From contig JBHLLO010000044.1 in NCBI GenBank assembly GCA_048885535.1, positions 1 to 23,558 on the forward strand: DNA of 23,558 nucleotides, written 5' to 3'. Both the position numbers and the translations under genes were made by a program. The first letter of the stretch is position 1. The number at the start of each line of letters is the position of its first letter. This DNA comes from Candidatus Hermodarchaeota archaeon (lineage in GTDB: Archaea > Asgardarchaeota > Lokiarchaeia > Sigyniarchaeales > SOKP01). Below are positions 1 to 23,558 of this stretch, piece after piece. The notes under the pieces were generated by a model that ran no database searches, was not told where the DNA came from, and worked only from the letters and a program-made list of their open reading frames with translations.

Positions 1-1101
1 GATTTAAGAATTGAAAGGATTGGTGATGTATTAACCCTTGATGGAATTGCACTTAGGTGTGTATCTGGGGATGCAGAGCAATTTAGATTAGCTGCTAGGA
101 AGTTAGTTGAAGGAACAAACCTTCCGGTTGTGTTATGTTCACTGAATCCTGATTTATTATTAGCAGCAGCAGGAGAGATAAAAGCTAATAAACCATTGTT
201 ATACGCTGCAACAAAAGATTCTTGGGAGAAGGTTGGCACCTTCGCGATACAAAATAATTTACCATTAGTAGCTGTTTCAAGTGATTTAGATGAATTAATG
301 TCACTAAGTGGGACATTGCAAAAATTAGGTGTTAAAGAACTAGTCCTAGATCCAGGTACTTTTTATGGTCCTGGAAAATTAGCATACACTTATGATAAAA
401 TAACGCAACTGAGAAAAGCAGCAATTGACAACGAAGATGGAGATGCTGGTTGGCCAGTAATGGGAGTACCAGCAGCATATTGGAGTCAGATTAAAGTTGA
501 AAGTGATAAAGACCTTTGGTTACATCAGTATCAAGAGGTTATTATGGGTGCAATTATGGAATCAATTGACACTTCCTTAATTGTATTACACACTGGTCAG
601 AAAAAGGAGGATATTTGGGCTTTATTAGCCCTAATGACCTTAAGACAGTCTGTTTTCAGTGATCCCCGCGTATATCCTGCAGTAGATCCAGGTTTATACA
701 AAATTGGAGAGCCTGGAGATATGTCACCTATTTTTGTTACTAGTAATTATAGGATGACCAAAATTCCTGTTGAACAAGACCTCCAGGGAGCAAATATTAG
801 TTGCTGGTTATTAGTAGCTGACACTGAAGGAATTGGAATTGAAAGTGCTGTTGCAGGTGGACAATTTAACGCCAGTGGTATAGCAGAAGCGGTAAAAGAA
901 TTTAAAGCTTTTGATAATGTAAATCATAGAATTTTGGTCATTCCTGGTATGGCTGCCAGATTAAGTGGAGCTTTAGAGGATGAAGCAAATGCTTATGTCG
1001 TCGTTGGTCCAAGAGATTCTAGTGGTATCCCAAAATTTATGGAAACTCAATGGAAACCAGAAGAATTTATGAAAGAATACGAGTCGTGGTCAAATGAATA
1101 G
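1..1101 (+). CDS. cdhE: Acetyl-CoA decarbonylase/synthase gamma subunit (corrinoid Fe-S protein large subunit), 5'-truncated by the window
   Basis: Frame 1 is open from base 1 (DLRIERIGDVLTLDGIALRCVSGD...). Motifs KPLLYAAT, LVLDPG, LRQSVFSDP, SPIFVTSNY, LLVADTEG, LVIPGMAARLSG and VGPRDSSGIP match CdhE/AcsC. Confidence 0.93.
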   Translation, partial: DLRIERIGDVLTLDGIALRCVSGDAEQFRLAARKLVEGTNLPVVLCSLNPDLLLAAAGEIKANKPLLYAATKDSWEKVGTFAIQNNLPLVAVSSDLDELMSLSGTLQKLGVKELVLDPGTFYGPGKLAYTYDKITQLRKAAIDNEDGDAGWPVMGVPAAYWSQIKVESDKDLWLHQYQEVIMGAIMESIDTSLIVLHTGQKKEDIWALLALMTLRQSVFSDPRVYPAVDPGLYKIGEPGDMSPIFVTSNYRMTKIPVEQDLQGANISCWLLVADTEGIGIESAVAGGQFNASGIAEAVKEFKAFDNVNHRILVIPGMAARLSGALEDEANAYVVVGPRDSSGIPKFMETQWKPEEFMKEYESWSNE

Positions 1102-1133
1102 ACAATTTTCTTTTTTTAAATCTTAATAATTAT

Positions 1134-1799
1134 TTATTCAAGGATAGCATAAATACTAGATAAATCTAAGTCATTGACACTATTTAAAGCTAGGAAAGGT
1201 CCGATTTTTAATTTTTTTAACTCATTTGGTTTATGATATCCCGTCAAAACGCCAATAAAAGGACAATTTAAGTTATTAGAGAGCAAAACATCCTTTGGAT
1301 GGTCCCCTATAACTATTATCTTATGATGAGGATATTTCTTTAATATAATTTCCTTTAATTTTAAATCTAACTTACCTAAAGCTTTTCTCTCTTCAGTTTC
1401 TCCTAAAATATAGTCGAAATGCTTACTTATTTTCAAAAATGCTACTAGTTTTTCTGCCATTTCCTGTTTTTTAGAAGTGATTATTCCTAAAGTAAAATGA
1501 TTGCTTTTAAAAAATTTCAACTTCTTTTTTACACCCGGAATAAGTGCTGATTGGTATATGCCTTTAGTTCCATAATATTCTCGAAAAGCAGTTGATAATA
1601 AATTTGGATCGAGATTAGTTATTTCAGCAAACATTTCATTCAGTGGAGTTCCAATCATCTTTTCAATCTTTATTTTCTCTACTTGGGGTTGACCATATCT
1701 CTTTAGTGCGTAATTAAATGAATTTACAATACCTTCCCTATTATTAATTAACGTATTATCTAAATCGAAGCTTAAAATAATATCAGTTTGAAAGTTCAT
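1134..1799 (-). CDS. HAD-superfamily hydrolase (phosphoglycolate phosphatase-like)
   Basis: Motif I FDLDNTL, motif II IITSK, motif IV IGDHPKD. Confidence 0.9.
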   Translation of the reverse strand: MNFQTDIILSFDLDNTLINNREGIVNSFNYALKRYGQPQVEKIKIEKMIGTPLNEMFAEITNLDPNLLSTAFREYYGTKGIYQSALIPGVKKKLKFFKSNHFTLGIITSKKQEMAEKLVAFLKISKHFDYILGETEERKALGKLDLKLKEIILKKYPHHKIIVIGDHPKDVLLSNNLNCPFIGVLTGYHKPNELKKLKIGPFLALNSVNDLDLSSIYAILE

Positions 1800-1811
1800 A
1801 TTAGGAAATAG

Positions 1812-3446
1812 TTATGCTGTAATTTTAAAACCTTTAAAAAGTCTCAATAGATAGTTTATTTCTTCGCTTCCTTGTATAATTTTTTGTATTCCATATGGGA
1901 ATTCTTGAAATTCAACTTCTTTTCCCTCGATTACCCAGTTAATGATCAATTCTACCATTTCTTTATATTTTTTAACAGTATATCCTTCAGATTCAATTTC
2001 TGAAAGTATTTTTCTTGCTTTCTCAATTTTTCCGTTTAAAACGGAAGATATTGCAGCTAAAATATAAGATTGTACAATATGAGAATAACCTATTTTCTTT
2101 AGATTAGCAGCTTTGTAATAATATTTATAGAGATTGTTTATCATTTCACTAAGTAAAAAATCTTTAGCTGTGTCAAGTTGTTGATAAAATTTAATGCTTT
2201 CTAAAATAAGAGTTGCTGCTGTATAGAATTCCTTATTTTTTAATCCTTCTTTCGCAATTATATTTAATCCTCTTACTATTTGGTTAAAAATACCGAATTT
2301 GTTAAATTCTAACCCTCCTTCGACGGCAATATCATATGCGTTTAAATAACTCTCAGTTGAAGCATTTACATCAGCAGTTTTCCAATAGTTATCACCTGCT
2401 TTGACATAGTGCTTATAAGCCATCTCAAGATTATTAAGTTCTTTGAAAGTAACCGCTGCATTAAAAAAATTGGTAGCAGCATCATCGGATTCTTCAATTC
2501 TTTCTAGATAGTTGCCAGCTAACACGAAACAAGATGCTGATTCGATTAGATTATTATTAATTTCTTGATAGCATAAAGCAGCTCCACGGTAATATCTCGC
2601 AATTTTTTGGAAATTATCTTTATTTTTCTCTAAGCTTTCTGCGAGGTTAATATAAGCTCCTGCTTCTTTTTTAGCATAGTTAATAAACTGAATCTCATCT
2701 TTTTTTAATTCATATAAACTTTTTAAAATTTGAGAAATCTGAGCTATAATAATATACTCATTCTTTTCTTCGACTTCTTTGAATAATAGGTTGATATATT
2801 CAATTGCTTCTGAGAGAGAATCTTTAGATTTATCAAATTCATCTAATTCCTTATAACAAGAAGAAGTTTGCTGATATGAGTATGATAATAAATCAAGATA
2901 TTGATATCCTTTTGAAATGTTTATAGTTAAATCATAATATTTGATTGCTCTTTTGAAATCTTTAATCTTGTAAAATAATTCAGCAATGTTCTGATAATTC
3001 TGAGCTAGCTTTCTACTTTCATCAAATTCTTTCAAAAGTTTACTTTCCTGCTTAAGAAAATTAATGCTATTAAGTATATTCTTCCTTTCTTGTTTTGTGT
3101 CATGTAATTTTTCAATGTAAATTTCTGCAATTCTTAGATAAATTTCAGCTATTTCATGGAGTTTCGCTTGAGATTTGTATGTAGTTATTTGGTTTTCCCA
3201 GAGTTTTATTGAGTATTTATACAATTTACTTGAATGGCTAGCGTTAAGATCCTCTAACAATTCCGCAGCTGTATATAAGAATTCTCCAGCTTCAAAATAA
3301 TCTCCAGACCCAACTATCTTATTTGCAAAATCAATTGAATCTTCAATCAGATGCTGAACTGTTTTGTCTCGTTCTTCTTGGTTTTTGAGAGATCCTACTC
3401 TTGCTATATGTTCTCTTAATTTTTCTAGGTAATCTCCATAATCAAT
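1812..3446 (-). CDS. Alpha-solenoid TPR / alpha-SNAP-like repeat protein; start proposed at ATT 3446 rather than TTG 3260
   Basis: Helical repeats such as ARYYRGAALCYQE, ASCFVLAGNYLE, ATNFFNAAVTFKE and YKHYVKAGDNYWK. The frame stays open upstream of 3260 to a TAG at 3468-3470 and encodes more repeat-like sequence (DYFEAGEFLYTAAELLE) with no ATG/GTG/TTG. The exact start is uncertain. Confidence 0.75.
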   Translation of the reverse strand: MDYGDYLEKLREHIARVGSLKNQEERDKTVQHLIEDSIDFANKIVGSGDYFEAGEFLYTAAELLEDLNASHSSKLYKYSIKLWENQITTYKSQAKLHEIAEIYLRIAEIYIEKLHDTKQERKNILNSINFLKQESKLLKEFDESRKLAQNYQNIAELFYKIKDFKRAIKYYDLTINISKGYQYLDLLSYSYQQTSSCYKELDEFDKSKDSLSEAIEYINLLFKEVEEKNEYIIIAQISQILKSLYELKKDEIQFINYAKKEAGAYINLAESLEKNKDNFQKIARYYRGAALCYQEINNNLIESASCFVLAGNYLERIEESDDAATNFFNAAVTFKELNNLEMAYKHYVKAGDNYWKTADVNASTESYLNAYDIAVEGGLEFNKFGIFNQIVRGLNIIAKEGLKNKEFYTAATLILESIKFYQQLDTAKDFLLSEMINNLYKYYYKAANLKKIGYSHIVQSYILAAISSVLNGKIEKARKILSEIESEGYTVKKYKEMVELIINWVIEGKEVEFQEFPYGIQKIIQGSEEINYLLRLFKGFKITA

Positions 3447-3728
3447 ATAACCATCTTCTTGAAGGATCTATAATCAACCCTTTAGTTTATGCCTAATTCT
3501 ATGTATAAGAATTAATATATACATAAAAAATACATGGTTTTTTAGAAAAGTTTTAAAATACTTTATTGAAATCCATTATTACTTATTAATCCTTAAATCT
3601 TAATTAACTTACATTTATGAGAATAAACACTTTTTATATTATGGAAATAGCTTTAAATATTAAAATAATCTTATTTATATTAATTAAAAACATATAATTG
3701 ATTAAATTAAAATTTAAGGTGTATTGAA

Positions 3729-3938
3729 ATAAAACAATTATCAGAGCTCCTTGAAACCGGCATTTATGAAACCTTTAAGCCAGAAAAGAGAACAACAGTA
3801 AGAGATCTTCTCAAAGAATTAAATCTGGAAGGAAAATACTTCGGAATTTTGGTGAATTCCAAGAAGGCAACTGAGGATACTGTTATACACGAAACTGATG
3901 AGGTTATTATACTTCCGCACATCGCTGGGGGGCGTTAA
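3729..3938 (+). CDS. Ubiquitin-like beta-grasp sulfur carrier (MoaD/ThiS/SAMP family) ending ...LPHIAGGR; missing from the ORF track
   Basis: Manual translation: (M)KQLSELLETGIYETFKPEKRTTVRDLLKELNLEGKYFGILVNSKKATEDTVIHETDEVIILPHIAGGR*. It has the TVxDLL, ILVN, DEVIILP and GG hallmarks. AGGTG SD at 3717-3721 lies 7 nt before ATA 3729 (alternative start ATT 3723). In-frame stop upstream at 3708-3710. Confidence 0.88.
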   Translation: MKQLSELLETGIYETFKPEKRTTVRDLLKELNLEGKYFGILVNSKKATEDTVIHETDEVIILPHIAGGR

Positions 3939-3997
3939 GTTTATTATCTTTTTTGTATCTAATTTTTCTTTTTAAAAAGAAGTAGACCTCAAATTGA

Positions 3998-4978
3998 TTA
4001 TTTAAGATTAATCCTTAAAAGATCATTTGCTAATAGAGTATTAGGAAAGATTTCTTGTGCGTCTTTTAATAATTGTTCTGCATCTTCTTGATATCGAGAG
4101 GAAATATGGGTTAAAATTAGTTGCTTTGCATTCATTTTAAGTGCCATGTTTGCAGCGTCAATAGAAGTTGAATGTTTTTTTTCTTTTGCGATATGATCTA
4201 ACTCCTTTGAAAAAGTAGCTTCATGTATCAAAATATCCGAGTCTTTACCTATACTTATTAATGAATCACAGGGAGCAGTATCTCCTGAATAAGTTATTTT
4301 TCTACCAGGTCGTTTAGAGCTAACAATTTTCTCTTCGTAAGGATCTATTTCTTTTCCTTTAAAACTTATAGTTTCACCTTCTTGTAGCTTTTTCCAGAGA
4401 TGACTTGCTGGAATTCCGAGTTCTTGTGCTCTTTCAGGATTAAATTTTCCACTCCGAGGTTTTTCAATAAAGGAATAAGCAAATGTAGGTACAGAATGTT
4501 CGACTAAAACATATTTTATCATATACCTCTTATTTTCAAAAATTGTATTATTCAGAATTTCAACTTCATTAGTAAAGGTTTCTGATTCTAAGCTACTAAA
4601 TTCGAATAACTTATTTTGAATATGATCGATTTCTAATATTTTAATTGGATAATCTGCTTTTAATCCTAGAATCTTTCTATGCAGATGTAAATATACGTAA
4701 AGGTTTCTGGGTCCAAAAATGTTAACTGGAGCTGTTCGTTCAATTAAGCCAAAACGGAATAGAAGTCCTGGAAGCCCTATGATGTGATCTCCATGAAAGT
4801 GAGAAATCAAAATCTTTAATGGTTTATTAAATTTAAGATGTGCTTCATTTATTCTTCGTTGAAGATCTTCACCACAATCAAATAAAATTAATTCATTTTT
4901 ATATTTAAGGGCTATTGAGGGTAAGTTCCTTTCTCTAATTGGAATAGCTGCAGCTGAACCTAAAATAATAAGTTCCAT
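3998..4978 (-). CDS. rnz: Ribonuclease Z (tRNA 3'-processing endonuclease)
   Basis: LFDCGE, SHFHGDH (HxHxDH), GP-type exosite arm (PRSGKFNPERAQELGIP), YSGDT, HEATF, HST and LTHISSRY. Confidence 0.96.
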   Translation of the reverse strand: MELIILGSAAAIPIRERNLPSIALKYKNELILFDCGEDLQRRINEAHLKFNKPLKILISHFHGDHIIGLPGLLFRFGLIERTAPVNIFGPRNLYVYLHLHRKILGLKADYPIKILEIDHIQNKLFEFSSLESETFTNEVEILNNTIFENKRYMIKYVLVEHSVPTFAYSFIEKPRSGKFNPERAQELGIPASHLWKKLQEGETISFKGKEIDPYEEKIVSSKRPGRKITYSGDTAPCDSLISIGKDSDILIHEATFSKELDHIAKEKKHSTSIDAANMALKMNAKQLILTHISSRYQEDAEQLLKDAQEIFPNTLLANDLLRINLK

Positions 4979-4979
4979 C

Positions 4980-6293
4980 TCACATACTTTTTCTTAGTTG
5001 GTCAATTTCTAGCCTTTGTTGTATGTTCTGCTTAGTGAGATCTTCAATTATAGTTTTTAATTCTTCAATTCTCAACAGCAGTTGAGGATTTTCTACTTGC
5101 TGCGTTTGAGTTTCATTTTGAGTTACAATACTAAGACGATCTACTTCGTTTATTAGTTCAGAAATTTTTTTATCTTTCAATCTTAATTGATTTTCAAGTT
5201 CTTCATAACTTCTTTTAATTCGAATGGCTTCATTTTTTATAGTAGCAACTTCTTCTTCTTTAGTTTTTAATGCTTTTTTTGCCTCATCTAACTGATGCTG
5301 TAAAAAACTGGCCATTTCTCTCTGTATTTTTAATTTGTCGTCAATATCACTTTGAGATACTGATTCTGGTGATAATTTCTGATTTCTAAGCGTTTTCATT
5401 TGTTCCTGAAGCATTGATATTTGAGTTTTAGATTTATTTAATTTATCTTTTAATTCTTCGACAACTTGTTTAAGTGTTAATTGTTCAGAAGAACCTTCAA
5501 TTACACCACTATCTTTTACTAACTTTGGGTGGTCTTTACTCTTTAATTTAGCTTTTAATCTGGCAATTTCGCTTTCATATTCTTTGACTTTTTTATCAAA
5601 TTTATCTTTATCTTTATACTTATCTAATTTTTTCTTTAACTCTTCATTTTGTCTCTTAATCTTATTTAAATTGTTTTGAAGATCTTTAACAAGCTCTTTA
5701 TCTATAGCACTTTTCGATTCTGATAGATTTTCTTTTACTTTTGTGTCTGCTTTCTTTTCTGTTTTTCCTAATTTTTGTTTTAATTCTAAAAGTTCAGACT
5801 TTAATGATTCGATTTCTTCAGTTTTGTCTCGTAAAATTTCACTTAAATCAACGCTATCTCCCTTTTGACTTTTTAATCTTCTTATAATAGATTCTTGTTT
5901 ATTTATTTTATTTTGAAGTTCTTTCACCAACATATTAAGAGGTGCTTTTTCTCTAAGTTCCTCAACTCGAATAATAGAAGAAGATTTTTCTAAGGTTTTT
6001 ATACTTTCAAGTTTCTGTTGAGCTTCAAGTTTATCTTTTCTTAAGAAGCCCATTTTGTCCTTTAATTCTCTTATTTCTCGATCTTTGGCATCTAATTCAA
6101 GTTGCAATTTTGATTCTTTAATTTTTTTACTTTTCTTTTTAGAGGGTTTTTCAGACATAAGTTCGTTTAACTTCATTATTTCTTCTTCGAGATATTCAAC
6201 TTTATCAATATACTTTCTGATTTCTTGGTCTTTTGCTTCTATTTCCTTCTTGAGTTCATCAATAATCTTGAATAACTCCTCTTCTTCTGTCAT
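4980..6293 (-). CDS. Long coiled-coil protein, function unknown
   Basis: 437 aa, K/E/L/Q-rich heptad pattern throughout, with no Walker A or transmembrane segment seen. Its stop is 1 nt from the rnz start. Confidence 0.8.
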   Translation of the reverse strand: MTEEEELFKIIDELKKEIEAKDQEIRKYIDKVEYLEEEIMKLNELMSEKPSKKKSKKIKESKLQLELDAKDREIRELKDKMGFLRKDKLEAQQKLESIKTLEKSSSIIRVEELREKAPLNMLVKELQNKINKQESIIRRLKSQKGDSVDLSEILRDKTEEIESLKSELLELKQKLGKTEKKADTKVKENLSESKSAIDKELVKDLQNNLNKIKRQNEELKKKLDKYKDKDKFDKKVKEYESEIARLKAKLKSKDHPKLVKDSGVIEGSSEQLTLKQVVEELKDKLNKSKTQISMLQEQMKTLRNQKLSPESVSQSDIDDKLKIQREMASFLQHQLDEAKKALKTKEEEVATIKNEAIRIKRSYEELENQLRLKDKKISELINEVDRLSIVTQNETQTQQVENPQLLLRIEELKTIIEDLTKQNIQQRLEIDQLRKSM

Positions 6294-6367
6294 AGCTAAT
6301 AATAATTATTATTTAGAAATTATTTCTATATAGATCATCTTGCAATATATATTTTAATCTTTTTCAT

Positions 6368-8281
6368 TCAATAGATTTCAAAATCTTTTATCGTAAAATT
6401 CTTCTTGATTTTTTTCATAATAGGAAATAAGCTTAAATAAGTTAGTAAGAGCAGTACAATGAATAATACTCCCATTAATATAAATGGAATTGAAATGTTA
6501 GGTAAATAAACTCTTTCAAAAAGGATAATTGAATTTAAGATCATACTTAATCCTAAACTTAGAATGATTGATGGAATTAACACATAAAGTGTTTCTAAAA
6601 ATAGTATCCTCTTAATAAAGCGAAACTTTGAACCAATTGCTCTCATAATTAAGAAATCCTTTGCTTTTTCAATAACTCCTCCTTTATTGTAATTATAAAG
6701 TGAAAGAGCGAAAATTATAGTCATAACAATTACTAAAGATAGAGGGTATAATGAAAGAGTAGTAATATAATCTAGATTTTGCTTAAAGATAACATTGAGA
6801 TCAATATATGTAAATTCAGATCCAAGACTATTGTTAATAATCGTTTCTAAATCCAAAATTAAAGTATCATAAGCCTGTTCTTTATACTCTAATAACACTA
6901 AGTTAAGTATTTGGTTTGGAAAATTTAATTCTTCTCTAAAAATTTCAATATCTATATAACCGCAATAACCACTATAAAAACAGTCTATGACAATACCAGA
7001 AATATGAAAAATATGGTTTAAATCTTCTATTAACATTCCTTGATTAAGAGCGTAATCAAAAAAATTATATGCCAAACCATCCCCTATAACCATATAATCA
7101 AAGGAATCATTTGCAGTGAAAAAACTACCTTCAATTTCAAAATTCTGAACTAGCCTTGTAGAATTTAAACCGACTATAGGAAAATTACCTGTTCTTTGCT
7201 GCCCTATAAGTTCATATCCTCCATCCTCATAATATATATATCCGTCTAGTTCTTCAACATTGGCAAAACCGATTAATCGCTCGTCAATTCTATTGATGCT
7301 AGTTAAATTGTATATCTCTTCTAGATCAGTTGAATTAAATAGATATTTATTGTCTAAAAAATCGATGTTACTCGATTCAACAAGAACATTGGGATTTGAG
7401 AACATATTGTACATCAACGTGTAATTATATAATACATGTTTATGGCCAATAACGATAATTTTATTACCCTGTGACTTATTGATCCATTCTCTTGCTGATG
7501 AACCTAGAACTGAAATTCCTAAAGTTAATGTTAATATAATTAGAGAAAGTGTTGAAAATACAATAAAATAACGTTTAAACTCACCCTTTCTTCTAATTGT
7601 ATTTAATAAAGATATTTTGAAATTGAACCCAATTCTCGACAACCATCTGGGAATAGTTGACAAGCGTTTTTTAGCATCATAATCATAAGGAATTTCTTTA
7701 GAAAAACTTTTAACAATTTTCTGATTACCAAACTTCCTTAATATATAACCAGGGACAACAAATATACCTAATAAACATGAAAAAAATAAAATTGGTAAGT
7801 AAAAGTAATCAATATGAAAATAGAATGAAGCACCAAAGGAAGTTAAGATTAAAGCAAAGATAGCAAAAGAAAATATTCCAACTAAAAAACCAATACCAAA
7901 TCCTAATAAAAAAATTATATACGTTTCAACTAAATAAAATCCATACAATTTTCTAGGAACAGAACCTAATGCTCTCATGATTCCAATATCTCGCTTTTTT
8001 GATATGATTAAGGTACAACTTATAATTATAACAAGGATGAGTGCTATTATCATCATTAAAATCACAATGAGCAAACTAAAATTAGTATAGATGAAACTAA
8101 TACCCCCTGAGAAGAAATAGGGATTATTAAATTCATAAACAATAAATATATTCAATCCAGTAGAGGTTGTAAAGTAAATTAGAAAAGTTGTTGTGGCTAT
8201 TATTAAAATTATCATGATTAAATATTGAAGGGAGATGTCTCTCTTTCGGTAAAAATCCTTTAGAGCAAAATCAACTGATAT
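6368..8281 (-). CDS. FtsX/MacB-like ABC transporter permease; start proposed at ATA 8281
   Basis: Two FtsX-type TM modules (KKRDIGIMRALG and KAKDFLIMRAIG). The frame extends upstream of ATG 8215 as (M)SVDFALKDFYRKRD, a typical FtsX amphipathic N-helix. GAGGTG SD at 8289-8294 lies 7 nt before the ATA. In-frame stop at 8285-8287. Confidence 0.88.
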   Translation of the reverse strand: MSVDFALKDFYRKRDISLQYLIMIILIIATTTFLIYFTTSTGLNIFIVYEFNNPYFFSGGISFIYTNFSLLIVILMMIIALILVIIISCTLIISKKRDIGIMRALGSVPRKLYGFYLVETYIIFLLGFGIGFLVGIFSFAIFALILTSFGASFYFHIDYFYLPILFFSCLLGIFVVPGYILRKFGNQKIVKSFSKEIPYDYDAKKRLSTIPRWLSRIGFNFKISLLNTIRRKGEFKRYFIVFSTLSLIILTLTLGISVLGSSAREWINKSQGNKIIVIGHKHVLYNYTLMYNMFSNPNVLVESSNIDFLDNKYLFNSTDLEEIYNLTSINRIDERLIGFANVEELDGYIYYEDGGYELIGQQRTGNFPIVGLNSTRLVQNFEIEGSFFTANDSFDYMVIGDGLAYNFFDYALNQGMLIEDLNHIFHISGIVIDCFYSGYCGYIDIEIFREELNFPNQILNLVLLEYKEQAYDTLILDLETIINNSLGSEFTYIDLNVIFKQNLDYITTLSLYPLSLVIVMTIIFALSLYNYNKGGVIEKAKDFLIMRAIGSKFRFIKRILFLETLYVLIPSIILSLGLSMILNSIILFERVYLPNISIPFILMGVLFIVLLLLTYLSLFPIMKKIKKNFTIKDFEIY

Positions 8282-8311
8282 AAACTAACACCTCATTATG
8301 AATTATGGAAT

Positions 8312-9070
8312 TTAACTGATACTCATATTTTCATTGATGATTTTTCCATCTTCAAAAATAATAATTCGATCGGAAAGTTCAATCAGATAATCGTCATGAG
8401 TAACTATTATAATGGTTTTTCCTGAATATTTCATGTCTTTAAAGAGATCTCTAATAAATAAACTTGTATTTTGATCCAAATTTGCAGTAGGTTCATCTGC
8501 TAAAATAATTGGAGGATCATTAGCTAGTGCCCGAGCTATAGCCACTCTCTGTTGTTCACCTGCAGAAAGCTGGAAAGGAAGATGTTCTCTCCTTTCTCCT
8601 AACCCTATTTTCTTTAGCAGAGCTACTGCTCTTTCTCTCTGTGCTTTAAGATTCATACCTGCTAGATTCATTGGAAACATCACGTTTTCCTCTGCTGTTA
8701 AAGTGCTAATAAGATTATAATTTTGGAAGATAAATCCCGAATTTATTAATCTAAAAAGAGCTAGACTTTCTTCTTCCATATCAGTGATATTTACACCACT
8801 GTTATAAATTGTCCCTGAATTTGGAGAATCAAGCCCACCAATTAAATTCAATAGGGTAGTTTTGCCAGCTCCCGAAGGTCCTTTAATAACTACTAAAGTT
8901 TTTTCTTCTATTTTTAGAGATACTCCATCAACTGCTCTAACGATAAAATCACCAATTTCATAATCTTTTATTAGATTTGAAGCATTAATGATAATGTTAT
9001 CATCATCTAATTTTAACTCTATTTCAGTTTCTTCAAATTTCTGATTATAAATCCCAGATTTTTTTTCCAT
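8312..9070 (-). CDS. ABC transporter ATP-binding protein (LolD/MacB/FtsE-like)
   Basis: Walker A GPSGAGKT, Q-loop FIFQ, signature LSAGEQQRVAIARAL, Walker B ILADEPT, H-loop VTHD. Confidence 0.95.
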   Translation of the reverse strand: MEKKSGIYNQKFEETEIELKLDDDNIIINASNLIKDYEIGDFIVRAVDGVSLKIEEKTLVVIKGPSGAGKTTLLNLIGGLDSPNSGTIYNSGVNITDMEEESLALFRLINSGFIFQNYNLISTLTAEENVMFPMNLAGMNLKAQRERAVALLKKIGLGERREHLPFQLSAGEQQRVAIARALANDPPIILADEPTANLDQNTSLFIRDLFKDMKYSGKTIIIVTHDDYLIELSDRIIIFEDGKIINENMSIS

Positions 9071-9090
9071 AATTATAAGTCTAACTCATG

Positions 9091-9097
9091 ATATAAA
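9091..9097 (-). promoter_or_regulatory. Putative TATA box for a probably leaderless ABC ATPase transcript
   Basis: TTTATAT on the minus strand ends 20 nt upstream of the ATG at 9070, and no SD is visible. Confidence 0.45.
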
Positions 9098-9191
9098 GCT
9101 ATTTTACTAATAATTCATAGCCATTTAAAAATATTAATTGAATAATTGTGAATTCTCTTCAATATTGCGAACGTTTTAAGCTTTAAATTTT

Positions 9192-9202
9192 AAAAAAGGA
9201 GA
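9192..9202 (-). terminator. Pyrimidine/oligo-T terminator after the candidate ncRNA
   Basis: The minus strand reads TCTCCTTTTTT immediately after the 3' strand of the terminal stem. Confidence 0.45.
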
Positions 9203-9360
9203 AGAGGGGCGCCGGGAAAAGGAAACCTCAAAGAGGTTAAGTTTGGGATAAAACTTAGTTACCATTTAACCCGTTCGAGCGAATTGCTCTTGATTTGGCG
9301 ATTAATTAGGAAATTAGGGGATATTATATATATTTTTACACTTATCCACGGCATCCCTCT
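9203..9360 (-). ncRNA. Candidate structured non-coding RNA (~158 nt), family not recognised
   Basis: The GC-rich ends pair (AGAGGGAUGCCG / CGGCGCCCCUCU, extended by GGA-AAG / CUU-UCC). Internal hairpins are GAGC-AAUUC-GCUC, AAGUUU-UAUCCC-AAACUU and AACCUC-UUU-GAGGUU. TTTATATA lies 23 nt upstream and a T6 run just downstream. Confidence 0.6.
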
Positions 9361-9383
9361 AATGATAAAATATGAAGAGATGA

Positions 9384-9395
9384 TATATAAACTTT
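9384..9395 (-). promoter_or_regulatory. Putative BRE-TATA (AAAG-TTTATATA) for the candidate ncRNA
   Basis: The TATA 8-mer at 9391-9384 sits at -31..-24 relative to the first base of the terminal stem (9360), which is canonical archaeal spacing. Confidence 0.55.
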
Positions 9396-9584
9396 AACCT
9401 TTAATTTATATAGTTAATATTATTAGAAACCGAATAATTTGCCATTCCTTTATGCTCTCATCACTCTTTAGAGAATTGAGTTAATGAGAAAGGAAAATTT
9501 TTTGTTAAAATTTATACATTACTAAGGTTTTTAATATGTAAGGTATATAATTATACAAAATAAACAGAATTAGGGATAAACAAT

Positions 9585-10220
9585 ATGGATTTTGAGAAAT
9601 TAACCGAGCTAATTATAGAGTTGGAATTCGATGATATTGCTGATGCTGTTAAAGAAGCTCTAGAAGTAGATGGTAAAGATCCATTTGAAGTTTTAAATGC
9701 ATTAACAAAAGGGATGGATGAAGTGGGGCGAAGGTATGAAGAGAAAGAGTATTATTTAACAGAATTAGTTTTAGCTGGAGAAACTATGAAAGAAGCATTT
9801 AAAATACTTCAACCTGCATTAGCCGCTACAGATAAATCAAGGGAGAAAGTTAAAGTGATACTAGCAACTGTGAAAGGTGATAATCATGATATAGGAAAAA
9901 ATATATTAGCTTCACTTTTACTAAGTTCTGGTTTTGAAATATATGATTTAGGTATGGATATAGATGAAAGTAAAATAATTGAAAAGGTAAAAGAAACAGG
10001 GGCAACTATAATAGGTTTAAGTTCACTCTTAACGATGACAGTAGATCAAATTAAAGTAGTTCATGAAGCATTAAAGACTGCAGGCTTACGTGAAAAAGTG
10101 AAACTTATAGTTGGTGGAGCTCCGTTAAACATGGAACTTGCTAAAAGTCTTGGTGCTGATGATTTTGCCGATGATGCAGTATCTGGAGTAAAACATATTA
10201 AGAAATTGGCTGGTATTTAA
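9585..10220 (+). CDS. Corrinoid (B12-binding) methyl-carrier protein, MtaC/MttC-like
   Basis: Cap domain (GMDEVGRRYEEKEYYLTELVLAG) plus DxHxxG motif (GDNHDIGKN), SSLLT and IVGGAP. Confidence 0.93.
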   Translation: MDFEKLTELIIELEFDDIADAVKEALEVDGKDPFEVLNALTKGMDEVGRRYEEKEYYLTELVLAGETMKEAFKILQPALAATDKSREKVKVILATVKGDNHDIGKNILASLLLSSGFEIYDLGMDIDESKIIEKVKETGATIIGLSSLLTMTVDQIKVVHEALKTAGLREKVKLIVGGAPLNMELAKSLGADDFADDAVSGVKHIKKLAGI

Positions 10221-10423
10221 AATAACTTCTTTAAACTCCCTTTTTACTCTTATTTCTACTGAGTACTATGATTAGTTTCTTAATAATTTATATTTTATAA
10301 AGTGTTTTATTTGCGACATTAATTTCAGTTTATTCTTATTACTCTTTTCTACTAAATTATAATGTGAATATTTAATTCTGTTTTAAATTGTTTATATATT
10401 GAATTCAAAAATAGTTTAAAGAA

Positions 10424-10678
10424 GTGATAATAGATTTGACAAAGGAAGTTAAATACGATCATGAATTGGATACTAGAGGTTTGTATTGCCCCGAACCTTT
10501 ATTTGAAGTTAGAAATTTTTCAGAATCTCTGGAAGCGGGAGAATGTTTTAAGGTATTAGCAGATGATCCAGCAGCAGAAGAGGATTTAAAAAGATGGGCA
10601 AAAAGAACTGACACTGAGTTAGTTGAGTTTCATAAGGATGGAGAAGATTTAATTTTTTATTTTAAGAAAAAGAAATAG
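10424..10678 (+). CDS. tusA: TusA/SirA-family sulfurtransferase (true start may be TTG 10436)
   Basis: LDTRGLYCPEP (CPxP) and VLADDPAAEEDL. Confidence 0.92.
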   Translation: MIIDLTKEVKYDHELDTRGLYCPEPLFEVRNFSESLEAGECFKVLADDPAAEEDLKRWAKRTDTELVEFHKDGEDLIFYFKKKK

Positions 10679-10690
10679 GAGGTTAAAAGT

Positions 10691-11050
10691 ATGGAAGAAA
10701 AACATATATTATATGTACAAACCACAGACACCCCCGAAAGGCAGTACTCCCCTTTAGTTTTAGCACAATCTGCTAAAGCCATGAACATTAAACCAACATT
10801 ATATTATTTAGGAATGGGATTGAAGATTTTAAAACCTGGAGTAGCTGAAATGATAAAATTAGGAACATTTCCTAGTGTAAAAGAAATGATTGACAAAACT
10901 CTAGAGATGGGGATTGAAATTTTAGTATGTGAGGCTTCTAAAAGGATGTTAGGATGGGATAAAGTTGAATTAATTCCCGGAGTAAAAATCGTTGGGGCTG
11001 CGACATTAAACGATTTAGTACTTGAAGCAGATGCCACTCAGTGGTTTTAA
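10691..11050 (+). CDS. DsrE/DsrF-like sulfur-relay protein
   Basis: DsrE pattern (PLVLAQSAKAM...YYLGMG...ILVCEAS...IVGAATL) with the conserved Cys. GGAGGT SD upstream. Confidence 0.85.
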   Translation: MEEKHILYVQTTDTPERQYSPLVLAQSAKAMNIKPTLYYLGMGLKILKPGVAEMIKLGTFPSVKEMIDKTLEMGIEILVCEASKRMLGWDKVELIPGVKIVGAATLNDLVLEADATQWF

Positions 11051-11107
11051 ACCATAAAAACTTTTAAGAAGATATTACATTATTGAATAATCAGGAGGTT
11101 AATATAT

Positions 11108-12286
11108 TTGAATGTATATTTAGACAATCAAGCAGCAAGACCCGTAGATGAGAGAGTTATTTCAGAAATGTTACCATACTTCAAAGAAAAATTCGCGAAT
11201 CCTGCCTCTTTACATGTTGATGGCGATATAGCTACAGAGATTTTAGAAAAATCAAGAAGGAAAGTTGCTGATTTTATAAATACCCCAGATGCGTCTAACA
11301 TTGTCTTTACTTCAGGAGCCACAGAATCAAATAATCTAGCATTAATAGGTGCTGCGAATTTTTATAAAAGGAAGGGAAATCATATAATTATTTCCGAGAT
11401 AGAGCATATCTCAATATTAAATATCGCTAAATATCTTGAAAAAGAAGGCTTTAAAGTAGATCGTGTTCCAGTTGATAGATTTGGAATTATCAGACTTGAT
11501 AAGTTAGAGAAATTAATTAGTGAGAATACAATAATTATCTCGATTGCTACAGCTAGTAATGAAGTTGGTTCAATTCAACCAATTGAAGAAATTAGTAAAA
11601 TTGCACATGATAGAAACATTCTATTCCATACTGATGCAGTGTCAAGTCAAAGTGTTGTTCCTATTAATGTTGAAGAAATACCTATAGATTTAATAACTTT
11701 AAGCTCTAATGACATTTATGGTCCGAAAGGTGTTGGGGCATTGTATCTTAGAAAGGGAGTCAGAGTAAATCCTGTTATTATTGGAGGGGGTCAAGAAAGA
11801 GGGTTTCGCTCTGGATCAGAAAATATTCCTGGAATTGTAGGATTTGCTAAAGCTGCTGAAATTATGAAAAGAGAGATGCCTAAAGAAGTTGTCTATCTAA
11901 AGAATTTAAGAGACAAATTAATTGAAAATATATTAAATACAATACCCAAATCTTATTTAAATGGTCATCCAGAAAAAAGATTAGCTCATAATGCTCACTT
12001 TAGATTTGATTATATTGAAGGAGAATCTCTGATCTTAGAATTAAAAGGTCATAATATTGCTGCTGCTACAGGTTCTGCTTGTTCTTCCAAAACTCTAGAA
12101 CCATCACATACTCTGATTGCGATGGGGTTGCTTCATGAGGAAGCTCATGGTAGTTTGTTATTAACGTTAGGAAGAACTACAATGGAATCAGATATCAATG
12201 ATTTAATCAAAAATTTACCCGGTGCTGTTAATAGATTGAGAATGATGTCTCCTTTAACTCCTCCTGAATTATTAAAACAAATTTAA
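11108..12286 (+). CDS. iscS: IscS/NifS-family cysteine desulfurase homolog with the PLP-lysine replaced by Asp
   Basis: VYLDN, FTSGATESNN, EH, HTDAV, GGGQERGFRSG and GSACSS (catalytic Cys325). The usual SSHKxYGPKG motif reads SSNDIYGPKG. Confidence 0.92.
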   Translation: MNVYLDNQAARPVDERVISEMLPYFKEKFANPASLHVDGDIATEILEKSRRKVADFINTPDASNIVFTSGATESNNLALIGAANFYKRKGNHIIISEIEHISILNIAKYLEKEGFKVDRVPVDRFGIIRLDKLEKLISENTIIISIATASNEVGSIQPIEEISKIAHDRNILFHTDAVSSQSVVPINVEEIPIDLITLSSNDIYGPKGVGALYLRKGVRVNPVIIGGGQERGFRSGSENIPGIVGFAKAAEIMKREMPKEVVYLKNLRDKLIENILNTIPKSYLNGHPEKRLAHNAHFRFDYIEGESLILELKGHNIAAATGSACSSKTLEPSHTLIAMGLLHEEAHGSLLLTLGRTTMESDINDLIKNLPGAVNRLRMMSPLTPPELLKQI

Positions 12287-12302
12287 AAGGTGAAACTTAA
12301 AA

Positions 12303-13094
12303 ATGAAATCAACTCAATATTCGGAAAAAGTTTTAGATCATTTTAGAAATCCAAGAAATGTTGGTGTAATCGAAAATCCAGATGGTTATGGAAAAGTAGG
12401 AAATCCAGTATGTGGGGATCTTATGGAAATCTTTATTAAAGTGAAAAAAGATGAAAATGGGGAAGATATTATCGAAGACATTAAATTTAGAACTTTTGGT
12501 TGCGGCTCTGCTGTTGCCACATCTTCAATGGTAACTGAAATGGCAATGGGTATGAAAATTGATGATGCTTACAAGATTACTAGAAGTGATGTGGCTGACG
12601 AATTAGAAGGATTACCACCAATTAAAATGCATTGTTCAAATTTAGCTGCGGACGCTTTAAAAGCAGCTATAGACAATTATAGATTAGGTACTACTTCTGA
12701 GGTTGAAGTCGCAACTTCCTGTAGTGTGCCTGATGTCAAGATTATTCTTGGTTTGGAGGATTTCATAGGAAAAGGTGTTTATAGAGAAATAAATGACTTA
12801 TTTAAGTTCAAGGATAAAAGAGTATTAATAATTGATACAGGGGATAAAGCTCTTGAACTTGCATTAGAATTAACAAAATTTACTGGCAGAGTAATAGTGT
12901 TAACTTCAGCTCAAAACACACCTGGATCAGAAGAATTGAAGAAAAAGTTAAAACTTTCAGATATTAAAATACTCTACCAATCGGAATTGCTTGAAGTAAA
13001 AGGAACAGATGAAGTTGAAAAAGTTATTGTGCATGATCTTGATGAAAATGAGAATTATGAACTATTCATAGATTCCATAGTTTATTTGGAATAA
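12303..13094 (+). CDS. iscU: IscU/NifU Fe-S scaffold fused to a C-terminal thioredoxin-reductase-like Rossmann domain
   Basis: YSEKVLDHFRNPRN, GNPVCGD, FGCGSA and LPPIKMHCS give all three scaffold Cys. Residues ~147-263 resemble the TrxB NADPH domain (GLEDFIGKGV...KDKRVLII..GDKALELALEL). Confidence 0.92.
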   Translation: MKSTQYSEKVLDHFRNPRNVGVIENPDGYGKVGNPVCGDLMEIFIKVKKDENGEDIIEDIKFRTFGCGSAVATSSMVTEMAMGMKIDDAYKITRSDVADELEGLPPIKMHCSNLAADALKAAIDNYRLGTTSEVEVATSCSVPDVKIILGLEDFIGKGVYREINDLFKFKDKRVLIIDTGDKALELALELTKFTGRVIVLTSAQNTPGSEELKKKLKLSDIKILYQSELLEVKGTDEVEKVIVHDLDENENYELFIDSIVYLE

Positions 13095-13096
13095 AC

Positions 13097-13145
13097 TAGG
13101 TTTTTTTTAATTTTTTTAAATTTCTTAATATTTTTTCTTATTTTT
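13097..13145. terminator. Oligo-T terminator tract between convergent genes
   Basis: Several T6-T8 runs directly follow the iscU stop codon. Confidence 0.5.
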
Positions 13146-13745
13146 TTATTCCTTATCAAAAATTATTAAATAGTCTGAACCAATTTCTTGAATGGATGCC
13201 GGATTGAAATTTGAAAAGAATTTATAAGTATCTTCTTCTTTTTCAAACCAATTCATCCTTTCCTCATAGGGATTAATTCCATCATTGTCTCCTATGATTT
13301 TATCATATATTTTAAATAAGAGGTAAATAAGTCTATTATTTACATTAACAATCGCAGATTTTGACTCTAAAACAATAACCATTTTTGCTTTTTCCTTAGC
13401 TCTGGTTAATAATTCTACATGATTTGGCATTACATGGTGAAGCAAATCTGACATCACGATCACATCAACAGCTGGATAATCTTCAAAATCAAAAACACTT
13501 TTACATCTAGTATTAATGTTTTTTGTGCTACCTACAAATTGTTCATTTAAATCCCATCCTTCATATTCACATGATTTATCTAAAAATCTATATAACTGCC
13601 CCGTACCACAACCTAAGTCTAAAACTTTTTTATTTTTACCAATAATCTTAGAGATTAGCTTGAATCTTAAAATGTAGTTCTTTCCATGAATGATTCTAAG
13701 GAAAAAGTCGTATAATTTTGGAGAAAGATACATAATTGACTTCAT
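13146..13745 (-). CDS. Class I SAM-dependent methyltransferase
   Basis: Motif I VLDLGCGTG, acidic motif II GWD, and DVIVMSDLLHH. Confidence 0.9.
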   Translation of the reverse strand: MKSIMYLSPKLYDFFLRIIHGKNYILRFKLISKIIGKNKKVLDLGCGTGQLYRFLDKSCEYEGWDLNEQFVGSTKNINTRCKSVFDFEDYPAVDVIVMSDLLHHVMPNHVELLTRAKEKAKMVIVLESKSAIVNVNNRLIYLLFKIYDKIIGDNDGINPYEERMNWFEKEEDTYKFFSNFNPASIQEIGSDYLIIFDKE

Positions 13746-13985
13746 AATTAATCGTTCCGTATTGAATCGTTGTCAGATTTTTTTGATGATAGATTTAAAA
13801 TTAAATAAGGCTCAAAAGTAAAGCTTTAATTCTTATTAATTTTTTAAGGTTTTTCTAATTTATGGTCTTTCATAGCTAAATCTTTAGATTATAAGTAAAA
13901 AAGTTAAAATAAACCAAATAATAATTAACTCAACTACAATCATCTATTACAAAAATTTAAAATTTAAAAAGATGAGGGTAAAATT

Positions 13986-14576
13986 ATGAAAGAAACTGCT
14001 AAAAAATTATTTACTGCTTATGTTGGTGAATCTCAAGCAAGAAATAGATATACATTTTTCTCAAAAATAGCTAAAAAAGATGGATACGTATTAATTTCAA
14101 AAATTTTTGAGGAAACCGCTGATCAAGAAAGAGAACACGGATCTTGGTTCTATAAGATGCTCCAGGGGTTCAAGAAAGAGGAAAAGTTTGATGAAATGAA
14201 AGTATTACCTGATGCAAAGTTCCCTACGACCCACGGAACTACTATTGATAATTTAAAGTCTGCGATTGCAGGAGAAAATATGGAATGGCAAACTTTATAT
14301 CCAGACATAGCTGAAACTGCTGAAAAAGAAGGATATCCTGAAATAGCTAAAAGGGTCCGCGCTATTATTAAAGCTGAGAAACATCACTCAGAACGATATG
14401 ATAAGCTTCTTAAGTTAGTTGGCGATGATCTGTTCTTTAAGCGTGGAAAAAAAGTAGTATGGGTATGTATGGAGTGTGGATATGAAGTAGAAATGGATCA
14501 TCTTCCTGATGACTTTAAATGTCCATCGTGTGATCATCCTAGATCATATTATAGGAAAAAATGTGAGGATTTTTAA
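13986..14576 (+). CDS. rbr: Rubrerythrin
   Basis: GESQARNRY, EREH, GENME and EKHH di-iron ligands, plus a C-terminal CMECG...CPSC rubredoxin-like domain. Confidence 0.95.
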   Translation: MKETAKKLFTAYVGESQARNRYTFFSKIAKKDGYVLISKIFEETADQEREHGSWFYKMLQGFKKEEKFDEMKVLPDAKFPTTHGTTIDNLKSAIAGENMEWQTLYPDIAETAEKEGYPEIAKRVRAIIKAEKHHSERYDKLLKLVGDDLFFKRGKKVVWVCMECGYEVEMDHLPDDFKCPSCDHPRSYYRKKCEDF

Positions 14577-14612
14577 TTTAATTACCTTCAAAAATAATGA
14601 ATTTAGCGTGAA

Positions 14613-15011
14613 ATGCAAATGAATAGGAAAGAAATTTATAAGTGTAATGTTTGTGGAAAGGTTGTTGAAATTCTTAATCCCGGTGTTCCAAAAACTATCT
14701 GTTGTGGAGAACAAATGAATTTAATGGCTCCACAATGGAAAGAATGGAAAACTGAAAAGCATGTTCCAAAGATTACCATCGAGGGAAATAAAGTCACTGT
14801 TGATGTTGGAATCTCAATGGGTACACCCCATCCAATGACTGAAGAGCATTGGATAATGTGGATTGAAGTTATCTGTAAAGATGGGTGCTATGAAAGGAGA
14901 TTCTTAAATCCTGGAGATAAACCAAAAGCTACTTTTACTTTTGCAAACCCAGAGGGTTTAATCGCAAGAGAATATTGCAATCTTCATGGATTATGGATTT
15001 CTGAAAAGTAA
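14613..15011 (+). CDS. dfx: Desulfoferrodoxin (2Fe superoxide reductase)
   Basis: N-terminal CNVCG...CCG desulforedoxin centre and the SOR ligands EKHVP, HPMTEEH and CNLHG. Confidence 0.95.
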   Translation: MQMNRKEIYKCNVCGKVVEILNPGVPKTICCGEQMNLMAPQWKEWKTEKHVPKITIEGNKVTVDVGISMGTPHPMTEEHWIMWIEVICKDGCYERRFLNPGDKPKATFTFANPEGLIAREYCNLHGLWISEK

Positions 15012-15142
15012 AACAAATTATTTTTATTTTTTTATATTTATCGTTTATCATGAGTCATAAAAACTTAGTTAGATTAAGTACATAATCTAATTTTTAAAAT
15101 TTTCATTATTTTAGTTAATTAAAAAAAGACATGAAATATTAA

Positions 15143-15859
15143 ATGGTAAATATGATTGAAGCTATTATGTTTGATTTAGATGGAACTCTTATAGGTCAAA
15201 AAACTGCGAGTTCAAATATCTTAAAGCAGCTTTATTCGGAAAATAAAAAAAAATTTAGAGAAATCACACAAAAAGAGTTTTTAGAAAGTTGGTTTAAAGT
15301 AGCAAAAAAGAACATCCAAGAATTTTTTAGAGGAGAAATTACTTTTGAAGATAAAGTTATCTCTCAGATAAGCGATTTATTTTCCATTTTTGATTATAAA
15401 CTCAATAAAAGTCAAGCTAAGGAGATATATGACAAATTGCTACCTATTTATGAAAAGAATATAAAATTATATGATGATGTAATTCCTTGTTTAGAAATGC
15501 TAAAAAAGGAAGGATTCCGACTTGGGATAATTACTAATGGTCATAGTAAAGACCAAAGAGAAAAATTAATTAGATATAATCTGAAAAGCTATTTTTCTCC
15601 GATAATTGTTTCTGGAGACATCGGTTTTGCAAAACCTAATAAGGAGATATTTTTGGAGTGTATAAAACTTCTTGATTTACCTCCTCAGAATATCTTGTAT
15701 GTTGGTGATTTGGTTGAAATGGATGTGCTTGGTGCTAATAAAGTAGGGATAAAAGGAGTGTGGATAAATAGAAATAATCAAGAAAGGGAACATGATATAA
15801 TTTCAATAAGAAGTCTTATGGAACTGGAAGCTTTAATTAAAAAAGGAATAACAAACTAA
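15143..15859 (+). CDS. HAD-superfamily hydrolase (YjjG/PynA-like nucleotidase class)
   Basis: FDLDGTL, ITNG, KP, and VGD...D..GA...G. Confidence 0.9.
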   Translation: MVNMIEAIMFDLDGTLIGQKTASSNILKQLYSENKKKFREITQKEFLESWFKVAKKNIQEFFRGEITFEDKVISQISDLFSIFDYKLNKSQAKEIYDKLLPIYEKNIKLYDDVIPCLEMLKKEGFRLGIITNGHSKDQREKLIRYNLKSYFSPIIVSGDIGFAKPNKEIFLECIKLLDLPPQNILYVGDLVEMDVLGANKVGIKGVWINRNNQEREHDIISIRSLMELEALIKKGITN

Positions 15860-15932
15860 TTTTATATTATCAATGGTATTTCTAGAATAAAATTTTAAAA
15901 AAAATTTGAAATAGAATAAATTTTCAATACCT

Positions 15933-17111
15933 TTATTCTCTTTTTTTTCCTAAGAAGGGCATAGCATGCTCATATCTTTTCATTACAAATCTAGAAATTA
16001 CAATCCTTTGAATTTCACTAGTACCTTCATAGATTTGATAAAGTTTAGCATCTCTAAATAGTTTTTCAACAGGATAAGTTCTTAAGTATCCATATCCTCC
16101 AAAAATTTGAATTGCTTCTGTAGTTACATTCATAGCTACATCTGAAGCAAATGCTTTTGCAATTGAAGAGCTTAAATTATTGTCTAATCCTTGATCTGCT
16201 TCCCACGCGGCTTTATAGGTCAATAGACGAGCTGCTTCTATATCTTTGAACATGTTAGCAATCTTTTCTTGAATTACTTGGTAATTCCCAATAGGTCGCC
16301 CAAAAGCTTCTCTTTTTTGAGCATAATCTATCGAATATTCCATAGCAGAACGAGCGCAACCAACTGCAAATGCTCCAATAGCAGGTCGTGTATGGGCAAA
16401 AGTTTGCATCGCTAAAACAAAACCTCTCCCTGGTTTTGCTAAAACATTTTTTTTAGGAATCCGTACATTTTTCAAACCAACTGAGACTGTGTTAGATGAT
16501 TTTTGACCTAATTTGGGAATATGCTTCCCCAATCTTACACCTTCACTTTTAGTATCTACAATAAAAGCACATATCCCCTTGTGTTTAGTTTCAGGATCAA
16601 TTGTAGCAAATATAGTAATATAATCTGCATATCCTCCATTAGTCACCCAAAATTTATTACCGTTTAAGATATACTCGTCTCCCTCCTTTTCAGCAATACA
16701 TTTCATTCCTGCAACATCAGATCCCATTGTTGGTTCGGAGGTGGCAAACGCAATTAACTTAAACTCTTTGGTTAATTCAGTTAATATTCTTTGCTTTTGT
16801 TCTTCATTTCCCCCAATAATAATTGGTTCTGCCCCAAGATTATTATCAAAAATAGAAGTAGCTATACCAGGACAAGCGGAAGAAATTTCCTCTACTACTA
16901 TACAGGAATCTAATAATCCATAAGCAGGACCACCGTATTGTTTTGGAATTGCTAGATTTAATAAACCTTGTTCCCAAGCTTTTTTAATAACTGGTAAAGG
17001 AAATTCTTCTGAGTCATCATATTTCATTGCAACTGGTAAAACTTCCTGAATTGCAAATTCTCGTGCTTTTTTTTGAAGTGTTTTTTGAGCATCTGATAAC
17101 TTAAAATCCAA
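15933..17111 (-). CDS. Acyl-CoA dehydrogenase (short-chain/butyryl-CoA type); start at TTG 17111
   Basis: SEPTMGSD, LNGNKFWVTNG, REAFGRPI, QIFGGYGY and IYEGTSEIQR. GGAGG SD lies 7 nt before TTG 17111, giving the typical MDFKLS N-terminus. Confidence 0.94.
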   Translation of the reverse strand: MDFKLSDAQKTLQKKAREFAIQEVLPVAMKYDDSEEFPLPVIKKAWEQGLLNLAIPKQYGGPAYGLLDSCIVVEEISSACPGIATSIFDNNLGAEPIIIGGNEEQKQRILTELTKEFKLIAFATSEPTMGSDVAGMKCIAEKEGDEYILNGNKFWVTNGGYADYITIFATIDPETKHKGICAFIVDTKSEGVRLGKHIPKLGQKSSNTVSVGLKNVRIPKKNVLAKPGRGFVLAMQTFAHTRPAIGAFAVGCARSAMEYSIDYAQKREAFGRPIGNYQVIQEKIANMFKDIEAARLLTYKAAWEADQGLDNNLSSSIAKAFASDVAMNVTTEAIQIFGGYGYLRTYPVEKLFRDAKLYQIYEGTSEIQRIVISRFVMKRYEHAMPFLGKKRE

Positions 17112-18345
17112 TTCTTTCCCTCCTTTTACCCATTTTTTCAACTAATTTATCTACTATATCTTCGAAATCTAAATCCTCTGGTTTGGGAACGAATTTAACC
17201 TCAATCTTTTGTTCCATAACGTCAATCCCTGTTGCTTCTAATTCTTTTATTATTTCTTTTACTGCCCCACCACCCCATCCATAGGATCCAAAGGCCATTC
17301 CTATTTTATTCATTGGTTTCAATCCTCTTTGATAACTTAAATATTCCGCAACTAAGGGATAAAGACCATTATTTAAGGTTGGGCTTCCCACTAAAATAGC
17401 GTTAGCTTTCATCGCTTCTGTAATAACATCAGAATAATCTGCATTAGTTAATCTATATCTTTTAACACGAATTCCTCTATGGCTAATCTCTTTATATAAT
17501 GCTTGTGCTATCTTCTCTGTACTACCCCACATGGTATCATATACAATCAATACACTTTTTCCATCAATTAATCCCGCTGACCATTTCTTATAAGCCTCAA
17601 CTATCTTTGCTATATAAGTTCTCCAGCAGATACCGTGAGAAGGACAGATTATATCAATAGGTAGAGAACCTACTTTCGGTAGCGCTTTTGCTATCAGTCC
17701 TGATAAGTGAAGTAATATATTTGCATAATATTTCTCAGCTTCCCACATGATCTCAGAGAGATCATTTTCATCGTCCCATCTTTTTGAGGTGGCAAAGTGT
17801 TGCCCAAAAGCATCGTTTGAGAAAAGCACATTTTGGCCATTATCGTCTGTCATGAAAGATACCATAGAATCTGGCCAATGAATCATAGGAATTGGTACAA
17901 ATGTAAATTTCTTGCCATTCCCAATATCTAATGTATCTCCTTCTTTCACAGCTCTAATTTTATTAAATATATCCTTCTTAACTTCTTCATGGAAGTGCAT
18001 CTCCAGATTTTCTTTTCCCCGTTGAGATGCAATTATTTCTGCGTTAGGAAGATATTTCAAAATTAAGGGAAATGAACCCGAATGATCTGGTTCCACATGA
18101 TTTACAATAAAATAATTAATCTCACTAGGATTGCAAACATTTTTTATGTTTTCTAAGAAATGCTCGAAATAAGGACGCTTAACAGTATCAATTAATACTG
18201 TTTTTTCCCCAGATTTAACAATGTAAGCATTATAAGAAGAACCTTTATGAGTTGAGTACCCATGGAAATTTCTGACTTCAAAATCAATATATCCCACAAA
18301 AAATACATCCTTCATTAATTCTAAATGTGTCAAAATTCTGTTCAC
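17101..18345 (-). CDS. fprA: Flavodiiron protein (FprA; O2/NO reductase)
   Basis: MBL di-iron ligands NHVEPDH, HWPDSM, SNDAFG and PSHG, plus a flavodoxin domain (YDTMWGST, GSPT, FGSYGWGG). Confidence 0.95.
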   Translation of the reverse strand: MNRILTHLELMKDVFFVGYIDFEVRNFHGYSTHKGSSYNAYIVKSGEKTVLIDTVKRPYFEHFLENIKNVCNPSEINYFIVNHVEPDHSGSFPLILKYLPNAEIIASQRGKENLEMHFHEEVKKDIFNKIRAVKEGDTLDIGNGKKFTFVPIPMIHWPDSMVSFMTDDNGQNVLFSNDAFGQHFATSKRWDDENDLSEIMWEAEKYYANILLHLSGLIAKALPKVGSLPIDIICPSHGICWRTYIAKIVEAYKKWSAGLIDGKSVLIVYDTMWGSTEKIAQALYKEISHRGIRVKRYRLTNADYSDVITEAMKANAILVGSPTLNNGLYPLVAEYLSYQRGLKPMNKIGMAFGSYGWGGGAVKEIIKELEATGIDVMEQKIEVKFVPKPEDLDFEDIVDKLVEKMGKRRERIGF

Positions 18346-18454
18346 TCTATTTTTAGGACTTAATTAATTACTATCGTTACATTTCGGTATAATTATAAAT
18401 TTATTTTCTATTTTTTATAAAAATCTAAGGAAAACACTCATACTATATGAAATT

Positions 18455-18652
18455 TCATTCTAAAGGCCATTCTAATAATGAGATAATTAAATTTTGCATA
18501 GAGAGGTCCCCTCGAGTAAATTGCCCAACAAAATGCTCTTTACCAAACATCTTCCGAACAATAAATCTTAGCAAATTCTTATCCTTATATCCTTGACTTA
18601 TACCTTCATTTCTATATTTAAATGCATTCCTATGTAAATTTTAAATTTCCAT
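18455..18652 (-). pseudogene. Possible gene remnant resembling the C-terminus of an MBL-fold hydrolase
   Basis: Reads MEI*NLHRNAFKYRNEGISQGYKDKNLLRFIVRKMFGKEHFVGQFTRGDLSMQNLIISLLEWPLE*, with an in-frame TAA after 3 codons. The family resemblance is from memory only. Confidence 0.35.
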
Positions 18653-18722
18653 TATTTTTTCTGGAAAAAAATGGAAGAAAATGGTTAAAAATTTAAAAAA
18701 AAGAGAAAATTAATGAAAATAA

Positions 18723-18863
18723 TTAATCAGAAATCTTTTCAAAGAAAGATTTGTCAACACCGCAAACTGGACACACCCAATCATCGGGTAAGTCCTCCCA
18801 TTTAGTGTCTTCAGCATCCTCATCATAAATATAGCCACATGCAGAACATTCGTAGCGTGCCAA
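18723..18863 (-). CDS. Rubredoxin (46 aa); missing from the ORF track
   Basis: TTG start. [46 protein letters not shown] has the canonical CxxCGY and [11 protein letters not shown] motifs. Confidence 0.95.
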
Positions 18864-18974
18864 TTAATGTCACTTCATTTTTATTGATTATTTTTGATTT
18901 TAAATGTAGTATTTATTAAAAAATTTAATTAAATATTTTATAAATATGAAAATATTCCAGTTAGACAATAAATT

Positions 18975-19112
18975 TTATTCTTTTTTAATAAAAAAGTGTT
19001 TTGAAGCTCGACATTTGGGGCATTTGAAATCAACATCCAATTTTTCGAAATTGAGCTGTTCTTCTCCTTCTATATACAAATAATTACATCTTTTACATCG
19101 ATATACTTGAAT
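18975..19112 (-). CDS. Rubredoxin-like protein (45 aa, ATT start); missing from the ORF track
   Basis: (M)QVYRCKRCNYLYIEGEEQLNFEKLDVDFKCPKCRASKHFFIKKE has two CxxC motifs at rubredoxin spacing. GGAGGTG SD lies 6 nt before the ATT. Confidence 0.85.
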   Translation of the reverse strand: MQVYRCKRCNYLYIEGEEQLNFEKLDVDFKCPKCRASKHFFIKKE

Positions 19113-19115
19113 TGT

Positions 19116-20462
19116 CTACACCTCCTTTTTAATAAATTCATCTTTAGAACCGCTACATCCAACACATTTAAAATCATCAGATAGGTCCTTAAAGAGCACC
19201 TGCATCTCGGCCTCATCGTATTCCCATCCACAACTAGGGCATTGCCATACATATAATTCGAGCATTTTTTTCACTTCTTCCTTATTTATTGCTTTCTCCA
19301 TATTTTGGCTTACATAATTGATATTTTTGGTCTCGCCAAATAAAATAGCGCCTTTTATTTTATTATCTTTTAATACGATTTTTTGATAACAACAATCTTT
19401 CTTATCAGCTTTTTTTAATATTTCCCATCCTCCTCCGTGTTCTTCAGGAGGACTAAATTGCCCTATTGAAGTTAGATTTATTCCAATAACTTTCAAGGTA
19501 TTTTTTGGAATAGTACCCACATATTCTTTCTTTTTATCACCTAGAATACGAGATGCAAGGATCTTTGATTGTTCAACGCAAGCAGGGATAATACCATATA
19601 TTTGGTTATTATATTCTATACAATCTCCTACAGCAAAAACATTATCCATACTTGTCTCTAAAAATTGATTTACGATAATGCCTTTATTGGTTTCAATTCC
19701 TACTTCTTTCGCAATATCGATTGTTGGATTTATCCCTGCCTGGATTAGAACTAACTCACTTTTTAAAATAGTTCCGTCTTTTAATTTTATCCCCAGCACT
19801 CCATCATTTACTAAAATCTCCTCCGTTACTGCTCCTAGAACTACCTTTATACCCATCTTTTCAATTTCATCTTTTAACATATCTCCACATTCTGTATCTA
19901 ACTGTCGTGGTAAAAGGCGAGGAAAGAATTCTACAACTGTTGTATCAAGGTTACAATTTTTAATTTGACGTGCTAATTCTAATCCGAGCAATCCTCCGCC
20001 AATGATAATGGCTTTTTCTATATGTTCTTCTTTTATGAATTTTCTTATATTTAGAGCATCATCAATAGACCTTAAAGTAAAAACTCCCCTTTCAATCATG
20101 TTGGAAGCATTTTTAATAGAAGGAGGAATATTAGGAACACTACCTAAAGCAAGAACCAACTTATCATAAGATACTGGTGTTTTTTCGCCTTCAATAATTA
20201 CTTTTTTCTCATTAGGCTTAATTTGGACTACTTTTTTTCCTAAATAGGTTTTAATATTATTATTTTTATACCAATCCTCTTTATATACAATTAATTTATC
20301 AATAGAGGTTTTTTCAGAAATAAGTTCAGGAATCTTTATTCTCCAATAATAAGGATATTTTTCATGGGAATAAATATCAATATCAACTTCTTTATCTGAA
20401 TTTCTAATATTTTGAGCTGTGAATATTCCAGATATCCCATTTCCAACAATGACAATTTTCAT
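19116..20462 (-). CDS. NAD(P)H:rubredoxin oxidoreductase (NirB/NROR-like FAD protein) with a fused C-terminal rubredoxin domain
   Basis: GNGISG FAD motif, GGGLLGLE NADH motif, AVGDC, and C-terminal WQCPSCGWEYDE...FKCVGC. Confidence 0.92.
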   Translation of the reverse strand: MKIVIVGNGISGIFTAQNIRNSDKEVDIDIYSHEKYPYYWRIKIPELISEKTSIDKLIVYKEDWYKNNNIKTYLGKKVVQIKPNEKKVIIEGEKTPVSYDKLVLALGSVPNIPPSIKNASNMIERGVFTLRSIDDALNIRKFIKEEHIEKAIIIGGGLLGLELARQIKNCNLDTTVVEFFPRLLPRQLDTECGDMLKDEIEKMGIKVVLGAVTEEILVNDGVLGIKLKDGTILKSELVLIQAGINPTIDIAKEVGIETNKGIIVNQFLETSMDNVFAVGDCIEYNNQIYGIIPACVEQSKILASRILGDKKKEYVGTIPKNTLKVIGINLTSIGQFSPPEEHGGGWEILKKADKKDCCYQKIVLKDNKIKGAILFGETKNINYVSQNMEKAINKEEVKKMLELYVWQCPSCGWEYDEAEMQVLFKDLSDDFKCVGCSGSKDEFIKKEV

Positions 20463-20676
20463 AGAAATAATAGAGGATTCACCTTATTTTAAACTTATTA
20501 TTATAAGTCGAAAATTCTTTACTTTCGAACTTAATTTGAGATTTTATGTTATAGCAGTTAGAACATGTTCGAATTTAATTTTAAATTGAAGCCTTCATTT
20601 GAAATATTTGGTTTATAAGAACCAACTTTATTAATTGAAATTACTTAACAAAAAATACAAATGAAGGTAATGAAAT

Positions 20677-22581
20677 ATGGAAGGAGAAAGATTATCTTAT
20701 CATAAATCAGTTCAAAAAGTATATGAACGCATTAAAAAGGATGGAATGACGAATATTTGGGATCGTTTTGAAGCCCAAGGTTTTGGGGGGGTTCCTGATA
20801 AAAGATGTCCATTTTGTTTAAAAGGTGCTCGTTGTGATTTATGTTCTAATGGTCCTTGTCGTGCTGACGCATCAATAGATAAACGAGGTGTTTGCGGTAT
20901 TACTGCTGACGGAATGGCTATGAGAATGATGCTACTTAGAAATGTCATGGGTGCTTCTACTTATCATTATCATACTGAAACAACCTTGAAAACATTAAAA
21001 GCTACAGTTGAGGGGAAAACACCTTTTAAAATAAGTGAACCAGAAAAGCTAAAAAGTTTTGCTAACCGTCTTGGAATTGACATTACTGGGGATCTAAACG
21101 ATATCGCATTAAAATTATTTGATTTTGTCAGAGAAGACTATAATCGTTCTTATACTGAGCCCAGTAAAGTTGTAGAAGCCTTAGCACCAAAAGAAAGAAA
21201 AGAAGCATGGAGAAAATTAGGTATTTTTCCTGGTGGTCTTTATGGAGAAATGATGTTTTCTACGAGTTCCTGTTTAACTAATGTTGATGGCTATTATGCT
21301 AGCCTTGCCTTAAAAGCAATGCGCTTAGGAATAGCAATGGCATATCAAAGCCAAATAGTAAACGAATTTGTTCAAGATATCTTATTCAACATTCCTAGGC
21401 CTCATAAAATGCGCGTAAATTTAGGAGTTCTAGATCCTGATTATGTAAATGTTTTACCTAATGGTCATGAACCATTTTTAGGATTTGCTATGGTGCAACT
21501 CGCGCGAAAACCTGAATGGCAAGAGAAGGCTAGAGCAGTAGGAGCAAAGGGACTAAGAATCATAGCTAATATAGAAACTGGACAAGAAATGATCCAAAGA
21601 TGGGAAATGGATGACGTATTTTTTGGCTTCACTGGAAATTGGATAATGCAGGAAGCTGTCTTAGCAAGTGGATGTATTGATGCATTTGTATGCGATATGA
21701 ATTGTTGTATGCCTATTGACCCATTATATGCGAAAAAATACAAATTCAAATTAGTACCTGTATCTGAAGTGGTGGTTTTTGAAGGAATTGATGAACGAGT
21801 CGATTATATACCAGAAAAAGGAGAGGAGCAAGCAGCAAAGCTACTTCAAATGGCAATCGACAACTTTAAGGAACGACGTGCGAGTATTGAACCTATTAAA
21901 GAACTCGATATGAGTGAGGCAGTAGTTGGATTTTCAACAGAAAGCATAGTGGAAGCGTTAGGAGGTACACTTGATCTATTATTAAATGCCATAAAAGATG
22001 GAACAATAAGAGGAGTTGCTGGATTAATTTCTTGTACAACCCTCCGTGATTATGGTCAAGATGTGCATACAGTTGATATCGCAAAAGAATTGATAAAAAG
22101 GGATGTTTTAGTGTTATCAATGGGTTGTGGAAATGGCGGGGTTCAAGTCGCAGGTTTATGCTTACCTGAAGCGAAGGAGCTGGCTGGACCAGGACTTAAG
22201 AATCTTTGTGAAAAACTTGGTATCCCTCCTGTTTTAAGTTATGGAACGTGTACCGATACAGGGCGGGTAGCAGATCTGATTGCCGCAGTTTCAAATGCTT
22301 TAGGCGGAGTTCCAATCCCTGATTTGCCTGTGGTGGCCGTAGCTCCAGAATACATGGAACAGAAGGCAACTATAGATGCGATATTTGCGCTAGCCTTTGG
22401 ACTATATACTTACGTTAATCCCGTGCCCACAGTAACTGGAGGACCCGATTTAGTCAAACTTTTGACAGTAGATTGCAAAGATCTAACAGGGGGCATATTA
22501 CATGTTGAAACAGATACTAAAGAGGCTGTGGATGCCATGCTAAACCATATTGAAGACAATAGAAAAAAGTTAGGAATATAA
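20677..22581 (+). CDS. cooS: Anaerobic CO dehydrogenase family protein (CooS), divergent CooS-V/clade-D-like variant
   Basis: B-cluster CDLCSNGPC...GVCG. C-cluster ligand motifs NGHEP, DMNC, SCTT, GCG and GTCTD, and catalytic EQKA. The GxCCTG motif is replaced by NIETG. Confidence 0.92.
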   Translation: MEGERLSYHKSVQKVYERIKKDGMTNIWDRFEAQGFGGVPDKRCPFCLKGARCDLCSNGPCRADASIDKRGVCGITADGMAMRMMLLRNVMGASTYHYHTETTLKTLKATVEGKTPFKISEPEKLKSFANRLGIDITGDLNDIALKLFDFVREDYNRSYTEPSKVVEALAPKERKEAWRKLGIFPGGLYGEMMFSTSSCLTNVDGYYASLALKAMRLGIAMAYQSQIVNEFVQDILFNIPRPHKMRVNLGVLDPDYVNVLPNGHEPFLGFAMVQLARKPEWQEKARAVGAKGLRIIANIETGQEMIQRWEMDDVFFGFTGNWIMQEAVLASGCIDAFVCDMNCCMPIDPLYAKKYKFKLVPVSEVVVFEGIDERVDYIPEKGEEQAAKLLQMAIDNFKERRASIEPIKELDMSEAVVGFSTESIVEALGGTLDLLLNAIKDGTIRGVAGLISCTTLRDYGQDVHTVDIAKELIKRDVLVLSMGCGNGGVQVAGLCLPEAKELAGPGLKNLCEKLGIPPVLSYGTCTDTGRVADLIAAVSNALGGVPIPDLPVVAVAPEYMEQKATIDAIFALAFGLYTYVNPVPTVTGGPDLVKLLTVDCKDLTGGILHVETDTKEAVDAMLNHIEDNRKKLGI

Positions 22582-22627
22582 ACCATTTTTTTAATTTCTT
22601 TTTTACTTTTTTTCTCAAAGAAAATAA

Positions 22628-23558
22628 TTAATAATCTAAATCCCCATTTTTTATTAAAATCTTGGTTGAACCATCTTTATAAGTAACTTTTATTGTTGGT
22701 TTATAGAATAAGAAATCTCTATGTGTCATTGATGTATTTTGTCCACCAACCATATCTGTGTTATTACCGAAGGCAATATGTGCAGTATTAATTGCCTTTT
22801 CATCCTCAAGTAGAACTCCACGTAATTTTGCACCGGGGTTAAGTCCTATTCCTAATTCTCCAATAATTCTCGCATATTCATCTAAATTGATCAGTTGTTT
22901 AACTTTTTTAACTAATTTTTTATCCTCACTCTTTATATCAACAATTTTCCCACTCTTTACAGAAATTCTCAAAGGTTTCTTAACTTTACCAATATCACCA
23001 ATCGAACCATCACATACAATAAGCCCATCTCCTTTAGATTCAATAGGACCACACCATATTTCTCCACAAGGTAGATTGGCAAAATATGGTTGTTTTGTAA
23101 TTTTCGCATCATTTGAAAATAAACGATCTCTAATATACAACATGATATCTGTTCCTGCGGGTGCAATTATGTGTGCGATTTCAGCATTTTCAAAGCCTTT
23201 AATCATATGCTCTGTCTTTTTAACCATTAATTCATAATCAACGTTCATAGGTCCATCAATCAGCATAGCTTTAGTAATGCCGACTCCATGGCCTACTTTA
23301 ATTGATTTAGTAGCGAGAATTAACTTTACCCATTTAACTCTGAATGGTGTCTCTTCTGCCAATCCTCGAAATGCATTAATTACAATTGTAGCTCCTTTCA
23401 TCATTTCTTTCATTTTTTTTGGTATTTCTATCAATGGTCGCTTCTTTTTTGGTAGTAAATATAACATTGCTTCACATCCATAATAAATAGCAGCGTTATA
23501 GAATGCTTTACCTACTTTTTTAGTAAAATTATCTGTTATTATGAGAACTACATCATCC
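22628..23558 (-). CDS. Thermophilic metalloprotease M29 / AmpS-like aminopeptidase, 5'-truncated by the window
   Basis: The frame is open to the window end (DDVVLIITDNFTKKVGKAFYNAA...). Motifs GTD, NLPCGE, GELGIGLNP, EDEK, HIAFG and HRD. Confidence 0.92.
   Translation of the reverse strand, partial: DDVVLIITDNFTKKVGKAFYNAAIYYGCEAMLYLLPKKKRPLIEIPKKMKEMMKGATIVINAFRGLAEETPFRVKWVKLILATKSIKVGHGVGITKAMLIDGPMNVDYELMVKKTEHMIKGFENAEIAHIIAPAGTDIMLYIRDRLFSNDAKITKQPYFANLPCGEIWCGPIESKGDGLIVCDGSIGDIGKVKKPLRISVKSGKIVDIKSEDKKLVKKVKQLINLDEYARIIGELGIGLNPGAKLRGVLLEDEKAINTAHIAFGNNTDMVGGQNTSMTHRDFLFYKPTIKVTYKDGSTKILIKNGDLDY

Follow-up and report, generated by a model that had tools for sequence, protein, structure and literature searches.

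The question raised by the operon described here is how an iron-sulfur scaffold is supplied with sulfur when the IscS encoded beside it has lost its PLP lysine. For IscS2-IscU of Archaeoglobus fulgidus, in which IscS2 is without desulfurase activity and contributes a Cys that coordinates the [2Fe-2S] cluster of IscU, the sulfur supply is called an open question in the passages cited from PMC8918507 and PMC7585200, and the sulfur source of minimal MIS/SMS systems is also stated as open in the cited part of PMC13066941. The window, that is, the whole stretch of DNA analysed, comprises 23,558 nt of contig JBHLLO010000044.1 (GCA_048885535.1) from a Candidatus Hermodarchaeota archaeon, the assembly of which is 91.6% complete. 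Between positions 10424 and 13094 (+), the ORFs of the window place tusA, dsrE, iscS and iscU in one orientation, with intergenic gaps of 12, 57 and 16 nt, respectively. An SD-like AGGAGGT is located 7–8 nt 5' of the dsrE and iscS starts, the copy of dsrE (10677-10683) overlapping the tusA stop codon, and an SD-like AAGGTGA lies 9 nt 5' of the iscU start; in contrast, an SD-like site was absent upstream of tusA when the sequence was read directly. The preliminary description of compact, co-oriented genes with SD-like sites thus holds for orientation, spacing and the last three genes and fails for the SD of tusA, while the gene content that it gave (persulfide carriers, a Lys-less IscS and IscU) was confirmed by ORFs, Pfam and motifs. 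The TATA-like element TTTATATATT is a candidate archaeal promoter, from which the transcript may be leaderless or short-leader, and the oligo-T tracts form a candidate archaeal terminator; the gene after iscU (13146-13745) is convergent with the operon.

Table. Features of the tusA-dsrE-iscS-iscU operon, in nucleotide positions of the window.
Feature	Positions	Strand	Description
TATA-like element TTTATATATT	10391-10400	+	~28 nt upstream of tusA GTG, read from sequence
tusA	10424-10678	+	84 aa, GTG start, Pfam TusA
dsrE	10691-11050	+	119 aa, Pfam DsrE
iscS/misS paralogue	11108-12286	+	392 aa, Pfam Aminotran_5
iscU	12303-13094	+	263 aa, NifU_N plus extra C-terminal domain
IscU/MisU scaffold domain	12303-12692	+	residues 1-130; ligands C37, D39, C67, H110, C111
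Flexible linker	12696-12740	+	residues 132-146; AlphaFold2 pLDDT <50
C-terminal domain	12741-13094	+	residues 147-263; NAD(P)H-domain fold of thioredoxin reductase / TrxR-type FNR
Two oligo-T tracts (T8, T7)	13101-13117	+	just 3' of iscU stop, read from sequence

The IscS of the operon has the class-V aminotransferase fold with IscS/NifS-type sequence (Pfam Aminotran_5, E-value of 3.6e-75), scored 467 and 411 bits with the NCBIfam NifS and IscS models, both under the equivalog cut-offs (531 and 643, respectively), and passed the NCBIfam subfamily model NF002806 (312.8 vs 304). Residues 199–208 read SSNDIYGPKG, with SSND where S[GA]HK is expected (N201-D202 for H-K), whereas the mobile-loop Cys325 (GSAC325SSK) is kept and is invariant in 43 sequences. 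A loss of the PLP lysine with retention of the loop Cys, as claimed earlier, is therefore read directly from the protein, and the claim that A. fulgidus IscS carries the same Lys-to-Asp change was borne out, its IscS2 (4eb5/4hvk) being the best solved relative, aligned end to end with an E-value of 7e-132 and identical in SSNDIYGPKG; the deposited A. fulgidus variant 4r5f reads SSNK. Among the sequences compared, the PLP-Lys column holds K in 37/37 Lys-type and D, E or S in 104/104 non-Lys proteins, and the two types differ in four columns only (T11->K/R, G71->A, H201->N and K202->D/E/S). The non-Lys IscS form one clade, with a support of 0.951 in trees built without the A. fulgidus IscS2 sequence. 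Because of the Lys-to-Asp and His-to-Asn changes, it is proposed that this IscS no longer forms a persulfide from cysteine, and the annotation 'cysteine desulfurase' is probably wrong for a large set of proteins. The IscU encoded beside it matched NifU_N (1.2e-46), TIGR03419 (192.9 vs a cut-off of 187.9), 7c8m_A (2.9e-56) and A. fulgidus IscU 4eb5_C (4.8e-46), its scaffold domain giving Foldseek TM-scores normalised to target of 0.82–0.92 (7c8m, 4eb5_C), and the five ligands of the scaffold are invariant in 68 sequences.

The two carriers were assigned to their families well over the Pfam cut-offs, and the cysteines expected of them, a CPxP motif in TusA and a Cys in DsrE, were found as C22-P-E-P and Cys80. 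TusA (Pfam TusA, PF01206, 6e-19; 68.1 bits vs 28.6) thus shows the Cys-Pro-x-Pro active site, with D16, G19, C22, P23, P25, D48, P49 and D54 invariant among 43 operon-linked homologues, and its closest solved structures are those of E. coli TusA (1dcj and 3lvj_C, ~5e-10). It is a family member only, the E. coli equivalog model NF001423 giving 51.3 bits, below its cut-off of 78. DsrE (Pfam DsrE, 3.5e-13, 50.2 bits vs 22.7; DrsE_2, 1.1e-14) holds a single Cys, Cys80 (LVCEAS), which aligns with the Cys of its nearest solved structure, the Sulfolobus DsrE/DsrF-like protein 3mc3_A (1.4e-10), and the 'VCEAS' block including Cys80 has an identity score of at least 98% in 36 sequences. An assignment to DsrE2 was rejected (NF047629, 33.7 bits vs an equivalog cut-off of 210). 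The host genome has further TusA copies, one of which stands beside three small ORFs that are DsrEFH-like as read by eye.

The linkage of the carriers to the Lys-less IscS was evaluated in a genome set of 140 loci with 139 distinct IscS (102 non-Lys and 37 Lys-type), partly self-chosen, with L092-L111 being lower-identity second matches and L112-L151 hand-picked among the 150 matches listed, outside which 29 further matches lie. In the 94 non-Lys loci with at least 800 nt upstream, tusA was found directly upstream on the same strand in 89, with dsrE too in 51, and IscU was adjacent in 89; the five loci without upstream tusA are L081, L124, L129, L135 and L136. By comparison, tusA was upstream in 0/36 Lys-type loci with upstream DNA, and a tusA-like ORF within 1.5 kb was seen in 2, as judged with tusA/dsrE profiles trained on Asgard operon copies, with which divergent carriers beside Lys-type genes could be missed. 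Metagenome loci, sampled separately (80 loci, 84 IscS ORFs; ORFs were called naively in all locus sets), gave a similar result, with tusA directly upstream in 13/13 D-type loci with at least 500 nt upstream and dsrE in 8/16 D-type loci, at GC contents of 0.33 to 0.73, whereas tusA was directly upstream in 0/52 Lys-type loci, and tusA or dsrE lay inside 2 kb in 0/62. The conservation of tusA and dsrE with non-Lys iscS, a check that had been called for earlier, is accordingly affirmed (89/94 and 13/13 vs 0/36 and 0/52), supporting the view that the four genes are a conserved module in which the tusA(/dsrE) linkage tracks the loss of the PLP lysine, although roughly half of the loci can dispense with dsrE.

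Since the non-Lys clade is monophyletic, these high counts represent synteny conserved from about one origin plus one small clade. The latter is a second Lys-less clade (M, Q or S at the Lys position), separate in the tree with a support of 1.0, that has the order iscS-iscU-dsrE-tusA in 2/3 members, the contig of the third ending early. A Lys-type IscS can also be linked to the carriers, as in locus L130 with the order iscS-iscU-tusA-dsrE, and in the metagenome sample the Lys-less bacterial-type IscS L176, L182 and L203 have no tusA. The tusA-iscS(non-Lys) module is kept in many archaea and also in Actinomycetota and Nitrospinota, and is therefore not Asgard-specific; the best 120 homologues of the Actinomycetota-type IscS copy read SSND or SAND in 120/120.

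Taken as a whole, the locus is best explained, with a probability of roughly 0.55, as a conserved MIS-type module in which a dead IscS and IscU are fed with sulfane sulfur by TusA/DsrE. The four genes would together represent a single module within the minimal ISC-type (MIS) machinery for iron-sulfur assembly; the Lys-less IscS/MisS and IscU would make up the assembly platform, with Cys325 lent as in A. fulgidus IscS2-IscU, and the co-transcribed TusA (Cys22), together with DsrE (Cys80) where present, would bring sulfane sulfur and hand it to IscS-Cys325 and/or IscU. Two upstream sources may be considered. The first is the Lys-type paralogue of IscS that most relatives carry, and with this protein as donor the sulfur source would be cysteine. 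A second IscS-type match was found in 11/12 sampled same-genus genomes among the matches listed, and the second copies that were fetched were Lys-type with the Cys loop in 20/20 cases (8 from the same genus, 9 from the same family and 3 from other families), although no second copy was found in the window's own 91.6%-complete assembly. The earlier designation of the system as 'cysteine-independent' is not supported in view of these relatives. The second candidate is environmental or metabolic sulfane sulfur, which would enter through a CoADR-rhodanese-TusA-rhodanese enzyme encoded downstream in about one third of the loci (a ~795-aa protein with Pyr_redox_2, two rhodanese and TusA domains, within 3 kb downstream in 30/94 non-Lys loci). 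A widespread and fully desulfurase-free Fe-S route, running from environmental sulfane sulfur or that of persulfide metabolism, and not from cysteine, through rhodanese/TusA-type enzymes such as the CoADR-rhodanese-TusA-rhodanese neighbour and then TusA/DsrE to the loop Cys of the dead IscS and on to IscU, with an FNR-like module fused to IscU (or its remnant) supplying electrons, is a tentative and somewhat doubtful extension of this reading. If true, it would add to ISC/MIS a new branch of sulfur input, found in many Asgard lineages and Actinomycetota, and would answer how A. fulgidus-type IscS-IscU obtains sulfur.

An alternative is that the module does not assemble clusters de novo and instead stores, repairs or senses them, e.g. 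during oxidative or sulfide stress, with TusA and DsrE regulating or protecting the IscS-IscU complex and not donating sulfur to it. The neighbours of the operon in the window, which encode a rubrerythrin, a desulfoferrodoxin, a flavodiiron protein, a rubredoxin-reductase-like protein and a hybrid-cluster protein, are consistent with such a role, and housekeeping assembly could be covered in the relatives by their Lys-type IscS and by a divergent SufB-like gene that they also carry. Moreover, E. coli TusA affects Fe-S assembly and rivals IscU for IscS, according to the passages cited from PMC11302665 and PMC11302051. These oxidative-stress neighbours are not conserved, however, the large downstream ORF in those close relatives with listed ORFs (L009, L010, L012, L014, L020 and L042) being the CoADR-rhodanese-TusA protein, and the invariant or near-invariant active-site cysteines of TusA and DsrE fit sulfur chemistry better than a purely steric regulator, so that storage, repair or sensing is considered unlikely.

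The IscU of the window had also been described as carrying a reductase-like (TrxR) domain, and this claim stands for the fold and falls for the function. The C-terminal domain matched Pfam Pyr_redox (5.2e-5) and NCBIfam TRX_reduct (3.1e-15, model positions 106-230 of 300), and Foldseek retrieved 2zbw_B, 2q7v_B, 3f8d_C and 3lzw with a probability of 1.00 and E-values of ~1e-10, at an rmsd of 1.9–5 Å over ~120–130 columns. By model coverage and predicted structure, the FAD domain is absent and the protein stops after the NADPH-type domain; CxxC is absent from residues 131–263, where the sole Cys is the linker C140 (codon 12720-12722), found in 68/69 sequences. The nucleotide loop is degenerate, reading DTGDKA (D178-[ST]-G180-D181-x-[SA]) vs GxGxxA/G, and in its present form the extension is no reductase. 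One Asgard family (f19, locus L123) has an IscU fusion with a complete Pyr_redox_2 flavoprotein (E-value of 3e-44), FNR-like, carrying GGGPAG and GNGDQA loops for FAD and NAD(P)H and no CxxC, and several Asgard families have IscU without the extra domain. The domain of the window may accordingly be what is left of a ferredoxin:NADP reductase module of the TrxR type, which is intact in that family, where it would give electrons for the reduction of S(0) to cluster sulfide, which points to an FNR-like electron-supply module as a possible origin of this unannotated IscU fusion; the remaining NADPH-domain fold and Cys140 may serve in docking, as a relay cysteine or as a fourth ligand. That the extra domain is instead a working NAD(P)H-binding module, which together with a separate flavoprotein delivers electrons to the cluster site, would bear out the earlier reductase description to the letter and would agree with the fold found by Foldseek, the full fusion in f19, the stand-alone homologues of 107–200 aa, and the sequence, in which the loop retains its second Gly and its Ala/Ser and strand 2 is followed by T201-S-A-K. 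This is nevertheless quite unlikely, as the first loop Gly (position 178) is D or E in 69/69 sequences and position 181 is acidic (Asp or Glu) in 68/69, and the domain alone is incapable of hydride transfer because the FAD-binding part is wholly missing.

A conventional direction of flow, in which IscS (or a persulfide otherwise loaded on Cys325) would donate to TusA/DsrE with IscU as second acceptor, for tRNA thiolation, molybdenum cofactor or other thio-cofactors as in the E. coli IscS-TusA-TusBCD relay, draws on the nearness of the window TusA to E. coli TusA among solved structures, on the homology of DsrE to TusD (Pfam DsrE), on the IscS-to-TusA course of the E. coli relay (in the cited parts of PMC2854127 and PMC11302665) and on PLP-site residues mostly retained beyond H-K, with four type-specific columns only, but is very improbable given that the catalytic Lys is replaced in 104/104 non-Lys sequences, that the A. 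fulgidus orthologue is without desulfurase activity (passages of PMC8918507 and PMC7585200), that the Lys-type paralogue, the sole plausible active desulfurase, has an adjacent tusA in 0/36 and 0/52 loci, and that the other TusA copies, one beside the by-eye DsrEFH-like ORFs, could serve thiolation.

No description of the combination of a Lys-less iscS with iscU and tusA/dsrE was found in full-text literature searches; in the MIS review PMC13066941, DsrE has 0 occurrences and TusA 4, among them one in an E. coli ISC context. With two persulfide carriers linked to the clade of IscS without the PLP Lys, the operon names concrete candidate sulfur donors, and the sulfur-source question thereby becomes testable with four small soluble proteins. 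Its frequent occurrence among Asgard archaea also makes the module relevant to attempts to reconstruct how Fe-S clusters were made at the archaeal root of eukaryotes.

Among known systems, A. fulgidus IscS2-IscU (4eb5, 4eb7, 4hvk; variant 4r5f) resembles the pair of the window in the Asp that replaces the PLP Lys, the loop Cys and the IscU ligands. Its IscU is unlike that of the window, having 153 aa and no C-terminal Rossmann-like domain, and the published hypothesis on its sulfur source is free sulfide, whereas a carrier relay is proposed here. The MIS system (MisS-MisU) of archaea and anaerobes shares the two-gene iscS-iscU core without chaperones, ferredoxin or A-type carrier, and its electron donor is described as unclear and sulfide as usable (cited passages of PMC13066941); unlike MIS, which is defined with a cysteine desulfurase, the module of the window has lost the Lys and has two persulfide carriers and a scaffold with an extra domain. 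In the E. coli IscS-TusA-TusBCD(-TusE-MnmA) relay, the same IscS, TusA and DsrE (TusD-like) families carry persulfide on conserved cysteines and TusA docks on IscS (3lvj), but that relay starts from an active IscS as donor, is encoded by genes that lie apart from one another and ends in thiolated tRNA, whereas in the window a Lys-less IscS shares its operon with IscU and both carriers, and the flow would be opposite. A single-Cys DsrE-type protein encoded next to TusA is also known from Metallosphaera cuprina, in which DsrE3A reportedly passes sulfur to TusA irreversibly (in the part cited of PMC4175335), and in the sHdr cascade DsrE proteins, TusA and rhodaneses carry sulfur to a consumer complex (from the cited text of PMC11094781). 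The window DsrE is likened to DsrE3A by family only, its subfamily being judged solely by the best solved match, 3mc3, and those relays serve the dissimilatory oxidation of sulfur (Hdr-like complex, lipoate-binding proteins), while the neighbours in the window are IscS and IscU. The C-terminal domain of IscU superposes on the NAD(P)H-binding domain of TrxR-type FNR and thioredoxin reductases (2zbw, 3lzw, 2q7v, 3f8d), and the complete fusion of family f19 is like the FNR type in its FAD and NAD(P)H loops and its lack of CxxC; unlike TrxR-type FNR, the domain of the window has no FAD domain and an acidic residue in place of the first loop glycine. Finally, SufE and SufU are small carriers that give persulfide sulfur to the SufBCD scaffold and are loaded by an active SufS of the same operon; although their folds are unrelated to those of TusA and DsrE, the role proposed here for the latter would work alike.

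The operon consists of four ORFs on the forward strand, separated by spacers of 12, 57 and 16 nt, with an SD-like site (AGGAGGT or AAGGTGA) 5' of genes 2-4, two oligo-T tracts after the last stop and a convergent gene next. The ORFs, the family scans and the sequence itself bore out the four-gene layout and the motifs in TusA, DsrE, IscS and IscU as first described. The window is the entire contig C44 (23,558 bp) of a 3.09 Mb genome in 112 contigs (91.6% complete); its closest public relatives in a relatives search were Promethearchaeota (Asgard) MAGs, and a sequencing-run search gave 11 DNA-type runs from sediment or mangrove in four studies and no RNA run among those listed. A selenium reading, prompted by a weak YedF match and by PMC11097638, was dropped, as that paper deals with other genes.

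Coordinates of the operon, its surroundings and related features in the same genome (contigs C) and at homologous loci (L)
Feature	Location	Strand	Remarks
CdhD (CO dehydrogenase/acetyl-CoA synthase delta subunit)	window 130-1101	+	contig start; 1.1e-74
B12-binding two-domain protein	window 9585-10220	+	ends 203 nt 5' of tusA
TATA-like TTTATATATT	window 10391-10400		5' of gene 1 (tusA); read from sequence
Operon	window 10424-13094	+	four ORFs
Gene 1, TusA		+	family scan; C22-P-E-P
Gene 2, DsrE		+	family scan; single Cys, C80
Gene 3, class-V aminotransferase, IscS/NifS type		+	SSNDIYGPKG at 199-208; loop Cys325
Gene 4, NifU_N/IscU with weak pyridine-nucleotide-oxidoreductase tail		+	C37, D39, C67, H110, C111
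O2/ROS/NO-defence gene	window 13986-15011		
O2/ROS/NO-defence gene	window 17101-18345	-	
O2/ROS/NO-defence gene	window 19116-20462	-	rubredoxin-reductase-like, 448 aa
O2/ROS/NO-defence gene	window 20677-22581		
SepCysS	C1:64259-65479	-	NCBIfam 1.1e-144
TusA-like gene	C13:44183-46688		
TusA-like gene	C13:53823-54062		
TusA-like gene	C36:1504-2113		
Serine acetyltransferase and cysteine synthase	C65:742-2553		by eye
Stand-alone IscU	C67:4668-5042	-	124 aa
CoADR-rhodanese-TusA fusion	L009:6792-9176		downstream of iscU
IscU-flavoprotein fusion	L123:6900-8246		448 aa; Pyr_redox_2 at 143-431, E 3e-44
Intein-bearing IscU	L135:6177-7760		Intein_splicing + LAGLIDADG_3 (Pfam)
Intein-bearing IscU	L086:5163-6785		LAGLIDADG_3 (Pfam)

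The conservation of the tusA/dsrE linkage was evaluated in 140 genome loci (139 distinct IscS), comprising the best 80 of 124 relatives, 20 lower-identity second matches and 40 loci from other Asgard families, the latter two sets hand-picked among 150 matches listed, with 29 further matches outside the list. The IscS matches were drawn from 151 evenly sampled Asgard genomes, 126 of which had one; ORFs were called naively, IscS was typed by the residue aligned with D202, profiles from operon copies served to recognize tusA and dsrE, and at least 800 nt of upstream DNA (tusA, dsrE) or 900 nt downstream (IscU) was required. Among the 102 IscS with D, E or S in place of the PLP lysine (non-Lys), 94 had such flanks, with tusA upstream on the same strand in 89, dsrE between in 51, an adjacent IscU in 89 and an extra-domain IscU in 79, whereas the 37 Lys-type IscS (36 with flank) had neither tusA nor dsrE upstream and adjoined IscU in 18 of 35 cases, never with the extra domain. 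The upstream tusA linkage, singled out for checking in the preliminary description, was specific to Lys-less IscS among these loci. A tusA-like ORF within 1.5 kb was seen at two Lys-type loci, one reading iscS-iscU-tusA-dsrE (L130) and the other with the ORF on the opposite strand (L128), and upstream tusA was lacking at five non-Lys loci (L081, with dsrE only, L124, L129, L135 and L136). When divergent D-type proteins were aligned and used to scan metagenomes, the result was 80 loci with 84 IscS ORFs (62 K, 16 D, 2 M, 2 L, 1 Q and 1 S). The D-type loci (GC 0.33-0.73) had upstream tusA in 13/13 with at least 500 nt upstream and dsrE in 8/16, and neither gene lay within 2 kb of any of the 62 Lys-type IscS (52 with at least 500 nt upstream). 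One metagenome locus of GC 0.71 (L156) carries tusA, dsrE, D-type iscS and an extra-domain IscU; the 120 best homologues of its IscS read SSND (118) or SAND (2), and those named were Actinomycetota MAGs (Thermoleophilia, Solirubrobacteraceae and Actinomycetes). Another locus (L080) belongs to a Nitrospinota MAG, and with both findings the module is not confined to Asgard archaea. Two loci with a full Asgard-type operon, whose IscS is 61% and 79% identical to that of the window and whose MAG titles are Deferrimicrobium and Nanopelagicaceae, respectively, are probably mis-binned Asgard contigs.

When 137 IscS sequences were placed in a FastTree phylogeny (two under 370 aa were left out), the 100 non-Lys tips formed one clade (support 0.951), with an Asgard Lys-type paralogue group as its sister (parent support 0.995), and the D clade stayed a single group in a 210-tip tree with the metagenome sequences. 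A second Lys-less clade, small, fully supported and separate, was made up of L215 (M), L185 (Q) and L221 (S); dsrE and tusA lie 3' of iscU in the first two, and the contig of the third ends 563 nt past iscS. The large counts therefore trace back to a single ancestral arrangement, deeply conserved, that arose independently once more, and not to dozens of independent events. Three Lys-less sequences without tusA (L176, L182 and L203) fell inside the bacterial IscS clade and appear to reflect a further, separate lysine loss; on these metagenome contigs (GC 0.68-0.70) an otherwise typical bacterial IscS has Leu or Met for the PLP lysine and adjoins a plain IscU. Only four alignment columns were type-specific (T11 to K/R, G71 to A, H201 to N and K202 to D/E/S). 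Two genomes of 1.3-1.4 Mb from family f3 (L141 and L142) encode an IscS with SANS at the H-K position and a shifted loop Cys (GASCASL), with tusA-dsrE still 5' and a plain IscU 3'.

The AlphaFold2 model of IscU (68 sequences, mean pLDDT 82.6) showed two well-predicted domains, connected by a linker whose pLDDT falls under 50 (residues 132-146). Foldseek assigned the N-terminal domain to IscU structures and the C-terminal one to the NAD(P)H-binding domain of TrxR and TrxR-type ferredoxin:NADP reductases (2zbw, 2q7v, 3f8d and 3lzw; E about 1e-10), so that the fold implied by the original label of a reductase-like (TrxR) part was upheld. The remainder of that label fared less well, as the extension lacks the FAD domain (the NCBIfam match spans only model positions 106-230 of 300) and the CxxC, and its dinucleotide loop, D-[ST]-G-D-x-[SA], begins with an acidic residue in 69/69 sequences. 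The domain is nevertheless strongly conserved, as is linker Cys140 (68/69 sequences). According to a rival explanation it would still be functional in nucleotide binding. IscU of Asgard family f19 carries an entire TrxR/FNR-like flavoprotein as a fusion partner; the fusion at L123 has GGGPAG and GNGDQA loops and no CxxC, and a 448-aa ORF at L122 matches both IscU parts. The extra domain of the window may be read, from these sequences, as a truncated descendant of an FNR-like module as in f19. Since families f3, f4 and f12 have the operon with tusA-dsrE yet a plain IscU, the domain is a later, lineage-restricted addition. A word-indexed search with residues 131-263 gave 163 proteins, and most of the 120 matches listed were NifU_N-bearing, 255-272 aa long and annotated merely as 'NifU' scaffold; an exhaustive profile-free search with the extra domain also gave stand-alone homologues of 107-200 aa, followed by ordinary TrxR-length proteins. 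At L123 a 136-aa ORF of no assigned family lies between iscS and the fusion gene, and inteins with a LAGLIDADG homing endonuclease split the IscU genes (527-540 aa) of L135, L086 and L088.

Other possible sulfur sources in the same genome were also considered. The PF00266 (Pfam class-V) scan of the assembly gave eight genes, two of them being the D-type IscS and SepCysS. Another, a class-V enzyme cut short where contig C65 ends, with neighbours that look cysE/cysK-like by eye, was largely rejected as an active desulfurase, its full-length orthologue (L090, 393 aa) having the Lys and, by eye, no Cys in the R-x-G region; orthologues occurred in 3/21 genomes searched, this one included. The five remaining matches look, by eye from their translations, like unrelated PLP enzymes. 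Judged from sequence, a separate active desulfurase in this assembly is largely rejected. SepCysS and the pair read as serine acetyltransferase and cysteine synthase may give the organism two ways of making cysteine. No SufB/SufD turned up in the assembly, which may reflect its 91.6% completeness, as it is present in 93/151 sampled Asgard and 9/12 sampled same-genus genomes. Two IscS matches occurred, among the matches listed, in 11/12 sampled same-genus genomes, and all 20 second copies examined (8 from the genus, 9 from the family and 3 from other families) had S[AG]HK..GPKG and the Cys loop. A plain IscU adjoins 4/18 of these Lys-type copies with downstream DNA, and for many of the copies a divergent SufB-like gene, itself found in 9/12 sampled congeners, is only a few kb away. 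The left neighbours of the relatives' Lys-type region map to contig C67, where other genes occupy that spot, and the missing Lys-type copy may be due to loss or to an assembly gap, both compatible with this synteny. As the two are indistinguishable, the 'cysteine-independent' character first proposed for the system is not established, and the sulfur on TusA could ultimately come from a Lys-type IscS. The stand-alone IscU on C67 is encoded beside a 1006-aa ORF, by eye a heavy-metal P-type ATPase, and in a relative (genome G109, locus L093) a Lys-type IscS lies close to such an IscU. Of the three further TusA-like genes, one precedes three small DsrEFH-like ORFs and an Hdr-like Cys-rich protein, another lies after an 822-aa flavoprotein and the third adjoins a DsrE-like 119-aa ORF, all neighbours being judged by eye.

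A gene for a fusion of about 795 aa, with pyridine-nucleotide-disulfide oxidoreductase (CoA-disulfide-reductase-like), two rhodanese and TusA domains, was found within 3 kb downstream, past iscU, in 30 of the 94 non-Lys loci whose downstream DNA runs to 900 nt or more; L009 and L010, the closest relatives, are among them. This protein is a candidate for the enzyme that loads or unloads the carriers; no orthologue was found in the genome under study, the best match being the rubredoxin-reductase-like gene of the window. The latter belongs to a defence cluster directly 3' of the operon (rubrerythrin, desulfoferrodoxin, a flavodiiron-type protein with ODP and flavodoxin parts, a rubredoxin-reductase-like flavoprotein and a hybrid-cluster (prismane) protein), a neighbourhood not seen among close relatives with ORFs listed. 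Of the 89 non-Lys loci that have 2 kb or more of upstream DNA, 42 carry a homologue of the B12-binding protein on the same strand and no further than 2 kb away.

The preferred reading, given a probability of roughly 0.55, is that the four-gene module would be a platform for Fe-S assembly of the MIS (minimal iron-sulfur system, MisS-MisU) type, with a structural, Cys-donating IscS subunit, into which sulfur would come as persulfide on TusA, DsrE being a facultative second carrier; its direction, binding and source we infer. A complex prediction for IscS and TusA, run without controls, scored 0.00 and counts neither for nor against this reading. Conventional outward sulfur flow, from IscS to the carriers, is a rival, and so is a regulatory, repair or storage role of the module. 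Two papers (PMC8918507, PMC7585200) describe A. fulgidus IscS as having Asp199 at the Lys position, with PMP bound, and as lacking desulfurase activity. Its proposed part there is solely that of a partner to the scaffold, supplying one Cys ligand; the sulfur supply of the cluster is called an open question in these papers, for which free sulfide is offered as a hypothesis.

Full-text search found no description of the combination, a passing mention in the founding MIS paper (doi 10.1038/s41559-022-01857-1) or a TusA review being possible. TusA, DsrE, IscS and IscU together with archaea gave only an unrelated Fervidobacterium study, and none of the Asgard genomics papers found mentions TusA or IscS; a 2026 review of Fe-S biogenesis (PMC13066941) contains no DsrE, and the one passage on TusA seen in it concerns E. 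coli. The best solved match of the window IscS was A. fulgidus IscS2 (4eb5/4eb7/4hvk; E 7e-132, residues 3-383), and the IscU part matched archaeal IscU 7c8m (2.9e-56) and A. fulgidus IscU (4eb5_C). The ssndiygpkg motif of IscS2 is identical in the window protein (ssnk in the deposited variant 4r5f), which thereby belongs with the 'dead desulfurase' IscS of A. fulgidus, and the tusA/dsrE-linked, Lys-less iscS-iscU is rated as a new variant within ISC/MIS-type assembly.
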